Below are positions 1 through 64,000 of a DNA stretch of 64,000 nt, in pieces. Under the pieces are notes generated by a model. The model was not told the DNA's origin. It did no database searches and was given only the letters and a program-made list of their open reading frames with translations. The translations under genes and the position numbers were made by a program. Numbering within the stretch: the stretch's first letter is position 1; each line of letters starts with the position of its first letter. This stretch comes from a bacterium (lineage in GTDB: Bacteria; Bacteroidota; Bacteroidia; NS11-12g; UBA9320): the NCBI GenBank assembly GCA_018223105.1, contig JAAEYY010000010.1:34812-98811 (forward strand). Reading direction: 5' to 3'.

Positions 1-373
1 TCATGCCCACAAGGGTATTTGAACCCTGTTTCAATAAAGGTACTAGGGCCTTTATCTCCGGGCTGCTTCCGCTTTTCGAAATACATATCACCAAATCGTT
101 GGAGCGAATCATGCCTAAATCACCGTGGATGGCATCTGCAGCATGCATATACATTGATGCCGTACCTGTACTATTCAGGGTGGCTACAATTTTTTGTGCA
201 ATGATGGCAGATTTTCCTATCCCCGTGATAACAACACGTCCATCGATATTTATGATACGATGAACTATTTCTACAAACGATTTGTTGAGTTTTTCTGTTA
301 GAGAAGAGATACTTTTGCTCTCCAATTCCAGCGTTTTTCTGGCGATTGATAAGATATTGCTTTCAGTTAGCAA
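1..373 (-). CDS. kdsD: KpsF/GutQ family arabinose-5-phosphate isomerase, 5' part (runs off window)
   Basis: Not in ORF track. Manual translation from TTG at 373: MLTESNILSIARKTLELE...GRVVITGIGKSAIIAQKIVATLNSTGT...HAADAIHGDLGMI, the SIS-domain motifs of KpsF/GutQ. Confidence 0.9.
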   Translation of the reverse strand, partial: MLTESNILSIARKTLELESKSISSLTEKLNKSFVEIVHRIINIDGRVVITGIGKSAIIAQKIVATLNSTGTASMYMHAADAIHGDLGMIRSNDLVICISKSGSSPEIKALVPLLKQGSNTLVGM

Positions 374-488
374 GGTTTTTGGATGCAAATTAAATTTATT
401 TTAAAGAATACTGAAAGAAGTATTATATTAGTAACATTATCATATTAAAACTGGTAAAATATCCAATTTATAAGGTTCTATTCTTAAG

Positions 489-2681
489 ATGATTTCAGAA
501 GCGGTTGATTTAAAAGGGAGTTTGAAGGAGTTTTTTGGCTTTGACTCGTTCAAAGGGATGCAGGAAGACGTAATAAACACAGTCCTCAATGGAGAAGACT
601 GCTTTGTTATTATGCCAACAGGTGCAGGTAAGTCACTTTGCTACCAACTACCCGCTCTAACTAGTCAAGGTACAGCCATAATAATATCACCACTCATTGC
701 ACTGATGAAAAATCAGGTTGATGCAATTCGAGGTTTTGGTGATAGCGACTCAGTAGCACATTTTCTTAATTCTTCATTAACTAAAACTCAAGCAGCACGC
801 GTTAAAAGCGATGTGATGGGCGGTAAAACTAAAATGTTATACGTAGCTCCGGAAACATTGAAAAAAGACGAAACTGTAGATTTTCTGCGCTCCGTAGAGG
901 TAAGTTTTGTTGCAGTTGATGAGGCGCATTGTATTTCGGAGTGGGGACATGATTTCCGACCTGAGTACAGAAGAATAAAGCAAATTGTTAAGGCTATTGA
1001 CGATGTGCCCATGATGGCACTTACAGCTACAGCTACGCCTAAAGTGCAATCCGATATTCAGAAAAACCTGAATATGCAGGATGCTAAAGTCTTTAAATCA
1101 TCCTTTAACCGTACAAACTTGTACTACGAGGTGATGCCCAAAGGCAACAAGGCGCAAACTATGAAGGACCTCATTTCCTTCATCAATAAAAGAAAAAATA
1201 AAAGTGGTATTGTTTACTGTCTGAGTAGAAAGAAAACAGAAGAAATTGCTGAAATTCTGCAGGCAAACAATATCAATGCTCTTCCATATCACGCAGGTTT
1301 AGACGCAAAAACAAGAGCCGGAAATCAGGATAAATTCCTGATGGAAGAAATCGATGTGATAGTTGCTACTATCGCCTTCGGGATGGGAATTGATAAGCCG
1401 GATGTGAGGTTTATTATTCACTACGATGTTCCAAAATCACTTGAAGGCTATTACCAGGAAACAGGTAGAAGCGGTAGAGATGGACTCGAAGGGGATTGTC
1501 TTTTATTCTTCAACCCAAAAGACACAGAAAAACTGGAGAAATTCCTGAAAGACAAGCCGGTAGCAGAACGCGAAATCGGGAGTCAGTTGATTGCTGAAAT
1601 GGCCTATTTTGCTGAGTCTTCTCAGTGCAGAAGGAAATCGCTTTTACATTATTTTGGGGAGAATTTTGATGCAGATGACTGTAACAAAATGTGCGATAAC
1701 TGTAGACATCCGAGAGAAACTCAAGAAGTTTCAGATGATGTTGTTACTGCACTTAAAACCATTGAATATACCGGCGGAAAAGTGGGTATAAAGCATATTA
1801 TTGAGATCTTAATTGGAAAAGCTTCTCAAGAAGTTAAGGCTTATCGCCATAATGAAGTGGAGTTTTTCGGAAAGGGTAAAGAGCAAGGTGCTAATTACTG
1901 GAAAACCATTATTCGCTATGCTCAAATCAATAATTACATTGTAAAAAATATAGAGCTTTACGGACTCCTTTCTATTAGTCCGGAAGGTTTGAGATATCTC
2001 GCTAACCCTACTCCGGTTCATATTGCACAAGACCGCGAGTTTGAAGCGGTAAGCGATGAGGATTTTGATAAAGTTCAAAATGAGGCTGTTTATGACGAAG
2101 AGTTATACGCTCAACTCAAGCAGCTTCAAAAAGATGTAGCCCGCGAAATGGGCCTTCCACCTTATGTTATCTTCCAGGAAACTTCTTTGGAAGACATGGC
2201 CTTCAAATATCCAATTACTATTAACGAATTGGAGAACATTAGCGGTGTAGGTAAAAACAAAGCCAAGAAATTTGGTAAACCCTTTGTTGAGCTAATTTCT
2301 CGCTATGTTGAGGAAAACGAAATTGACAGACCGGATGAATTAGTGCTTAAATCCGTAGTGAATAAAAGCGCGAGAAAAATTCATATCATCCAAAACATCG
2401 ATAAGAAAGTAACACTGGAAGACATTGCCAAAGGACAGGGAATGGATTTCCAGGAATTACTAGACGAACTTACTGCCATTGTATACTCAGGAACTCAGGT
2501 CGACTTGAATTATTACATCGATGAGATCATTGATGAAGAGGGTCGCGATGAAATTTACGACTATTTCAAATCTACTGATTCTAGTAGTATTGACGCGGCT
2601 GTAGACGAATTTGGAGGCGAGTTTACTCATGAGGAAATGAAAATATTTCAGATTCAATTCATGAGTGATGTTGCAAATTAA
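489..2681 (+). CDS. recQ: ATP-dependent DNA helicase RecQ
   Basis: MPTGAGKSLCYQLP, VDEAHCISEWGHDFRPEY, YYQETGRSGRDG, Zn-binding CRR...CDNC, RQC and HRDC regions. Confidence 0.97.
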   Translation: MISEAVDLKGSLKEFFGFDSFKGMQEDVINTVLNGEDCFVIMPTGAGKSLCYQLPALTSQGTAIIISPLIALMKNQVDAIRGFGDSDSVAHFLNSSLTKTQAARVKSDVMGGKTKMLYVAPETLKKDETVDFLRSVEVSFVAVDEAHCISEWGHDFRPEYRRIKQIVKAIDDVPMMALTATATPKVQSDIQKNLNMQDAKVFKSSFNRTNLYYEVMPKGNKAQTMKDLISFINKRKNKSGIVYCLSRKKTEEIAEILQANNINALPYHAGLDAKTRAGNQDKFLMEEIDVIVATIAFGMGIDKPDVRFIIHYDVPKSLEGYYQETGRSGRDGLEGDCLLFFNPKDTEKLEKFLKDKPVAEREIGSQLIAEMAYFAESSQCRRKSLLHYFGENFDADDCNKMCDNCRHPRETQEVSDDVVTALKTIEYTGGKVGIKHIIEILIGKASQEVKAYRHNEVEFFGKGKEQGANYWKTIIRYAQINNYIVKNIELYGLLSISPEGLRYLANPTPVHIAQDREFEAVSDEDFDKVQNEAVYDEELYAQLKQLQKDVAREMGLPPYVIFQETSLEDMAFKYPITINELENISGVGKNKAKKFGKPFVELISRYVEENEIDRPDELVLKSVVNKSARKIHIIQNIDKKVTLEDIAKGQGMDFQELLDELTAIVYSGTQVDLNYYIDEIIDEEGRDEIYDYFKSTDSSSIDAAVDEFGGEFTHEEMKIFQIQFMSDVAN

Positions 2682-2692
2682 TTTCAGGTGAT

Positions 2693-2700
2693 TAATTTTG
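2693..2700 (+). promoter_or_regulatory. Bacteroidota -7 promoter element (TAATTTTG) for tRNA-Gln
   Basis: Matches TAnnTTTG, 11 nt upstream of the tRNA. The same motif precedes many genes here (e.g. 12847, 18146, 36324, 46878, 50630; minus strand 12760-12767). Confidence 0.7.
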
Positions 2701-2711
2701 CAGGCCGAAAT

Positions 2712-2784
2712 TGACCGATGGTGTAACTGGCAACACGTCTGGTTTTGGTCCAGAAGAGTCCAGGTTCGAGCCCTGGTCGGTCAA
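2712..2784 (+). tRNA. tRNA-Gln(TTG)
   Basis: Acceptor TGACCGA/TCGGTCA, anticodon arm TCTGG-TT-TTG-GT-CCAGA, T-loop GGTTCGAGCCC; CCA not encoded. Confidence 0.96.
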
Positions 2785-2964
2785 CAAAGTAGAGCTGGGA
2801 AGGGCTTCGACATATTGAAGCCCTGCTCAATTTTCAAAATAGAGAATTACGTTCTTACTCATCGCCGAAAGGCAAAAACGGTTCAGGCCGGATCCTGAAA
2901 TTACGCTTTCTAATTTGAAAGCAGTTTATGATAACCACCAAAGGAGTGGTGAAAGTAGAACACT

Positions 2965-3936
2965 ATGCCGTCATTTATAAATAAAGTAAAACTATTCTCT
3001 GGTTCAGCCTCAAATTATCTGGCTGATAAAATCGCTGTATCTTATGGACAAAAGCTAGGCTCTGTTACATTGAGTAAGTTTAGCGATGGTGAATTCCAAC
3101 CTAGTTTGGATGAATCAGTTCGTGGATGCGATATTTTCATCGTTCAATCTACCTTTCCACCTTCGGATAACTTGATGGAGCTTCTCATGCTCATCGATGC
3201 TGCTAAGCGTGCTTCTGCACATAAAGTAGTTGCGGTTATTCCTTATTTCGGATTGGCAAGACAAGATCGTAAAGACAAGCCCAGAGTTCCAATCAGCTCT
3301 AAAATGGTGGCCAACATTCTCACTGCAGCAGGTGCAGATCGAGTAATGACCATGGACCTCCACGCTCCGCAAATTCAAGGATTTTTTGATATTCCGGTAG
3401 ATCACTTAGATTCTACTGTAATCTTCATTCCTTATATCAAAAACCTAGGTTTAGATAACCTAATCTTAGCAGCTCCGGATATCGGTGCTTCTAAAAGAGT
3501 GAGAGAATTTGCGAAAATTCTAGGAGTGGAAATGGTAATCTGCGATAAAGCCAGAAAAAGAGCAAATGAAATTGCGTCTATGACCATCATTGGTGATGTG
3601 GAAGGACAAGATGTTGTGCTTATTGACGATATCTGCGACACAGCAAACACACTTTGTAAAGCAGCCGCTCTACTAAAAGAAAAAGGAGCTCGCTCAGTTC
3701 GCGCGGTTTGTACTCACCCTGTTTTGAGTGGAAAAGCATACGAGAATATTGCAAACTCTGAAATGGAAGAGTTAGTAGTATGTGATACTATTCCTTTGAA
3801 ACCCGGTCATCATGACAAAATAAAAACGCTTAGCGTAGACCGTCTATTTGCTAACGCGATTAGAAATGTAAGTGAGTTTGGTTCAATCAGCTCATTATTC
3901 AGCATTTCAGATTCTTATCAACCCGAATTAATTTAA
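2965..3936 (+). CDS. prs: Ribose-phosphate pyrophosphokinase
   Basis: FSDGE, PYFGLARQDRK, MDLHAPQIQGFFD, VLIDDICDTANTL. Confidence 0.97.
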   Translation: MPSFINKVKLFSGSASNYLADKIAVSYGQKLGSVTLSKFSDGEFQPSLDESVRGCDIFIVQSTFPPSDNLMELLMLIDAAKRASAHKVVAVIPYFGLARQDRKDKPRVPISSKMVANILTAAGADRVMTMDLHAPQIQGFFDIPVDHLDSTVIFIPYIKNLGLDNLILAAPDIGASKRVREFAKILGVEMVICDKARKRANEIASMTIIGDVEGQDVVLIDDICDTANTLCKAAALLKEKGARSVRAVCTHPVLSGKAYENIANSEMEELVVCDTIPLKPGHHDKIKTLSVDRLFANAIRNVSEFGSISSLFSISDSYQPELI

Positions 3937-3954
3937 AAAAAACAGAATAAAACA

Positions 3955-4596
3955 ATGAAAGTAATTGCACTAAAAGGTGACTTACGTAAGTCTACCGGGA
4001 GGTCCGAAACTAAAAAATTACGTAAAGAAGGTAAAGTACCTTGCGTAGTTTACGGTGCCTCAGACAACATGAACTTCAGTGTCTTTCAAGCCGATTTTAA
4101 AAATCTGGTATATACTCCAAATACATACCTAGTAAAACTTGATGTAGAAGGAGATGCTAGATTGGCTAAAGTTCAGGATCTTCAATTCCATCCTGTATCT
4201 GAAGACATTTTACATGCAGATTTCTACGAAGTAGATGTAACCAAACCGGTTAAAATCGCTATTCCTGTACACATTGAAGGGATCTCTCCCGGTGTTAGAG
4301 CAGGTGGTAAACTTCAAGTGAAAATCAAGAAACTTTTAGTTTCAGGTCTAGTTCAGGATATTCCTGAATTTATTCCGGTTGACATTTCAAAACTTGAAAT
4401 CGGAAAAAGTATTAAAGTTAAAGATATCTCAGTAGACAAATTAGATCTATTGGATTCTGGTTCTAACTCTATCGTTTCATGCGTTGTTACTAGAGCTGCT
4501 AAATCTGCGGCATCTGGTGATGTTGCTGATGAAGAAGCAGAAGGCGAAGAAGGAGAAGGAGAAGCTTCAGAAGGAGGCGAGGAATCAGCAGAATAA
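3955..4596 (+). CDS. rplY: 50S ribosomal protein L25/general stress protein Ctc
   Basis: LRKEGKVPCVVYG, QFHPVSEDILHADF, acidic tail; follows prs. Confidence 0.95.
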   Translation: MKVIALKGDLRKSTGRSETKKLRKEGKVPCVVYGASDNMNFSVFQADFKNLVYTPNTYLVKLDVEGDARLAKVQDLQFHPVSEDILHADFYEVDVTKPVKIAIPVHIEGISPGVRAGGKLQVKIKKLLVSGLVQDIPEFIPVDISKLEIGKSIKVKDISVDKLDLLDSGSNSIVSCVVTRAAKSAASGDVADEEAEGEEGEGEASEGGEESAE

Positions 4597-4616
4597 TATT
4601 TGCAGAACTCACAATG

Positions 4617-4644
4617 AAAAAGCTCACCTCGGTGGGCTTTTTTT
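4617..4644. terminator. Bidirectional intrinsic terminator
   Basis: AAAAAGCTCACC-TC-GGTGGGCTTTTTTT between convergent rplY and the epimerase gene. Confidence 0.8.
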
Positions 4645-5625
4645 ATAGGCTTCCGCTGCGCGATTTATTACCGTTTCAAGAGATGCAAACTCGAACCTTA
4701 ATGCCTGTTTCACTTTCGCATTGGAATATCTCTGTTTAGATGTTGCAGCCCGCACCGTCTCTTCAGACAATAGACCTCTCATCCTAAAAATACGTTTTAA
4801 GAACACCATTCCCTTGATTAGGTTTAAAAGCAAACCTTTAACCGGAATTTTGGGTCGCTTTTTACCTAAAGCATCTGCCATCATAAATTGAACTTCTTTA
4901 TGACTTGCGTTTTCATTAAACACCAGAAATCGCTCATTAAATTGTTCTTGGATTAAAAGCTGCTCTATTACTGCAGATAAATCTCGTATGCCCGTAAAAG
5001 CAGTAATCCCTTCACTGTAAAATGGAAATGATTTCCAGGCATTTTTAAAGAGTTGACAAGAACTTTTGTTCCAATCGCCGTAGCCTAAAACTACTCCCGG
5101 ATTCACAATAACAGCATTCAGGCCTTCTTCAATTCCCCGGTAAACTTCCATCTCGGCCAAAGACTTACTTAAGCCATAATTACTGTGAGGCTGTGAATTA
5201 TCCCAGACCTCAGATTCATCCAGAATATCTTTAGCAGCATTCTTTGAAACTGCAGAAGTTGAACTCACATGACAAAGGCCTTTGATCTTTGCACTTAAAC
5301 ATGAATTCACCACATGGGCAGTGTATCCCGCATTAATTCGAATCAGTTCATTTAAGTCTTGTTTGTGATAGGAGATAAATCCGGCGGTGTGAATCACATA
5401 ATCTGCTTCAGAGAATATTTCCACAAGACGTGGAACATCATATAGTTCTGCATCTATCCAGCTTAGTTCACCTCTTTGCTCAGTGTAAAAAGGAGATAGC
5501 AATTCAAACTCGGAGAGCGAGCTGCTACTGCGTTTAATTCCAACGACATCATGGCCATTAGCTCGTAAGTGATGAATTAAGTGAACACCTATAAATCCTG
5601 TGGCACCTGTGATAGCAAATTTCAA
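4624..5625 (-). CDS. NAD-dependent epimerase/dehydratase (extended SDR)
   Basis: TGATGFIG Rossmann motif, HVSS, YGLSK catalytic motif. Confidence 0.9.
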   Translation of the reverse strand: MKFAITGATGFIGVHLIHHLRANGHDVVGIKRSSSSLSEFELLSPFYTEQRGELSWIDAELYDVPRLVEIFSEADYVIHTAGFISYHKQDLNELIRINAGYTAHVVNSCLSAKIKGLCHVSSTSAVSKNAAKDILDESEVWDNSQPHSNYGLSKSLAEMEVYRGIEEGLNAVIVNPGVVLGYGDWNKSSCQLFKNAWKSFPFYSEGITAFTGIRDLSAVIEQLLIQEQFNERFLVFNENASHKEVQFMMADALGKKRPKIPVKGLLLNLIKGMVFLKRIFRMRGLLSEETVRAATSKQRYSNAKVKQALRFEFASLETVINRAAEAYKKSPPR

Positions 5626-5669
5626 GATACAGTTCGATAACTTTGTGACCTAAAGTACGAAAATACGCC

Positions 5670-6791
5670 ATGTTTGAAGACTACCTCGAAGCACTTCCGA
5701 TAATTTCTGAATATAAAGCTTATCAAATTGGATCGTCTATTCGTTCCTATGATAAAAACACCGACTTCGAGAAAGTAAAAGCAGCACTAATTTGTGTTCC
5801 CGATGGCAGAGCGTCCAACAAAAACTCAGGAACGGAAAAAGGTCCGGAACAGGCGAGATTGGAGCTTCTTAAACTGAGCAATAACCTGGCTCCGGAAGAG
5901 TGGGTCGACCTGGGAAAGCTAAAACCCGGAAGTTCATTTAATGATACCTTATCTGCCTTGCAAGAGGTGTGTAAGGAGCTTCGAAGTCATAAGGTGATTC
6001 CTATAGTGCTTGGTGGTTCAAGAGAACTGATGTTTGCGATGTATAAAAGTCTGGAGGGGCAAACCCAAAATGCGGATATCACTAATATTTCTGCAGATCT
6101 TCCTTTAGCAGAAGAGGAGGTTTTGGAAAAGATCGTGCTGCACGAACCCAATTACCTTTTCAATTTGAATGCATTGGGTTTTCAGGGACACTATGTTCCC
6201 GCCAAGGCGTTTGATACATTGTTAAATATGGGCTTTGAGCATATGCGATTGGGTACTTTAAAATCAAATGTAGAAGAAGCGGAACCCCTGATTAGAAATA
6301 CCAATATTTTCGCTTTTGATATTGGAGCAATTAAACAAGCAGACGCTCCGGCGAATTATTATTCTAATCCCATTGGTTTAGATGGTGATCTTGCTTGTCA
6401 GCTTTCATGGTATGCCGGCATAAGCGATACCTGTGGGCAGTATGGAGTGTTTGAACTCAATCCGGAATTTGATTACAGAAACCAAAGTGCGAAGCTCGTT
6501 GCCCAAATGGTTTGGTATTTTATGGATGGGGTAAAGAGCAGAAAAAATGATCATCCCAATCTTCACGACGACTTCTTGAGATACCGATGCAATTTGAATG
6601 AAAAGTATCCCGATATTGTATTTCACAAGAGTAAAAGAACCAATCGTTGGTGGATGGAATTGCCAAATCCGAAAAGTTTAAATAATAAAGAAATGAATGT
6701 GTTGATTCCATGCTCATACGCTGATTATCAGGATGCTGCGAAAGGAACCTTGCCCGAAAGATACCTTCGCGCCTTACAAAAAATGCATTGA
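5670..6791 (+). CDS. Arginase/formimidoylglutamase family protein (Bacteroidota type)
   Basis: PIVLGGS, FDIGAIK..DAPA, FELNPEFD..QSAKLVAQMVWYF, C-terminal KSKRTNRWWM; metal ligands look degenerate. Confidence 0.75.
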   Translation: MFEDYLEALPIISEYKAYQIGSSIRSYDKNTDFEKVKAALICVPDGRASNKNSGTEKGPEQARLELLKLSNNLAPEEWVDLGKLKPGSSFNDTLSALQEVCKELRSHKVIPIVLGGSRELMFAMYKSLEGQTQNADITNISADLPLAEEEVLEKIVLHEPNYLFNLNALGFQGHYVPAKAFDTLLNMGFEHMRLGTLKSNVEEAEPLIRNTNIFAFDIGAIKQADAPANYYSNPIGLDGDLACQLSWYAGISDTCGQYGVFELNPEFDYRNQSAKLVAQMVWYFMDGVKSRKNDHPNLHDDFLRYRCNLNEKYPDIVFHKSKRTNRWWMELPNPKSLNNKEMNVLIPCSYADYQDAAKGTLPERYLRALQKMH

Positions 6792-6859
6792 TTTAGACCA
6801 TTTTGAAAAGTTTGGCGTTAAAATTGTATAGTATCTAACAACCTTATTATTTAAAAGAA

Positions 6860-6982
6860 GTGAAGTCAAAATCTATTTACATCGTTTTATTCCTAGCAGT
6901 AAGTTGTATGCTTTTCTCATCATGTGCAAAAACTAAATGTAGCACAAGAGGGAAAACCAGAACTGAAATGGGCTGGATGTAA
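6860..6982 (+). CDS. Small lipoprotein, 40 aa (MKSKSIYIVLFLAVSCMLFSSCAKTKCSTRGKTRTEMGWM)
   Basis: Manual translation from GTG 6860 to TAA 6982; basic N-terminus, hydrophobic core, FSSC lipobox; T-tailed terminator downstream. Confidence 0.65.
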   Translation: MKSKSIYIVLFLAVSCMLFSSCAKTKCSTRGKTRTEMGWM

Positions 6983-7099
6983 TCAATTTCAAAAGAAATT
7001 TGGTTAAAACAACGTCTTCGCGATGCGCGGAGAATGGATAGTAGATCCTTAAATTCATGAGATTTAAGGGACTGACACATGAACGTTAATTATTGTCTG

Positions 7100-7130
7100 A
7101 AAGGTGATGGTGTTACTATCACCTTTTTTT
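7100..7130 (+). terminator. Intrinsic terminator
   Basis: AAAGGTGATGG-TGTTA-CTATCACCTTT followed by a T run. Confidence 0.75.
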
Positions 7131-7135
7131 GTGCC

Positions 7136-7657
7136 TTAAAGTGCGGCAATACAGCGTTCACGTATCGCCCATAATTCATCAAAAGAGTAGGGTAAATCTT
7201 GGGAGCCAAGCCAGCGCTGCAAGAACTTCTTATGATACTCTACTTTAAATTCACTCACCTGTTCCGGAGAAATATTCTGTTCTTCTAAGAGAGCTTCTTG
7301 AATCAAATCAAAATTAGATTCCCCAAAAGTCACGTCCAACGGAGCTCCTTTTATCTTGAGATAGCAATGCGCTTCAGGAATAGCATCTACCTTGGCTTCA
7401 TTAAGAACCTCTTTAACACCGGGAGTATTCACAGGATCCATGAGATAAATCCCCATAATGAGTTCCACATCTTGCTCTCCAAAATGATCTGCTATCATTT
7501 TAAGCAAAGCGTGTTTAGAACTGCAGGTCCCTTTTTCTTCAGAAAGAACCAGTGTTGGATCGCAGCGGTTCGCATTCCGGCCGTAAGGTAAAGCAGAGAC
7601 GTAGTTTATTGCTTTTGGCCAGGTAGTTATTCCTTTATGTTGGAGTACATTTTTCAC
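7136..7657 (-). CDS. Hypothetical protein, transglutaminase-like
   Basis: GTCSSKHALL, EAHCYL and LDVT suggest a Cys-His-Asp triad. Confidence 0.6.
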   Translation of the reverse strand: MKNVLQHKGITTWPKAINYVSALPYGRNANRCDPTLVLSEEKGTCSSKHALLKMIADHFGEQDVELIMGIYLMDPVNTPGVKEVLNEAKVDAIPEAHCYLKIKGAPLDVTFGESNFDLIQEALLEEQNISPEQVSEFKVEYHKKFLQRWLGSQDLPYSFDELWAIRERCIAAL

Positions 7658-7694
7658 ATTTAATAATTCACTTAGATGGGCAAATTCACTTAAA

Positions 7695-8327
7695 TTGGGA
7701 CCAAGCTATGTAATGTCTATGAAGAATATCATATCAAGAGGAGCCAAAGAAGTGAATTACAGTCTACTTTTATTTTGCTACGCATTGATCATATTGTCTT
7801 CCTGTTCAAACAAAGAAAATAATAGTGAAGATTTGATTAATTGGTTTGAATATAAAAAAAAAGAACTTCTTAGTATGGATTTAGATCAAATAGATTCAGT
7901 TGTAGGAGGTGAAAATCATCAATACATTAATTATAAGGAAAAATCGAACTACACCTTTCTTAAATATTACAAAGATGGAAATGTTATCTGTGAGGCAGTT
8001 TATTCTGGTAAAGATACAAGTCAATTGCATGTATGTTCATACTATGACACACAATCTCGTTTTGAATTTAGACAGGAGATAGTAGGTTCCGGTACAATTC
8101 GCTTTGAAGGGTTCTTTTTTAATGGATATCGTTGCGGGCATTTTAAAAATCATGATTATGATGGCAATTTGAGACAAGAAGGGTTAAGTTTTAAAAGTAA
8201 TAAAGTAGGTTATTTGAAATTTTACTCAGAGGATGGATTACTTGAAGAGTCATATAAGGTTAGCAAAAGTATTAACGGCAAAGACATGAATTATATAGAC
8301 TCAATTTGGAGTAGGATCAGGAATTGA
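7695..8327 (+). CDS. Lipoprotein with MORN-variant/YwqK-like repeats (true start probably later)
   Basis: ILSSC lipobox; YDGNLRQEG and YSEDGLLEE repeats; AT-rich. Confidence 0.6.
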   Translation: MGPSYVMSMKNIISRGAKEVNYSLLLFCYALIILSSCSNKENNSEDLINWFEYKKKELLSMDLDQIDSVVGGENHQYINYKEKSNYTFLKYYKDGNVICEAVYSGKDTSQLHVCSYYDTQSRFEFRQEIVGSGTIRFEGFFFNGYRCGHFKNHDYDGNLRQEGLSFKSNKVGYLKFYSEDGLLEESYKVSKSINGKDMNYIDSIWSRIRN

Positions 8328-8650
8328 TATGTCTTCAAGATGACCAAATTCCAACATCCATATATCAGTATTTATTAAATACGTCTAGGTAACTATACTA
8401 TATAGAGACGAGAAGTGCGGGCTGGCACACAATATTGCGGGCCGGCGTTGGGGTGAATCAGATTATTGATTAGAAAATTAATAAAAGTGCTTGCATTTAA
8501 ATCTGTGGCTCATGCAAAAAACCCACATACTAAGGAAAAAGTAATAAGACTCAAGAGGATTGAAGTTCCTTCAGAGGATAACAGATTTGTTGCTTTTATT
8601 AAATTTTCTTCAATAAGCTGAGAGAGCGCCGGAAGCATTATATTGTGAAA

Positions 8651-8750
8651 GACTTTTTGTTTCTTTTTGGTCTCAAAAAGAAAGTAGAAGAGTCAAGACA
8701 AAAAGAAGGAAAGGTTCCTGTCTCTTATGAATTCGCCGTCAGGCGGATTC
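8651..8750. repeat. Two REP-like palindromes
   Basis: TTTCTTTTTG-GTCT-CAAAAAGAAA (within 8651-8694) and GAATTCGCC-GTCA-GGCGGATTC (8729-8750) in an intergenic gap. Confidence 0.45.
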
Positions 8751-8765
8751 AGAAAAGATGGAAGT

Positions 8766-9092
8766 TTATTGCGCTTTCCCCGCCTTCCATTCTACCGCCA
8801 TTCTATTCGTAAAACCAATCATATCAAAAGGGCAGGTAGATTCACTCCTTTCTATAGGAAATACCGGTAAATCAGGTTTGAGTTTTTGAATGAAATTCTC
8901 CATGGAGATGCGTTGATCATCGGGCAAGCCGGCTCCTATCACCACAAAATCTGGAGGATTGTTTTCTAAGATTTCCATAATCTCATCTCGACCTGTAGCT
9001 ATTGTAACTTTTCGATGGAATACCTTGAGCTCCTCCTTAAGAATATTGAGCACTTCTATTTTTCTTCCAATCATCAAAATTTGAGGTTCCAT
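8766..9092 (-). CDS. Hypothetical protein, receiver-like fold
   Basis: ILMIG...PPDFVVIGAGL pattern, lacking the phospho-acceptor Asp. Confidence 0.55.
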   Translation of the reverse strand: MEPQILMIGRKIEVLNILKEELKVFHRKVTIATGRDEIMEILENNPPDFVVIGAGLPDDQRISMENFIQKLKPDLPVFPIERSESTCPFDMIGFTNRMAVEWKAGKAQ

Positions 9093-9150
9093 GCGCGATT
9101 AAGGTACATAGAATAAAAGGGAATTGGAAATTATTTGAAGGAAATTGAGT

Positions 9151-9567
9151 CTAACGATCCTTCAGCCGATAAACAAACTTCAAAGCACTCCAGTCTGTAT
9201 CAACTGAAGCAACTTTTGTGTCGACCAAACCTAGGTCCAAGACATAAAGTCGGATCAACTCTCTATGTAAGGTGTTAGGAATAAGGGAAGTACCCTTAGG
9301 CCAGCTTATCCATAACATTCCATCCTTCTTTAAGGCCTTAATAAACAGTGGAATCTCGCCTTTTAATTCCTCTTCGGAGGTGATAAATGCGTGAATGAAA
9401 TCCAGTGTGTCATCCTCCAAATACTCTTGCACTTGCAAGTTCTCCGGCAAAGGATCCAATAAGTCAAAGTAAAATGCAGGCTGATTGTAAAAGTAGCAAG
9501 TTTGCTCTTCCTGCAAGCCCAACTTACGGGCCAGATCTGATAGCTGTTCACGGTCTCCAGCTGCCAC
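9151..9567 (-). CDS. DUF3052-like protein
   Basis: LARKLG, GMLWISWPKG, GLVDTKVASVDTDWSALKFV. Confidence 0.8.
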   Translation of the reverse strand: MAAGDREQLSDLARKLGLQEEQTCYFYNQPAFYFDLLDPLPENLQVQEYLEDDTLDFIHAFITSEEELKGEIPLFIKALKKDGMLWISWPKGTSLIPNTLHRELIRLYVLDLGLVDTKVASVDTDWSALKFVYRLKDR

Positions 9568-9605
9568 AGAGACAAATGTATAAAATTATTAAAAACGACT
9601 CAAGT

Positions 9606-10358
9606 CTATTGCGACTCGTATTCTGAAAACAGACTTTCTGTGTAGTTCAACAAACCCATTTTACCCGGTGCTCCGTGTCCCGGGACCACAATTTCTAAGT
9701 CGGGGTATTCCGATTTGATTTTAGCTATAGTCTTTGGCCAGGCAATGACATCGGCATCTGCCAAGTTTCCTGCACCTGATCCCAAAGATTTTACCATACA
9801 ACCACCGAAAAGTGCGGCTTCAGCAGGAATGTAAGAAACGATATTATCTTCGGTGTGTGCAGGTCCAAAATATTTGTTGATCACCACTTCTTCTCCTACC
9901 CTAAGATTTAGGCTATTGCTAAAAGGGTTTTGAGGTTTAACGCCTTCCGCCTTTGCAACCGTCATTTCATTCGCATAAGAAGGTATTCCGGCATCGTGAA
10001 ACACCTCTAAACTTCCCAGACAATCCACATGGAAATGATTGATTACAATTCCTTTAATGCTAGCTTTCTTCTTTTCTGTAATCCAATGTATCAACAATTT
10101 TGCTGCGACAGAATCTACCGGAGCATCCATGATTAAGGCCTCGCCATTATTGAAATAGACTAGGCCGTTACACGCTACTTTGCCCCATTTCTCAGTTTCT
10201 AAGTAAGAAATATGCATGAAAAGCGATGAATTGAGCTTTAAGGTTTTAAGTTCTTCCCCAATGGTAGAATATCGGGGTCCTGAGCAAGAAATTGCCGAAA
10301 GGATGAATCCCGCAATAAAAAGTCCTGCAAATTTTAAGGTTGAAATTCTTCTAGCCAT
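9606..10358 (-). CDS. bla: Subclass B1 metallo-beta-lactamase (predicted lipoprotein)
   Basis: HFHVDC, GPAHTEDN, FGGCMVK, GNLADA, VPGHG: full B1 zinc ligand set; AISC lipobox. Confidence 0.88.
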   Translation of the reverse strand: MARRISTLKFAGLFIAGFILSAISCSGPRYSTIGEELKTLKLNSSLFMHISYLETEKWGKVACNGLVYFNNGEALIMDAPVDSVAAKLLIHWITEKKKASIKGIVINHFHVDCLGSLEVFHDAGIPSYANEMTVAKAEGVKPQNPFSNSLNLRVGEEVVINKYFGPAHTEDNIVSYIPAEAALFGGCMVKSLGSGAGNLADADVIAWPKTIAKIKSEYPDLEIVVPGHGAPGKMGLLNYTESLFSEYESQ

Positions 10359-10510
10359 CTACTGTCGCAATATTAATTCATTCAAGATGATCAAGCTTTG
10401 AATATTCCAACTTTGGGTCTTTTATAAGATCAAATTTAAGAGTTATCTTTGAATTGTAATGCTTGATCAAGCCTCTTCTCTTTTTAGAGAACGTAATCAA
10501 GTCTAAGATT

Positions 10511-10972
10511 TTAATGAGCTCTCTTTTGGGGGGCTCTTTTCTTTTGTACGCTGTTGATTTGAACTGGTTTTATATACTCAAAAGTATGATATCTAAATAC
10601 TCGGGCAAGATCCGGTTTCTCGCTGGTAGGTCAGATATAATCGCGTGAGATGCCCTCGACCTCGTAGAAAGATCCTATTAGACGTACTCTATTCGAGCAG
10701 CAATAGATTTCTTCTGAGACTTGATACGTTGAAGGACCAGCTTCTATAAAAATACAGGATTCGTCTGTGATTGAATCTTCAATCTGCACACCATTGAGTT
10801 TTGTCGGTTGCCAATTCGCACAAGCGCAAGCCCAGCTAATGTAGCTAACTTCAATAGTGTCGACTTTCTCAGATAAGACGTCCGGATAAGAGTTGAACAA
10901 GCGATCACCCAGCCAACACGAGTTAAAGCTAGTACTTACAATAATGCAGAAAAGCACCCTAATCAGTCCCAT
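10511..10972 (-). pseudogene. Hypothetical lipoprotein interrupted by in-frame TGA at 10631-10633
   Basis: Frame continues past TGA as PTSEKPDLARVFRYHTFEYIKP... to TAA at 10511-10513; WACACANW motif. Confidence 0.6.
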
Positions 10973-11364
10973 TTAGATCGTTTGGAAAGCGCGTATTTTC
11001 CTCCGCCTTTCAAAGCCAATACTACGGCGCCAAAGAAGAATAAGGCTTGAAGTTCTATTGCCCAGGCACCTCCTTTACTCAGTGCAAAAACATCCTCAGC
11101 ATGTGCTAACCACACAGCCACTACCATAGTAAATGCATAAAGAATAGCTGCGAGTCGGGTGCGATAGCCAATGATCATCATAATAGGAGCAATCACTTCG
11201 CCAATGAAAACAGCATATGCTAAAAAGGAAGGCAATCCAACAGAATCAAATTTCTTCTCGATACCGCCTATACCATTGGTTAATTTAGAAATTCCGTGCA
11301 GTAACATCATCCCACCTAAACTGAGACGAAGAATAAGAGACGCAATATCGTGTCTGTTTTTCAT
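10963..11364 (-). CDS. DoxX family membrane protein
   Basis: LILRLSLGGMMLLHGISKL, GYRTRLAA, GGGKYAL. Confidence 0.9.
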   Translation of the reverse strand: MKNRHDIASLILRLSLGGMMLLHGISKLTNGIGGIEKKFDSVGLPSFLAYAVFIGEVIAPIMMIIGYRTRLAAILYAFTMVVAVWLAHAEDVFALSKGGAWAIELQALFFFGAVVLALKGGGKYALSKRSKWD

Positions 11365-11394
11365 ACCTATATTAAAACAAAAGTACGGAAGAAC

Positions 11395-11604
11395 TTAGTC
11401 TTCTAAAACTTCGCAGGTAAAGCCGAGATCGGTGACATGATGTGGGAGCTGAGGATCGATCTGATCTGCTTCAAATCGCAAGATTTTATCGCAATCTTCG
11501 AGGTCAATATTAATTATGGCAAAAGGGTATTTTGTTGAAAGAGCATCAACTACAGTTTGAGCACTTTTCGGATCCTTAATATTGGTTCTAAAAACCTCTA
11601 CCAT
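11395..11604 (-). CDS. Small HMA-like hypothetical protein
   Basis: VEVFRTNI...NIDLEDCDKILR...GFTCEVL, a recurrent Bacteroidota small protein. Confidence 0.7.
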   Translation of the reverse strand: MVEVFRTNIKDPKSAQTVVDALSTKYPFAIINIDLEDCDKILRFEADQIDPQLPHHVTDLGFTCEVLED

Positions 11605-11858
11605 TGTGCTCTAACAAGTTCTGAAATCAAACCTGATCTGAAAGTCTGACTGGGGTGTAACATGAATTTGGTTCTCGCTTTAATTCGGTGTTCAATTTTA
11701 GGCATTTTCTTAAATGCCATTGAAACCTCATTCGGTACAGTTTAAGTTTAAGTCGACCAAAACCATAATGGCCAGCACAAAATTAATAGACATAACAATT
11801 CCATTGCAGGCAATTCATGCATTATAAAGGGCCATTTAGGCCAAAGTGAAAGATGAGA

Positions 11859-12722
11859 TTATCCTAGGTAAGATTTAAGGATCTTGCTTTTTGAAGATTT
11901 TCTCAATCTTCTCAATGCTTTTTCCTTAATCTGACGAACACGCTCTCTGGTTAATCCTACCTTTTCACTGATATCTTCCAGTGTATGAGCAGGACCACCA
12001 TCTAAACCGTAGTAATACCTCAATACATCTCTTTCTTTCTCAGAAAGGGTTGAGATTACACGGTTAATTTCCTTTCTCAAAGACTCTTCCATAAGAGGTT
12101 GATCAGGATTTGGTTCGTCGTTGTTATCCAACACACCCAATAGTGAATTGTCTTCACCTTCTGTTAAAGGAGCATCGATAGAGAGGTGTCTTCCCGAAGA
12201 TTTGAAAGCATTTTCAACTTCAGTAGAGTTTATCTCCAATTCGTTTGCAATTTCTTCAGCAGTTGGTTCACGCTCTTGAGTTTGCTCTAAACGAGCCGCC
12301 GCCGCGCTAATTCTTCCGATAGATCCAACCTTGTTTAGAGGTAGACGTACAATTCTAGACTGATCTGCCAATGCTTGTAAGATAGATTGTCTAATCCACC
12401 AAACAGCATACGAGATAAATTTAAAACCTCTTGTTTCATCAAAACGCTTTGCAGCTTTGATCAAACCTAAGTTTCCTTCATTAATCAGATCGCCTAGGGT
12501 TAAACCTTGATTTTGGTACTGTTTTGATACAGAAACCACGAAACGAAGGTTTGCATTTACTAACTTTTCCAATGCCGCTTGATCGCCCTCTCTAATCCTT
12601 CTCGCTAACTCCACCTCTTCTTGGGCGTCGATCATCGGAACTTTACTAATTTCGTTTAAGTACTTGTCAAGTGACTTGTTTTCACGGTTCGTGAACTGTT
12701 TACTAATTTTTAACTGCCTCAT
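11859..12722 (-). CDS. rpoD: Primary RNA polymerase sigma-70 factor (RpoD/SigA, no region 1.1)
   Basis: [43 protein letters not shown]. Confidence 0.93.
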
Positions 12723-12870
12723 TTAGACTCTATTTCTTGGGTGTTATTATAAGAACCTGCAAAGATAGCATTTTGTTCTATTATCGCGCAAAAATGATGG
12801 AGTTTTGAAGCATATTAACAGAATGGCTTAATTCGCGGCTCTTGCTTACTTTTGCCAACTTCTAAAAAAA

Positions 12871-14328
12871 ATGGATAAAATAAAGATTTCTGTAGCGAAG
12901 GGTGATGGAATTGGTCCTGAGATCATGGACGCCGTAATTTCAATTTTTGAACACTGTAATGTGCCTCTTGAGTATGAGTACATTCAAATGGGAAAATCGG
13001 TTTACGATCAAGGTTACCTTACCGGTATGACCGATGAAGCCAAAGAAAGCGTTGAAAGAACCGGCGTATTGTTCAAGGGTCCGATGGAAACTCCAAAAGG
13101 AGGCGGTGTTAAAAGTATTAACGTAACCGCTAGAAAAACCTGGAATACCCATTCTAACATAAGAAAGTTTAAAACTATAAAAGGAGTGGATACCGTTTTT
13201 AGCAAAGCGGGAATTCCGATTGATATCACCGTTGTTAGAGAAAATATTGAAGATACCTACGGAGGTATTGAGCACTATGTTTCCAAAGACGTTGCGGTAT
13301 CGAGAAGAATTATCTCCAGACCGGGTTCTGAGCAAGTAATTCGTGCCGCTTTTGAAACAGCGTTGAAAGAAGGCTATACCAAAGTTACTTGCGGTCACAA
13401 GGCCAATATCATGAAGCTTACCGATGGAATGTTCCTCGATACTTTTTATGAAATCGCGAAGGAATATCCTCAATTAGAAGCAGATGATGTTATTGTGGAT
13501 GCGCTTTGCATGAAGCTTGTAGTTCAACCGGAAACTTTTCAGCTCGTTGTTTTAACCAACCTTCAGGGCGATATAGTTTCTGACCTTTGCGCCGGATTGG
13601 TAGGTGGATTAGGTTTTGCGCCTTCGGCGAATTTAGGAGATCATATCAAAATCTTTGAAGCTGTTCACGGTACTGCTCCGGATATTGCAGGAAAAGGTTT
13701 AGCAAACCCAACTTCACTTTTATTAAGTGGTGTGATGATGCTAAATTTCCTCGGATTCGAAACTCACGCTGAAAGAATCAGAACTGCTCTTTATACCGTA
13801 ATCGACAATGGAGTTCACACGGGCGACTTTGGAGAAGACCGATCAAAATCAGTGGGAACAAAAGCATTTGCAGACGCAATAATCACAGAATTAGGTGCAT
13901 TTGATTTCACAGATCTCAGCAACACCTATAAACCACCATTGAGTCTTGAAGGAAATAGAATGATGCATTCTAGCACAGAAACTATTGAGACTGTGGGTGT
14001 GGATTTATTTGTGGAGTCTAAATCGAGTCCGAAAGAAATAGCGGATATTGTAAATTCACGTATTTATCCCGATATGGAGCTAACTACCATCACCAACCGT
14101 GGTACACAAGTTTGGCCGAGCGGTTCAGTTTACACCGATTTGGTAGATAACTATGTAGTTCGAATAGAGAAAAAAGGCGGTCCTGAAGTAAAAAAGAAAC
14201 GTTTTATGGAACAGGCTGTTGATTTATTTGATCACCTCAGAGTAAGTGGCATTGAAATGCTCATAACGCTAGATGGCGTGAGAAAATACTCCCTAGGCCA
14301 GGGACAAGGCGAGAAGAAATCTACATGA
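12871..14328 (+). CDS. icd: NADP-dependent isocitrate dehydrogenase
   Basis: GDGIGPEI, KSINVTARK, HKANIMKLTDG, FEAVHGTAPDIAGK, C-terminal extension with ITNRG. Confidence 0.9.
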   Translation: MDKIKISVAKGDGIGPEIMDAVISIFEHCNVPLEYEYIQMGKSVYDQGYLTGMTDEAKESVERTGVLFKGPMETPKGGGVKSINVTARKTWNTHSNIRKFKTIKGVDTVFSKAGIPIDITVVRENIEDTYGGIEHYVSKDVAVSRRIISRPGSEQVIRAAFETALKEGYTKVTCGHKANIMKLTDGMFLDTFYEIAKEYPQLEADDVIVDALCMKLVVQPETFQLVVLTNLQGDIVSDLCAGLVGGLGFAPSANLGDHIKIFEAVHGTAPDIAGKGLANPTSLLLSGVMMLNFLGFETHAERIRTALYTVIDNGVHTGDFGEDRSKSVGTKAFADAIITELGAFDFTDLSNTYKPPLSLEGNRMMHSSTETIETVGVDLFVESKSSPKEIADIVNSRIYPDMELTTITNRGTQVWPSGSVYTDLVDNYVVRIEKKGGPEVKKKRFMEQAVDLFDHLRVSGIEMLITLDGVRKYSLGQGQGEKKST

Positions 14329-15374
14329 GCACATTAGACCAACTCCGTGGATATTTTGAAGGGCGAAAGCTCATCATTCCTATTCTGATAGGACTCGGAG
14401 TTGCAGGTTTTATGTTGGCCCGGGATTTTGATCTCGATGCACTTAAAGATTTTACATGGGGTCCTAAGGCCTATCTCTTTATTTTTTTAGCGATCCTGAT
14501 GATGGTATTCCGAGATTTGGGATACATCATCCGCTTGCGGATACTTTCAGATAAACTGCTTTCTTGGAAACAGAGCTTTCAGCTTACTTTTCTCTGGGAG
14601 TTTGCTTCTGCTATTTCACCCGGTATTATCGGTGGAACAGCAGCGGCATTTATCCTCCTCGCCCAAGAAAAAATTGGTACCGGAAGATCAACGGCAATTG
14701 TATTGGCTACTTCCTTTCTCGATGTATTATTTTATATCATCACCGTACCCTTAATTCTCATTTTTACCGGATTTTCAGAACATATTCCCAATATCGCGCT
14801 AAGCGAAAGCAATATTGAATCGAGCATTTTAAGCACGTACATCATTGTTTCATATAGCATACTTTTTATTTGGGCTGCTGTAGTTTACATCGGCTTATTT
14901 CTTCGTCCCATTCTCATTCGCAATGCAGTAAGATCTATATTTTCAATTCCTTTTTTAAAGCGATGGAAAGACGATGCAAAAGACTGGGGAGATGAAGTTG
15001 TGGTAGCATCTATTGAACTCAAAAAGAAAAAATTCGGCTTTTGGGCTTCCGCATTTGGCGCCACCTTCTTTTCATGGGTAGCGCGTTTTGCAGTGGTGAA
15101 TTTTATCATTTTAGCTCTGGGACCCACAGATGGACACCTAGAAATCATGATACGTCAGTTATTAATGTGGTGTATTCTAATTTTACCGGTTACACCGGGA
15201 GCAAGTGGTTTGGCAGAAGCAATTTTCCCGGCCTTCCTCGGAAGGTATTTCGCCAATGGAACTTTGGCTAGTATCGGAGCATTAATCTGGAGATTGCTGA
15301 GTTACTACCCTTATTTAATTATCGGCTTTGTCTTATTCCCGATCTGGATTAGAAGAATAATAAAAAAGGACTAA
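14325..15374 (+). CDS. Lysylphosphatidylglycerol synthase TM / flippase-like membrane protein
   Basis: Multi-TM; WEFASAISPG, PVTPGASGLAE, WRLLSYY. Confidence 0.85.
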   Translation: MSTLDQLRGYFEGRKLIIPILIGLGVAGFMLARDFDLDALKDFTWGPKAYLFIFLAILMMVFRDLGYIIRLRILSDKLLSWKQSFQLTFLWEFASAISPGIIGGTAAAFILLAQEKIGTGRSTAIVLATSFLDVLFYIITVPLILIFTGFSEHIPNIALSESNIESSILSTYIIVSYSILFIWAAVVYIGLFLRPILIRNAVRSIFSIPFLKRWKDDAKDWGDEVVVASIELKKKKFGFWASAFGATFFSWVARFAVVNFIILALGPTDGHLEIMIRQLLMWCILILPVTPGASGLAEAIFPAFLGRYFANGTLASIGALIWRLLSYYPYLIIGFVLFPIWIRRIIKKD

Positions 15375-15418
15375 TCCGGTTGCGGCTGTTTGCCGGCTTA
15401 CAATAACTTTGCTGCCTC

Positions 15419-16189
15419 ATGAATTATCAAACCATTAGTTCTGAACGAGAGGGTGCCGCTCAAATCATTCGTATTGAGCGTGAATCCAAAATGAATGCAC
15501 TCAATATTCAACTTTTACAAGAAATTGGACAAGAGATTGGCAGATTACAAGACGAATCCGGAATTCGAGGTATTATTATCACCGGAAGTGGAAGTAAGGC
15601 TTTCGCTGCAGGTGCTGATATTGCTGAATTTGCCGAGTTTTCTCCTGAGAAAGCAAAGAAAATGAGTGCTGATGGTCATGCCGTTTTCAACTCCATTGAA
15701 AACAGTAAGATTCCGGTAATTGCGGCAGTAAATGGATACAGTCTCGGTGGAGGTTGCGAATTGGCCATGGCTTGCCATATCAGAATCGCTTCGGATAATG
15801 CGAAATTTGGTCAGCCTGAAGTAAATCTTGGTGTGCCTCCGGGATACGGTGGAACACAGAGACTTGCTCAAATCATAGGAAAAGGTAGAGCATTAGAGCT
15901 TTTAATCTCTGCCAGAACCATTGATGCAGAAACAGCTTTACAATATGGTTTAGTTTCACAAGTGGTTAGTTTTGAGGATTTACTTTCTACTTGTAAAGCG
16001 TATATAGAGAAACTCGTTGCTAAATCTCCTGCTGCAATTGCAGAAGTTATAGCTTGTATGAACGCTTTGTATAGTGATCAAGACGGATTTGATTATGAAA
16101 TAGACAGTTTCTCTAATTCCTTTGGAAGCCCTGATTTTAAAGAAGGAACGAGTGCTTTCGTCGAGAAGCGTAAGCCTGAGTACAAATAA
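15419..16189 (+). CDS. Enoyl-CoA hydratase/isomerase
   Basis: AFAAGADI, GGGCELAMACH, FGQPEVNLG, GGTQRL. Confidence 0.93.
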   Translation: MNYQTISSEREGAAQIIRIERESKMNALNIQLLQEIGQEIGRLQDESGIRGIIITGSGSKAFAAGADIAEFAEFSPEKAKKMSADGHAVFNSIENSKIPVIAAVNGYSLGGGCELAMACHIRIASDNAKFGQPEVNLGVPPGYGGTQRLAQIIGKGRALELLISARTIDAETALQYGLVSQVVSFEDLLSTCKAYIEKLVAKSPAAIAEVIACMNALYSDQDGFDYEIDSFSNSFGSPDFKEGTSAFVEKRKPEYK

Positions 16190-16279
16190 AACCTGACTAA
16201 AAAAAGAGGATTTTCTTTGGCATTGTATTTGATACTTACTGATTGAAATTTAACTTTGAACAAATAAAAATTAATTGAA

Positions 16280-16726
16280 ATGAAACAGATAGTTTTACTT
16301 TTAGCAGTAATAGTTGGCTTAGGGACTATAGGATTTACAAACGCACAGAAGATTGAAATTTCTCAAGATGCGATGTCTAAAATCGAATTTGAGAAGAAAA
16401 CACATGACTTTGGAGAGTTTGAAGAAGGTATTCAAGCTACCACAGTATTTAAATTTAAGAACACAGGTAATGCACCTCTAGTTCTTAACGCGGTAACTCC
16501 TTCATGTGGATGTACTTCACCTTCTTGGACTAAGGAGCCTGTTGCTCCCGGAGAAGAAGGCGAAATTAAAGTAGTATATAACTCAAAAGGACGTCCGGGT
16601 CAGTTCACAAAAACCATCACTGTAAAACACAATGGTGAAGGTGGAACTGTATTCTTGAACATCAGAGGAGTTGTGAAAAAAGCTGAGGTTGCACCAGAAC
16701 CTACAGTTAAATCACCAGAAAACTAA
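16280..16726 (+). CDS. DUF1573 domain secreted protein
   Basis: Signal peptide; HDFG, FKNTGNAPL, PSCGCT, PGEEGEI. Confidence 0.9.
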   Translation: MKQIVLLLAVIVGLGTIGFTNAQKIEISQDAMSKIEFEKKTHDFGEFEEGIQATTVFKFKNTGNAPLVLNAVTPSCGCTSPSWTKEPVAPGEEGEIKVVYNSKGRPGQFTKTITVKHNGEGGTVFLNIRGVVKKAEVAPEPTVKSPEN

Positions 16727-16735
16727 AAAACAGTT

Positions 16736-17650
16736 TTATAAATTATTGAGGAAGCCGGTAATTAAATTATCGGCTTTCTTTTTGACCTTATTTTCTTGCA
16801 TTCCCCACCAACCACTCAAACCGCCGGTATGAATAAAAGTGATAGTAGAACCCGGCTCAAAGTACCCGTAGTCAATCTTGGCGGTTAATCCATACATGGC
16901 TTTTGCAGTATACACCGGGTCGAAGAGTATGCCCGTTTTATCAAAAAGAAACTCTGTAGCTCTAATCAAGGTATCATTAGTTTTAGCGAATCCCCCAAAG
17001 TGATACTCAGTCCATAAGTCAAAGCGATCTGCCCCAACAGCACGTGCTTCTTGTTGGATAAAGTCGCCGCCCTTTAAAGCAGAAACACCAATGGTTTTCC
17101 CTTTAAATCCTTTGCTTAATCCGGCAACACTGGTGCCGGTACCACAGCTAATTACGGCATAGTCGGTATCCAATTCCTCAGCTAGCCTTTTAAGCCCAAT
17201 GGTGCCATCTACGCAATGCCCCCCTTCCGGAATAGTAAGCACTCCGTCTTTGAAAGAGTAGGTTCTGCATTGCTCTTTATAATCAGATCGAGGTATAAAA
17301 ACCAGCTTCATGCCTAGTCTTTCACACGATTTTAGCACATCATTATCTGCACTTAGCTCTTCACCCCGTATGACCCCGGTTACCGGTATTTTGAGATAAT
17401 AACACAGCATCGCAAGCGCAATTAAATGATTAGAATAAGCTCCTCCGAAGCTCACCACAGATTTAGGTTCCGGGTTGTTTTCAAAGATCCCTTCTAATTT
17501 CCGCAACTTATTGCCTGAAATCAAAGGATGAATTAAATCATCCCGCTTCACAAAAACCTGAACTTCTCTTTCGGGGTGCCATATTACCGAGAGTTCTTCA
17601 GTAGGCGTGTTCAGGTTAATATGTTCTTGAAGCTTTTTGCGGATATTCAT
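16736..17650 (-). CDS. ACC deaminase/D-cysteine desulfhydrase family PLP enzyme
   Basis: KRDD..SGNKLRK, FGGAYSNH, DPVYTAK, IHTGG. Confidence 0.9.
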   Translation of the reverse strand: MNIRKKLQEHINLNTPTEELSVIWHPEREVQVFVKRDDLIHPLISGNKLRKLEGIFENNPEPKSVVSFGGAYSNHLIALAMLCYYLKIPVTGVIRGEELSADNDVLKSCERLGMKLVFIPRSDYKEQCRTYSFKDGVLTIPEGGHCVDGTIGLKRLAEELDTDYAVISCGTGTSVAGLSKGFKGKTIGVSALKGGDFIQQEARAVGADRFDLWTEYHFGGFAKTNDTLIRATEFLFDKTGILFDPVYTAKAMYGLTAKIDYGYFEPGSTITFIHTGGLSGWWGMQENKVKKKADNLITGFLNNL

Positions 17651-18126
17651 TCTAATGTTTTAAGGTAGGCCCATACAAGGTCTGGTTCGTAGCCTTTGGT
17701 AATTACAAATCGCGCAGCTTTACTTCTCCTCTCATAGATATTGGCAGCTTTCGCCTTTTCAAAGGCTTTAAAACTGAGCTCTTCCAGTTTCTCCATGTAG
17801 GCATTTTCATCAATTTCTTCCATGCCCTTTTTTATGTTATAAGGGCTGATATCATTGCGAGACAAAACTTGATTAATTTTAATTTTTCCCCAGTTATTAT
17901 GCAAAAACTTCCCTCTACATAGTGCTTGAGCATAACGAGTTTCATTAAGGTAATTCCACTCTATAAGTTGTACCAACATTTCATCTGCTTCCTGGTAAGA
18001 GGCTCCCATTTCTATCATCTTGCTACGCACCTCTTTATGGCAACGCTCACGGTAAGCACAAAACTTCAGGATTCTCTCTTTGCGTTCTGTGCGACTCAAT
18101 TTTTTTGTTCCCGGCTCCATCTGCAT
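17647..18126 (-). CDS. recX: Regulatory protein RecX
   Basis: CAYRERCHKEV, YLNETRYA, WGKIKI, KGYE. Confidence 0.88.
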   Translation of the reverse strand: MQMEPGTKKLSRTERKERILKFCAYRERCHKEVRSKMIEMGASYQEADEMLVQLIEWNYLNETRYAQALCRGKFLHNNWGKIKINQVLSRNDISPYNIKKGMEEIDENAYMEKLEELSFKAFEKAKAANIYERRSKAARFVITKGYEPDLVWAYLKTLE

Positions 18127-18159
18127 GAGAAGTCTGCAATATATCTAATTTTGCATCAA

Positions 18160-20595
18160 ATGTATACCGCGGGAGATATCGCTAAAATTGTAAATGGAAC
18201 TCTCGTAGGAGATGCGGGAATTCACATCAAATCTCTCGCTTTTGATAGCCGTAAAATTGGCCGACCCGCAGAAACCTTGTTTTTTGCCATTCGGTCTCAA
18301 CATGCCGATGGACACAAATACCTCAATGAGGTGAAAGCAGCCGGAATCGCTGCTGTTGTTGTAGACCACGATCCGGAAATTGATGGTTTAAACTATATCC
18401 GAGTTCAAGATACCTTAGCCGCCTTGCAAACCTTGGCGAAAGATCATCGAAATCGCTTTGATCTAAAAGTCGTTGGTATTACCGGAAGCAACGGGAAAAC
18501 CATAGTAAAAGAATGGATATATCATCTTGCTGCTTCCACTTTTAATACTGTTAAAAACCCTAAAAGCTATAACTCTCAAATTGGAGTACCGTTCTCCATC
18601 TGGAATATTAAAAAAGAGCATAAACTTGGGATTTTTGAGGCGGGAATATCGCAGCCGGGAGAAATGTCCCGACTCGAACAAATTATTCAGCCTCATATTG
18701 GTATTTTTACCTATTTGGGTGATGCGCATAATGCTAATTTCAAATCTGACGAGGAGAAATTAGAGGAGAAACTGCAGCTCTTTGATCATTGCGAAACAGT
18801 AATTTGTCCGGCAAACCAAACTTTAGCACTGCAAAAGCTTAGAGAAAAAGGTTTAAACGTCTTAACCTGGAGCGATAAAGAAACTGCTCAACTTCAGGTT
18901 TTGAATGTGCAAAAAGAGAAATCGGAAACTCGAGTTCAATTATTATATCGAGGCAGCGGAATTACTTTCGACCTAGATCTGCCGTTTTCTGATGACAGTT
19001 CAATACACAATGCCTTAAGCGCTTCACTTTGCGCATTGCATCTGGGTGTTTCGGTTGAGGAATTACGTTCTAAAGCAAAATCACTGCAAGCCATAGACAT
19101 GCGGCTTCAGCAAGTTCCGGGAATCAATCAAAACCATCTGGTTTTAGACTTCTACAACTCCGACATGGAGAGTTTGAAAATTGCTTTAGACTTCCTCAAA
19201 CAACAACAGGGAGATAAAAAAGCAGTGATCATTTTGTCTGATATCTTACAGTCAGGGTTGGATGAAACAAGTATTGTTAAAGACATTCAAAAGCTGCTGA
19301 AGGAATATTCAGTTAAGAAACTCATCGCTATAGGGAATCAATTCAAGCAATTACAAGCAGACCATTATGAAATTGAGGTTTTTGAGGATACCGATGATTT
19401 TTTAAATCGTTTTCCGTTATACACCTTGCACGATGATTTCATATTATTAAAAGGAGCGAGGCCCTTCAAGTTTGAAAAGATCGCTGATCGGTTGAGCGCT
19501 AAAGTACATCAAACCGTGCTGGAGGTGAACATGACCCAATTACAGTTGAACCTCAAACTTCATCAAGCTCAAAGTGGTCCGAATACCAAGACCATGGCCA
19601 TGGTAAAAGCTTTTGCCTATGGTGTTGGGGGATATGAAGTTGCCAAGTTGATGGAGTATAATAAGGTGGATTACCTTGGAGTAGCGTATTTAGATGAAGC
19701 CATAAGCCTCAGGGAGTCGGGAATTCATGCTCCGATTATGATTCTCAACGCCGATTTCAGCAAAGCGAGCACCATAAGTGAATATCAGGTGGAACCGACA
19801 GTGTATTCACTGGAATCTTTAAGTGATTTAATTCGCTACGGGGATGGATTACCTATTACCATTCACCTCGAGTTTGACACCGGAATGCATAGGCTCGGTT
19901 TTACTGATGAAGACCTTGAAGCGCTCATTAAAATCTTGCATCAACATGAAAACCTAAAGCCTGCCTCGGTATACAGTCATTTAGCCGTGGCAGATGATTC
20001 AAGTCAAGATGAGTTTACTTTATCACAATACAAACGATTCTCTTTAATCGCAAAAAGAATAAAACAAGAGTTTGGTGAAGAGGTACTAAGCCATATTTCC
20101 AACTCTTCCGGCATTCAGCGCTTTCCGGAGTTCGACTTAGATATGGTGCGATTGGGCATTGGTTTATATGGAATTTCCTCGGATCCCGAAATCGGTGAGA
20201 AGCTCGATAATGTAGTGACCTTTAAAAGCTATATCGCTCAAATCAGGATAGTAAAAGCGGGAGAAGGTATAGGTTACGGACTGCATAGCAAATCAGACCG
20301 GGATAGAAAAATTGCAGTGGTTGCTGTGGGCTACGCCGATGGTTATAGCAGAGATTACAGTCAGGGGAAAGGATATTTTCTCATCAACAATAAAAAAGCA
20401 GAAGTCACGGGAAATGTGTGCATGGATATGACCATGTGCGATGTGACAGATATCGATTGCAAAGCCGGAGATGAAGTCATTATTTTTGGCGAGCATCCTT
20501 CGATAGAAGAGTTGGCCAAGATTCAAAACACAATTCCGTACGAAGTTTTATCGGCGGTGAGCCAGAGAGTGAATAGAGTATTTTATCAGGAGTAA
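18160..20595 (+). CDS. alr: Bifunctional MurF/alanine racemase
   Basis: Start placed at ATG 18160 after TAATTTTG; DSRK, GITGSNGKT, SYNSQIGVP (MurF); MVKAFAYG, DTGMHRLG, CMDMTM, TIPYE (Alr). Confidence 0.93.
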   Translation: MYTAGDIAKIVNGTLVGDAGIHIKSLAFDSRKIGRPAETLFFAIRSQHADGHKYLNEVKAAGIAAVVVDHDPEIDGLNYIRVQDTLAALQTLAKDHRNRFDLKVVGITGSNGKTIVKEWIYHLAASTFNTVKNPKSYNSQIGVPFSIWNIKKEHKLGIFEAGISQPGEMSRLEQIIQPHIGIFTYLGDAHNANFKSDEEKLEEKLQLFDHCETVICPANQTLALQKLREKGLNVLTWSDKETAQLQVLNVQKEKSETRVQLLYRGSGITFDLDLPFSDDSSIHNALSASLCALHLGVSVEELRSKAKSLQAIDMRLQQVPGINQNHLVLDFYNSDMESLKIALDFLKQQQGDKKAVIILSDILQSGLDETSIVKDIQKLLKEYSVKKLIAIGNQFKQLQADHYEIEVFEDTDDFLNRFPLYTLHDDFILLKGARPFKFEKIADRLSAKVHQTVLEVNMTQLQLNLKLHQAQSGPNTKTMAMVKAFAYGVGGYEVAKLMEYNKVDYLGVAYLDEAISLRESGIHAPIMILNADFSKASTISEYQVEPTVYSLESLSDLIRYGDGLPITIHLEFDTGMHRLGFTDEDLEALIKILHQHENLKPASVYSHLAVADDSSQDEFTLSQYKRFSLIAKRIKQEFGEEVLSHISNSSGIQRFPEFDLDMVRLGIGLYGISSDPEIGEKLDNVVTFKSYIAQIRIVKAGEGIGYGLHSKSDRDRKIAVVAVGYADGYSRDYSQGKGYFLINNKKAEVTGNVCMDMTMCDVTDIDCKAGDEVIIFGEHPSIEELAKIQNTIPYEVLSAVSQRVNRVFYQE

Positions 20596-20596
20596 G

Positions 20597-21547
20597 ATGG
20601 ACAAGCAAAAGATCATAGCGGGAATGGAGCAGGGCGATCATCGCAGCTTATCAAAAGCAATCACCCTTGCAGAGAGCAGTAGACCCGATAAATACGAAAT
20701 GGCGCTTGAAATACTAGAGCATTTTGGTCAGGTAGAGGGAAGCTTTAGAATAGGAATTACCGGTACTCCTGGCGCAGGTAAAAGTACTTTGATTAATGTT
20801 TTAGGCAAAGAACTTATAGATCTTAACCCCAATGAAAAACTAGCTGTACTCAGTATTGATCCGAGCAGCTCAGTTTCGGGAGGTAGTATTTTGGGCGATA
20901 AAACAAGAATGGCAGATCTATCTCAAAGAGATGATGTGTTTATTAGACCCACAGCTTCCGGGACCTATGCAGGAGGTTTGTCAAGGAATACCCGTTTGGC
21001 CATGTTAATGTGCGAAGCTGCCGGTTTTAAGCAAATCATCGTTGAAACCGTTGGAGTTGGACAAGGTGAAACTGAAATATCTCAGTTGACCGATATGTTT
21101 GTCTTGTTGCTTAGTCCGGGAGGCGGCGACGAGCTTCAAGGCATCAAACGAGGGATTGTAGAGCTTGCAGATTTATTGGTGGTGAACAAAGCTGATGGAG
21201 ATTCAGAAGAAAGTGCAAAACGCACGGCGAAGGAGTACGCCATGGCTCAGCACTTGTTGCCAGAGACAGATAGTGGTTGGAAACCCAAAGTCTTAACCTG
21301 CTCTGCATTAAAAAATATCAGAATAGATAAGCTGGCAGAAGAGATCTTAAATTACAAGAAGTTTGCCGAAGGAGATGTCATAAAATCGACGCGAGAAGCT
21401 CAAGCTGAATTTTGGCTTTTAAAGAATTTGCAGGCCCATTTGATGAAGGTGTTTTCTTCCTTAAACTCTGAGCATAAGGAGCAATACGATGCTTCAGCTT
21501 TACCGGAACGCATTGCGCTCGAGCTCAGCAAGAAAATCAGCTTGTAA
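20597..21547 (+). CDS. meaB: Methylmalonyl-CoA mutase-associated GTPase MeaB
   Basis: GTPGAGKST, DPSS..SGGSILGDKTRM, ETVGVGQ, GDELQGIKRG, NKAD. Confidence 0.93.
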   Translation: MDKQKIIAGMEQGDHRSLSKAITLAESSRPDKYEMALEILEHFGQVEGSFRIGITGTPGAGKSTLINVLGKELIDLNPNEKLAVLSIDPSSSVSGGSILGDKTRMADLSQRDDVFIRPTASGTYAGGLSRNTRLAMLMCEAAGFKQIIVETVGVGQGETEISQLTDMFVLLLSPGGGDELQGIKRGIVELADLLVVNKADGDSEESAKRTAKEYAMAQHLLPETDSGWKPKVLTCSALKNIRIDKLAEEILNYKKFAEGDVIKSTREAQAEFWLLKNLQAHLMKVFSSLNSEHKEQYDASALPERIALELSKKISL

Positions 21548-21629
21548 AATTTGATCTAAAAAATCTTCTATTTTGATTAAAAAATAAAAATTTTTATGTT
21601 GGTTTGCCCACTTTTTAATTGATAGTACC

Positions 21630-22745
21630 ATGATTATTGGCGTACCTAAAGAAATCAAAAACAACGAAAACCGAATTGCACTTACCCCCGGTGGTGCTTT
21701 AGAACTTATTAAGCGCGGACATACTGTATATGTTCAGCAAGGTGGTGGAAACGGAAGTGGATTCCCTGATGAACAGTATATCGATGCAGGAGCGAAAATT
21801 CTTCCTACCATCGAAGAAGTGTATGACATTGCTGAGATGATTATTAAGGTGAAAGAGCCTATTGAATCTGAGTACAAGTTAATTAAAGAAAATCAGCTGG
21901 TATTTACTTACTTCCACTTCGCGAGTCATGAGCCTTTAACTAAAGCTATGATCGACAGTGGTGCTATTTGTCTTGCATACGAAACTGTTGAAGCTCCGGA
22001 TAGAAGTTTACCACTTTTGATTCCGATGAGTGAAGTAGCTGGTAGAATGGCAATTCAGGAAGGTGCTAAATACCTCGAGAAGCCTATTAAAGGTAAAGGA
22101 GTTTTACTAGGAGGTGTTCCGGGTGTTGCTCCGGGTAAGGTACTAGTGATCGGTGGCGGTGTTGTGGGAACACAAGCTGCTAAAATGGCTGCCGGACTTG
22201 GTGCTCAGGTTACCATCCTCGATGTTAGCTTAAACCGATTAAGATATTTGAACGATGTTATGCCGGCTAACGTGGTAACTCGTTTTTCAAGCGAAATGAA
22301 CATCCGCGACCTGGTTCCTCAAATGGACCTCATTGTTGGTGCTGTTCTTATTCCGGGTGCTAAAGCTCCAAACTTGATTACCAGAGACATGCTTAAAACG
22401 ATGTCGCCAGGTACCGTTTTGGTAGACGTGGCAGTGGATCAAGGTGGATGTATCGAAACCTGTAAACCTACCACTCACGAAGATCCTACTTTCATTATTG
22501 ATGATGTAGTTCATTACTGTGTGGCTAACATGCCGGGTGCAGTGCCTTATACTTCTACTATTGCTCTTACCAACGCTACTCTTCCATATGCTATTAAATT
22601 AGCCGATATGGGTTGGAAAGAAGCTTGTCAGAAAGATATTGGAATTCGTACCGGACTCAATGTGGTTCACGGTAAAGTATGTTACAAAGGGGTTGCAGAA
22701 GCATTTAACCTCGAGTACCATCCTGTGGATGAATTACTGGCCTAA
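21630..22745 (+). CDS. ald: Alanine dehydrogenase
   Basis: GVPKEIKNNENR, PMSEVAGR, GGGVVG, VANMPGAVP. Confidence 0.96.
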   Translation: MIIGVPKEIKNNENRIALTPGGALELIKRGHTVYVQQGGGNGSGFPDEQYIDAGAKILPTIEEVYDIAEMIIKVKEPIESEYKLIKENQLVFTYFHFASHEPLTKAMIDSGAICLAYETVEAPDRSLPLLIPMSEVAGRMAIQEGAKYLEKPIKGKGVLLGGVPGVAPGKVLVIGGGVVGTQAAKMAAGLGAQVTILDVSLNRLRYLNDVMPANVVTRFSSEMNIRDLVPQMDLIVGAVLIPGAKAPNLITRDMLKTMSPGTVLVDVAVDQGGCIETCKPTTHEDPTFIIDDVVHYCVANMPGAVPYTSTIALTNATLPYAIKLADMGWKEACQKDIGIRTGLNVVHGKVCYKGVAEAFNLEYHPVDELLA

Positions 22746-23518
22746 TGCCTGTTGATTTATTCCATAAAACCTATTCAAATCCAAACTCTAATCGCTACCT
22801 GATTATCCTACATGGATTATTCGGGATGCTGGATAATTGGCATAAAATAGCCAAATCACTTTCTAGTGAGATCAATGTGGTTACAGTAGATCTCAGAAAT
22901 CATGGTCAGAGTCCGCATACCGATGAAATGTCATTGAAGTTGATGTCGGAAGACCTTTCAAAGCTCTTCGAAACCTTGGGCATTGAAAAGGCCATTTTAA
23001 TGGGACATAGCATGGGAGGTAAGGTAGCTATGGCTTTTGCTGATCAGTTTCCTCAGTATTTAGAGAAGCTGATTGTGGTGGATATTGCACCAAAAGAATA
23101 CCCTCGGGGTCATGATCGATATTTTAAAGCGTTTAGGGAGCTTGATTTTGCTTCTTTTGAGAATCGCAAGGATGCGGATGATGCTTTAGCTGAGCGCGAG
23201 CCTGTATTGGCTATACGTCAGTTCTTGTTGAAGAATATCGATAGAAAAGAAGGGGGAGGATATGAGCTTAAATTGAATGTGGAGGCTATTGAGAAGTTCT
23301 ATCCAAGTTTGATTCAGTCGCTTGATTTTCAGTGGATTATTGATGTTCCGAGTCTGTTTATTAATGGGGCTAAATCTGAGTATATTTTAGAGGAGGATAG
23401 AGCAGTTATTGCTGAGACGTTTACGAACGCTGAGTTTGAGACGATTGAGGGAGCGGGGCATTGGATACATGCGGAGAAGCCGGAGGAGTTTAAGGAAGTG
23501 GTGCGGAGGTTTATTTGA
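22745..23518 (+). CDS. Alpha/beta hydrolase (YbfF-like esterase)
   Basis: HGLFG, DLRNHG, GHSMGG, AGHWIHAE. Confidence 0.9.
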   Translation: MPVDLFHKTYSNPNSNRYLIILHGLFGMLDNWHKIAKSLSSEINVVTVDLRNHGQSPHTDEMSLKLMSEDLSKLFETLGIEKAILMGHSMGGKVAMAFADQFPQYLEKLIVVDIAPKEYPRGHDRYFKAFRELDFASFENRKDADDALAEREPVLAIRQFLLKNIDRKEGGGYELKLNVEAIEKFYPSLIQSLDFQWIIDVPSLFINGAKSEYILEEDRAVIAETFTNAEFETIEGAGHWIHAEKPEEFKEVVRRFI

Positions 23519-23520
23519 TT

Positions 23521-23653
23521 TCTCTCGCGGAGCCGCTGAGTACGCAGAATATCTCTCACAAAGCCACGAAGCCACGAAGGGCAATTAAAAAACACTTTCT
23601 GTTTAGTTTGACGCTTTTGGCAACCTACTAGGCAAATTATTCTCTCACAGAGG
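23521..23653 (+). repeat. Cluster of REP-like units (TCTCTC-(G/A)C(A/G)GAG / CACAAAG type)
   Basis: Three units starting TCTCTC at 23521, 23552 and 23641 with internal short tandem motifs (GCCACGAA x2). The third is interrupted by the IS; CACAGAGG resumes at 24206-24213. Confidence 0.6.
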
Positions 23654-24203
23654 CCTTTAGATTCGAACTTTAATATTTCAGATTATATTTATTAAACATA
23701 TCTGGAGAACCAGAGAAATTGAAGTGAACTAAACAGAGGCATAGATCAGGATCTATTCTGTGTATTAGACTTCTCTTTCTCAAGGGTTTATGTGCCATTT
23801 AGAATTTTAAGCGTGTAGGCTTATTAAAGGTATTAGCTTAAAACCCCTCTTGTGGTTCCCCAAAAATTTAAAAAGGTATGGAAAAGATATTTACAGGAAT
23901 TGACATTTCAAAGGACTGGCTGGATTTTGTTGTTTGTTCTGACCAACATCAAGTTCTTCTCGGTCCTGAAAGAGTGACTAATGATGCCAAGGGTATCAGT
24001 AAACTCATCGCTAAATCATCTGCTCTTGCTCAATCTAATTGGTTCTGTTTTGAACACACCGGTAGTTATGGACTCGTTCTGTGCAGTTTACTACAAGCCA
24101 GAGATTGCGACTTCTCAGTTGTTCCCGCCTTAGAGATTATTCAGTCTCAAGGCATGACTCGAGGTAAGTCTGACAAGATTGATGCTCAAAGAATTGCACA
24201 GGG
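23653..24203 (+). mobile_element. Truncated IS110-family element (left non-coding end plus 5' part of recombinase)
   Basis: Structured ~220-nt 5' non-coding end, then the DEDD RuvC-like N-terminus; junctions fall inside a CACAGAGG repeat. Confidence 0.8.
23704..23861 (+). ncRNA. Putative IS110 bridge RNA
   Basis: Outer stem GGAGAACCA/TGGTTCCCC. Hairpin 1 (23713-23781) has internal-loop strands ACAGAGGC and TCTGTGTA; hairpin 2 (23783-23848) has TTAAAGGT. These match the flanking target and element end. Confidence 0.7.
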
Positions 24204-24273
24204 TGCACAGAGGATCTACATTCTACGTAGCTTCAGCGGAGGTGAAGAGGGTTTACTGGGACAAAGCGGCTAG
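23878..24273 (+). pseudogene. IS110 family recombinase, N-terminal fragment
   Basis: GIDISKD, FEHTGSYG, RGKSDKIDAQRIA (D-E-D-D residues). Homology stops near 24200 and the frame runs into repeat DNA; the Ser-containing C-terminal domain is absent. Confidence 0.88.
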
Positions 24274-24349
24274 ATTACATTCTTTTTGCTCGTAAATTCC
24301 TTGCTGCGGTAGTTATGAAATTCTTTATAATTGTTACAGAAATTAAGAG

Positions 24350-26848
24350 GTGAGGCTAAACGCATTTTTAATACTACTTTTTTACGCTGTACTTTCCTTT
24401 GCTCAAAACACGGTCATTACGGGTAGAGTTGTGGATGGAAACACGGGTGAACCTTTGCCTTTTGTTACCATGCGGGCTTCTAATGCTCAGGTGGGTGCCA
24501 TCACAGATTTCGATGGATATTACAAACTAACTACCGACGTTCCTTTCGACAGTCTAATCGCCGATTATTTTGGTTATGAAGATCTAGCTCTTCCAGTTAA
24601 GAACGGAGAGACTCAGGTGCTTGATTTTACCTTGTATCCTGCCACCAATACCATAGGTGAAGTAGTAGTAAAACCGGGAGGGGTAAACCCCGCCGAAATC
24701 ATTATGAAACGAGCGAGGAAGAACAAGAAAGAGTACAATCCGGAGAAAATAGAATATTACCAATACGACGGATATAATAAGGTTCAACTGGCCGTAGATA
24801 ATGTCACCGACAAGTTCCAAAAGCGTAAAATCTTTAAGGCAATGGAGCCGTTGTTTGATACAATTTCTGCGTTTACAGATTCTTCGTCTAATAAAGTATT
24901 GCCAGTTTTTGTATCGGAGACCGTGAGTGAATACTACTTCAGGAAAACGCCGAGAAGAACAAAAGAAGTGATATTAGCTACCAAGGTCCAAGGTGTGGGC
25001 GTTGGCGAAGAGAGCTACATCGCACAAGTGCTGGGATCTACATTTCAGCAGTATAATTTCTACGAAAACAACCTCTATATCTTAGATAAAGATTTTATAT
25101 CACCTCTGTCCATTCAAGCGAGTTTATACTACTATTTCCAACTCATAGATACCATGAGGATTGATGGTCAGCTTTGCCATCAAATCCATGTCACGGGACA
25201 AAACCCCAAAGACCTCGTATTCAATGGTATGATCTGGATTACCGACTCTACCTATGCTATAAAAAGACTCAATTTGGAGATCACCAAAGAGGCCAATCTT
25301 AACTTTATTGAGAAGCTCAAGATACAGCAAGAATTTGTAGAAGTGGAGCCTAACTACTGGCTGCCGTACAAAACCAGGGTATTAATTGACATTTCTGAGC
25401 TTACAGGAAACACTGCCGGGATGATAGGCTTGTATTACAATTCAGCAAAGAATATCACTATCAACCGTGCTAAAGAATTGAGCTTTTACGAGGAGAAAAT
25501 CAATGTAAAAGAGGATGCATACCACAAAACCACGGAATACTGGGATTCAGCCCGACACGAACAAATTAGCGAGGTAGATAAACGGGTCTACAAACTGGTC
25601 GACTCACTTAAAAACCAACCTTTGGTAAAGACCTATGTCGACATTGTCGAGATCTTGGTTGAGGGTCATGTGCCCATGGGCAAAATAGAACTGGGTCCTT
25701 ATCATTATTTGGTAGGATATAACCGATTGGAAGGATTTAGAACCAGAATTGGCTTTAGAACGAGTCCGGAGTTTTCAAAGAACTTCATGTTCCGAACCTA
25801 TGGAGCTTATGGTTTTAAGGACGAGCAGTTTAAGTATGGATTCTTTGCAGATTATGTATTTAACCGCACCAAATGGGCCAAGGGAGGAGCGTACATTAAA
25901 AAAGATGTGGAGTTGATAGGTTTAACCGATGAAGAAGTGGGAACTTCTGCCTTGTACGATGCCTTTGCTACCTTTGGAACGGATCAACTGAACCGGGCGT
26001 TTACAAAACGGATTTGGTATGAGAAAGAATTGATCAAAGGCTACACCCAAAAGATCAATTTCACTCAAAAAGACTTCATTTTCGACCCCATTGGCGAGTT
26101 TAATTTTAAATATGACCCATTTCCACTGGACAGTAATAATGAACTTCAATCTGATTTCAGTATTACCACCGTCAATTTAAGAGGAAGAATCTCGCATAAG
26201 GAACAGTTTATCATCCGAAGGAACAATCGCTACAGCTTGGGTAACTTAAAAGCTCCTGTGCTGAGCATAGACTATACTCATGGATTTAAAAATGTGCTTG
26301 GCGGTGATTTTGATTTCGACAAACTCGGATTGGAGTTATGGCAGTTCAATAGCCTGGGCAACTTAGGAACTTTTGAATATACCGTAAAAGCCTATAAGGT
26401 CTTTGGTACCTTACCTTACCCTATTTTGTTCATCATGCGGGGAAATGAGAGTCCTTTGAGTAGTTCTATTTCTTACAACCTCATGGACTTCTTTGAGTTT
26501 GCTGCGGATCAATATCTTTCTGTGGATTATGAGCATCAGTTTAATGGAATCATATTGAACCGAGTTCCATTGATTAAAAACCTCAAATGGAGGGCTTTTG
26601 TAAACACCAAAGCGGTGTATGGCACTATGAGTACAGCCAACAGTGCTTTAATGCCCATGGACGAAACGGGAATTACCAATCCGGCCTTTTTCAGATCAGG
26701 TATTCCCTATTGGGAATTGGGCTATGGAATAGAAAACATCTTCCGTTTTATAAGGGTGGATTTCATTCATAGAATGACCTATGTAGGGGATAATTATCCC
26801 GATGCAAGGAGATTTGGTGTGAAGTTTAATGCGGTGTTGAGATTCTAG
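24350..26848 (+). CDS. Outer-membrane protein with CarboxypepD_reg-like N-terminus and DUF5686
   Basis: Signal peptide, ITGRVVDGNTGEPLPF, FISPL, YNRLEGFR, GIENIFRFIRVD, terminal Phe. Confidence 0.85.
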   Translation: MRLNAFLILLFYAVLSFAQNTVITGRVVDGNTGEPLPFVTMRASNAQVGAITDFDGYYKLTTDVPFDSLIADYFGYEDLALPVKNGETQVLDFTLYPATNTIGEVVVKPGGVNPAEIIMKRARKNKKEYNPEKIEYYQYDGYNKVQLAVDNVTDKFQKRKIFKAMEPLFDTISAFTDSSSNKVLPVFVSETVSEYYFRKTPRRTKEVILATKVQGVGVGEESYIAQVLGSTFQQYNFYENNLYILDKDFISPLSIQASLYYYFQLIDTMRIDGQLCHQIHVTGQNPKDLVFNGMIWITDSTYAIKRLNLEITKEANLNFIEKLKIQQEFVEVEPNYWLPYKTRVLIDISELTGNTAGMIGLYYNSAKNITINRAKELSFYEEKINVKEDAYHKTTEYWDSARHEQISEVDKRVYKLVDSLKNQPLVKTYVDIVEILVEGHVPMGKIELGPYHYLVGYNRLEGFRTRIGFRTSPEFSKNFMFRTYGAYGFKDEQFKYGFFADYVFNRTKWAKGGAYIKKDVELIGLTDEEVGTSALYDAFATFGTDQLNRAFTKRIWYEKELIKGYTQKINFTQKDFIFDPIGEFNFKYDPFPLDSNNELQSDFSITTVNLRGRISHKEQFIIRRNNRYSLGNLKAPVLSIDYTHGFKNVLGGDFDFDKLGLELWQFNSLGNLGTFEYTVKAYKVFGTLPYPILFIMRGNESPLSSSISYNLMDFFEFAADQYLSVDYEHQFNGIILNRVPLIKNLKWRAFVNTKAVYGTMSTANSALMPMDETGITNPAFFRSGIPYWELGYGIENIFRFIRVDFIHRMTYVGDNYPDARRFGVKFNAVLRF

Positions 26849-27016
26849 AAAATTGGAATTTCCATTCATTCACCGTGCGCACAATTCCTATCAACGTTGC
26901 ATTTTGCTATAACGTGTCCGGAGACGTTAAGGTTTTGGGTCGATGGGAAGTTCTATCCTAAATGTAGACCCCACACCCTCTTCCGACTCAAAACTTATAC
27001 TCCCTTTATGATCTTC
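26849..27016. repeat. Direct repeat copy A (histidine-kinase 3' end plus downstream DNA)
   Basis: 26874-27016 matches 28177-28319 with 3 mismatches (offset 1303); AAAATTGGA also recurs at the same offset. Minus strand encodes [29 protein letters not shown]. Confidence 0.92.
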
Positions 27017-27030
27017 CATTAAAATACATC

Positions 27031-27696
27031 TTATAAATAAACCTTTAAGCCTAAATTACCTAAAATAAGAAACTTATTTGGTTTATAATTAGGTACAGCT
27101 GGTCTGACTAGAGGATTCAAAGTTATTTCAGTTTTTGGAAAGTAGTACATGTTTAGGTCACAATAGATCCCAAGATGCCTGATAAGTTTAATGTTGAATG
27201 CACTACCCAGTCTAAAACCTAATTCATGATATCTATTAAAATCAACGCTTGTGTGACCAAAAAATTTACTGTAGATTACCATTTCACCGTAACCATATCT
27301 ATATGCAAGGCCTGCAACAGTGTTTAGGTAGAAACCTGTCTGATTGCGCATTTTGCTAAAGGTGTTTCGCTGAACATTTACTTCTATTAGGTTTGCATTT
27401 AAAAACTCAATATCTCCTACACTATTACTATAGTCAAAATACTCAAAATAAATATGTTGGAATTTTGAGTGTAGAGACCACGTAGAATCTAAATGATAAC
27501 CAACTCCAACCTCACCTGTAATAGTACCTTGCCAGTTGGCTCTCCTATTAACTTTAAGTTATAGACGAATAATATCATAACGCATAGTTGATCCAATGTT
27601 CAATTCAAATTTTTGCCCATAGCAAGAATTTACGAAGCATTGGATCAACAGCGTTATTGATATCAGTTGAAAAGAAATAACTTTACAATTTGACAA
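27031..27696 (-). pseudogene. Outer-membrane beta-barrel-like protein with in-frame TAA at 27559-27561
   Basis: From TTG 27696: signal-like N-terminus (..NSCYGQKFELNIG..), one stop, then open to ..GNLGLKVYL. Confidence 0.65.
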
Positions 27697-28144
27697 ATCT
27701 TATTTTACTTTCAAACGGTCCACTTAATTCAATATAGTAAACTCCTTGTTCTAATTCAGTAACATCTATTACTACTTTACTAGATCCATTTTCTGCATTT
27801 ACTTTCTGAACAGCTCGACCATTTTGGTCAACAAGTGTAATAATAGTATTTATATTGCTATTTACAGATTTCCATTCAACAGTAATAGTATTGTTTGTTG
27901 GATTTGGATAAGCTACTAAGTTAGTATTATCATCCAATTTTTCAATATTTAAGCCAGGGTTTGCTTCACCAGGAGGATCAAAACCGCCGCCATCAAATGT
28001 TGGACATGCTGGAGCTTCACATACACATGGGCCACCGACATTAATAGCTGTCCAAGCTTTGAATGTTTCAAATTCCTCGGTTGAGCAGGCACCAAATGAA
28101 AATCTAGCCGCAGCTCGTTCATTTGCTAAAGCTTGAAAGGTAGG
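27683..28144 (-). pseudogene. 5'-truncated M4 (thermolysin-like) peptidase end with T9SS type A sorting domain
   Basis: No start codon; ..AARFSFGACSTEEFETFKAWTAINVG resembles the M4 C-terminus, followed by AYPNPT...GVYYI..RFVK CTD. Confidence 0.65.
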
Positions 28145-28151
28145 CTAAGTT

Positions 28152-28412
28152 AAAATTGGAGTTAGCGGGGTATAATCGTGCGCACAATTCCTATCAACGT
28201 TGCATTTTGCTATAACGTGTCCGGAGACGTTAAGGTTTTGGGTCGATGGGAAGTTCTATCCTAAATGTTGACCCCACACCCTCTTCCGACTCAAAACTTA
28301 TATTCCCTTTATGATCCTCTATAATTGCATACGAAATAGACAAGCCCAGCCCGGTACCTTTACCCACCGGTTTGGAAGTATAAAAAGGCTCGAATATTTT
28401 GTTTTGGATATC
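28152..28412 (-). pseudogene. Displaced histidine-kinase HATPase 3' fragment (repeat copy B)
   Basis: [38 protein letters not shown]...IELPIDPKP*, near-identical in protein to the C-terminus of 32399-34495. Confidence 0.9.
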
Positions 28413-28506
28413 TTTGATTTTATTAAATGACAAAAATTCTAATTTAGACCGCAATCTTTGACCAATAATTTAATGAAAAGATGTTAGCGGCAAAAAAGAC
28501 ATTCTA

Positions 28507-28995
28507 ATGAATAATGATTCCAACTTAAATCTTAGTACCGAACTTCAACATGGAATATCGGTAGATGACATCAAAGGCCTTCAAGTCTTGGTACTGCCCG
28601 AAAATTTCAACAGTGTATCTGACAAAGAAAGTTTGATTGAGGCTTCTGACTCTTTGAACATAAGTAAGATCTTTAAAGAGGAAGGTATTAAATGCGCGAA
28701 TGCGTTTGACCTAGGACTGGATGTTCCAGCTTTAGAGCGAAGAGGTTCGGATATTTGGTTGGGTCAAATCTTTATCATAGATAATGTTGCATTACCTCTT
28801 GTTATCAATGTCTTGACAGCTTTTATTCAAGACAAAATTTCTAAGAAGTCAAAGAAAAATGCCAATGTAGCACCAGAAAGGAAAGTGCATTTGGAGTTGA
28901 AAATGCATAAAAATGGCAACATTAATAAACTGAAGTATCACGGCGACTCCAAGACATTACTCAAAGTGTTACAAAACTTGAAAAATGATGATTGA
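28507..28995 (+). CDS. Hypothetical protein with one central hydrophobic helix
   Basis: 162-aa ORF; overlaps the next gene; follows GTTAGCG at 28483. Confidence 0.75.
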   Translation: MNNDSNLNLSTELQHGISVDDIKGLQVLVLPENFNSVSDKESLIEASDSLNISKIFKEEGIKCANAFDLGLDVPALERRGSDIWLGQIFIIDNVALPLVINVLTAFIQDKISKKSKKNANVAPERKVHLELKMHKNGNINKLKYHGDSKTLLKVLQNLKNDD

Positions 28996-29695
28996 GAATG
29001 TAGAAATAGACAATAAAGACTATCTCTCACAAGCCGAAAACCTAATTCAACAATGGTATGATTTTATTCAGAAAAGAAAATTGGATAAGGCGATTGCCAT
29101 ATGCAAAAGTTTAATACAATCTTACAAACAAATACTAAAAAACCGAGATTGGCCAAAAGCAACTGAAAACGATTATAATAACTTTCTAATTTTAGCAATC
29201 ACCTTTAAAGCATTCGAAGACTATGCAGAGTTGGGAAAGATAATAACACAAGCTAAATGGGATCAAAATAACTCCAACCTTGAGGCAGTTTGGTTAAAGT
29301 TATGGGACTCTAAAGACAGACTTGATTCTGTAAGAGGTAGAATTCAGTCTGATATTGTTGAAAGAATTTACAGTAACCTTGAGGACTTATTAGATCAATA
29401 TAGACAAAACTTTGGAAATGGTCTTTATGCAAGTCCAGAGATTCTAATAAAGAAGGAAACATGTTCTATTTGCAAAAATGATATTAGGGCTTGTTCGCAT
29501 ATTAAAGGTAGATGGTATGATGGACATATTTGTCGTGGAATTGCAGAAGATATTGAGTTAAAGACAATTTCTCTAGTAACTGTTCCAAAAGACCCTAGGT
29601 GTAGAATGTGGCCTTGGCGCGAGAGGGAAGATAGGGTTTTTGAAATGGTAGTGTTGACTTTATTTCAGGTAGACAACTTTTTAATTGATGACTAA
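28985..29695 (+). CDS. Hypothetical protein: helical N-terminus plus Zn-finger/prohead-protease-like C-terminus
   Basis: CSIC..C.H..G.WYDG..C...LKTISLVTVPKDP. Confidence 0.75.
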   Translation: MMIENVEIDNKDYLSQAENLIQQWYDFIQKRKLDKAIAICKSLIQSYKQILKNRDWPKATENDYNNFLILAITFKAFEDYAELGKIITQAKWDQNNSNLEAVWLKLWDSKDRLDSVRGRIQSDIVERIYSNLEDLLDQYRQNFGNGLYASPEILIKKETCSICKNDIRACSHIKGRWYDGHICRGIAEDIELKTISLVTVPKDPRCRMWPWREREDRVFEMVVLTLFQVDNFLIDD

Positions 29696-29704
29696 AAAAA
29701 CCGG

Positions 29705-29837
29705 TGCTAACAGTGTATATAAAAAATAGGTGAAATAATAGTAATATCAAGTCTTTTAGCACGTTTCACACACTTTATGCATAGCCAACATTTTGGTGTT
29801 TCAGAATCGCCTACTTTTCATATATTAAACGTTGACA
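29705..29837 (+). repeat. attC-like recombination site (Bacteroidota cassette-type palindrome)
   Basis: GCTAAC (29706) just after the stop codon; GTATATAAAAAATAGGTGA pairs imperfectly with TCGCCTACTTTTCATATAT; GTTGAC at 29831. Confidence 0.65.
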
Positions 29838-29842
29838 TATAT

Positions 29843-30721
29843 TTAAAGTGAATAGTTTAATAATAAACGATCAGAGACCAATTCAGACTCCAAAGTTTGA
29901 CCCTCCATTTGGAATCTTCTTAACATAGAGCGGCCGACAGATACGAACATTTCTTCCTCAAAAAGACCCGGTGGTATTGGCAAATCACATAAATAATTTC
30001 CTGACTTTTTATTTCCATCAATACTAAGTGCGACACGAACACCTTTTGATTTGGCATGATCTATTGACTCCAAAAGCTCTTCAAGTTTGAATGACTGCGC
30101 TCCGTATAAAATACTCTGACTATGACTGTATGGTGGGTCACAGTAAATCAAATCTCCGGTTTGGGCCATATCAAAAATCTCCTTGTAGTCAACATTCAAG
30201 AAAGTAACGTTTTTCATTCTTATAGACCATTCTTTGACTCTTTTTCGAAATGTTTCAACGGGTATTGGTTTGTGTACGCCACAAGGTGTACTCATATATC
30301 CATCTGCTTTTCTAAACCTGACAATTCCACCATAGCATGAACGGGTCAAATACAGAAAGTCTGCTCCATTATGTTTTGAATTAAAAGATGCCAAAACGCT
30401 ATTATAAACCTCTTTTTTGTCCTCGGTATCAAGCCTGTTACGCCTTTCTGCATACCATTCTATTAGTTCTTCTGGGTCGTCCTTTAGCTTTTGCCATATT
30501 TCGACCAAAGGAGCGAATATATCAGAACCAACTCCTGCAATTGGAGCAACAGTTGCCAAAACTGCACCACTTCCTAAAAACGGTTCATAGAAAGTTCCGA
30601 AGTCTGGAGGAAAACACTTAGTTATTTCACCTGCGAATTTTTGCTTGTTTCCAACCCATTTTAACAATTGAGATTTGGGAGGTGTGTATGTAGGGAACTT
30701 TGAATCCGTAGAAAATTGCAT
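29843..30721 (-). CDS. DNA adenine methyltransferase (Dam/D12 class, m6A alpha)
   Basis: LKWVGNK, YEPFLGSG (motif I), YCDPPY (motif IV). Confidence 0.92.
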   Translation of the reverse strand: MQFSTDSKFPTYTPPKSQLLKWVGNKQKFAGEITKCFPPDFGTFYEPFLGSGAVLATVAPIAGVGSDIFAPLVEIWQKLKDDPEELIEWYAERRNRLDTEDKKEVYNSVLASFNSKHNGADFLYLTRSCYGGIVRFRKADGYMSTPCGVHKPIPVETFRKRVKEWSIRMKNVTFLNVDYKEIFDMAQTGDLIYCDPPYSHSQSILYGAQSFKLEELLESIDHAKSKGVRVALSIDGNKKSGNYLCDLPIPPGLFEEEMFVSVGRSMLRRFQMEGQTLESELVSDRLLLNYSL

Positions 30722-30761
30722 AGTCTTTAAGTTCTGTCAAATCTAAGACTAATTGTTCGAA

Positions 30762-30793
30762 TATCCTATTTTGGGTTATCCTGAACTAGGATA
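30762..30793 (+). promoter_or_regulatory. Tandem C-box-like operators
   Basis: TATCC-N7-GGTTA and TATCC-N7-GGATA, 15 nt apart, immediately before the nearly leaderless C gene. Confidence 0.65.
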
Positions 30794-30805
30794 TATTTTG
30801 GTGGC

Positions 30806-31057
30806 TTGAAAAAGACTATTCATAGTAGAGAATACAGAGTTCTACTTGAAACCCTTTACAGTTTAAGGGTTGGCAACAACTTACTTCAATCTCAACTAGC
30901 AGAGAAACTAGATGTTCCACAATCATTTATAAGTAAAATAGAAAGTGGCGAGAGACGAATTGATGTAGTTGAATTAAAGGAAATAGTTGAATCTATGAAA
31001 ACCAGTTTACCCGAATTCATTAAAGAGTACATAAAAAGATTGGATGCTACCGAATGA
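30806..31057 (+). CDS. XRE-family HTH controller (C) protein
   Basis: [29 protein letters not shown]; overlaps the nuclease gene and is divergent from the MTase. Confidence 0.88.
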
Positions 31058-31910
31058 CAAATACAAAGAACTTGGCTTAGAGTTTTGGGCAAATATCAAA
31101 TTGCTTAACCAGAGATTGGGTTATGCAGAAAGAAGAACTAGTAAGAATCCTAATCCCGGCTTTGTAGTTCCTACTGTTGAGCAAATTCTTCAAGTTTTTA
31201 AAGACGAAGGGTTAAATCCTGAAAGACTTGTAAATGATAATGAACTGACTGAGTTAGGCCTCCTTCTCCAAGAATATATGCAATACAGGGGTGATGTTTT
31301 GACCAACGACGTTGAACCAAACCTCATGAATAAGGATCAAGCTAAAGACCTATTTGAGACCAAAAGAGCAGAGTTAAACCCAAATTGTCCACTACCAATG
31401 AATAAGCAAAAGGGAGAAAAACGAGATCACGCTTTTTTAACTGGATTAGTCAACATGCTAGTTGAAGCAAACAAAGGAAATTGTGATTGTGACTATGACC
31501 CAAGAGAATTAACTGCGTTGACAATTGACAAATTCCCTGTAAGAACTCTATCTAGGCGAGTTGACGGAGCATTCCCAAATATTGTTGATCCAAAAGCAAT
31601 TTGGGAAATTAAAGAATACTACTACACAACAACATTCGGAAGTCGGGTTGCAGACGGAGTTTATGAAACTCAATTAGACGGATGGGAACTTTGGGAAGCA
31701 AAGACTAATCTTGGAAGGGAAATCAATCATTATTTGATAGTTGACGATTATTTCACTTGGTGGACGTGTGGTCGCTCTTATCTCTGTCGCCTTTTAGATT
31801 CAATGCACATGGGGCTAGTTACTGAAGTGATTTTTGGGAAAGAAGTCACAAGGAGGATTCCCGCTTTAGTTAAAGAATGGACGGAGTGTGAAAATTGTCA
31901 AGATAAATAA
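31044..31910 (+). CDS. Putative type II restriction endonuclease (PD-(D/E)XK)
   Basis: RRVDGAFP...IWEIKEY motif; M <- / C -> R -> gene layout. Confidence 0.75.
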
Positions 31911-32017
31911 ACGGTAGTTGATGAATCCTAATCTACCACTTATGTAATCGACATATCTTTATGTACTTGGAATAAGTAAAAGTTCATTAAGTTCGTTTAT
32001 GTGATTAATGATGATTT

Positions 32018-32416
32018 ATGCAAAAAAACAATATTGAAAATATAGTATCTGTAATTTCAGGAGACTCTGATATTAACTCAATTATTGTAAAAGGTCATTT
32101 ACTGTCAAGGGAGTATATAATGAAATATGTTAGAAATAATAACAGCCTTCTCGCATCTAAAACAAAAAAATTGGATTTTGAAACACTGTTAGCAATGGCA
32201 AGAACCGCGGGGGTAGAGAATTCTCTTATTTATAGGTTAGATGTAGTGTTTAAACTTTATAACTCATGTCATTCTCTTGATAATAGTAAAAAACTTGAAT
32301 TCAACATATTAATTGAGTGTAATATCCGAAAACTAGGCTCGAATTCAATAACCGATGACATTACCAATTATATTGCACACAATATATACGAACTCCAGCT
32401 ACTTTGTAATAGGTAG
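32018..32416 (+). CDS. Hypothetical protein
   Basis: 132-aa AT-rich ORF; no recognisable motif. Confidence 0.5.
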   Translation: MQKNNIENIVSVISGDSDINSIIVKGHLLSREYIMKYVRNNNSLLASKTKKLDFETLLAMARTAGVENSLIYRLDVVFKLYNSCHSLDNSKKLEFNILIECNIRKLGSNSITDDITNYIAHNIYELQLLCNR

Positions 32417-34495
32417 TTCAATTCTGAACAGCGAACCTTCTCCTTCTTTAGATTCAAAGTTTATTACGCCATTGTGATCTTCAATAATTGCATAAGATAT
32501 TGATAGGCCTAATCCTGTTCCTTTGCCTACTGGCTTAGATGTATAAAAAGGCTCAAAAACTTTCGACTGAATATTTTCTGGAATCCCATTGCCATTATCT
32601 CGCACTTTTATAACTATACAATCATCCTCTAGAATCGAGGAAACGTCTATTTCTGCTTTAGAAATGTCTGATGAATGCCTGTCTTCTACCGCATGAATAG
32701 CATTATTTAGAAGATTTAGAAATACTTGATTCAATTTACCTAGTTGACATTGAATATCCGGAATATTTTCGTCTAAACTCAGATTTACTTTTATTGAGTT
32801 CAACTCATTTTTAAGTATAGCTAATGTAGATTTCAGTCCTTTGTTAATATTAGCTTGTTGACTAGCACCAGAATCACTTCTACTGAATGTTCTTAACCCT
32901 TCAACTATATTATATGTTCTTTTAGCACCTTCCTCAATTCCATCAATTAATTCATCAGTTTCTTTTAGTGTGTAGTCCAGTTCAATTTCATCCTCGTAAG
33001 CTTCAATTTTCTTCATTTCAGACTCTTGATCTTCAACACTTGGTAAAGCTTTATATCGACTCAATAGTTCACTTATTATCTCAATATTCTCGCGTAATGG
33101 TATGACATTCGCAGTGACATAATTAATAGGATTATTAATTTCATGGGCTATACCAGCGGTAAGAACACCCAGACTTGCCATTTTCTCAGATTCAATTAAT
33201 TTCACTTGTGCTTTTTTCAAGTCTTCCAGAGTTTTCTCTAGCTCTTCCGTTCTCTGCTTTACCTTTTCTTCCAAAATCACATTTTGATTTTTTATTAGGT
33301 TCTCATTTCGTGCTAACTCTTCTATAACCCGCTCTTGAGCTTCATCAGTTTCTTTGCGAAGGGTATTTATTCTATCAGCTAATGCCACTGAAATTAGAAT
33401 TGTTTCAACAGCAATCCCAATAGGTAAACTGAATATCGATAGGTTGTTCGTAGGGATTATTCCTGAGTCTTTCATTACATAAAAAATTAAGCCTACAATT
33501 AATAAAGACCATGAAAGAAGATATATTTTGGCACTCCTTACTCCTTTAAGTGAAAGCAGTAAACTTGTAAGTAATATTACCATTGCACCATACAATCCTG
33601 AAAGTTGTATCAGTTGATAAGATATGTTAAGCAAACCTAAAAAATAGGTGACTGCTACTATAGAATATAAGAAGATTAGAATAATGTATAAGATGTAATA
33701 AATCTTCTTCAACCGTTCTCTAATTTTAAGAAAATTTAGGGCAAATAGTGCACCGAGAATTCCACTAAAGGAAGAGCCAAGGAACATGAAATGATTTGAC
33801 CATACAGGCCTTATACCTAGCAGATAATAATCAATACCTAGAAAACTGAATTGAGCTAATCCAATGAAAAGTATGTAACCTAAATAGTACCAGTAGTTTC
33901 TGTCATGAGTATAAAATGCAAGTACTAGGTTATATAGGAGCATACATAACATAATACCTGCAAACGCTCCCAGAAAAATATTTCTGATAGAAATAAAACT
34001 ACTATAAGACTCTTCCTCTGCTATTATTAACGGAACTACATAGAATGTCTTAGTACTAACTTTGATAAATACATCAATTTCATCTTTGCCATTAAAATCT
34101 ATATCAAAAGTTGGATAAGGGTCTTTATCTGATCTTCGCTCTTTACTTATGTATTTTCCACTAATTTGTTTCACTAATTCTCCTCTGGATTTAGTATAGG
34201 CACTAATTGAATCAAAATAAGGTATTGGTGAGTAAAGCTTGTAATGATTTGTCTCAAAAGGTTTTATCAACTTGAACTTTATAAGAACTGAACTGTCACG
34301 AGGACCAAGGTCAATTACTGTTGATTCTATCTTTGTAAACTTCAGATTATCAGATGCTTGGTCTTTGAGACTATAGTCATGCGGGATAAGGCTATAAGAA
34401 ACAGACTTCCCATCAATTTGAATTGTACGGTCAATGTTCTGAGCAAACAAATGACTTGACAGGACGATCATTAGGGTTAGTAAAACTGATTTCAT
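32399..34495 (-). CDS. 7TM-DISM sensor histidine kinase
   Basis: Periplasmic DISM-like domain, seven TM helices, EKMASLGVLTAGIAHEINNP H-box, [25 protein letters not shown]. Confidence 0.93.
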   Translation of the reverse strand: MKSVLLTLMIVLSSHLFAQNIDRTIQIDGKSVSYSLIPHDYSLKDQASDNLKFTKIESTVIDLGPRDSSVLIKFKLIKPFETNHYKLYSPIPYFDSISAYTKSRGELVKQISGKYISKERRSDKDPYPTFDIDFNGKDEIDVFIKVSTKTFYVVPLIIAEEESYSSFISIRNIFLGAFAGIMLCMLLYNLVLAFYTHDRNYWYYLGYILFIGLAQFSFLGIDYYLLGIRPVWSNHFMFLGSSFSGILGALFALNFLKIRERLKKIYYILYIILIFLYSIVAVTYFLGLLNISYQLIQLSGLYGAMVILLTSLLLSLKGVRSAKIYLLSWSLLIVGLIFYVMKDSGIIPTNNLSIFSLPIGIAVETILISVALADRINTLRKETDEAQERVIEELARNENLIKNQNVILEEKVKQRTEELEKTLEDLKKAQVKLIESEKMASLGVLTAGIAHEINNPINYVTANVIPLRENIEIISELLSRYKALPSVEDQESEMKKIEAYEDEIELDYTLKETDELIDGIEEGAKRTYNIVEGLRTFSRSDSGASQQANINKGLKSTLAILKNELNSIKVNLSLDENIPDIQCQLGKLNQVFLNLLNNAIHAVEDRHSSDISKAEIDVSSILEDDCIVIKVRDNGNGIPENIQSKVFEPFYTSKPVGKGTGLGLSISYAIIEDHNGVINFESKEGEGSLFRIELPITK

Positions 34496-35199
34496 ATCAA
34501 ATTTTTATAATGAATTAAAACACCACCACGTTTATTTTTTTCAATTTTCGTTTGATTAAAGTTAGCTCTTAAGGTTAGCATCGAGTTTCTAGCATAGATT
34601 GTAGCATACTTTAGAGTCAATAAATCTTCGTGTATCCATAATGCGGAATGGAACCTTTCCACGGGGTATTTGAAAATTCCCTCATTTCCAATTTCTGTAA
34701 CCATTCTAAGTCCAAGCTCTCTAGGTATTCTGTATGTGTATACGCCATTAAAGCTCAAAACAGCATCAATCCCCAGTAATGGGGCTAAAGCAATACTTGC
34801 TCTACAGAGAAAGATGGAAATTTCATGCCCCGCTACTTCTCTTGAATTCCATAGACCACATGCTTCATAAATATTAGTATAATTTAGGGAGTCAAGATAA
34901 TTGCTAACAATCTGCTTTTCAGATTTTAGAGCCTTTTCTAATGGCAAGTCTTTATCATGAACTTTCTTTTCAAATCGAATACCACCAACAGGTACGTTGT
35001 TTTTTAGAGCAATAAATGCGTAAGCATCTTCTTGTTTAATCCAATAATCTTCTTTGGAGGTTAAATGTCCAAGACCGTGTTCTTCCAACACTTTTTGATG
35101 CCCATCAACAAATTTCTCGCAAAATTCAGGATGTTCTATTGGTCTGAATGCAATTATCTCACACTCTAATGCTGTTTTTGATTTATTCTCTTTAGTCAT
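34492..35199 (-). CDS. Putative GNAT/LuxI-fold N-acyltransferase (N-acyl amino acid synthase-like)
   Basis: YAFIA....PVGGIR...LPLE, IYEACGLWNS..VAG pattern; coupled to the ThiF and HK genes. Confidence 0.6.
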   Translation of the reverse strand: MTKENKSKTALECEIIAFRPIEHPEFCEKFVDGHQKVLEEHGLGHLTSKEDYWIKQEDAYAFIALKNNVPVGGIRFEKKVHDKDLPLEKALKSEKQIVSNYLDSLNYTNIYEACGLWNSREVAGHEISIFLCRASIALAPLLGIDAVLSFNGVYTYRIPRELGLRMVTEIGNEGIFKYPVERFHSALWIHEDLLTLKYATIYARNSMLTLRANFNQTKIEKNKRGGVLIHYKNLI

Positions 35200-35208
35200 T
35201 AATTACCT

Positions 35209-36264
35209 TCAACTCAATTGAATAAAACAACCAGATTCTATATCACCTTTAAATAAAATGTTCTGAATGTAATTAGAGACAAATCCTGCCCCCAAATAAA
35301 TCTCCGAAGCCAGTTGTGGCCAGCTACGGGTTTGGGTACCAAAGCCCGGCATGGAGCGTTTCATGCCCTCTGAAACAGCATCTATATCAATAATTTGTGA
35401 GAGAAATTGTACTTTTTCTTCCATGGTTAAATCTCGTTTTATATCAGTGTAGTTTGTCACTTTACCGTGGAAGATGGGTCGGTTAGGCTCCAGATCAAAG
35501 CGTTCAATATCAATCTGGCAGCGATCATTGGTTTCCATAATCACCGGTATACCCAGCTTTCGGCAAGCTAAACGCGACTGAATTTTAATGTAAATATCGT
35601 CGCATTCTTCTACAAAAATATCCAACTTTCTCCCATCGTCTAAAAACTGATCAATATTATCATCAGTTAGGCCTTCGGTGAAGCACTTTACTTCCAAATA
35701 GGGATCCAGCTCTGCTATAGCTCGCGCAGCAGAAATACTTTTATTCTGTCCCAGTTCCTGCAAGCCCCCCGTAATGCGGTTGAGGTTGGAGAGTTCTATA
35801 CTGTCAAAATCGGCCAAATAAAAACTGCCGGCTATTCTTTCTGTGGCCAGGCAGAGTGCAACGGCGCGTCCTACCGAGAGTCCTACAATGCCCACCCGCT
35901 TTTTGCGCAATTCTGCCTGCTCTTCCCGGGTAATTTTCTCGCGGTTTCTATTGGTACGTACCTCTATAAATTCTTCCTCAGTAAGAATGTGAACTAAGCG
36001 CTCAGCCCAGGGATAATACACCCAATTGCCGATGTCTTTTCCCTCCTCCTCACATTTTTGTTTATATCTTTCCAACTCATTTTCTTCTTTGAGTTGTTTC
36101 GCAGATTTTTGTGGATTTCGGCAGAGTAATAGCTCTGTAATTTGATCCTCGAGCAGATCTAATACCTGTACATTATCCGCCGCCCTCAATACCTTTAACC
36201 GCTCCCTATCCTCCGGTACAGAAGGCTTAAGCAGTTCGGGTCTGTACACCTCAGTTCTATTCAT
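35209..36264 (-). CDS. ThiF/E1-like adenylyltransferase, Rv1355c (MoeY)-like, without nitroreductase domain
   Basis: WVYYPW, RTNRN, VGIVGLSVG, DFDSIELSNLNR, VEECD, ERFDLEP.RPIFHG, SWPQLAS. Confidence 0.88.
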   Translation of the reverse strand: MNRTEVYRPELLKPSVPEDRERLKVLRAADNVQVLDLLEDQITELLLCRNPQKSAKQLKEENELERYKQKCEEEGKDIGNWVYYPWAERLVHILTEEEFIEVRTNRNREKITREEQAELRKKRVGIVGLSVGRAVALCLATERIAGSFYLADFDSIELSNLNRITGGLQELGQNKSISAARAIAELDPYLEVKCFTEGLTDDNIDQFLDDGRKLDIFVEECDDIYIKIQSRLACRKLGIPVIMETNDRCQIDIERFDLEPNRPIFHGKVTNYTDIKRDLTMEEKVQFLSQIIDIDAVSEGMKRSMPGFGTQTRSWPQLASEIYLGAGFVSNYIQNILFKGDIESGCFIQLS

Positions 36265-36315
36265 TCAGGTTCCAAATCTGTACAGAAAAGTTGAAATAAA
36301 ATTTGTTTTGAAATA

Positions 36316-36331
36316 AAAGTTATTAACTTTG
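36316..36331. promoter_or_regulatory. Palindrome overlapping -7 promoter element between divergent thiF-like and receiver genes
   Basis: AAAGTTA-T-TAACTTT; the right arm forms TAACTTTG. Confidence 0.5.
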
Positions 36332-36356
36332 TAATACTACTACAATTACATTAACC

Positions 36357-36824
36357 ATGGAACAATCTAAAAAAATCTCCGTGCTTTATGTGGATGATGA
36401 AACACCAAATCTCTCCGCTTTTAAAGCCAACTTTCGCAAGCAATTCAATGTACATCTTGCAGAGTCTGTAAACCAGGCCCTTGAAATTATGTCTGAAAAC
36501 GAAGTGGATGTTGTTATTACAGACCATATGATGCCGGGTCGCTCAGGTGTAGACTTATTAGAACAGTTAAAGGAAACTGATCCTTATATCTGTCGTATCC
36601 TCATTACCGGTTGCTCAGACATCAACATCGTAATCGAAGCCATTAACCGAGGTGAAGTATTCCGTTTTTTAACCAAACCATGGGTAAAAGACGTACTTGC
36701 AAGCACCATACAGAGTGGTTACGAAAACATGCAGGAAAAGAAGAAAGAGCAACGCCTAAACGACAAATTGCTGGAAACAAATCAGCAGTTGGAATTTATG
36801 CTTCGCCAGAAGTTGATTAGCTAA
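36357..36824 (+). CDS. Response regulator (receiver plus short coiled-coil tail)
   Basis: VLYVDDE, ITDHMMPG, LITG, FLTKPW. Confidence 0.92.
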   Translation: MEQSKKISVLYVDDETPNLSAFKANFRKQFNVHLAESVNQALEIMSENEVDVVITDHMMPGRSGVDLLEQLKETDPYICRILITGCSDINIVIEAINRGEVFRFLTKPWVKDVLASTIQSGYENMQEKKKEQRLNDKLLETNQQLEFMLRQKLIS

Positions 36825-36850
36825 GTGCTTTTTCAATACCTTTGCTACCC

Positions 36851-37924
36851 ATGACAGAAAAACTCAGGGTAGGAATAACCGTTGGTGATTTCAATGGAAT
36901 TGGTCCCGAGCTGATATTAAAAACAGTATCGCATGAGACCGTATTGAACTATTGCACCCCTGTTATCTATGCCAGTCCTTATATATTTAAATTTTACACT
37001 CAACATTTAGAGCATCGCGCCCTCGATTTTAATGTAGTACGTAAAGCCGATGATCTCAAAGACAATGTAATAAACCTGAGAAACTGCACCAAAGAACGTT
37101 TGGAGATTACGCCGGGTGAACCCTCAGCGCAGGCGGGTAAAGTGGCTTTAGAGGCCCTGGACCTAGCCATAGAAGACATAAAAAACGGACTGATTCAAAA
37201 CTTACTTACCGCTCCAATAGATAAAAGCACCGTAGCCGAGAATCTCGAAAATTTCTCTGGACATACCGGATATCTCGCCGAGAAACTGGAGTCGGAAGTA
37301 CTCATGATCTTAATGAACGAAGGCCTTAAAGTAGCTATGGTTACGGGTCATACTGCTCTTGAAGAAGTAAGTGCCGGAATTACGCAAGAAAAAATCGTAC
37401 ACAGCCTTAAGAAACTCAACGAAAGCTTAATTACTGATTTTGGTATTCGCAAACCAAAAATTGCGGTATTGGGATTAAACCCTCATTCGGGAGATCGCGG
37501 TTTAATGGGCAATCAAGAAGGGGAATTGATCTCTCCTGCCATAACAGAAGCCCAAGAAGCCGGCATTTTAGCGGTTGGACCCTATGCTCCGGATGGCTTT
37601 TTCGGCTCGGCGGTACGTAAAGAATTCGATGCCGTTTTAGGCATGTATCACGATCAGGTACTCATCCCGTTTAAGCAATTGGCTTTTTCAGACGGCATAA
37701 ATTATACAGCCGGTTTGCCAATGGTAAGAACCTCGCCGGATCACGGAACGGCTTATGACATAGCCGGAAAAGGAGTAGCCGATATTTCTTCTTTTGTAAA
37801 TGCCCTGTTTGAGATCAATAAAATTCACAGAAACCGTTTGGAATACTACGGTGGAAGAGAGTTTTTGCCTTTTAGAGAGCACAGAAGAGAGAAATTCAGC
37901 ATCGGGGTTCCCGATTTAAACTAG
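36851..37924 (+). CDS. pdxA: 4-hydroxythreonine-4-phosphate dehydrogenase
   Basis: GDFNGIGPE, TAPIDK, GHTGYL, GLNPHSG, MYHDQ, RTSPDHGTA. Confidence 0.95.
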   Translation: MTEKLRVGITVGDFNGIGPELILKTVSHETVLNYCTPVIYASPYIFKFYTQHLEHRALDFNVVRKADDLKDNVINLRNCTKERLEITPGEPSAQAGKVALEALDLAIEDIKNGLIQNLLTAPIDKSTVAENLENFSGHTGYLAEKLESEVLMILMNEGLKVAMVTGHTALEEVSAGITQEKIVHSLKKLNESLITDFGIRKPKIAVLGLNPHSGDRGLMGNQEGELISPAITEAQEAGILAVGPYAPDGFFGSAVRKEFDAVLGMYHDQVLIPFKQLAFSDGINYTAGLPMVRTSPDHGTAYDIAGKGVADISSFVNALFEINKIHRNRLEYYGGREFLPFREHRREKFSIGVPDLN

Positions 37925-38063
37925 CAGAGGCTTAGCACCTTAGATGATATTTCCGGCAAATCGTAAGAAAACCTTCTAAAATCCTTAGATTTGAGGATAC
38001 AGGCGTTTTATTGAAAATGTGCTTGGAAACAAGCATAAGGTTTTGTAGTGATAGTACAAAACA

Positions 38064-39470
38064 ATGAAGGGAAGTGCACCTTACAAAGAACTCATAGATG
38101 ATATCCACGGCGTTATTGTCTTTTTGGTAGAGCCTGATGAATTTGGGGTCTGGAGGATACAGCATGCTTCAAAGCAAGTAGAGGTAGTAACAGATTGTTC
38201 GGTAGATCAAATTGTGGGCAAGAAACCACTGGATCTTTATCCTGTTCCTATTCAGCACTTAGACCAGGTTCAACACTTACAAGAGTCCTGGGATCGCTGC
38301 ATTCAAAGCAAAAAACCTTTAATTTTTTCCGAAAACCTTACTTTCAGCAATAATAAAAGCGAAACCTGGTGGCAGTCTACCTTAAACCCTATTTTAAATG
38401 AGGAGGGTGAGGTGGTCCGCATCATTTATTGCGCCATAAACATCACAGAACAACGAAAGATTGAGCAATTATTAAGGCAAAGCGAACAGAAGTTCAAAAC
38501 CATAGTGAATGATCAAACGGAAATGATTGTTCGTTGGCAGCCCGGTGGGATCCGAACTTTCGTAAACAAGGCCTACTGCAAAGAATTTGGTCTGAGTATG
38601 GAAGAAGCCATTGGAACTTCCTTTTACAAACAGGTGAATGAAGAATATTTAGACTTAGTAAAAGAAAGGATTGAAAACTTGAGTCTGGAGCAGCCTGTTT
38701 CTACCGCATCGCATATGGTGAAACTGGATGATGGTAGCAGGGTGTGGCAGGAGTGGACAGATAGAGCGTTTTTTGATGAGGATGGAGAAGTGATAGATTA
38801 TCAAAGTACCGGAAGGAATATTACGGATATGGTGGTCCAAAATCAAAAGACACTGGAACAGGTTTATGAATCCGTAGAGTCTGAAAGAAGCAGAATTGCT
38901 GCGGACATTCATGATGGATTAGGTCAGAAGCTTACTGCAGCGCTCTTTACTGCCCGCTCTTTATTTCTCAATGAGCAAAGTAAACAAGGCTTAAAGGAAG
39001 AACTTGTTGAGATATTGAAAGAAGCATTAGACGAGTCTAGAACCATTGCGAGGAGCATGATTCCCAAGAGTGTGGAAGAGTTTGGACTAGAAGCCTCGCT
39101 TCGCGATTTAATGTCGCATACAGAAATGAGCACCGGCATAAAAACAGAGGTTGAGATTAAGACTAAGAATCAGCGCCTACCGATAATGTTTGAAAAGCAT
39201 TTGTTTAGGATAGCACAAGAAGCGGTGACCAATGCAATAAAGCATGCAGAGGCATCTACTTTAAGTATGAAGTTTAAAGAAGACGAGCATAGTTTATGGA
39301 TGCAAGTGAAAGACGATGGTATTGGTATTGATATTGTGGGTAAGGAGGAGGAAACTACCCTGGGATTGCGCAGCATTGAAAACAGGATAAATTTACTTAA
39401 TGGTAGTGTCAATATCTCCAGAAATTCGCCGCAAGGCACAACCGTAGACGTTAAAGTTCCCTTAGAATGA
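38064..39470 (+). CDS. Cytoplasmic PAS sensor histidine kinase (HisKA_3)
   Basis: Two PAS/PAC, ERSRIAADIHDGLGQ, QEAVTNAIKHA, DDGIG, GLRSI. Confidence 0.92.
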   Translation: MKGSAPYKELIDDIHGVIVFLVEPDEFGVWRIQHASKQVEVVTDCSVDQIVGKKPLDLYPVPIQHLDQVQHLQESWDRCIQSKKPLIFSENLTFSNNKSETWWQSTLNPILNEEGEVVRIIYCAINITEQRKIEQLLRQSEQKFKTIVNDQTEMIVRWQPGGIRTFVNKAYCKEFGLSMEEAIGTSFYKQVNEEYLDLVKERIENLSLEQPVSTASHMVKLDDGSRVWQEWTDRAFFDEDGEVIDYQSTGRNITDMVVQNQKTLEQVYESVESERSRIAADIHDGLGQKLTAALFTARSLFLNEQSKQGLKEELVEILKEALDESRTIARSMIPKSVEEFGLEASLRDLMSHTEMSTGIKTEVEIKTKNQRLPIMFEKHLFRIAQEAVTNAIKHAEASTLSMKFKEDEHSLWMQVKDDGIGIDIVGKEEETTLGLRSIENRINLLNGSVNISRNSPQGTTVDVKVPLE

Positions 39471-40117
39471 GCAAGAATGGCAAAATAAAAGTTCTCATTG
39501 CAGACGATCATCAATTGGTGAGAAGAGGGATTGTGGATTTACTCGCTACAGCGGATGATATAGAGGTAATTGAAGAGGCGATTAACGGAGCACAGGCCGC
39601 TGCACTGGCTATAAACGAAGAGGTGGATATTTTGATGCTCGACATTAACATGCCTGAAAAAAGTGGCATGACCGTAGCCCGAGAAGTACGGGAGGTAAAG
39701 CCTCATTTGCCCATCTTGTTTTTAAGCATGCACGAGGAGCCGGCCTATGTGAAAGCTGCATTACAAGCCGGCGCGAATGGATATTTGTTAAAAAACTGTA
39801 GTCTGGAAGATTTGTTGGATGCGGTTAGAACCTTGTATAAAGGAAATAATTACTTCAGCCGGGAAATTACACAGTTGGCCATGGAGCAATTTATGGATGG
39901 CGCTAAGCAGGCGGATGAGGTTCAGATTACGGCGCGAGAAAAGCAAATTTTAAAACTCATTCTCCAACAGTATAGTAATCAAGAGATTGCAGAAGAGCTT
40001 AAAATCAGCGTAAAAACCGTTGAAGTTCACAAGCGTAACCTCATAGAAAAAACACATTCTAAAAACATTGTAGGCCTAATAATCTGGGCGGGTAATCAAG
40101 ATTTCTTAAAAGACTAA
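39467..40117 (+). CDS. NarL/LuxR-family response regulator
   Basis: IADDH, LDINMP, GYLLK, TAREKQIL..NQEIAEEL.IS.KTVEVH. Confidence 0.94.
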   Translation: MSKNGKIKVLIADDHQLVRRGIVDLLATADDIEVIEEAINGAQAAALAINEEVDILMLDINMPEKSGMTVAREVREVKPHLPILFLSMHEEPAYVKAALQAGANGYLLKNCSLEDLLDAVRTLYKGNNYFSREITQLAMEQFMDGAKQADEVQITAREKQILKLILQQYSNQEIAEELKISVKTVEVHKRNLIEKTHSKNIVGLIIWAGNQDFLKD

Positions 40118-40257
40118 AACCCCTAAGGGAATCCCTTAGTTGTGTTTAATGGAAATCCTGAGTAAAAATGTTTAAAAAATAATCATCATTGCAGTACAAT
40201 TAGACTAAGCATTCGAAAATTTACCACCTACCCAAGAGTAAATGATTGAGAGGGACT

Positions 40258-42468
40258 ATGATGGAAAACAATGTTAGGCTAGAAGGGGGAAGAAACGATA
40301 AGGCTTTTCTGGCAGATTTATACGGCACTCACTTTATGAAGTTACGAGCCAATGGCACAATTTCATTTGTAAGTGACGAGATGGCTAAGTTGCTCTGTCA
40401 TGAACCGGAGCATTTACGCAATTTAAATTTGTTCGATCTGATTATTCAGGTGGATACAAGTGACAGGGTATATAGACTACCCGAAGATTTGGAGGCGGAG
40501 TCTTCCATTTTGTTTAAGGAAGCGCTGCTAAGGAAAGCAGATGGAGAAGGCGTTTGGGTAGCCATGCGCATTGTAGAGCAGTCTTTGCTCGAAGATGAAA
40601 AGACCTATGTAGCGATTTGTACCAATATTCATCCCTATATTGAAGATCGATCTCAGCTCAGCGAGTGGAAGAAGTTTTTTAAGCAGATTGTTGAGGTAAA
40701 CCGAGATCCTATTTTGCTCTTCGACCAACAATTTAAGATCATTTACATCAGCAGTTCTATTGAGCAGCTGCTAGGTGTTTCTACGAACCACTATTACCAT
40801 AAGCACATTACGGAGATCTTTTTTCCGAAAGATCGTCATCTTATAGAAGAAGCCATTGCTAAACTAGAACAGCATCCGGAAGCTTTGGAGCGTTTTGAAG
40901 GCAGGCTTCTCACAGTGAATAATCAAAGCAGATTCTGCAGATTCACGGTGTCGGATCAGCGTGAGCTAGAAGAAATCAATGGCTATGCGCTTTACATAAA
41001 AGATCAGGACAGTGCTGAAAAAGCGCGTCAGCTTCAGCTGATGAGCGAGCAGAAGCTACAACATATTTTGAGTGTAATGCCGGGTGCAATTTTCAGTATG
41101 AAGGTAAGTGGCAGCGGTAAACCTATAATTAATTATGTTAGCGAAGGCATAGAGGGTATTACAGGATACAAGAATGACCAGTATATGCATGCTGAGTTGA
41201 GCTATTTTGTACATCCCGGAGACTGGCCAAAGTTTAAAAAGAAACTATCTGAATGTGAGGATGCCATTAGAACGGTGCAGATGGAATTTAGAACCTACCA
41301 TAAAAACGGTTCCATAGTATGGTTAGGCGCTATTGCAACCGGAGTTCTCAATGAAAAAGGAGAATTGGAATTTAGTGGTTCACTGCAGGATGTTACATTT
41401 AGAAAACGATCTCAGGAACTACTAGAAGATGCTCTGCACAGAATGAAGGTTGTTTCTGATATTAGTAATGATGCCATTTGGGACTGGGATGTTGTATCGG
41501 ATGAATGTTTTTATGGTGAAGGTTACGCAAAATTATTTGGCTACGATCCATGTAGTCCGGAATTTTTGGCTCAGGATTGGCGACATAGGATTCACCCTGA
41601 AGATTTGGAGTGTGTAAACGCAAAGTTTGAACAAGCCATTAACGACACCAGCGCTAGTATCTGGGAAGCCACGTATCGCTATTTAAAGGTAGATGGTAGC
41701 TACGCGCATGTTTACGGAAAAGCGAGGATTTTAAGAAATTTTGAGGGAATGCCCTTGAGGATGGTCGGTGCGGTATCTGATTTAAGTGATAAAAAGCAAA
41801 GTGATAAGGCATTAGAAGAGATGAATCAGCTGCTGAAGCAACAAACTTACGAGTTGCAAGAAGCGAATCGAAAGCTGAATGAAACTAAGATGCATTATAA
41901 GCAGATGTTTCAGATAAGTCCATTGCCAAAGTACATATATGATGTGCAGAGTTTGCAGATTTTAGATGCCAATGAAGCAGCCATTCGTTTTTATGGTTAT
42001 ACGGCTGCTGAATTTAAATCGATGAGAGTATCAGATTTCACATTGCCTTGTGAAGATAATGATGAAGTTGGAGCGCTGAGAAGCTTGGCCAGCAAGGGCT
42101 TTAACCCTCAAGCTATGCATCAACAAATTACCAAGAGCGGCAAAAATGTTACGGTGGAAATAAGTACCGTTAAAATGAAATTTAACGAACATCCTGCGGA
42201 GATGGTGGTGGTGAAGGATATAACCAGTAGAATGGAGTATACCCGTAAAATTGATCTTCAAAACAAGAAACTAAAGGATATCGCCTGGACCCAGGCCCAT
42301 GTAGTAAGAGCGCCATTGGCGAATATTATGGGTTTAGTAGACTTACTTCAGGGGAGTGAGGATGCTGAGGAAAATAAAAAGTTTATTGGAATGATTGGAG
42401 AGTCGGCGCATAAGCTGGATCAAGCGATAAAGGATGTAGTAATGTTATCTACAGAAGACAAAAAATAA
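40258..42468 (+). CDS. Multi-PAS protein ending in a HisKA domain with no ATPase domain
   Basis: About five PAS/PAC repeats (VHPGD, IHPED); ends shortly after AWTQAHVVRAPLANIMGL. Confidence 0.85.
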   Translation: MMENNVRLEGGRNDKAFLADLYGTHFMKLRANGTISFVSDEMAKLLCHEPEHLRNLNLFDLIIQVDTSDRVYRLPEDLEAESSILFKEALLRKADGEGVWVAMRIVEQSLLEDEKTYVAICTNIHPYIEDRSQLSEWKKFFKQIVEVNRDPILLFDQQFKIIYISSSIEQLLGVSTNHYYHKHITEIFFPKDRHLIEEAIAKLEQHPEALERFEGRLLTVNNQSRFCRFTVSDQRELEEINGYALYIKDQDSAEKARQLQLMSEQKLQHILSVMPGAIFSMKVSGSGKPIINYVSEGIEGITGYKNDQYMHAELSYFVHPGDWPKFKKKLSECEDAIRTVQMEFRTYHKNGSIVWLGAIATGVLNEKGELEFSGSLQDVTFRKRSQELLEDALHRMKVVSDISNDAIWDWDVVSDECFYGEGYAKLFGYDPCSPEFLAQDWRHRIHPEDLECVNAKFEQAINDTSASIWEATYRYLKVDGSYAHVYGKARILRNFEGMPLRMVGAVSDLSDKKQSDKALEEMNQLLKQQTYELQEANRKLNETKMHYKQMFQISPLPKYIYDVQSLQILDANEAAIRFYGYTAAEFKSMRVSDFTLPCEDNDEVGALRSLASKGFNPQAMHQQITKSGKNVTVEISTVKMKFNEHPAEMVVVKDITSRMEYTRKIDLQNKKLKDIAWTQAHVVRAPLANIMGLVDLLQGSEDAEENKKFIGMIGESAHKLDQAIKDVVMLSTEDKK

Positions 42469-42509
42469 AACCATGTATAAAGAATTGCAGTGAGAATCAT
42501 TGCAGCTCC

Positions 42510-42545
42510 AGGCCGGGATTGTGGTAGGTTCCGGCCTATTTTTTT
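42510..42545 (+). terminator. Intrinsic terminator
   Basis: AGGCCGGGA...TTCCGGCCT followed by ATTTTTTT. Confidence 0.75.
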
Positions 42546-42790
42546 GGTTAAAATTTAGCTCCAAATAGTAATGTTATTGGGGTATCTGCCAAGTTGAGCC
42601 AAAGGCTTCACTAAGAATAATACATAGTTTTAGTTCAGTTGATGCTAGCCCTGTTTTTAACAAATATCTAGCTTAGGATCAGGTGCTTATATTTTGCTAT
42701 TTTCAACAGCATGTAGTGATTCAGGTGTATAAATGCAAAGCGGCGTTTTAAAAGAATTTTCTATTTTCGGCAGCCTAACAACCGTTAATT

Positions 42791-43690
42791 ATGATTAGAA
42801 TCAAACTAGTTTTACTTGCCATTACCCTGCTGGCAACCCTCAATCTTAAGGCTCAAGTCTCGGGCTATCCTAATGTACAATCTGATGACATCAGCACAAA
42901 ACCCATGTGGTATGCTTTGAATATTCCGATAACATTACCCGGTGCTATTGGGCTTACTTTTCAAGCACAACACATTAAACCCAACTCTATTTATGCCAAT
43001 GTAAATGGAGGAGTGGGTTATATATTTAACTTGAGTCAGGCATATGTAGAAGAGAAAAACAAAAACTTTAAACCCATGGGAAGCGTGGAGTTTGGTTATG
43101 CCTTGGGCATAGGAAAACGAGGAAATAGCAGAAAACTATTAACCGGTGAATATGAATATATGGGCGATGGAAATACAGGCCAGAAATACTATGGCATATC
43201 TGTTCCACATCATGTACTCTTAATTCCGGTGGTTGGGTTCAATTACGATCCAATTGTAGCAAAAGTTAGCTCCTATAGTAACAGAGTTGTTGGAAATAAA
43301 GGTCGATACTCTGTAGCTTTACCTTCCTTAAATTTTGGCGTGAAGCTTTTTGGTGCTAATAGGACCAGTTTGAAGTTTAAGGATTCAAAATCGGGAGAGG
43401 TGTATGAAGGAGTAACCCAGCAACTCGGTGGTATCTATGCCGGGGTGAAGTTTGCATTGAGTAGCGAGTTAGAAGTACCAAATGGGTTTACCTCCATTTT
43501 AAAGTCTCAAGGACCCAGCTTTGAGCTTTACGGAATTTTGCCTGCTTATTTGAATAGTTCAGGGACTGCCGGCTTTGGAATTAGGAGTGTTCCCTATACT
43601 CGGGATGCTACATTAAAACCCGGAAGTACTGAACGCATCAGCACAAGTGCGGGATATCAGTTGTTTATTAATTACTGTATTTATCTGTAG
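42791..43690 (+). CDS. Hypothetical secreted/outer-membrane protein
   Basis: Signal peptide (LKAQ), alternating beta-strand pattern. Confidence 0.7.
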   Translation: MIRIKLVLLAITLLATLNLKAQVSGYPNVQSDDISTKPMWYALNIPITLPGAIGLTFQAQHIKPNSIYANVNGGVGYIFNLSQAYVEEKNKNFKPMGSVEFGYALGIGKRGNSRKLLTGEYEYMGDGNTGQKYYGISVPHHVLLIPVVGFNYDPIVAKVSSYSNRVVGNKGRYSVALPSLNFGVKLFGANRTSLKFKDSKSGEVYEGVTQQLGGIYAGVKFALSSELEVPNGFTSILKSQGPSFELYGILPAYLNSSGTAGFGIRSVPYTRDATLKPGSTERISTSAGYQLFINYCIYL

Positions 43691-43743
43691 GTTTGCTCTG
43701 CTAAGGACATCTCTACCATTCAAATGGCAGGGATTAGCTTGAA

Positions 43744-44076
43744 ATGCAGACATTCATACACTACTTTTTACATATAGGATTCCCCTTTTTTATTGCTTGC
43801 TTTTTCAGGAAGGACTGGAAAAAGGTCTATTTAATTCTACTTTCAACCATGCTGGTTGATTTAGACCATCTGTTTGCAGACCCAATTTTTCAGGCGGATA
43901 GATGCAGTATCAATTTTCATCCCTTGCATACCTATTATGCCATGATCTTGTATGTAGCACTGCTCTTTTTTCGCAAACCGTTTAATATTATTGGAATAGG
44001 ATTGTTGCTTCATATGCTCACGGATTTTATAGACTGTTTGTGGATGTTTTCGGACTGTAAAAGCTGCTGGCTATAG
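43744..44076 (+). CDS. DUF6122 family membrane protein
   Basis: HYFLH, TMLVDLDHL.ADPIF...RCSINFHPLH, HMLTD. Confidence 0.85.
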   Translation: MQTFIHYFLHIGFPFFIACFFRKDWKKVYLILLSTMLVDLDHLFADPIFQADRCSINFHPLHTYYAMILYVALLFFRKPFNIIGIGLLLHMLTDFIDCLWMFSDCKSCWL

Positions 44077-44257
44077 AGCTCTTAAGGTCGGTGTCGGCTG
44101 GATGAGGTTTGTGAGAAGAGCGTTCTTTAATGGTCTTAATGTTTCATTTATGAACTGCAATAATCTTTGAATTAGATTTTTTTAGTGATTACAAGTATTT
44201 CTAGAACAGTAAATTAAGTCAAGCTTCTTTATTACCTTCGGGACTCAATTCTAATCT

Positions 44258-44866
44258 ATGAGAAATGCTGCTAAAATTCGCTGGGTTGTAAGTATTCTAC
44301 TCATCTTTTTCGTTGTTATGATTACCAACTTAATCGATAAAGAAAATTTTGATCGCCTCAGTTCGTCTGTTACTACCATGTATGAAGATAGAATCGTGGC
44401 TAGCGACTTGCTCTTTGAAATGTCGAAAATCTTGCATGAACAAGAGATTGCCATTCTCACTTCGGATTCTGCAACAATAAGCACTGAACAAAAGGGATAC
44501 CAGGAGGATCTGGCACAATTAGCAGCTAAATATCGGGAAACAAAACTCACCGAAAAAGAGAGTTTATTGTTTCAAAAAGTGCAAGAAGAGTTTGAGTTCT
44601 TGAAGCAAAACGAGATGCAAAACTCTGCTGCAGCAAAGGAGGAAGCTTTAAAAAGTATAAACAAGATAGACGATCATTTATATGATCTTTCTAAGATTCA
44701 AATACAAGAGGGTCGGCGACAAGTTTTTATCAGCGACAAAGCTAAAGACAGCATAGAACTGTTTACTCAGGCTGAAATCATCTTCTTGATTATCATAGCC
44801 ATACTAATTCAAGTGATCATTTTGTACAAACCAAAAGATCAAAGGGAAACTGAAACATTGGATTGA
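44258..44866 (+). CDS. MCP four-helix-bundle ligand-binding membrane protein (no signalling domain)
   Basis: Two TM segments flanking SVTTMYEDR...LSKIQIQEG. Confidence 0.8.
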   Translation: MRNAAKIRWVVSILLIFFVVMITNLIDKENFDRLSSSVTTMYEDRIVASDLLFEMSKILHEQEIAILTSDSATISTEQKGYQEDLAQLAAKYRETKLTEKESLLFQKVQEEFEFLKQNEMQNSAAAKEEALKSINKIDDHLYDLSKIQIQEGRRQVFISDKAKDSIELFTQAEIIFLIIIAILIQVIILYKPKDQRETETLD

Positions 44867-44931
44867 GCTAGATTGAACAAAATCTGATTTTTTCTTACCT
44901 TGCTTCGCGAAATTAACACCCCATTTAAATC

Positions 44932-46080
44932 ATGAAATCAACCTTTATTATTCTTAGCCTGTTCACCTTTTCCTTTATCGCTACTGCTCAAAACGTGAAT
45001 ATTCCGGATGCAAAGTTTAAGAGTGCATTACTTGCTCATTCACCAACAATTGATGCCAATAGCGATAATGAAATTTCAACGGCAGAAGCAGCCGCGTTTG
45101 CAGGTGAACTCGAAATTCTGTACAAAGGAATAGAAGATCTTACGGGTATTGAAAGTTTTGTGAATATAACCGGTTTGAATTGCACCGGGAATAAGCTAGA
45201 AAGTATAGACCTCAGCAGCAACACTAAATTAGAGGAATTTTCTTGTGGCTCAAATTTGTTGACTAGCTTAGACATGTCGGGCAACCCAGCTTTGACAAGG
45301 TTGAGTTGTCCTCAGAATCAGATCAAAACATTGAATATTTCAAGTAACATAAATTTAGAGTTTCTGGCATGTGGTACAAATAGGCTGACAAGCTTAGACC
45401 TGAGCGGTAATTTAGCCTTAACGGATGTATATATATTCCTGAATGAGTTAAGCTATTTGGATGTTTCAGAGAATGTAGCATTAGTGAATTTGAATTGTAG
45501 TGAAAATTACAGTTTAACAGGGATAAAAGTATCAGATAAAAACACCGCATTAGAATATATTAAATGCGATAACTGTAGTATTAAGGCGCTGAAGTTGAAT
45601 GGGTTAAGTTCGTTAGAGCAACTTCTTGCAGAGGATAATGACCTGAATTATTTAAATATTGCTAATGGGAATAACACAAATCTCACCAAATTGTGGGTTT
45701 ATGACAATCCGGACCTAGGTTGTATTCAGGTAGATGATTCCGCCTATAGTAGAATTAATTGGGAAGACACCAAAGACATCGATAATCCCTTCAAATACAA
45801 TGGGGATGTGTATTTCAGTGAGATGTGCGAGAATACTACTTCAGTATTTGGTACCTCGGCTCAAGATGAAGTAGATTTTTACCCGAACCCGACTCATGGG
45901 TTGATCTACTTTGAAGGATTGGTAAATGCTCAGGTGATAAATATATCTGGACAAATTGTAGCTGAAGGTGCCGCAGTAAATACAATGGATATATCGAACT
46001 TGATTTCAGGCATTTACATCCTGGAATTAAGAGACCGAGATGGGAAGGTAATTGCCCGATCTAAGGTTTTCAAGCAATAA
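44932..46080 (+). CDS. Leucine-rich-repeat protein with T9SS type A sorting domain
   Basis: NIPDAKFK, repeated LxCxxNxLxSLDLSxN, FYPNPT...SGIYIL CTD. Confidence 0.9.
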   Translation: MKSTFIILSLFTFSFIATAQNVNIPDAKFKSALLAHSPTIDANSDNEISTAEAAAFAGELEILYKGIEDLTGIESFVNITGLNCTGNKLESIDLSSNTKLEEFSCGSNLLTSLDMSGNPALTRLSCPQNQIKTLNISSNINLEFLACGTNRLTSLDLSGNLALTDVYIFLNELSYLDVSENVALVNLNCSENYSLTGIKVSDKNTALEYIKCDNCSIKALKLNGLSSLEQLLAEDNDLNYLNIANGNNTNLTKLWVYDNPDLGCIQVDDSAYSRINWEDTKDIDNPFKYNGDVYFSEMCENTTSVFGTSAQDEVDFYPNPTHGLIYFEGLVNAQVINISGQIVAEGAAVNTMDISNLISGIYILELRDRDGKVIARSKVFKQ

Positions 46081-46142
46081 GAAAAAAAGCGTTAGAACAA
46101 TGATTCAATCTGCTTTAAAGTCACGTTAATGAATACAATAAA

Positions 46143-46447
46143 ATGCAAGAAGATTTTTGGATTGAGCTAAGCAGAGAAGAGAAAGATGAAATAAGACTGG
46201 GTTTGCATCAATTGGATCAAGGAGAAGGTATTACACCAGAAGAGTTTATGAAAAATTGTCATGATTTGGCCGTATTAAAATTACCGTATCCCCTGTTGCC
46301 GCGTTTAAGTTAGAGCGGATTTTAGAGTATTTGAAGCAAGAGTGGTCTGGGAAGGTAAAAAGACAATTTTTAGAAAAACTCAACTCGAGAATGAATCAAA
46401 TTTCAAGATTTCCAAGAAGCTTTCCGGAATCTCAATCAATGCATTAA
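46143..46447 (+). pseudogene. Decayed antitoxin plus RelE/ParE toxin pair
   Basis: 46143: MQEDFWIELSREEKDEIRLGLHQLDQGEGITPEEFMK (antitoxin C-terminal-like). 46274-46447: IKITVSPVAAFKLERILEYLKQEWSGKVKRQFLEKL..QISRFPRSFP* (N-terminal half of ParE-like toxin, no start). Confidence 0.7.
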
Positions 46448-46451
46448 TATT

Positions 46452-46829
46452 ATGAACACTGAAGTTACCCGGTTCTTAGATGAACAAAATCATCCATTAA
46501 GAGCAGAGATAGAACGATTGAGAGAGATTATCATTTCTTCGGTTTCGGGGTTGAGTGAAAATATTAAGTGGAATGGTCCGAATTACAGCTTTGAGGGTGC
46601 CGACCGGATTTCAATGAAGATTCAGCCTCCCAAGCAAATTCAAATCATCTTCCATCGCGGAGCAAAAAAACAAGACCAGCCTAAAGAAAAACTGATTCAG
46701 ACAAACACTAAACTGTTGACCTGGAAAGAAAATGACAGGGCAATTGCTACTTTTAAGAGTGCTGCTGACATTCAGGAATATGAACCCGACCTGAGAGCGG
46801 TAGTTGCAGCATGGATAGGAACTAGCTAA
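46452..46829 (+). CDS. DUF1801 domain protein
   Basis: HPLRAEIERLR, ENIKWNGPNY, IFHRGAK. Confidence 0.85.
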   Translation: MNTEVTRFLDEQNHPLRAEIERLREIIISSVSGLSENIKWNGPNYSFEGADRISMKIQPPKQIQIIFHRGAKKQDQPKEKLIQTNTKLLTWKENDRAIATFKSAADIQEYEPDLRAVVAAWIGTS

Positions 46830-46854
46830 GAAGTCGAAAATTTTCACAAATCTA

Positions 46855-46904
46855 TTGCGCAACCAAATAACTGCATTTATATTTGCAGTCAAATAGCTGC
46901 GCAA
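46855..46904. promoter_or_regulatory. ArsR-type operator pair around -7 promoter
   Basis: GCAACCAAATAACTGC and GCAGTCAAATAGCTGC flank TATATTTG (46878-46885); the whole block is bounded by TTGCGCA/TGCGCAA. Confidence 0.65.
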
Positions 46905-47224
46905 TGAAACTGAGAAGAGATGTATTTCAAGCAATTGCAGATCCTACACGCAGGACCATCATAACTATGCTGGCTGCAAGTGCTATGACACCCACTGCAA
47001 TCGCTGAAAATTTTGATTATTCAAGGCAAACTATTTCCAAGCACATTCAAATTCTTACCGAATGTGAGATTGTAGAACAAGAGCAAAAAGGGCGAGAAAT
47101 TTACTACCAATTGAACCCGGAAGGAATGAAGGAGATTGCAGATTTTATAGAACCTTTTAGAAAATTCTGGGATGAGCGTTTTAATAAGCTCGAGGCATTG
47201 ATGAAGCAACAAAAACCGAAGTGA
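46904..47224 (+). CDS. ArsR/SmtB family transcriptional regulator
   Basis: [32 protein letters not shown]; start placed at ATG 46904. Confidence 0.92.
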
Positions 47225-47229
47225 AAATT

Positions 47230-47700
47230 ATGGAACAAAAGACCAAAGTACATGCAGAAGAAGGCAAGCAGGAGCTCAGCATTTCTAGAGTATTTGAGAT
47301 CCCGGTTCATTTGCTTTTTAGGGCATACACCGAAGCTGATCTTATAGAACAATTTATGGGAAATACCGTATTGAAATTGGAAAACAAAGCGCATGGGAGT
47401 TATCTGTTTGAGAAGAAAGACGAGCTTGGAAATGTACTGTTTAGAGCCAATGGCTGTATCCATTCCATAATTCCAAATCAGCAGATTATAAGGACTTTTG
47501 AAATGGAGAATACTTCATTTCCACCACAATTAGAATTCTTGAGTTTTGAGGAAATCGCGGCTGATAAAAGCGAGCTCAAAGTAAAAATTGTATTTAAGTC
47601 GGAAACAGACCGAGACAATCAGCTCAAATTACCCTTTGAGTATGGTCTGAATATGGCCCATGATCAACTTCAACATGTAATTAACAAACTATCAGAATGA
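47230..47700 (+). CDS. SRPBCC/AHSA1 domain protein
   Basis: ISRVFEIPV.LLFRAYT, IIRTFEME; typical ArsR partner. Confidence 0.85.
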   Translation: MEQKTKVHAEEGKQELSISRVFEIPVHLLFRAYTEADLIEQFMGNTVLKLENKAHGSYLFEKKDELGNVLFRANGCIHSIIPNQQIIRTFEMENTSFPPQLEFLSFEEIAADKSELKVKIVFKSETDRDNQLKLPFEYGLNMAHDQLQHVINKLSE

Positions 47701-48080
47701 ATAAAAGAAATAAAATTATCTATTGGGTAGCAAGTATCTGGCTAGCCTTGGCCATGCTTGCAAGTGCAGTACAGCAAATTTTTAATATCGGTGGATTTGA
47801 AGAAATTATGGAGCGTCTGGATTATCCTCCTTATTTCTCTGTCATCATTGGCATATGGAAAGTGGCCGGTGTTGTGGTCCTATTATTACCCAGACTCCCC
47901 ACTATTAAGGAATGGGCTTATGCAGGATTCTTTTTTGTGATGACGGGTGCTCTATTTTCACATATAGCAGTAGGCGACCCTCTTACAGAAGCTATTCCTT
48001 CCATTGTTTTATTGGTAATGGTCCTTACTTCTTGGTATTTTAGACCTCTAAATAGAAAATTAAACATGGCAAACCCATGA
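47697..48080 (+). CDS. DoxX-like membrane protein
   Basis: LDYPPYF, IKEWAYAGFFF, SWYFRP. Confidence 0.85.
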   Translation: MNKRNKIIYWVASIWLALAMLASAVQQIFNIGGFEEIMERLDYPPYFSVIIGIWKVAGVVVLLLPRLPTIKEWAYAGFFFVMTGALFSHIAVGDPLTEAIPSIVLLVMVLTSWYFRPLNRKLNMANP

Positions 48081-48721
48081 AAATCGAACTCAACCCTCTC
48101 GTAGACAAATACCTCATCGACGGCTGCATGCGCTGCAAGTACGGCGCTACGCCTCAATGCAAGGTGCTAAATTGGACCGCAGAACTGGAGTTGCTTCGGC
48201 AGATTGCCTTGGAATCCGGACTCACAGAAGAAATTAAATGGGGCGTTCCGGTTTACACAGATCAAGGTAGAAACATCGTAACAGTCAACGCACTGAAAGA
48301 GTCAGCTAACATTGGCTTTTTCAAAGGAGTGCTGCTGAAAGATGATCACAAGATCCTTCAGCAACAGGGAAATATTCAATCTGATCGTATAGTGAGGTTT
48401 ACAAAGCTCGATGATATAAGAAAAATAGAAGATGTTTTAAAATCCTATATCGCGGAAGCAATAGAAATAGAGCGAAGTGGTAAAAAGGTGGAGTTCAAAA
48501 AGAATCCTGAACCTCTGCCTGATGAGCTATTGGAGGAATTGGAGTCGGACCCCATCTTTAAAAACGCCTTTTATTCGCTCACTCCGGGCCGACAAAGAGG
48601 CTATGTAATTTATTTTTCACAACCAAAGAAGTCCGAGACCAGAAAGAGCAGGATAGAGAAATATAAGAATTGGATTTTTGAGGGGATTGGGATGCATGAT
48701 AAGTATAAGAGTGGTATATAA
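48077..48721 (+). CDS. YdeI/OmpD-associated (DUF1801) family protein
   Basis: EEIKWGVPVY, GFFKGVLL, FYSLTPGRQRGY. Confidence 0.88.
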   Translation: MKIELNPLVDKYLIDGCMRCKYGATPQCKVLNWTAELELLRQIALESGLTEEIKWGVPVYTDQGRNIVTVNALKESANIGFFKGVLLKDDHKILQQQGNIQSDRIVRFTKLDDIRKIEDVLKSYIAEAIEIERSGKKVEFKKNPEPLPDELLEELESDPIFKNAFYSLTPGRQRGYVIYFSQPKKSETRKSRIEKYKNWIFEGIGMHDKYKSGI

Positions 48722-48760
48722 CCATATAATATAACTGATAAAAGTACGTTAATTTGCATT

Positions 48761-49147
48761 GTGTTAAGTCGAATGAGTGATAGCATTTTTACTAAAATCC
48801 TGTGTGGATTGATGGGGCTCTATTTGCTTAATATTAGCGTTGATACTGCAGATTTAAACTCAGATTCTGTCTCAGAAGACTTGTCTATCAACGACCAAGA
48901 AAGCATTGTAGAAATAGTGGTGGAAAAGATATTAGGCTTTGAAAACGCCATAAAGGAATATGACGATCACGATTCGGAAGACCAGAATAAGAAAAAGAAT
49001 GTAAATATTGACTTTTTGTTTTATGGTGGCGTTATAAGAAATAACAGCCACAATGAACTTAATAAAGGGAATAAGCTTTATTCTGAATACGGAGGGCGAT
49101 TAACCAAAGGCTTTAAGGAAATAGATTGCCCACCACCCAAAGTTTGA
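48761..49147 (+). CDS. Hypothetical protein (ends in PPPK)
   Basis: LLNISVD..NDQESIVE.VVEKILG..AIKEYDD; PPP-ending pattern common in Bacteroidota. Confidence 0.7.
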   Translation: MLSRMSDSIFTKILCGLMGLYLLNISVDTADLNSDSVSEDLSINDQESIVEIVVEKILGFENAIKEYDDHDSEDQNKKKNVNIDFLFYGGVIRNNSHNELNKGNKLYSEYGGRLTKGFKEIDCPPPKV

Positions 49148-49223
49148 TTTGTTTTTGAAACTGTAAATCTCCACACGACTATAGTGTTCGGGGAAATCAT
49201 TAACACTTTTAAACAAATCAAAT

Positions 49224-50075
49224 ATGAACATCAAAAAACAATTGATGCTAATCGCGGTATTGGCATCTTCTACATATTGCATTGCTCAAGTAACCGATGC
49301 AGAAAAAGATAGTCTTTACATCCAACAATTTGAAGATCAAAAAGAACCTGATAAAGTTTTACATGCTGAACCACTGTACATTGACCTGATTCGTGATTTG
49401 GGTGCAAGGAAAGGTGAAAGGGAATGGAACATAGGATTAGGTATGACGGACAAGTTAAAATTTGACTCTTATGAATCCTTGGTAGAATATGAGTGGGCAC
49501 CTGTTGACCGGTTAGGCTTAGAAGTAGAATTGCCTTTTACCTTTTACTCACCAATTAATGGAACTGTTAAAGATTCTATTCCTTCAAATCAATTAAATAG
49601 CATTAAAATAGCGGCACAGTGGTCTTTCTTTGTAAGTGACCCAATGGCTACATCCATGGCAATTGGATATATCAATGAGTTTGAATTGTCGGACTTCAGA
49701 AATTTTGGCAAGCCCTTAGTAAAAGGGAATGTGTATAATCCATTCTTTGTAATCGCAAAACGCTGGGGTAATAACTTTCATTCTTTGGTCTACACCGGTC
49801 CAATGATGGAGCAAAACTTTAGTTCAAGTAAAGTTAATACGACATATGAGGTAAATTTAAGTTTACACTATATGATTTCAGGGACTCGGAACTTCATTGG
49901 AGTGGAGTTTAATAAAACCTTTGGATACGGAGACTTCGACATGACCATTAGACCACAAATGAGACTGGGAATTGCAGATAATTTGTTGGTCGGAATTGTT
50001 GCAGGAATACCGGTAAATCGAGAAAATGAGAGACTAAGCTCTTTTGTTCGATTAATATGGGAACCGGGTCATTAG
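49224..50075 (+). CDS. HAEPLYID family protein
   Basis: Literal KVLHAEPLYIDLIRDLGARKGE motif; signal peptide. Confidence 0.9.
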   Translation: MNIKKQLMLIAVLASSTYCIAQVTDAEKDSLYIQQFEDQKEPDKVLHAEPLYIDLIRDLGARKGEREWNIGLGMTDKLKFDSYESLVEYEWAPVDRLGLEVELPFTFYSPINGTVKDSIPSNQLNSIKIAAQWSFFVSDPMATSMAIGYINEFELSDFRNFGKPLVKGNVYNPFFVIAKRWGNNFHSLVYTGPMMEQNFSSSKVNTTYEVNLSLHYMISGTRNFIGVEFNKTFGYGDFDMTIRPQMRLGIADNLLVGIVAGIPVNRENERLSSFVRLIWEPGH

Positions 50076-50242
50076 GAGAAACGCAATGTAATTTGGGTTT
50101 AAGGCCTATTAATCGGCTGTAATACACCATTGGGAAGAATTATCTTCAGCCAGTGTAGCATGAACATTTATTTCATTCTTTTTGCTCTTGAAACATTAAA
50201 GTGAGAGACAAATTCTCTATGTTTTTGATGCACTAATTGATT

Positions 50243-50425
50243 TTACTCTTCAAATCTTGGACGTAATGGCTTAGAAGTAATAATCACATATGCTATCAGG
50301 GGCGATAGGAAGATTGCAATCAATAAAGCACGTTTGAAACTGATTTCTCTTCTCTCACTTTCCTGTTTAGCCATCAGAAATCCGAGAACGATATAAATCA
50401 AACTCATTAATGGGAAAAGGATCAT
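50243..50425 (-). CDS. Small membrane protein
   Basis: Two hydrophobic segments, REISF..ALLIAIFLSPLIA. Confidence 0.6.
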   Translation of the reverse strand: MILFPLMSLIYIVLGFLMAKQESERREISFKRALLIAIFLSPLIAYVIITSKPLRPRFEE

Positions 50426-50463
50426 CTGTTCAAATTTAAGCGATAAATCTTCAGCATCTAAAA

Positions 50464-50513
50464 ATCACTCCTCCATATAGGATTTATAGTTCACAAAGCC
50501 ATCTACAAAAACT
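50464..50513. repeat. 50-bp direct repeat, copy 1 (displaced 3' end of lipoprotein gene)
   Basis: 45/50 identical to 51611-51660. Confidence 0.88.
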
Positions 50514-50640
50514 GTCTATGCTAATTAAAGCTAGAGAATTTAAACTTTCTTGCTGATTTTCGCGTCTAAGGTTGGAACTTTTTCGGCTCGATTTCAACAA
50601 AATAGCTTTTAAAAAAGTAAATAAAAATTTACCTTTGCTT

Positions 50641-50829
50641 GTGAAGTGTTCCGAAGTTTACCGAATTTTAAAGGAAGATGGATGGTATCCGGTTTCTCAA
50701 AAAGGTTCACATGTAAAATTAAGACATGACTCAAAAGAAGGAACAATTATTTTTCCAAATCACGGTAGTCAGGAACTAGGTAAAGGCTTAGAGAAGAAAC
50801 TATTTAAACAAGCAGGAATCAAGAGATAA
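50641..50829 (+). CDS. hicA: HicA family toxin
   Basis: GWY...QKGSH.KLRH, PNHGSQELGKG; start placed at GTG 50641 after TACCTTTG; palindrome GTAAAT-N4-ATTTAC at 50617-50632. Confidence 0.9.
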   Translation: MKCSEVYRILKEDGWYPVSQKGSHVKLRHDSKEGTIIFPNHGSQELGKGLEKKLFKQAGIKR

Positions 50830-50833
50830 TAGT

Positions 50834-51223
50834 ATGAAAAAACTGAAGAAGAAAATTACAGTCGTAGTAGAGAAAACAGATACCGGTTATTCTGCCTACT
50901 CCGAAGAAAATGCAGTTTTTACTACGGCCAAAGATGTTCCGGAGCTGTATATAAACTTGATTGAGGCATTAAACTTAGTCTATGAAGAACAAGGCTATGA
51001 AGTAAGTGCAGACAATCTAAAGTTGCAGTTAGATCTTCAGCAGTTCTTTCAATATTATAAAGTACTCAATTCTAACTTTTTAGCTAAGAGAATTGGTATG
51101 AATCCTACCTTGCTTTCACAATATGTCAGAGGGAAGAAAACACCATCGGAGAAACAAACCAATAAGATTATTGAAGGAATAAGAACGATTGGAAAAGAGC
51201 TTGCGGATCTAAGTTTGGTATAA
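50834..51223 (+). CDS. hicB: HicB-like antitoxin with C-terminal HTH
   Basis: VEKTDTGYSAY N-terminus; LAKRIGMNPTLLSQYVRGKK HTH. Confidence 0.85.
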   Translation: MKKLKKKITVVVEKTDTGYSAYSEENAVFTTAKDVPELYINLIEALNLVYEEQGYEVSADNLKLQLDLQQFFQYYKVLNSNFLAKRIGMNPTLLSQYVRGKKTPSEKQTNKIIEGIRTIGKELADLSLV

Positions 51224-51229
51224 AAATAA

Positions 51230-51610
51230 ATGAATATGTCAAACTACATCGATGCATTTGTATTTCCAATAGCCGAGAAGTACTTGAATGAGTATAAGGA
51301 AATTGTGGAGCAAGTGGCGGAAATATGGAAAGAATACGGCGCACTTTCTTATAACGAATTTGTTGGGGATGATTTGCACTTAGAAGGTACTCGTTCTTTT
51401 ATAGACGCAATTGAAGTAAAAGCCGATGATGAAGTAATTTTTGGATGGGTAGTTTTTCCATCAAAAGTGGTAAGGGATGAGGCAAATAGGAAGGTTCCTG
51501 TTGACCCCAGGATGGAAAAATTAGTAGCACCTTTGGTAGACCCAAAGCGTATGATTTTTAATGCCGATAGAATGGTATATGGCGGTTTTAAAGCCTTAGT
51601 TCAGAAATAG
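51230..51610 (+). CDS. DUF1428 (YbaA-like) protein
   Basis: YIDAFV, WKEYGAL, DPRM, RMVYGGF. Confidence 0.88.
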   Translation: MNMSNYIDAFVFPIAEKYLNEYKEIVEQVAEIWKEYGALSYNEFVGDDLHLEGTRSFIDAIEVKADDEVIFGWVVFPSKVVRDEANRKVPVDPRMEKLVAPLVDPKRMIFNADRMVYGGFKALVQK

Positions 51611-51660
51611 ATCACTCCTCCATATAAGATCCATAGCCCACAAAGCCATCTACAAAAACT
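51611..51660. repeat. 50-bp direct repeat, copy 2
   Basis: Forms the 3' end of the 51612-52040 gene; matches 50464-50513. Confidence 0.88.
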
Positions 51661-52040
51661 CCAAATACTTCACCGGCGTCTAAGCCTCGAAAGGTTTGTA
51701 CATAACGGTGTCGCTTCGGATTATGATAAATGACATATAGGGTCATGACCTCATCTCCGGCCATCATGGCCACCCTTAAATTCTCTTGCTTCACATCGAA
51801 TTGGGAATGTATGTTTCCAATAATCTCTCCGACCTCTTCCCAACCTCCGGTATTAGTGGCAAACCAATCTATTACAGCCTGGTGTTCCGCTGTTCCGGGT
51901 TTAATCTCAACTTCTTGTTGGTTTGTGTTATCAATGAAGAAAAACGACTCATTCGGATTGATTTGCGCAACAAAATCTTGGGAGCTGCAAGAGGATAGTA
52001 GAGCAATACAGCTTAAAAAGAGGTAAAATGAAGTTTTCAT
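51612..52040 (-). CDS. Hypothetical lipoprotein
   Basis: Start placed at ATG 52040: MKTSFYLFLSCIALLSSC lipobox. Confidence 0.7.
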   Translation of the reverse strand: MKTSFYLFLSCIALLSSCSSQDFVAQINPNESFFFIDNTNQQEVEIKPGTAEHQAVIDWFATNTGGWEEVGEIIGNIHSQFDVKQENLRVAMMAGDEVMTLYVIYHNPKRHRYVQTFRGLDAGEVFGVFVDGFVGYGSYMEE

Positions 52041-52224
52041 GGTATGGCGTATAATTTGCAATTTATGAAATATGAACATGAGTTGAATCTTTTGAAATCT
52101 CCTGGCAATTAAATTATGTATGAAACTGAGCCATTGAAAAGCCGGCTTATTAACAGGGCGTATTATTTCAAACGCAAACATAACCCACTGAAAATATGAC
52201 AATTAGATTATTTTCGTAAGACTA

Positions 52225-52626
52225 ATGCAAAGATTGAAATCTATCATCTTTATTGATGATGACCATGCTACTAACTTATTAAACCTAAAAACCATACATG
52301 CTTCCGGTTTTGATGGGGAAGTGGAGGTTTTCAGATCAGCAGAAGATGCTTTAATTCATTTAACTTCAAAAAAGAATGGGACCTACCCTCGACCTAATAT
52401 CGTATTTCTGGATCTGAACATGCCGGGCATGGATGGCTGGGGCTTTTTGAAACAGTTCAGCTTGCTTCACCCGGCACAACTTGCCAATGCCAAAGTGATT
52501 ATTCTCACTTCTTCTGTTGACCCTACAGACAAGAAAGCGGCACTTCAAAATTCATTGGTTGCCGACTTTGTTGTTAAGCCTTTGAAACAAGAGGAATTTA
52601 AAGGGATATTGAAGCGGCATTTTTAA
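52225..52626 (+). CDS. Single-domain response regulator
   Basis: FIDDD, FLDLNMPGMDGW, LTSS, VKPL. Confidence 0.92.
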   Translation: MQRLKSIIFIDDDHATNLLNLKTIHASGFDGEVEVFRSAEDALIHLTSKKNGTYPRPNIVFLDLNMPGMDGWGFLKQFSLLHPAQLANAKVIILTSSVDPTDKKAALQNSLVADFVVKPLKQEEFKGILKRHF

Positions 52627-54731
52627 TTCCTCACCACCTTATGCACCGAAGCCGGAAGCGCATCCGTTTGAACCACAACATAATAAATTCCGCTTTCTTC
52701 CGGTAGGTCAAAATTATAGAACAAAGTCTCACGTTTAAGTTTTAATGAGCTCACTAAACGACCTTGAGCGTCATAGATCTTGATCTGAGTCCCCGACTGT
52801 GCAGTTCCAAATGTCAAACTTAGCCTTCCTGAGCTGGGGTTAGGATGCAATGAAAGCGAATCGGATGTAATGAGAATATCGGGATTAATATCTTCTACAT
52901 TCACTAATTGACACCCGGATTCAGCATAGCAAGTTCCATTAAAAACCCTCAAGCTGTATAGTCCCGGTTCTCTGGGTCGAAAGATGAAATGGATCGCACC
53001 CGGTATCGTATCTCCGGTGTAGCAGTTAATCCATCGATACTCAGGATAAAACCTTTTCTCTGCAATCATATCGCCGCCAACGTACTCAAATGCTGCATCG
53101 GGTATGTCATTTGAATAATTTATGTTGATGATGCTATCACAACCCTCACTAGAACGAATTGTGTCGAGATAATTTCCTGTTTTATAAAAAAATGAGCCAC
53201 TGGGAGCTGAGTAAATATCACAAGCGGAGTGAATATCCAAACTTGAATATTTTGTTGGATAAACTTCAAGCTTTGCATTGATGTAGTTTATACAATTATC
53301 TGAAGTACAAAATGTATCGCTAAACTCCGTATTTTTATCAAATTCAAAACGTTGAGATGGACTTACATAATGTTCACATGCTTTAATAATGGTATCAATT
53401 TCTGAAGTAAGGCAACTAGATTTAAGGTAGTGAACTACAACTCCAGCTTGTATTGTTCTAGCAGTACCTGAGAAAATATCAGCAGATGGATCAGAAAAAA
53501 ATACAGCATCGCGAGTTACCAGCATATTATTGGTGGTTGAGAAACTAGGGCTGCTTATCACATTTTTAAATTCCAAACCATGATTTTCATATTTGTAAAT
53601 CAACCCGGTGCACCTCTCTGTTTTTGGTGTGTTTTCATTATCCGTTTTAGAAACATTTCCAATTCTAACATTTAAATAGATATACCCATCTCTGAAAACT
53701 ACGTTTTCTGCTTCTTCAAATTGCGCCAGAACTTTGTTGTGTTCTAATGAAACATATTCAAATTCCCCTGAATTTATATCGATTACTACTAAATCTTGCC
53801 TAAAACCATTGTAATGCACCAAGGCATAGATCTTGTCTACACCTAAGGCCAAACTATGGCCGAGTTTATGATGTCTTTGTGGATGAGGTGAGACAAATTG
53901 TTTATCCAGTTCCCAGAGACCGGTGTCATTTTTTGAATAAAGGTATATTTTCCCACCATCAGCGTCATAAGGAAGATTGTTCACTCCATAAGAATGCTCC
54001 GGTGCTGAAACAGCTAAGAAAGATTCGTTTAAGCTTAAAGACCAGCCAAAAAAATCACCTGAGTAGCGGTGAGGAGGTGTTAAGGATTGAGTAATAGCCC
54101 ATTCATTCGAACTTGTTTGTTTTAAGATATGTACAATACCTGCATTATTTAATTCATTGGAATCATGTTCATCTAATGAATAGGTTCGTAGTCCAACTGC
54201 TACCTGATCTTTATATGCTGATAAAGAGGATATGCTCATCAATCTATGATGTTTTGCAGGTATATCTACATAACCTTTATATTCCCATTCATCTGATGGG
54301 CTAAGTTTGAAGTAATGTATTTGTGGTTTCCTAAAAATTTCTTGTACGTCTGTGTTGTAATACTCATATGTGACACTTACGAAATAGAAACTGTCCACCA
54401 TTAAAGAATAAAAACCGTATTGTTGACTATGTACGTTAGTAAGATGTAATTCTGTTCTATTTAGAATTTCGCCTGTCTGAGGTATCATTTTAATGGCGTA
54501 AATAAAGAATGTGTCAGAAAAATTTCGATTATACCCAGTACACATCAACCAATCACGGTTAAAATCCATAGTTGTCCCAAACTGTCGTCTGCTGACTGGA
54601 TTCGTGGGATGAGATGTGATAGTTTGAAGTTCATCGTATTTAATGATTTCCTCTTGAGCTCTTAGCTCCTGCACATTGAAGCAGGTCATACAAATACAAT
54701 AAATAAAAAATATTCGAAGGATTGGGGTCAC
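52623..54731 (-). CDS. T9SS-secreted FG-GAP propeller protein (paralog 1)
   Basis: Signal peptide, GDFFGWSLSL/NAGIVHI FG-GAP motifs, CxxYxxPS..GCDS repeats, HPNPS CTD. Confidence 0.85.
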   Translation of the reverse strand: MTPILRIFFIYCICMTCFNVQELRAQEEIIKYDELQTITSHPTNPVSRRQFGTTMDFNRDWLMCTGYNRNFSDTFFIYAIKMIPQTGEILNRTELHLTNVHSQQYGFYSLMVDSFYFVSVTYEYYNTDVQEIFRKPQIHYFKLSPSDEWEYKGYVDIPAKHHRLMSISSLSAYKDQVAVGLRTYSLDEHDSNELNNAGIVHILKQTSSNEWAITQSLTPPHRYSGDFFGWSLSLNESFLAVSAPEHSYGVNNLPYDADGGKIYLYSKNDTGLWELDKQFVSPHPQRHHKLGHSLALGVDKIYALVHYNGFRQDLVVIDINSGEFEYVSLEHNKVLAQFEEAENVVFRDGYIYLNVRIGNVSKTDNENTPKTERCTGLIYKYENHGLEFKNVISSPSFSTTNNMLVTRDAVFFSDPSADIFSGTARTIQAGVVVHYLKSSCLTSEIDTIIKACEHYVSPSQRFEFDKNTEFSDTFCTSDNCINYINAKLEVYPTKYSSLDIHSACDIYSAPSGSFFYKTGNYLDTIRSSEGCDSIININYSNDIPDAAFEYVGGDMIAEKRFYPEYRWINCYTGDTIPGAIHFIFRPREPGLYSLRVFNGTCYAESGCQLVNVEDINPDILITSDSLSLHPNPSSGRLSLTFGTAQSGTQIKIYDAQGRLVSSLKLKRETLFYNFDLPEESGIYYVVVQTDALPASVHKVVRN

Positions 54732-54826
54732 TAGTCAAAAGTAGACTTTTCTTTAGTCAGCTGTGTCATTTAAGGTCAATTATTGAGCTAATGCACTTAC
54801 TAAAAAAGAGTTAGCTTTACAATTCA

Positions 54827-55507
54827 ATGAGTCATTCTAGAGACCAACTAATTACTTCTGAAAAAGAACTCCGACAACTGGAAGAACAACATCGCTCAGA
54901 AAAGAATCCTTCTAAAAGAAAGGAACTATTGAAAACAATAAATCTTAAGGATTCTATTCAAAATAGAAAAGTGGCAGAGTACCTTTTGGAACACGACTCT
55001 GAATATGCAGTACTGTACCATCGAAATGTTAATTTATTCAATGGAAATAAAGTAGAAGTTAGCAGTAATGACATGTTTCAAACGTTGACCTTGACATTTC
55101 AACAATATACTTATGGATACACAGGAAAAGTTGACGAGAAAGGCAGTCTGCAACTTTCTGATTCTAAAAAGAACAACGGCTTTTTCAGGGATGCTTTTTT
55201 CTTAGGTAAATATCCTTTGGAGTATAGAGGTTATATCAATGGTTTTGGTAAAGTAGCAATTCAAGTTTCAAAGTTTAAATACGGTTTCATTCTGTATAAG
55301 AAACCTGTAGAAATAGCATTAGAGATCAATGCCGGAGTAGTTTCGGGGAGAGTAATGCACTATAAATTTACATTATTAAGAACCTTAACACCGAAGATGA
55401 AGGTTAAGAATCTACTCCAGGGTGAATCTTTGAAGGAGTTTAATCAAAACAGAGAAATAATGATGGAAGCAATCTTAAACTTTAGAGAGATTTTAATAGA
55501 GGAGTAG
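54827..55507 (+). CDS. Hypothetical protein
   Basis: 226-aa ORF inserted on the opposite strand among the paralogs. Confidence 0.65.
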   Translation: MSHSRDQLITSEKELRQLEEQHRSEKNPSKRKELLKTINLKDSIQNRKVAEYLLEHDSEYAVLYHRNVNLFNGNKVEVSSNDMFQTLTLTFQQYTYGYTGKVDEKGSLQLSDSKKNNGFFRDAFFLGKYPLEYRGYINGFGKVAIQVSKFKYGFILYKKPVEIALEINAGVVSGRVMHYKFTLLRTLTPKMKVKNLLQGESLKEFNQNREIMMEAILNFREILIEE

Positions 55508-55510
55508 GTT

Positions 55511-57586
55511 TTATTCCCGAACCACTTTCACCACCGTTTGCTCAAAATCTGTGGCTTTTATCCGAAGAAAATAAAGTCCGGATTCATGAGGTAGTTCAAT
55601 CTCGTGTTTCCGCAGATCTCGGAGTGAAACTGAATTCACTTTTTGACCTTGGGCATTGTAAATTTCAACCTCTATATCTTCTTGAACTTTATTGAAATCG
55701 AGTGTAATCATTCCAAGGCTCGGGTTTGGGAAGACTAAGATCTCAGATGGCATAAATGAAGGCAAAATATCATCTTCGGAAACGTATAAACAGGCAGATG
55801 TATTGGAGCACCTTCCATCGCTCACGGTGAGTGCATATAGACCGGGTTCTGTGGGTCTAAACCTATGAGAGTTTTCATTGGGAATGGTATCTCCGGTTAT
55901 ACAATTTACCCAGAAATAGAAAGGATAATGGAATTTGTTGGCGATTAAAACACCATTGATCAATTCTATAGAAGCATCGGTATTTAAACTTTTTAAATAA
56001 ATAAAAATAACACTGTCGCAACCCACACTATTTGAAATTGTGTCCCAATACGAGCCGGCGTTTTGTATCACTCTTTTTTTGCTTGGAACCATGAAATTTC
56101 CACAAACTGTGGTATCTATAGATTGAAAGGTTGAATACTTCATATCTAAATCGACATCTAAATAAGTAATACAATGATTCTCATTGATAAAAGTGTCTTT
56201 GTATTGACCAGAAACATTCCATTCTTTGTTCAGTGAAGGTGGTGTGTAATTATCACAAGCACTGAGATTTAGCGAATCAATACTTGCAGTGCAGGATTGC
56301 TCTCCAAAAAGCACGAGTGATCCAACATTGAAATACCTCTGAGAATCTTGATCAGTTTTGTGAGCATTCAAGAGGTTTGCCATCACTTTGTTACCTGAAA
56401 TAGCGATTTTTGGTCCTAGGCTTGCAAAAACATGAGTGAGTATTGCACTTTCAAACTTTAATGTGTCATTAGAAATGCTGTGAATAGTTGCAACACATCG
56501 TTCGTATTGCTCTTCCTCATCATTAGTGATTGTAGTGTAATATCCATATTCTAGTGAGGAGTAAATTTTTTGATTGTGATAATACAATCCTGAGGCCCTG
56601 CCGTATTTTATAGCATAACTGGTATACTCTATATGTCTAAACTCTGAATCTAATGGAGCCTTATAATTTATTCGTTGGTGATAATAGCTTGGTCCATCTC
56701 GTGAAGTGATAAAGAGCCCTGCTTTGCAGATCAAAACATTCCATCCGAATTGTATTTGACTCTGATTTTCAGTTTTAAAGCTATCTGAATAATGCCATTC
56801 ATCTTGTTCATTGAGTTTGTAAAGGTAGACTATACCTTCACTATTTGTAAGGCCATGATGTGGAGCAGAGACCGCCAAGAGGTCTTTGTAAACTGAGACT
56901 GCATATCCGAACCTATCATAGGCTTGTTTACGGGGTCGTTTCAGCGTCTGAGCAAAGGCCCATTTATGCTCTGAGTTTAATTCATAGACATAGGCTGTTC
57001 CTGCTGAAATTAATTGATTATTACTACTATCCCATTGACTTTCTTGAGACGCCCCAACAATGAGATGCCTGTTGTCTGCTGCCAAATTAATGATGCCGGT
57101 TTCTCTCAACGTTTTAAGAGTAATACTTTGATGGGGCTTCCAATCATCATTTTGATCTAATTTGAAGACCTCTAGTCTTGGAACTTGCCAATTGCTACCA
57201 CTTTGATCTTTGTAATTAAATGTGAAATAAAGAAAATAGAAACTATCTGCTGCAGTGCTATTGAGGGTCATTGCTACAGGTGCAAGACTATCTATAATTT
57301 GAATTTCAGTCCTAGCTATTAGGCCTGAAATGGAATCCTCTTTCATGAAAACGACATCCAGCTCTGTATTTGTTTTGTTTTTTGCTTTTGTAGCGATATA
57401 CCAACCCTTGGTGTGAGCTAAAGTATATCCAAAATAACTCTGAGATTCAGGTGGTGAGTCCGGATGATAATAAGTGGCTACACTGTCGTATTTTGTAGCA
57501 GAAGTCTGTGCTTGAAGTTGAAAGCTCAAGGAACATAAACAAAAGCAAAGAAGAAAATAAATGATATGGGGTGGTCTGAGAGGCAT
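55511..57586 (-). CDS. T9SS-secreted FG-GAP propeller protein (paralog 2)
   Basis: YDRFGYAVSV, SAGTAYVY, NSVGCDS, VFPNPS CTD. Confidence 0.85.
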   Translation of the reverse strand: MPLRPPHIIYFLLCFCLCSLSFQLQAQTSATKYDSVATYYHPDSPPESQSYFGYTLAHTKGWYIATKAKNKTNTELDVVFMKEDSISGLIARTEIQIIDSLAPVAMTLNSTAADSFYFLYFTFNYKDQSGSNWQVPRLEVFKLDQNDDWKPHQSITLKTLRETGIINLAADNRHLIVGASQESQWDSSNNQLISAGTAYVYELNSEHKWAFAQTLKRPRKQAYDRFGYAVSVYKDLLAVSAPHHGLTNSEGIVYLYKLNEQDEWHYSDSFKTENQSQIQFGWNVLICKAGLFITSRDGPSYYHQRINYKAPLDSEFRHIEYTSYAIKYGRASGLYYHNQKIYSSLEYGYYTTITNDEEEQYERCVATIHSISNDTLKFESAILTHVFASLGPKIAISGNKVMANLLNAHKTDQDSQRYFNVGSLVLFGEQSCTASIDSLNLSACDNYTPPSLNKEWNVSGQYKDTFINENHCITYLDVDLDMKYSTFQSIDTTVCGNFMVPSKKRVIQNAGSYWDTISNSVGCDSVIFIYLKSLNTDASIELINGVLIANKFHYPFYFWVNCITGDTIPNENSHRFRPTEPGLYALTVSDGRCSNTSACLYVSEDDILPSFMPSEILVFPNPSLGMITLDFNKVQEDIEVEIYNAQGQKVNSVSLRDLRKHEIELPHESGLYFLRIKATDFEQTVVKVVRE

Positions 57587-57671
57587 GCTAGCTTTTCAAA
57601 TGTACATTTATTTATACTCTCATTTTGGCATCTTTTGGTCAAGAAGTAAAAAATAGAGGTTGTGCGTATTA

Positions 57672-59741
57672 CTAATAACTCACGACTTTGAATATCTGGT
57701 CTTCTAAATTTGAGCTATTTACCCTGATGTAGTATATCCCGGCAGATGGGAGGTTGACTTGAATATTGGTTGTAGAGGTTCGTTTGAAATGCTCAATCAA
57801 TTGCCCTTGCACCGTGAATATTTGAATTTCTACATCTTCCTGTATCCGACTAAAATTGATACTACAATGGCCATTATTGGGATTGGGAAACACCTTGTAT
57901 ACCAACGTGGTTTCGGGTAATTCCTCTTCGCGAATTTCAACACAAGCAGAGCGGTTAGGGCAAACTCCATCTGTGACCTCTAAAGCATAAAAGCCGGGTT
58001 TCAATGGATGAAATATGGTATCTGTTGCACCGGGTATAGCTGTGTTGCTGATGCAATCAATCCATTGATATTGGGCATATCTCGTGTTTTCAGCCACTAG
58101 AATGCCATCTTCTTTTCGGTATGAAGCATCTGTATTAATGCTCTCGAGATTGATGGTGATAAGACTATCGCAGCCTACACTATTAGGTATTGTATCCCAA
58201 TATAAACCTGGAATCTGTATCACCCTTTTTTTACTTGGCATCATGTAATTTCCGCAAATAGTAGTATCAATAGTATGGGTTGAAGAGTATTTAAAGTTTA
58301 GATTAAAATTTAAGTGTTCTAAGCATCCTGCTGAATTAAAAACCAAATCATCATAACTGCCAGATTGGGTCCAAGTTGTGAAACCTGAAGGTGCAGGATA
58401 CTGATCACAGATCGAGCTTGTTATTGTGTTATAGCTCGTAATACATTCTTGTTTTTTAAGCAAGACCAATGAACCAACATTTGAAATTATAACTGAATCT
58501 TCTGTTAAAATACTTGAATAATAGTGATTCATCATTAAGTGTTTACCGGAATCAACGACAATAACATTTCTTCCATATTGCTCATTATCTAAAACACTGC
58601 CAGTTATCTTTAGTGAGTCATGCTCAAGTACATAGATCACCATTCCAAACTTCAAATTACTGTTAAGTGGGTCATCTCCTCTTATTAAGTTGCCAGAATT
58701 TAATGAAATATATAAGGTGTGATTTTTGAACTGAAGGTCAAAGACCTGGGCATAATTCACGCCATGTGAATTTACCTCTTTTGATTTGAACTCTGATGAA
58801 GAATCTAAGTTCCTATAATGAATCTCATGATATGAAGGTACATATAAACTTCTTCTAGAGGTTATGAATATACCACCTTCACTTATTAAAACAATATCGC
58901 CAAAGAATTCATGGTATTCAGAACTTGGACATCTCAACTCCTCTCGAACTTGCCATTCACCTTCGTTATTCTGTTTAAATAAATAAACTACCCCGGTTGT
59001 ATCACCGTATTTGTGATATGGAGCTGAAACAAGTAAAATATTTTGGTGTAAGGAAACAGAATATCCGAATTGATCAGATTCTAAAGATTGAGGTGGTCTA
59101 ATTCGATGAACCAATTGCCATCGGTTATTCTTCAAGTTGTAGATTTGAACTAACCCTACGTTTTTCAAGGTTTTCGACCCAGTTGAATCACGATTTGGAA
59201 GACCCACAACTAAATTTTCCTTATCACATTCAAGTGAGAATCTCAAATATTGGCTGAAAGTCGTAAATGGGATAGATATGAATTGATGTTTTGTCCATTG
59301 GTCTTGTGGACTAAGTCTAAAAACCTGAATTCCTGTTGTGGTATGTACAGTGCTATCTTGTCCTACCGAGTCTAATGCTATATAGATGAAGTAGAAACTA
59401 TCATTACTCGTTGTGCTTAATTGGATGTCACTTTTAACTAATCCATCCAGAGAAATAATATTAGAATCTATGAGATTTCCGCTTTTTACATCAATTTTTA
59501 AAAACTCAACATTTAACTTAGTTTCATGACGTCTTTTACTAGATGTGCTAATGAACCAGCCTTGAGTAGATTCAAGAGTAGAACCGAAATAGTCATAGGG
59601 TCCTGTGGTTGAATCTAAACTTAAGTACATTCTGATACTGTCATATTGTATGCTCTTATCTTGGGCTTCCAGCTTTTGGGTTAATATACAGAAGCAAAGA
59701 GTAAGAGATACGCAAACAATATGAGACAGTTTTAGAGGCAT
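57672..59741 (-). CDS. T9SS-secreted FG-GAP propeller protein (paralog 3)
   Basis: SDQFGYSVSL, NVGLVQIY, NSVGCDS, VFPNPN CTD. Confidence 0.85.
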   Translation of the reverse strand: MPLKLSHIVCVSLTLCFCILTQKLEAQDKSIQYDSIRMYLSLDSTTGPYDYFGSTLESTQGWFISTSSKRRHETKLNVEFLKIDVKSGNLIDSNIISLDGLVKSDIQLSTTSNDSFYFIYIALDSVGQDSTVHTTTGIQVFRLSPQDQWTKHQFISIPFTTFSQYLRFSLECDKENLVVGLPNRDSTGSKTLKNVGLVQIYNLKNNRWQLVHRIRPPQSLESDQFGYSVSLHQNILLVSAPYHKYGDTTGVVYLFKQNNEGEWQVREELRCPSSEYHEFFGDIVLISEGGIFITSRRSLYVPSYHEIHYRNLDSSSEFKSKEVNSHGVNYAQVFDLQFKNHTLYISLNSGNLIRGDDPLNSNLKFGMVIYVLEHDSLKITGSVLDNEQYGRNVIVVDSGKHLMMNHYYSSILTEDSVIISNVGSLVLLKKQECITSYNTITSSICDQYPAPSGFTTWTQSGSYDDLVFNSAGCLEHLNFNLNFKYSSTHTIDTTICGNYMMPSKKRVIQIPGLYWDTIPNSVGCDSLITINLESINTDASYRKEDGILVAENTRYAQYQWIDCISNTAIPGATDTIFHPLKPGFYALEVTDGVCPNRSACVEIREEELPETTLVYKVFPNPNNGHCSINFSRIQEDVEIQIFTVQGQLIEHFKRTSTTNIQVNLPSAGIYYIRVNSSNLEDQIFKVVSY

Positions 59742-59988
59742 TCAGGATGATCAAATGTACAGATATAAACGGAGCTTCTTGCTCTTAAGTGTGTTTTATG
59801 ACATTGCAATAAAACCATCCACTTGTATCTGGGTCCTTTAAACTTCTGTGCAAGCAAGGGTCTGATACACTTACTTCTATGTTTTTATATAGAAATGATC
59901 TTGTTCAGACCTTCACCCGCTCTATGTAGAATTATTTTGAATTTCTAAACCTCATCATCCGCACCTTTCAATTCCATACCTTTGCTGC

Positions 59989-60486
59989 ATGCTTAGCAAA
60001 ACATTAGAAGCCAAACTCAACGATCAAATCGAAAAAGAAGCCTATTCCTCTCAACTCTATCTCGCCATGGCATCATGGGCAGAAATGAAAGGGTATTCCG
60101 GTGTTTCAACTTTCCTATATGGCCATTCTGATGAAGAGCGTCAGCATATGCTTAAAATCGTTCATTATGTGAATGAAAGAGGGGGGCATGCTATTGTTCC
60201 CAGCCTTGATAAACCAGATACTAATTTCAATGATTTACGCTCTGTATTTCAAAGAATATTAGAACATGAAGTGTCTGTTAGTCAGAGTATTAACGACATT
60301 GTTGACCTTTGCTTGAAAGAGAAAGATCACAGTACCAACAATTTCATGCAATGGTATGTGTCTGAGCAGATGGAAGAGGAAAGCCTCGCAAAATCCATCA
60401 TCGACAAATTAGACCTTATCGGCACAGATTCCACCGGTCTTTATTTCTTCGACCGTGAGTTGGGGAATGGGAATGCGGCGGTGTAA
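59989..60486 (+). CDS. ftnA: Non-heme ferritin
   Basis: EAYSSQLYL.MASW, EERQH, HE..VS, QWYVSEQMEEE ferroxidase residues. Confidence 0.95.
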   Translation: MLSKTLEAKLNDQIEKEAYSSQLYLAMASWAEMKGYSGVSTFLYGHSDEERQHMLKIVHYVNERGGHAIVPSLDKPDTNFNDLRSVFQRILEHEVSVSQSINDIVDLCLKEKDHSTNNFMQWYVSEQMEEESLAKSIIDKLDLIGTDSTGLYFFDRELGNGNAAV

Positions 60487-60525
60487 ATAGCACTGATGAC
60501 TTTTATATTTGTGTGAAATATAGAA

Positions 60526-61290
60526 ATGTCCCGTTTAAGTTTCTTCGTACTATTGGCTTTCAGTCTTTTTCTATTTTCTTCTTGTAAACAAACCTATATC
60601 ATACCAACACTCAGTATGGAGCCGACACTCTCTGTGGGAGATATTGTAGTTGGAGTTGATCGAAAGGTGGATTATGATGAGTTGGTAATTTTTAAATTTA
60701 GGCATGGCGGTGTTGATAAAGATGAAATTTGGATTAAGCGCTTGGTTGCTATGCCGGGGGACTCTATTTCCATGAACGAGGGTATAGTGTATATCAATGG
60801 AAAAAAGGAGAAGTCAAAAAATGAGTATTACTATAACTACAGATTGCGGTCATCACCTGAAGTTATTGAGCAACTTCAGTCTTTAGGCCTCATCTGGCAT
60901 CAGGAAAATGACAATATCGTAGGGGCTATGAGTGATTCAATGGCAAATGAATTAGGTAAAGGTATTTACACTCGTGTGTTTGAATCTTGCCAAGTTATGG
61001 GGAATGGAACTTCTGCTATTTTGCAAGGCAACGCAGACTGTTTTAAGTCATTGTATTTGCCTCAAGAAGGGGATCAGATTTCTAAACCCTCACTTAGTCG
61101 TTATAAAGAATTGATACAAGAGCATGAAGATGTGAATATTAATGATATAGAATCATATACTTTTAAGAGGAGTTATTGTTTTGTTATGGGTGATAATCGC
61201 AATCATAGTGCTGATTCGCGATACATTGGTTTGATTCCCATGGATCAGATAATTTCAGTAGTAGAAAAGAAGAAGGGTTTATTCAATTAG
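60526..61290 (+). CDS. lepB: Signal peptidase I family (S26) protein
   Basis: SMEPTL (catalytic Ser), IKRL (catalytic Lys), GDNRNHSADSR. Confidence 0.85.
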   Translation: MSRLSFFVLLAFSLFLFSSCKQTYIIPTLSMEPTLSVGDIVVGVDRKVDYDELVIFKFRHGGVDKDEIWIKRLVAMPGDSISMNEGIVYINGKKEKSKNEYYYNYRLRSSPEVIEQLQSLGLIWHQENDNIVGAMSDSMANELGKGIYTRVFESCQVMGNGTSAILQGNADCFKSLYLPQEGDQISKPSLSRYKELIQEHEDVNINDIESYTFKRSYCFVMGDNRNHSADSRYIGLIPMDQIISVVEKKKGLFN

Positions 61291-61309
61291 AGAATCCTAT
61301 ATTATTTAT

Positions 61310-62512
61310 TCATAGGAAAACATATAAACCCAATCCCACTGCCAACCAAATATAAGAAGCTATCGCCAAAATCTTCAAAATCTTCTCAAACCACTTACCT
61401 TTTTTAGCCATAGCATGATGATGCATCTTCTTGCTTTTTGATGCCTTCCAAATAAATACAGCAGAAAGAATCAAACCTACAATATTCAGCACCACGGAGT
61501 AATCGGCTTTAAAAAACTGCTGATCTACTACAGATTTGTCCGGCATTTCAGGTAGAACATCAAAAATAGAGAGTCCGTAATGCAAACCTAGAGAGGTAAG
61601 AATAAGTGCCACAAACAAGAGGAAAAGGATGAATAAGGACATCTTCCAACCGTAGTATTTGGCATTGATTCGCAATACCGGAAATACCACTAAATCACTA
61701 AAAATAAAAGCCATTACACCGGCAAAACTGACCCCTTTCCCATAGAGCAAAGCTGCTAGCGGTATATTCCCCATAGAGCCTATGAAGGTGCAAAAAGCAG
61801 CTACCGGTCCAATCACGACATGCTCTAATAGTTCTATGAATGAAAATGAATCTTGAGCTTTCCCGCTATTTACGAACAGGGCTTCAAAGAAGGAGTCAGG
61901 GACAAAAGCAGCAATAATTCCGGCAATGGTGAAACCTATGGTGACATCTTTCCAAACCATTCCCCATTCCATTTTATATTTCATGGAAACTTTTTCAAGC
62001 GCAGAAGGCGACATATGGTGTTTATGCTCAGCTTCTTCTTCGTTTTTTGCGAACCTATCTCGAACCGACTGAATTAAGGAAGTAGGTTTAATTATTTTGA
62101 CCAAAGCCCAGCAGATAAGAATGAGGAGGATTCCGCCGACATATTCACCGACCACAAATTGCCAGTCCAGGAAGATAGAAATTACAATTCCGAGTTCAAT
62201 TACGAGGTTAGTGGAAGCAAGCAGAAAAGCGATGGAGGAGATAAAACTTGCCCCTTTTTGGAAGAGGCTTCTTGTGGTTGCCAATGCTGCAAAACTGCAA
62301 GAACTACTGATGAATCCGAATAAGGTTCCGAGCAGCACACCGCGACCCTCGCGCTCCCCCATTACTTTTTTCATTTTGTCTTCGGTGAGGTAAATCTGGA
62401 TCAAACTACTCAATAGGTATCCGAGCACAAAAGCCCACAGGGCCATCCAAAAGAAACCTACTGAAGTGTAAGCTGCTTCGGCCCAGTTTTGTATGAAATG
62501 TGAATCTTTCAA
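61310..62512 (-). CDS. Predicted permease (DUF318/ArsP-like)
   Basis: SSSCSFAA, ASTNLVIELG, FIGSMGNIP, His-rich loops; multi-TM. Confidence 0.85.
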   Translation of the reverse strand: MKDSHFIQNWAEAAYTSVGFFWMALWAFVLGYLLSSLIQIYLTEDKMKKVMGEREGRGVLLGTLFGFISSSCSFAALATTRSLFQKGASFISSIAFLLASTNLVIELGIVISIFLDWQFVVGEYVGGILLILICWALVKIIKPTSLIQSVRDRFAKNEEEAEHKHHMSPSALEKVSMKYKMEWGMVWKDVTIGFTIAGIIAAFVPDSFFEALFVNSGKAQDSFSFIELLEHVVIGPVAAFCTFIGSMGNIPLAALLYGKGVSFAGVMAFIFSDLVVFPVLRINAKYYGWKMSLFILFLLFVALILTSLGLHYGLSIFDVLPEMPDKSVVDQQFFKADYSVVLNIVGLILSAVFIWKASKSKKMHHHAMAKKGKWFEKILKILAIASYIWLAVGLGLYVFL

Positions 62513-62581
62513 TGTCTGAAACGAACAAAGTAGGTAATGAATTTGAAAAATAAAAGGAACTTGTAGTACTTATATGATGAT

Positions 62582-63115
62582 CTATTGTCCGACTTGTTGA
62601 AGAGAATCAATCAAATGCTCTTCACCAAATTCTTCAGTTTTTTTAAGTGTTCCATTTTCATTCCAGTAATACCATTTGCCCACTTTGGCATTTTTGTAGC
62701 GTATGCCTTGAAGCGATATATTGCCGTTTTCGTGATACCAGGTGGAAAGTCCATAAAACGTGTCGCGAAGCGCAATACCTTCAAAACCCAAAGCCCCGCT
62801 TGGCCAATATTCCGTTCTAAGCTCAAGCGATTGTGGCCCGTAGAGTGTCCGGCTCATAATCATAGTATCATTTCTGAATAGTTCTTTCTTTATTACTCTG
62901 CCATCAGCAAAATATTTCTTGATGATAGGCCCTCGTAGATCTTGTTGAATATCAAGGCTATCTGCCTCTTGATTGGCAGTTTGAGTAATTTCCTTTTTGT
63001 ATTGCTTAAACCAAGGGTCTTGTACAGAAGACTCGCATGAAGAAAACATAATACTGGAGATAAAAAGGCTGTACCATATGAAGTTCAGGCTGTTGTATCT
63101 GTGTTTGAGGTTCAT
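62582..63115 (-). CDS. MORN-variant/YwqK-like lipoprotein
   Basis: FSSC lipobox; WYHENGNI..QG and GKWYYWNENG repeats. Confidence 0.75.
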   Translation of the reverse strand: MNLKHRYNSLNFIWYSLFISSIMFSSCESSVQDPWFKQYKKEITQTANQEADSLDIQQDLRGPIIKKYFADGRVIKKELFRNDTMIMSRTLYGPQSLELRTEYWPSGALGFEGIALRDTFYGLSTWYHENGNISLQGIRYKNAKVGKWYYWNENGTLKKTEEFGEEHLIDSLQQVGQ

Positions 63116-63230
63116 TTGGAGAGGGTAATTTAAAATGAATCTTCTACTTTACACTTATTTATCCATCCAATCTATTTTTCTTATTCGGAATTATCCTCAA
63201 TTTAATTACTTTTGCACTCTTTTTTAAGGG

Positions 63231-63719
63231 GTGAAGCTGAAGGATTTCGATATTGACTTTATAAAATTTAAGAACGAGGTCTATACTTTCACCTATGAAC
63301 TTGATGATACGTTCTTTAAGTTAAAGGAGCACAGTTTATACGACAGATGCGACATCAATGTAACTTGTGAGGCTACTAAAAATGAGTCTACAATACAGCT
63401 TGATTTTCATTTGAAAGGAAATATATTGGCCAATTGTGAACGCTGTTTAGACGAGATTCACATACCAATTGATTCCAAATTTACACGTGTTCTCAAACTA
63501 ACTTCGGATAGTGAAAAAGTAGATGATGAAAATTATCTGTCTATCCATAATCAGGTCATTTCAGTTTACGATATGATCTATGAACACATTGTGCTTTCAA
63601 TGCCAAGCCGCTTAATATGCGCAAATGCATTGGAAGACAAGAAGTGTACAATAAATATTGAGGATGACTCTGAACCGAGTATTGATCCTCGTTGGGAAGC
63701 ATTAAAAAAACTTAAATAA
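63231..63719 (+). CDS. yceD: DUF177/YceD family protein
   Basis: CERCL, DPRWEALKKL; directly upstream of rpmF. Confidence 0.9.
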   Translation: MKLKDFDIDFIKFKNEVYTFTYELDDTFFKLKEHSLYDRCDINVTCEATKNESTIQLDFHLKGNILANCERCLDEIHIPIDSKFTRVLKLTSDSEKVDDENYLSIHNQVISVYDMIYEHIVLSMPSRLICANALEDKKCTINIEDDSEPSIDPRWEALKKLK

Positions 63720-63725
63720 TACGAA

Positions 63726-63908
63726 ATGGCACATCCTAAACGTAAGATTTCTAAAACCAGAAGAGACAAACGCAGAACTCATTACAAATTGGGCAACAAA
63801 CAGTTGCATCGCGATCCGGTAACCGGTACTGTACATTTATACCACCGTCTTAATTTAGAGACCGGTATGTACAAAGGTGTTCAAGTGATCGAACCAAAAG
63901 AAGCGTAA
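63726..63908 (+). CDS. rpmF: 50S ribosomal protein L32
   Basis: [19 protein letters not shown]. Confidence 0.96.
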
Positions 63909-63918
63909 GACTCAGACC

Positions 63919-64000
63919 ATGAGAATTGGCATTGATGCTATGGGAGGCGATTACGCCCCCGAAGAATGCATTAAAGGGGTCTTGGCAGAGGCCGCCGAAT
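63919..64000 (+). CDS. plsX: Phosphate acyltransferase PlsX, 5' part (runs off window)
   Basis: MRIGIDAMGGDYAP directly after rpmF. Confidence 0.92.
   Translation, partial: MRIGIDAMGGDYAPEECIKGVLAEAAE

What the first reader, a model, noticed from the sequence alone, without database searches (positions are those of the whole stretch)
23641..24213. IS110 bridge RNA whose guide loops read out its own REP target and donor end
Seen: hairpin 1 (GAGAAA/GAAGT/CTAA pairing with TTAG/ACTTC/TTTCTC, capped by ATAGATC-AG-GATCTAT) has a 5' loop strand ACAGAGGC (23733-23740), identical to the left junction 23647-23654. Its 3' loop strand TCTGTGTA (23757-23764) is complementary, with one G-U, to TGCACAGA at the right flank (24204-24211). 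Hairpin 2 (GGGTTT/AAACCC, capped by TAAGC/GCTTA) has 3' loop strand TTAAAGGT, complementary with two G-U to the element's first bases GCCTTTAG (23653-23660). Known: this same-sense left guide and antisense right guide layout is that of the IS621 bridge RNA. Inference: a Bacteroidota IS110 programmed for CACAGAG-type repeats, with a probable AG (or GG) core; the missing right end should resemble the loop strand CATTTAG. The recombinase is truncated, but the RNA looks intact and could act in trans.
Basis: partly seen in the sequence, partly recalled or inferred. Interest (0 to 1): 0.78.

Follow-up and report, generated by a model that had tools for sequence, protein, structure and literature searches.

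The report
Truncated IS110 element with bridge RNA
This is a broken copy of a known kind of jumping gene (IS110 family) that has kept its guide RNA, whose loops spell out the repeat it landed in and its own left end; it is a clear example of a known mechanism, not a new one.

Summary
Window 23655-24197 is a 543-bp relic of an IS110-group insertion sequence. It holds the left end, a complete bridge RNA (23704-23861) and the first 107 codons of the DEDD recombinase. It sits inside a tandem CACAGAGG-type intergenic repeat.

A covariance model built from relatives finds the same RNA upstream of full-length recombinases in Bacteroidota. 29 of 35 stem pairs show compensatory change. Across relatives the 5' strand of loop 1 tracks the left flank. 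The 3' strand tracks the right flank. The 3' strand of loop 2 tracks the element's first bases. Each of the first two tests gave 0 of 10000 permutations.

- By the IS621 register the core is GC (23653-54), not AG or GG.
- The missing right end should read TTAGAAT, not CATTTAG.

Uninterrupted copies of the target exist elsewhere in the genome. A nearly identical longer copy exists in another metagenome.

The assembled genome (90% complete) encodes no IS110 recombinase, so the RNA is an orphan there. This is a new member of a known kind; interest is modest.

The parts
23646..23652 (+). Left target half (LT) CACAGAG, the last unit of the upstream repeat array
   Evidence: The last six bases (23647-52) are identical to bases 2-7 of the 5' loop strand. 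Across relatives, left flanks match their own loop strand: mean 6.32 of 8 against 3.84 for cross pairs, 0 of 10000 permutations.
23653..23654 (+). Core dinucleotide GC, left copy
   Evidence: These are the last two bases of the 9-nt left target guide in the IS621 register (passages). In relatives the two bases before CTTTAG and after AGAAT are A/G then C. In L080-type relatives all four guides spell GC.
23655..23703 (+). Left end (LE) proper. It starts CTTTAGATTCG and carries TAGATTCG (23658-65), a TAnnTTTG-like -7 box, plus a second candidate promoter: TTCG 23662-65, an 18-nt spacer, then TATATTTA 23684-91
   Evidence: The same first 37 bases recur at G000:C1 behind a different flank. The LE start is conserved in relatives. 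Promoter function is inferred, not shown.
23704..23861 (+). Bridge RNA, closed by an outer stem GAACC 23707-11 / GGTTC 23854-58
   Evidence: Covariance model R1 gives 146.5 bits, E 8e-32, over the full model 1-155. It is the only hit in the genome. Over 39 relatives 90.5% of cells are paired and 29 of 35 pairs show compensatory change.
23732..23740 (+). Left target guide (LTG) AACAGAGGC, the 5' strand of the target-binding loop
   Evidence: 8 of its 9 bases equal 23647-23654. It covaries with left flanks across the family.
23757..23765 (+). 3' strand of the target-binding loop, TCTGTGTAT. The first 7 bases are the right target guide (RTG). The last AT matches the last two bases of the right end in relatives
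   Evidence: UCUGUGU pairs with GCACAGG (24196-202) by 5 Watson-Crick pairs plus 2 G-U pairs. In relatives the RTG pairs with core plus right flank at mean 5.24 of 7 against 2.91, 0 of 10000 permutations.
23799..23807 (+). Left donor guide (LDG) TTAGAAT+TT, on the 5' strand of the donor-binding loop
   Evidence: Relatives' right ends finish ...CTTAGAAT followed by A/T then C. It cannot be tested in the window because the right end is missing.
23824..23831 (+). Right donor guide (RDG) TTAAAGGT, on the 3' strand of the donor-binding loop
   Evidence: It is the reverse complement, with 2 G-U pairs, of GCCTTTAG at 23653-60. In 29 of 30 non-redundant relatives the RDG matches the LE start, in four covarying versions.
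23878..24197 (+). First 107 codons of the DEDD (RuvC-like) recombinase domain. The open frame then reads on into repeat DNA to the stop at 24273
   Evidence: PF01548 covers residues 7-112, profile positions 2-108 of 155, E 3e-17. NF033542 covers profile 1-107 of 343. It is 79% identical to the full-length P0001. Homology stops after A107. Contig record 10 of run X2 diverges exactly after 24197.
24196..24202 (+). Right copy of GC plus right target half (RT) ACAGG. This is the true right junction
   Evidence: Removing 23655-24197 gives CACAGAGGCACAGGGTGCACAGAGG. That differs at 1 of 25 bases from the uninterrupted array at G000:C15:35477.
24198..24246 (.). Rest of the repeat array (ACAGGGT GCACAGAGG), followed by the dispersed module GATCTACATTCTACGTAGCTTCAGCGGAGGTGAA
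   Evidence: The 19-nt module core occurs 14 times in the genome at up to 3 mismatches, this copy included.

Best explanation
Window 23655-24197 is a truncated copy of an IS110-group insertion sequence from a Bacteroidota lineage. It inserted into a tandem CACAGAGG-type intergenic repeat at CACAGAG-GC-ACAGG. It keeps the left end, a complete LE-encoded bridge RNA (23704-23861) and the first 107 codons of the recombinase. It has lost the Tnp (serine) domain and the right end.

The RNA folds into two hairpins, each with an internal loop, closed by an outer stem. In loop 1 the 5' strand (AACAGAGGC) is same-sense to the left target plus core. The 3' strand (UCUGUGU) is antisense to core plus right target. 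In loop 2 the 5' strand (UUAGAAU) is same-sense to the family's right end. The 3' strand (UUAAAGGU) is antisense to core plus the element's first bases.

With a full-length recombinase this RNA would bridge the circular RE-LE junction and the repeat target, as IS621 does. In this genome it is a relic: there is no recombinase gene, and the half of the junction promoter carried by the right end is gone.

Shown here: the sequence matches, the structure covariation, the guide-to-flank covariation in relatives, the empty paralogous sites and the breakpoint. Inferred: that the RNA is made, that it binds a recombinase, and how the truncation arose.
For: Recombinase fragment: PF01548 E 3e-17, NF033542 profile 1-107 of 343, 79% identity to the 328-aa P0001, which passes the NF033542 cut-off at 174 bits against 140.

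RNA: model R1, built from 9 sequences, hits the + strand upstream of the recombinase gene in 59 of 66 matches over 98 sources. The other 7 are weak minus-strand hits of 24.8-26.2 bits. On 39 CM-aligned sequences 90.5% of cells pair against 70.1% shuffled (0 of 500). 29 of 35 pairs change on both sides, and slid controls pair 29-48%. On the independent MAFFT alignment, 16 of 37 RNAalifold pairs are compensatory.

Guides: the LTG matches its own left flank at 6.32 of 8 against 3.84 for cross pairs, n=31 non-redundant, 0 of 10000. The RTG pairs with its own right junction at 5.24 of 7 against 2.91, n=25, with 9 perfect, 0 of 10000. The RDG matches the LE start in 29 of 30, in four covarying versions: TTAAAGG/CCTTTAG, TTATAGG/CCTATAG, TTAATGG/CCATTAG, TTAAGAG/CTCTTAG. 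Right ends of relatives finish in TTAGAAT, matching the LDG strand.

Target: three uninterrupted CACAGAGGCACAGG... arrays lie in the same genome. A related strain in run X2 joins the left flank directly to the repeat tail.

Breakpoint: contig record 10 of X2 has 3 differences over 23689-24197. It then continues as intact recombinase coding sequence where the window turns into repeat.
Against: No RNA data: no listed sequencing run is RNA, so expression is unshown. The single-sequence fold is only z -2.29, and both it and RNAalifold pair the LTG with the RTG, so in free RNA loop 1 may be closed. The LDG cannot be checked in the window because the right end is missing. The two LDG positions opposite the core (TT) do not match GC; in relatives the first of these is also unmatched. 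The fixed-register LTG test is weaker (3.87 against 2.62), because the distance between the guide match and the LE start varies by 1-2 bases among subfamilies. 5 of 25 RTG comparisons score 0-2 of 7, probably from mis-located right ends, which I did not verify. The A4 alignment is fitted to the model, so its pair counts lean towards the structure. No Rfam family matched.
Confidence: 0.88

Rival explanations
1. The fragment is not simple decay. It is a recombinase-made product, formed either by an internal deletion or by excision and re-insertion of a 543-bp mini-element. In this reading the internal sequence AAAGAATT-GC-CTT (codons R-I-A) acted as a pseudo right end or pseudo donor. That would explain why the right junction falls exactly on a GC core followed by the correct right target half.
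For: Homology to the insertion sequence ends exactly after GC at 24197. Removing 23655-24197 restores an array that differs by 1 of 25 bases from a paralogous empty site, so no target bases are lost or gained. The internal AGAAT-T-GC-CTT resembles the donor junction AGAAT-RC-CTT inferred from relatives. A 2026 preprint reports excision driven by donor-arm recognition alone (abstract of 10.64898/2026.08.31.748434).
Against: In the family register the 7 bases before the GC (AAGAATT) match the LDG (TTAGAAT) at only 2 of 7; the match needs a 1-base slip. A deletion by TGC/GCA microhomology between the internal site and the true right junction (AGAAT|GCA) gives the same product. Repeat arrays vary in unit number, so a deletion ending in phase in a later unit cannot be excluded. 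No second copy of the truncated form was found in the genome. No fragment truncated the same way was seen among the fetched loci.
Confidence: 0.2
2. Hairpin 1 is just an extended hairpin, or a captured piece of the repeat, in a 5' UTR. Its likeness to the flanks arises because the element sits in repeat DNA, not because the strands are guides.
For: ACAGA and UCUGU are complementary, and both the single-sequence fold and RNAalifold pair them. The flanks are repeats in which CACAGAG recurs. The 8-mer coincidence alone is not significant at window scale.
Against: In relatives the two strands track the left and right flanks separately. This includes elements whose targets are not tandem repeats and whose two strands are not complementary to each other: L016 loses 4 of the 5 'pairs', and L080-type and L053-type elements behave likewise. 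Both permutation tests give 0 of 10000. The self-complementarity follows from targeting two successive units of a tandem repeat.
Confidence: 0.04
3. The apparent truncation is an assembly artefact, and the organism carries a full-length copy at this site.
For: The genome is a 49-contig draft. Insertion sequences often break or collapse assemblies. A 99%-identical longer copy exists in another sample.
Against: In X1, a contig of 3135 bases spans 23661-24900 with no differences. In X3, from the same study, a 733-base contig spans 24060-24792 across the junction. X1 may be the source of the assembly, so it is not independent. No loose end at 24197 is listed for X1 or X3, but 3 loose ends were not shown.
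Confidence: 0.05

Closest known systems
IS621 (E. coli, IS110 group) and its bridge RNA (Durrant et al. 2024, PMC11208160; passages read)
   Same: DEDD recombinase. The RNA is encoded in the long left end upstream of the gene. There are two internal loops. The LTG is same-sense to left target plus core, and the RTG is antisense to core plus right target. The LDG and RDG do the same for the RE-LE donor junction. It inserts into intergenic repeats. In relatives a promoter is rebuilt across the circle junction.
   Different: Different phylum (Bacteroidota relatives) and no detectable sequence likeness of the RNA (no Rfam hit). An outer stem closes both hairpins. The core is A/G-C rather than CT, with a U in the RTG and RDG that tolerates either purine. 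The target is two successive units of a tandem 8-9-nt repeat, which makes the LTG and RTG complementary to each other. The junction promoter is of the Bacteroidota -33 TTTG / -7 TAnnTTTG type (the motif name comes from the paper listing). The window copy is truncated.
ISPpu9 / ISPpu10 of Pseudomonas putida (IS110 family elements inserted in REP sequences; abstracts of PMC12288879 and 10.64898/2026.03.19.712850 seen in the listing)
   Same: IS110-family elements whose insertions map to repeated extragenic sequences.
   Different: Those targets are palindromic REP elements of a proteobacterium. Here the target is a direct tandem repeat in a mosaic of other repeat modules. I did not compare sequences.
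IS1111-group elements with the guide RNA (seekRNA / bridge RNA) in the right end
   Same: Same recombinase family and the same guide logic (passages).
   Different: There the RNA lies downstream of the gene, and there are sub-terminal inverted repeats of 7-17 bp. Here the RNA is in the left end, which places the element in the IS110 group.

Membership tests
IS110 family (IS110 group) insertion sequence | N-terminal DEDD / RuvC-like domain (PF01548) | tested here: met
   residues 7-112, profile positions 2-108 of 155, E 3.2e-17, 63.2 bits against a cut-off of 29. D9, E59, D99 and D102 lie in invariant columns. Assigning these to the DEDD tetrad is from recall.
IS110 family (IS110 group) insertion sequence | C-terminal Tnp domain (PF02371) carrying the catalytic serine | tested here: not met
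   It is absent from the window copy, which ends at codon 107, and from the whole assembly (assembly 90.3% complete). It is present in the relatives P0001-P0024. The window therefore holds a defective member, not a functional one.
IS110 family (IS110 group) insertion sequence | NCBIfam NF033542, IS110 family RNA-guided transposase | tested here: inconclusive
   the window fragment scores 63.9 bits, below the 140-bit cut-off, because only profile positions 1-107 of 343 remain. The 79%-identical P0001 scores 174.3 bits and passes.
Bridge RNA of IS110-group elements | A structured RNA in the left end, upstream of the recombinase gene, with two hairpins that each carry an internal loop | tested here: met
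   the model hits at a constant place upstream of the gene, 29 of 35 pairs are compensatory, and 90.5% of cells pair.
Bridge RNA of IS110-group elements | LTG same-sense to left target plus core; RTG antisense to core plus right target | tested here: met
   In the window the LTG matches at 8 of 9, and the RTG forms 5 Watson-Crick plus 2 G-U pairs of 7 with 24196-202. Across the family both permutation tests give 0 of 10000.
Bridge RNA of IS110-group elements | RDG antisense to core plus the first bases of the left end | tested here: met
   In the window UUAAAGGU pairs with GCCTTTAG, with 2 G-U pairs. 29 of 30 relatives agree, in four covarying versions.
Bridge RNA of IS110-group elements | LDG same-sense to the last bases of the right end plus core | tested here: inconclusive
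   The right end is missing from the window. In relatives the right end finishes TTAGAAT, as the loop strand does. However, the two LDG positions opposite the core are mostly unmatched outside the L080 type.
Bridge RNA of IS110-group elements | The same core dinucleotide at both junctions and in all four guides | tested here: inconclusive
   The window has GC at 23653-54 and GC at 24196-97, but the right copy is internal recombinase sequence. In relatives the second base, C, is constant. The first is A or G and can differ between the left and right junctions.
Bridge RNA of IS110-group elements | The RNA is transcribed and bound by the recombinase, and it directs recombination | not testable with these tools
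   No RNA run is listed.
Rfam families | A match to a curated RNA family | tested here: not met
   over 23300-24500 at E up to 10, the only hit is a chance mir-7 match (16.1 bits, E 4.7).

The most novel reading that the evidence does not exclude
The 543-bp piece is a recombinase-less mini-element that carries only the bridge RNA. It would have been made when the recombinase used an internal GC pseudo-core in the R-I-A codons as a right end. It was then inserted, or resolved in place, with exact target junctions. On this reading, IS110 elements can spawn MITE-like, RNA-only derivatives that full-length copies in the population, such as the one in run X2, could move in trans.
Probability: 0.15. 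Interest if true: 0.55.

Novelty: new member of a known kind. Interest (0 to 1): 0.3.

Why it matters
The result shows that a bare-sequence reading can recover the four guides of a bridge RNA. It also adds a Bacteroidota subfamily whose natural programming is easy to read: the target is two successive units of a tandem octamer/nonamer repeat, the core is A/G-C, and the donor is TTAGAAT-RC-CTTTAG. The set of relatives, with covarying guides, flanks and ends, gives natural examples of retargeting, including non-repeat targets. It also shows a junction promoter with Bacteroidota -33/-7 motifs, which could help anyone wanting bridge recombinases that work natively in Bacteroidota. For the genome itself, this is an annotation: one dead insertion sequence and one orphan non-coding RNA. 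Nothing here changes the known mechanism.

Tried and rejected
- Full-length copy in the same genome: none. Searches (DNA; protein P0001; PF02371; RNA model) find only the window copy and a roughly 45-base left-end remnant on contig C1.
- Close DNA relatives in 60 related genomes: none. There were three short weak hits of 36-48 bases.
- Rfam: no family.
- Expression: no RNA holder is listed among the sequencing runs, so nothing can be said about it.
- Earlier findings of this scan near the place: nothing to show.
- Exact 14-base predicted target in the genome: 0 hits. With purine wobble allowed there are 4 overlapping hits in 3 arrays.
- Fragments truncated the same way among the fetched loci: none. 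Every locus with under 300 residues matched (L016, L019, L044, L060, L066, L068, L072, L100) is either cut by the end of its contig or, for L044, is a full-length copy by DNA comparison with L024.
- Reading the internal AAGAATT as an in-register pseudo right end: rejected as the main explanation, since only 2 of 7 bases match the LDG register.
- The DNA encoding P0001, the closest full-length relative, could not be fetched.
- Supplementary tables of the papers were not opened. They may list Bacteroidota IS110 orthologues that include this subfamily.
Full report
**1. What is in the sequence**

- ACAGAGGC is at 23647-54 and again at 23733-40. These are its only two occurrences in the window.
- TCTGTGTA is at 23757-64, TGCACAGA at 24204-11 and TTAAAGGT at 23824-31.
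- The stems of both hairpins are as described.
- CATTTAG is at 23796-23802, one base before the stated range.

The open frame 23878-24273 begins with a clear IS110 DEDD domain. PF01548 matches profile positions 2-108 of 155 at E 3e-17. NF033542 'IS110 family RNA-guided transposase' matches profile positions 1-107 of 343.

Taken alone, the coincidences are not compelling. 26 of 100 shuffles of the window carry 2 or more copies of the 8-mer somewhere. The fold of 23655-23880 is only z -2.29 against shuffles. That fold also pairs the two supposed loop strands of hairpin 1 with each other.

**2. Relatives**

The same genome holds no second copy. DNA searches, a protein search with the closest full-length relative, a Pfam PF02371 search and the RNA model find only two things. 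One is the window copy. The other is a remnant of roughly 45 bases of the left end on contig C1, behind a different flank (TTTCGCAGAA-AC|CTTTAG). The assembly has 49 contigs and is 90.3% complete. Sixty related genomes have no close DNA match.

Protein searches found full-length 327-340-residue relatives. The best is P0001 at 79% identity over 328 aa, and all carry PF01548 plus PF02371. They also yielded 39 loci in named Bacteroidota assemblies: Cyclobacteriaceae, Crocinitomicaceae, Fluviicola, Saprospiraceae, Chitinophagaceae and Bacteroidales. A further 80 metagenome loci came.

Three identical copies in one closed genome (L011-L013) define an element of about 1.26 kb. It has about 238 bases of left end before the ATG and about 30 bases after the stop.

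**3. The RNA**

A MAFFT alignment of nine upstream regions shows the window's two hairpins, closed by an outer stem (GAACC 23707-11 / GGTTC 23854-58). RNAalifold finds 16 of 37 pairs with compensatory change.

A covariance model with the loops left open (R1) gives 66 matches over 98 sources.
- 59 are on the + strand, at a constant place upstream of the recombinase gene.
- 7 are weak minus-strand hits of 24.8-26.2 bits.
- The window scores 146.5 bits over the whole model.

On 39 sequences aligned to the model, pair counts are strong.
- 90.5% of cells pair, against 70.1% in shuffles (0 of 500 reach it).
- 29 of 35 pairs change on both sides.
- Sliding the partners by 1-3 columns drops pairing to 29-48%.

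That alignment is fitted to the model, so these counts lean towards the structure. The MAFFT result is the independent check. No Rfam family matches.

**4. The guides**

The layout to test was taken from passages of Durrant et al. 2024 (PMC11208160). [quoted passage not shown] The LDG and RDG do likewise for the donor. [quoted passage not shown]

(a) LTG. Of the 59 + strand hits, 40 had a locatable left end and a 9-base guide column, and 31 were non-redundant by guide. The last 8 bases of the 5' loop strand match the element's own left flank at a mean of 6.32 of 8, allowing a register slip of up to 2. Cross pairs give 3.84, and 0 of 10000 permutations reach the observed mean. In a fixed register the figures are 3.87 against 2.62, also 0 of 10000. 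Examples, all in the same columns:
- window: ACAGAGG|C
- L011: ACGGATT|C
- L016: GTCATTG|C
- L054: GCAGAGG|C
- L080 type: AGTGCGACG|CC

(b) RTG. In 25 non-redundant elements where a right end could be located, the first 7 bases of the 3' loop strand pair with the 7 bases after ...AGAAT. The mean is 5.24 Watson-Crick pairs against 2.91 for cross pairs, 0 of 10000.
- 9 are perfect, 8 have 6 pairs and 3 have 5.
- 5 have 0-2 pairs. These are probably mis-located right ends; I did not check.

(c) RDG. The left end was located by a generic pattern that does not use the guide. With it, 29 of 30 non-redundant elements have an RDG complementary to their first six bases. There are four covarying versions: TTAAAGG/CCTTTAG, TTATAGG/CCTATAG, TTAATGG/CCATTAG and TTAAGAG/CTCTTAG.

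(d) LDG. Right ends of relatives finish ...CTTAGAAT, as the loop strand TTAGAAT does. The two positions opposite the core are matched only in the L080 type.

L016 settles the hairpin rival. Its two loop-1 strands track its flanks but are not complementary to each other: 4 of the 5 RNAalifold 'pairs' break. The LTG-RTG complementarity seen in the window follows from targeting two successive units of a tandem repeat. It is not a structural stem.

**5. Register, core and target in the window**

By the IS621 register the last two LTG bases are the core. Here that is GC (23653-54), and the element proper starts at CTTTAGA (23655).

In relatives, the two bases before CTTTAG and after AGAAT are A/G then C. 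The second is constant. The first can differ between the left and right junctions. The RTG and RDG place a U opposite the first core base, which pairs with either purine. The L080 type spells GC in all four guides.

The window's predicted target is therefore CACAGAG-GC-ACAGR. The same genome holds three uninterrupted arrays of that form. The one at C15:35477 reads CACAGAGGCACAGGGTGCGCAGAGG. Deleting window 23655-24197 gives CACAGAGGCACAGGGTGCACAGAGG, which differs at 1 of 25 bases.

So the true right half is GC+ACAGG at 24196-24202. The RTG pairs with either unit: 5 or 6 Watson-Crick pairs plus G-U.

**6. The breakpoint, and evidence from other samples**

Relatives have an invariant Y two residues after the window's A107, where the window reads Q-G.

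Laying the contigs of four coded DNA runs on the region gave three useful results.
- Record 10 of run X2, from a different study, is a 544-base contig with 3 differences and 1 gap over 23689-24197. After 24197 it runs on with 34 bases, of which 30 are shown. They read A-F-Y-A-A-T-H-Q-N-K-L in frame, which is the family's sequence at that place. So homology to the insertion sequence ends exactly after the GC at 24196-97, and a longer copy of this very element exists in nature.
- Record 9 of X2 is about 92% identical over 22900-23655. After 23655 it runs on with AGAGGATCTAC, the repeat tail at 24209-19, and then ends. This indicates an empty site in a related strain. Only 11 bases support it, so the evidence is weak.
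- In X1, which may be the source of the assembly, and in X3, from the same study, contigs cross the 24197 junction unchanged. An assembly artefact is therefore unlikely.

**7. How the truncation arose is open**

The right junction falls on a GC followed by the correct right half, and no target bases are missing. Two routes give this product.

(a) Deletion by short homology. The internal ...AGAATTGCA would pair with the true right junction ...AGAAT|GCA..., or with a later unit of the array.

(b) A recombinase-made event that used the internal AAGAATT-GC-CTT as a pseudo end. The abstract of a 2026 preprint reports excision by donor-arm recognition alone.

Against (b), the 7 bases before the GC match the LDG register at only 2 of 7. 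No second copy of the truncated form was found. I put (b) at about 0.15-0.2.

**8. Expression**

Reconstructed RE+core+LE junctions were examined in 22 non-redundant relatives with both ends. In 15 of them a TTG/TTTG lies 19-21 bases, mostly exactly 20, upstream of TA[G/A]nTTnG at left-end positions 5-12.
- This has the Bacteroidota -33/-7 form. The motif TAnnTTTG is named in papers listed, of which I saw only the listing; its meaning is recalled.
- It parallels the junction promoter that Durrant et al. describe for IS621 (passages).
- The window has TAGATTCG at 23658-65. The integrated, truncated copy lacks the right-end half of this promoter.
- A second candidate promoter lies wholly inside the left end: TTCG, 18 bases, then TATATTTA at 23684-91, 12 bases before the model start. 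A -7-like box anywhere in the left end was seen in 29 of 36 non-redundant left ends. A -33-like partner was found for 16, some of them in a meaningless register.

No RNA data exist. Whether the orphan RNA is made is unknown.

**9. Comparison with what is known, and verdict**

It works like IS621, and it is a defective member of the IS110 group. The DEDD domain, the LE-encoded two-loop RNA and three of the four guides were tested and met. The Tnp domain was tested and is absent from this copy. The LDG and the core identity are inconclusive here.

IS110 elements with bridge RNAs, their insertion into extragenic repeats and the covariation of guides with targets are all in print (PMC11208160; the listing). 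A search for 'IS110' + 'bridge RNA' + 'Bacteroidota' found three papers. I saw them as a listing only, and none has the topic in its title.

This is a new member of a known kind.

Noticed in passing
window 23519-23653 and 24198-24349; G000 contigs C7, C8, C12, C15, C20, C46, C47: The intergenic DNA around the element is a mosaic of dispersed repeat modules. These include tandem CAC[A/G]GAGG-type 8-9-nt units, GATCTACATTCTACGTAGCTTCAGCGGAGGTGAA (14 copies of its 19-nt core at up to 3 mismatches, this one included) and a TTTGGCA...TAGGCAAATTATTCTCTCACAG head. Their nature and origin are unknown. Relatives of the insertion sequence in other Bacteroidota sit in similar CACGGAG / CACGAAG / CACTAAG arrays.
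   Followed up: partly
G000:C1:32161-32204 (minus strand; loci L002 and L007): A second remnant of the same element holds only about the first 45 bases of the left end. It sits behind the flank TTTCGCAGAA-AC, which the window's left target guide could still pair with at 7 of 8 positions counting wobble. It has no RNA or recombinase part.
   Followed up: partly
loci L008-L105 (relatives), reconstructed RE+core+LE junctions: In 15 of 22 non-redundant relatives the circle junction would place TTG/TTTG from the right end exactly 19-21 bases upstream of a TAnnTTTG-like box at left-end positions 5-12. This is a Bacteroidota-type counterpart of the IS621 junction promoter. The box overlaps the bases read by the right donor guide.
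   Followed up: partly
window 23732-23763; alignment A2 columns 30-34 and 54-58: In most relatives the left and right target guides are complementary to each other, because the target is two successive units of a tandem repeat. In free RNA the target-binding loop may therefore be closed. Whether this affects loading or activity is unknown.
   Followed up: no
L008:3001-3420 and L018:3001-3306: Two relatives with both ends present have recombinase frames interrupted, after 139 and 101 codons. These are decayed copies in other genomes.
   Followed up: no
protein P0001 residues 167-298: The full-length relative gives a sub-threshold NCBIfam match to NF052498, 'TIGR-Tas system RNA-guided endonuclease' (33.7 bits against a cut-off of 100). 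The match covers its C-terminal half.
   Followed up: no
run X2, contig record 10, laid on window 23689-24197: A copy 99% identical to the window fragment continues as intact coding sequence in a marine metagenome from a different study. This element or a very close sibling is, or recently was, complete in the wider population.
   Followed up: partly
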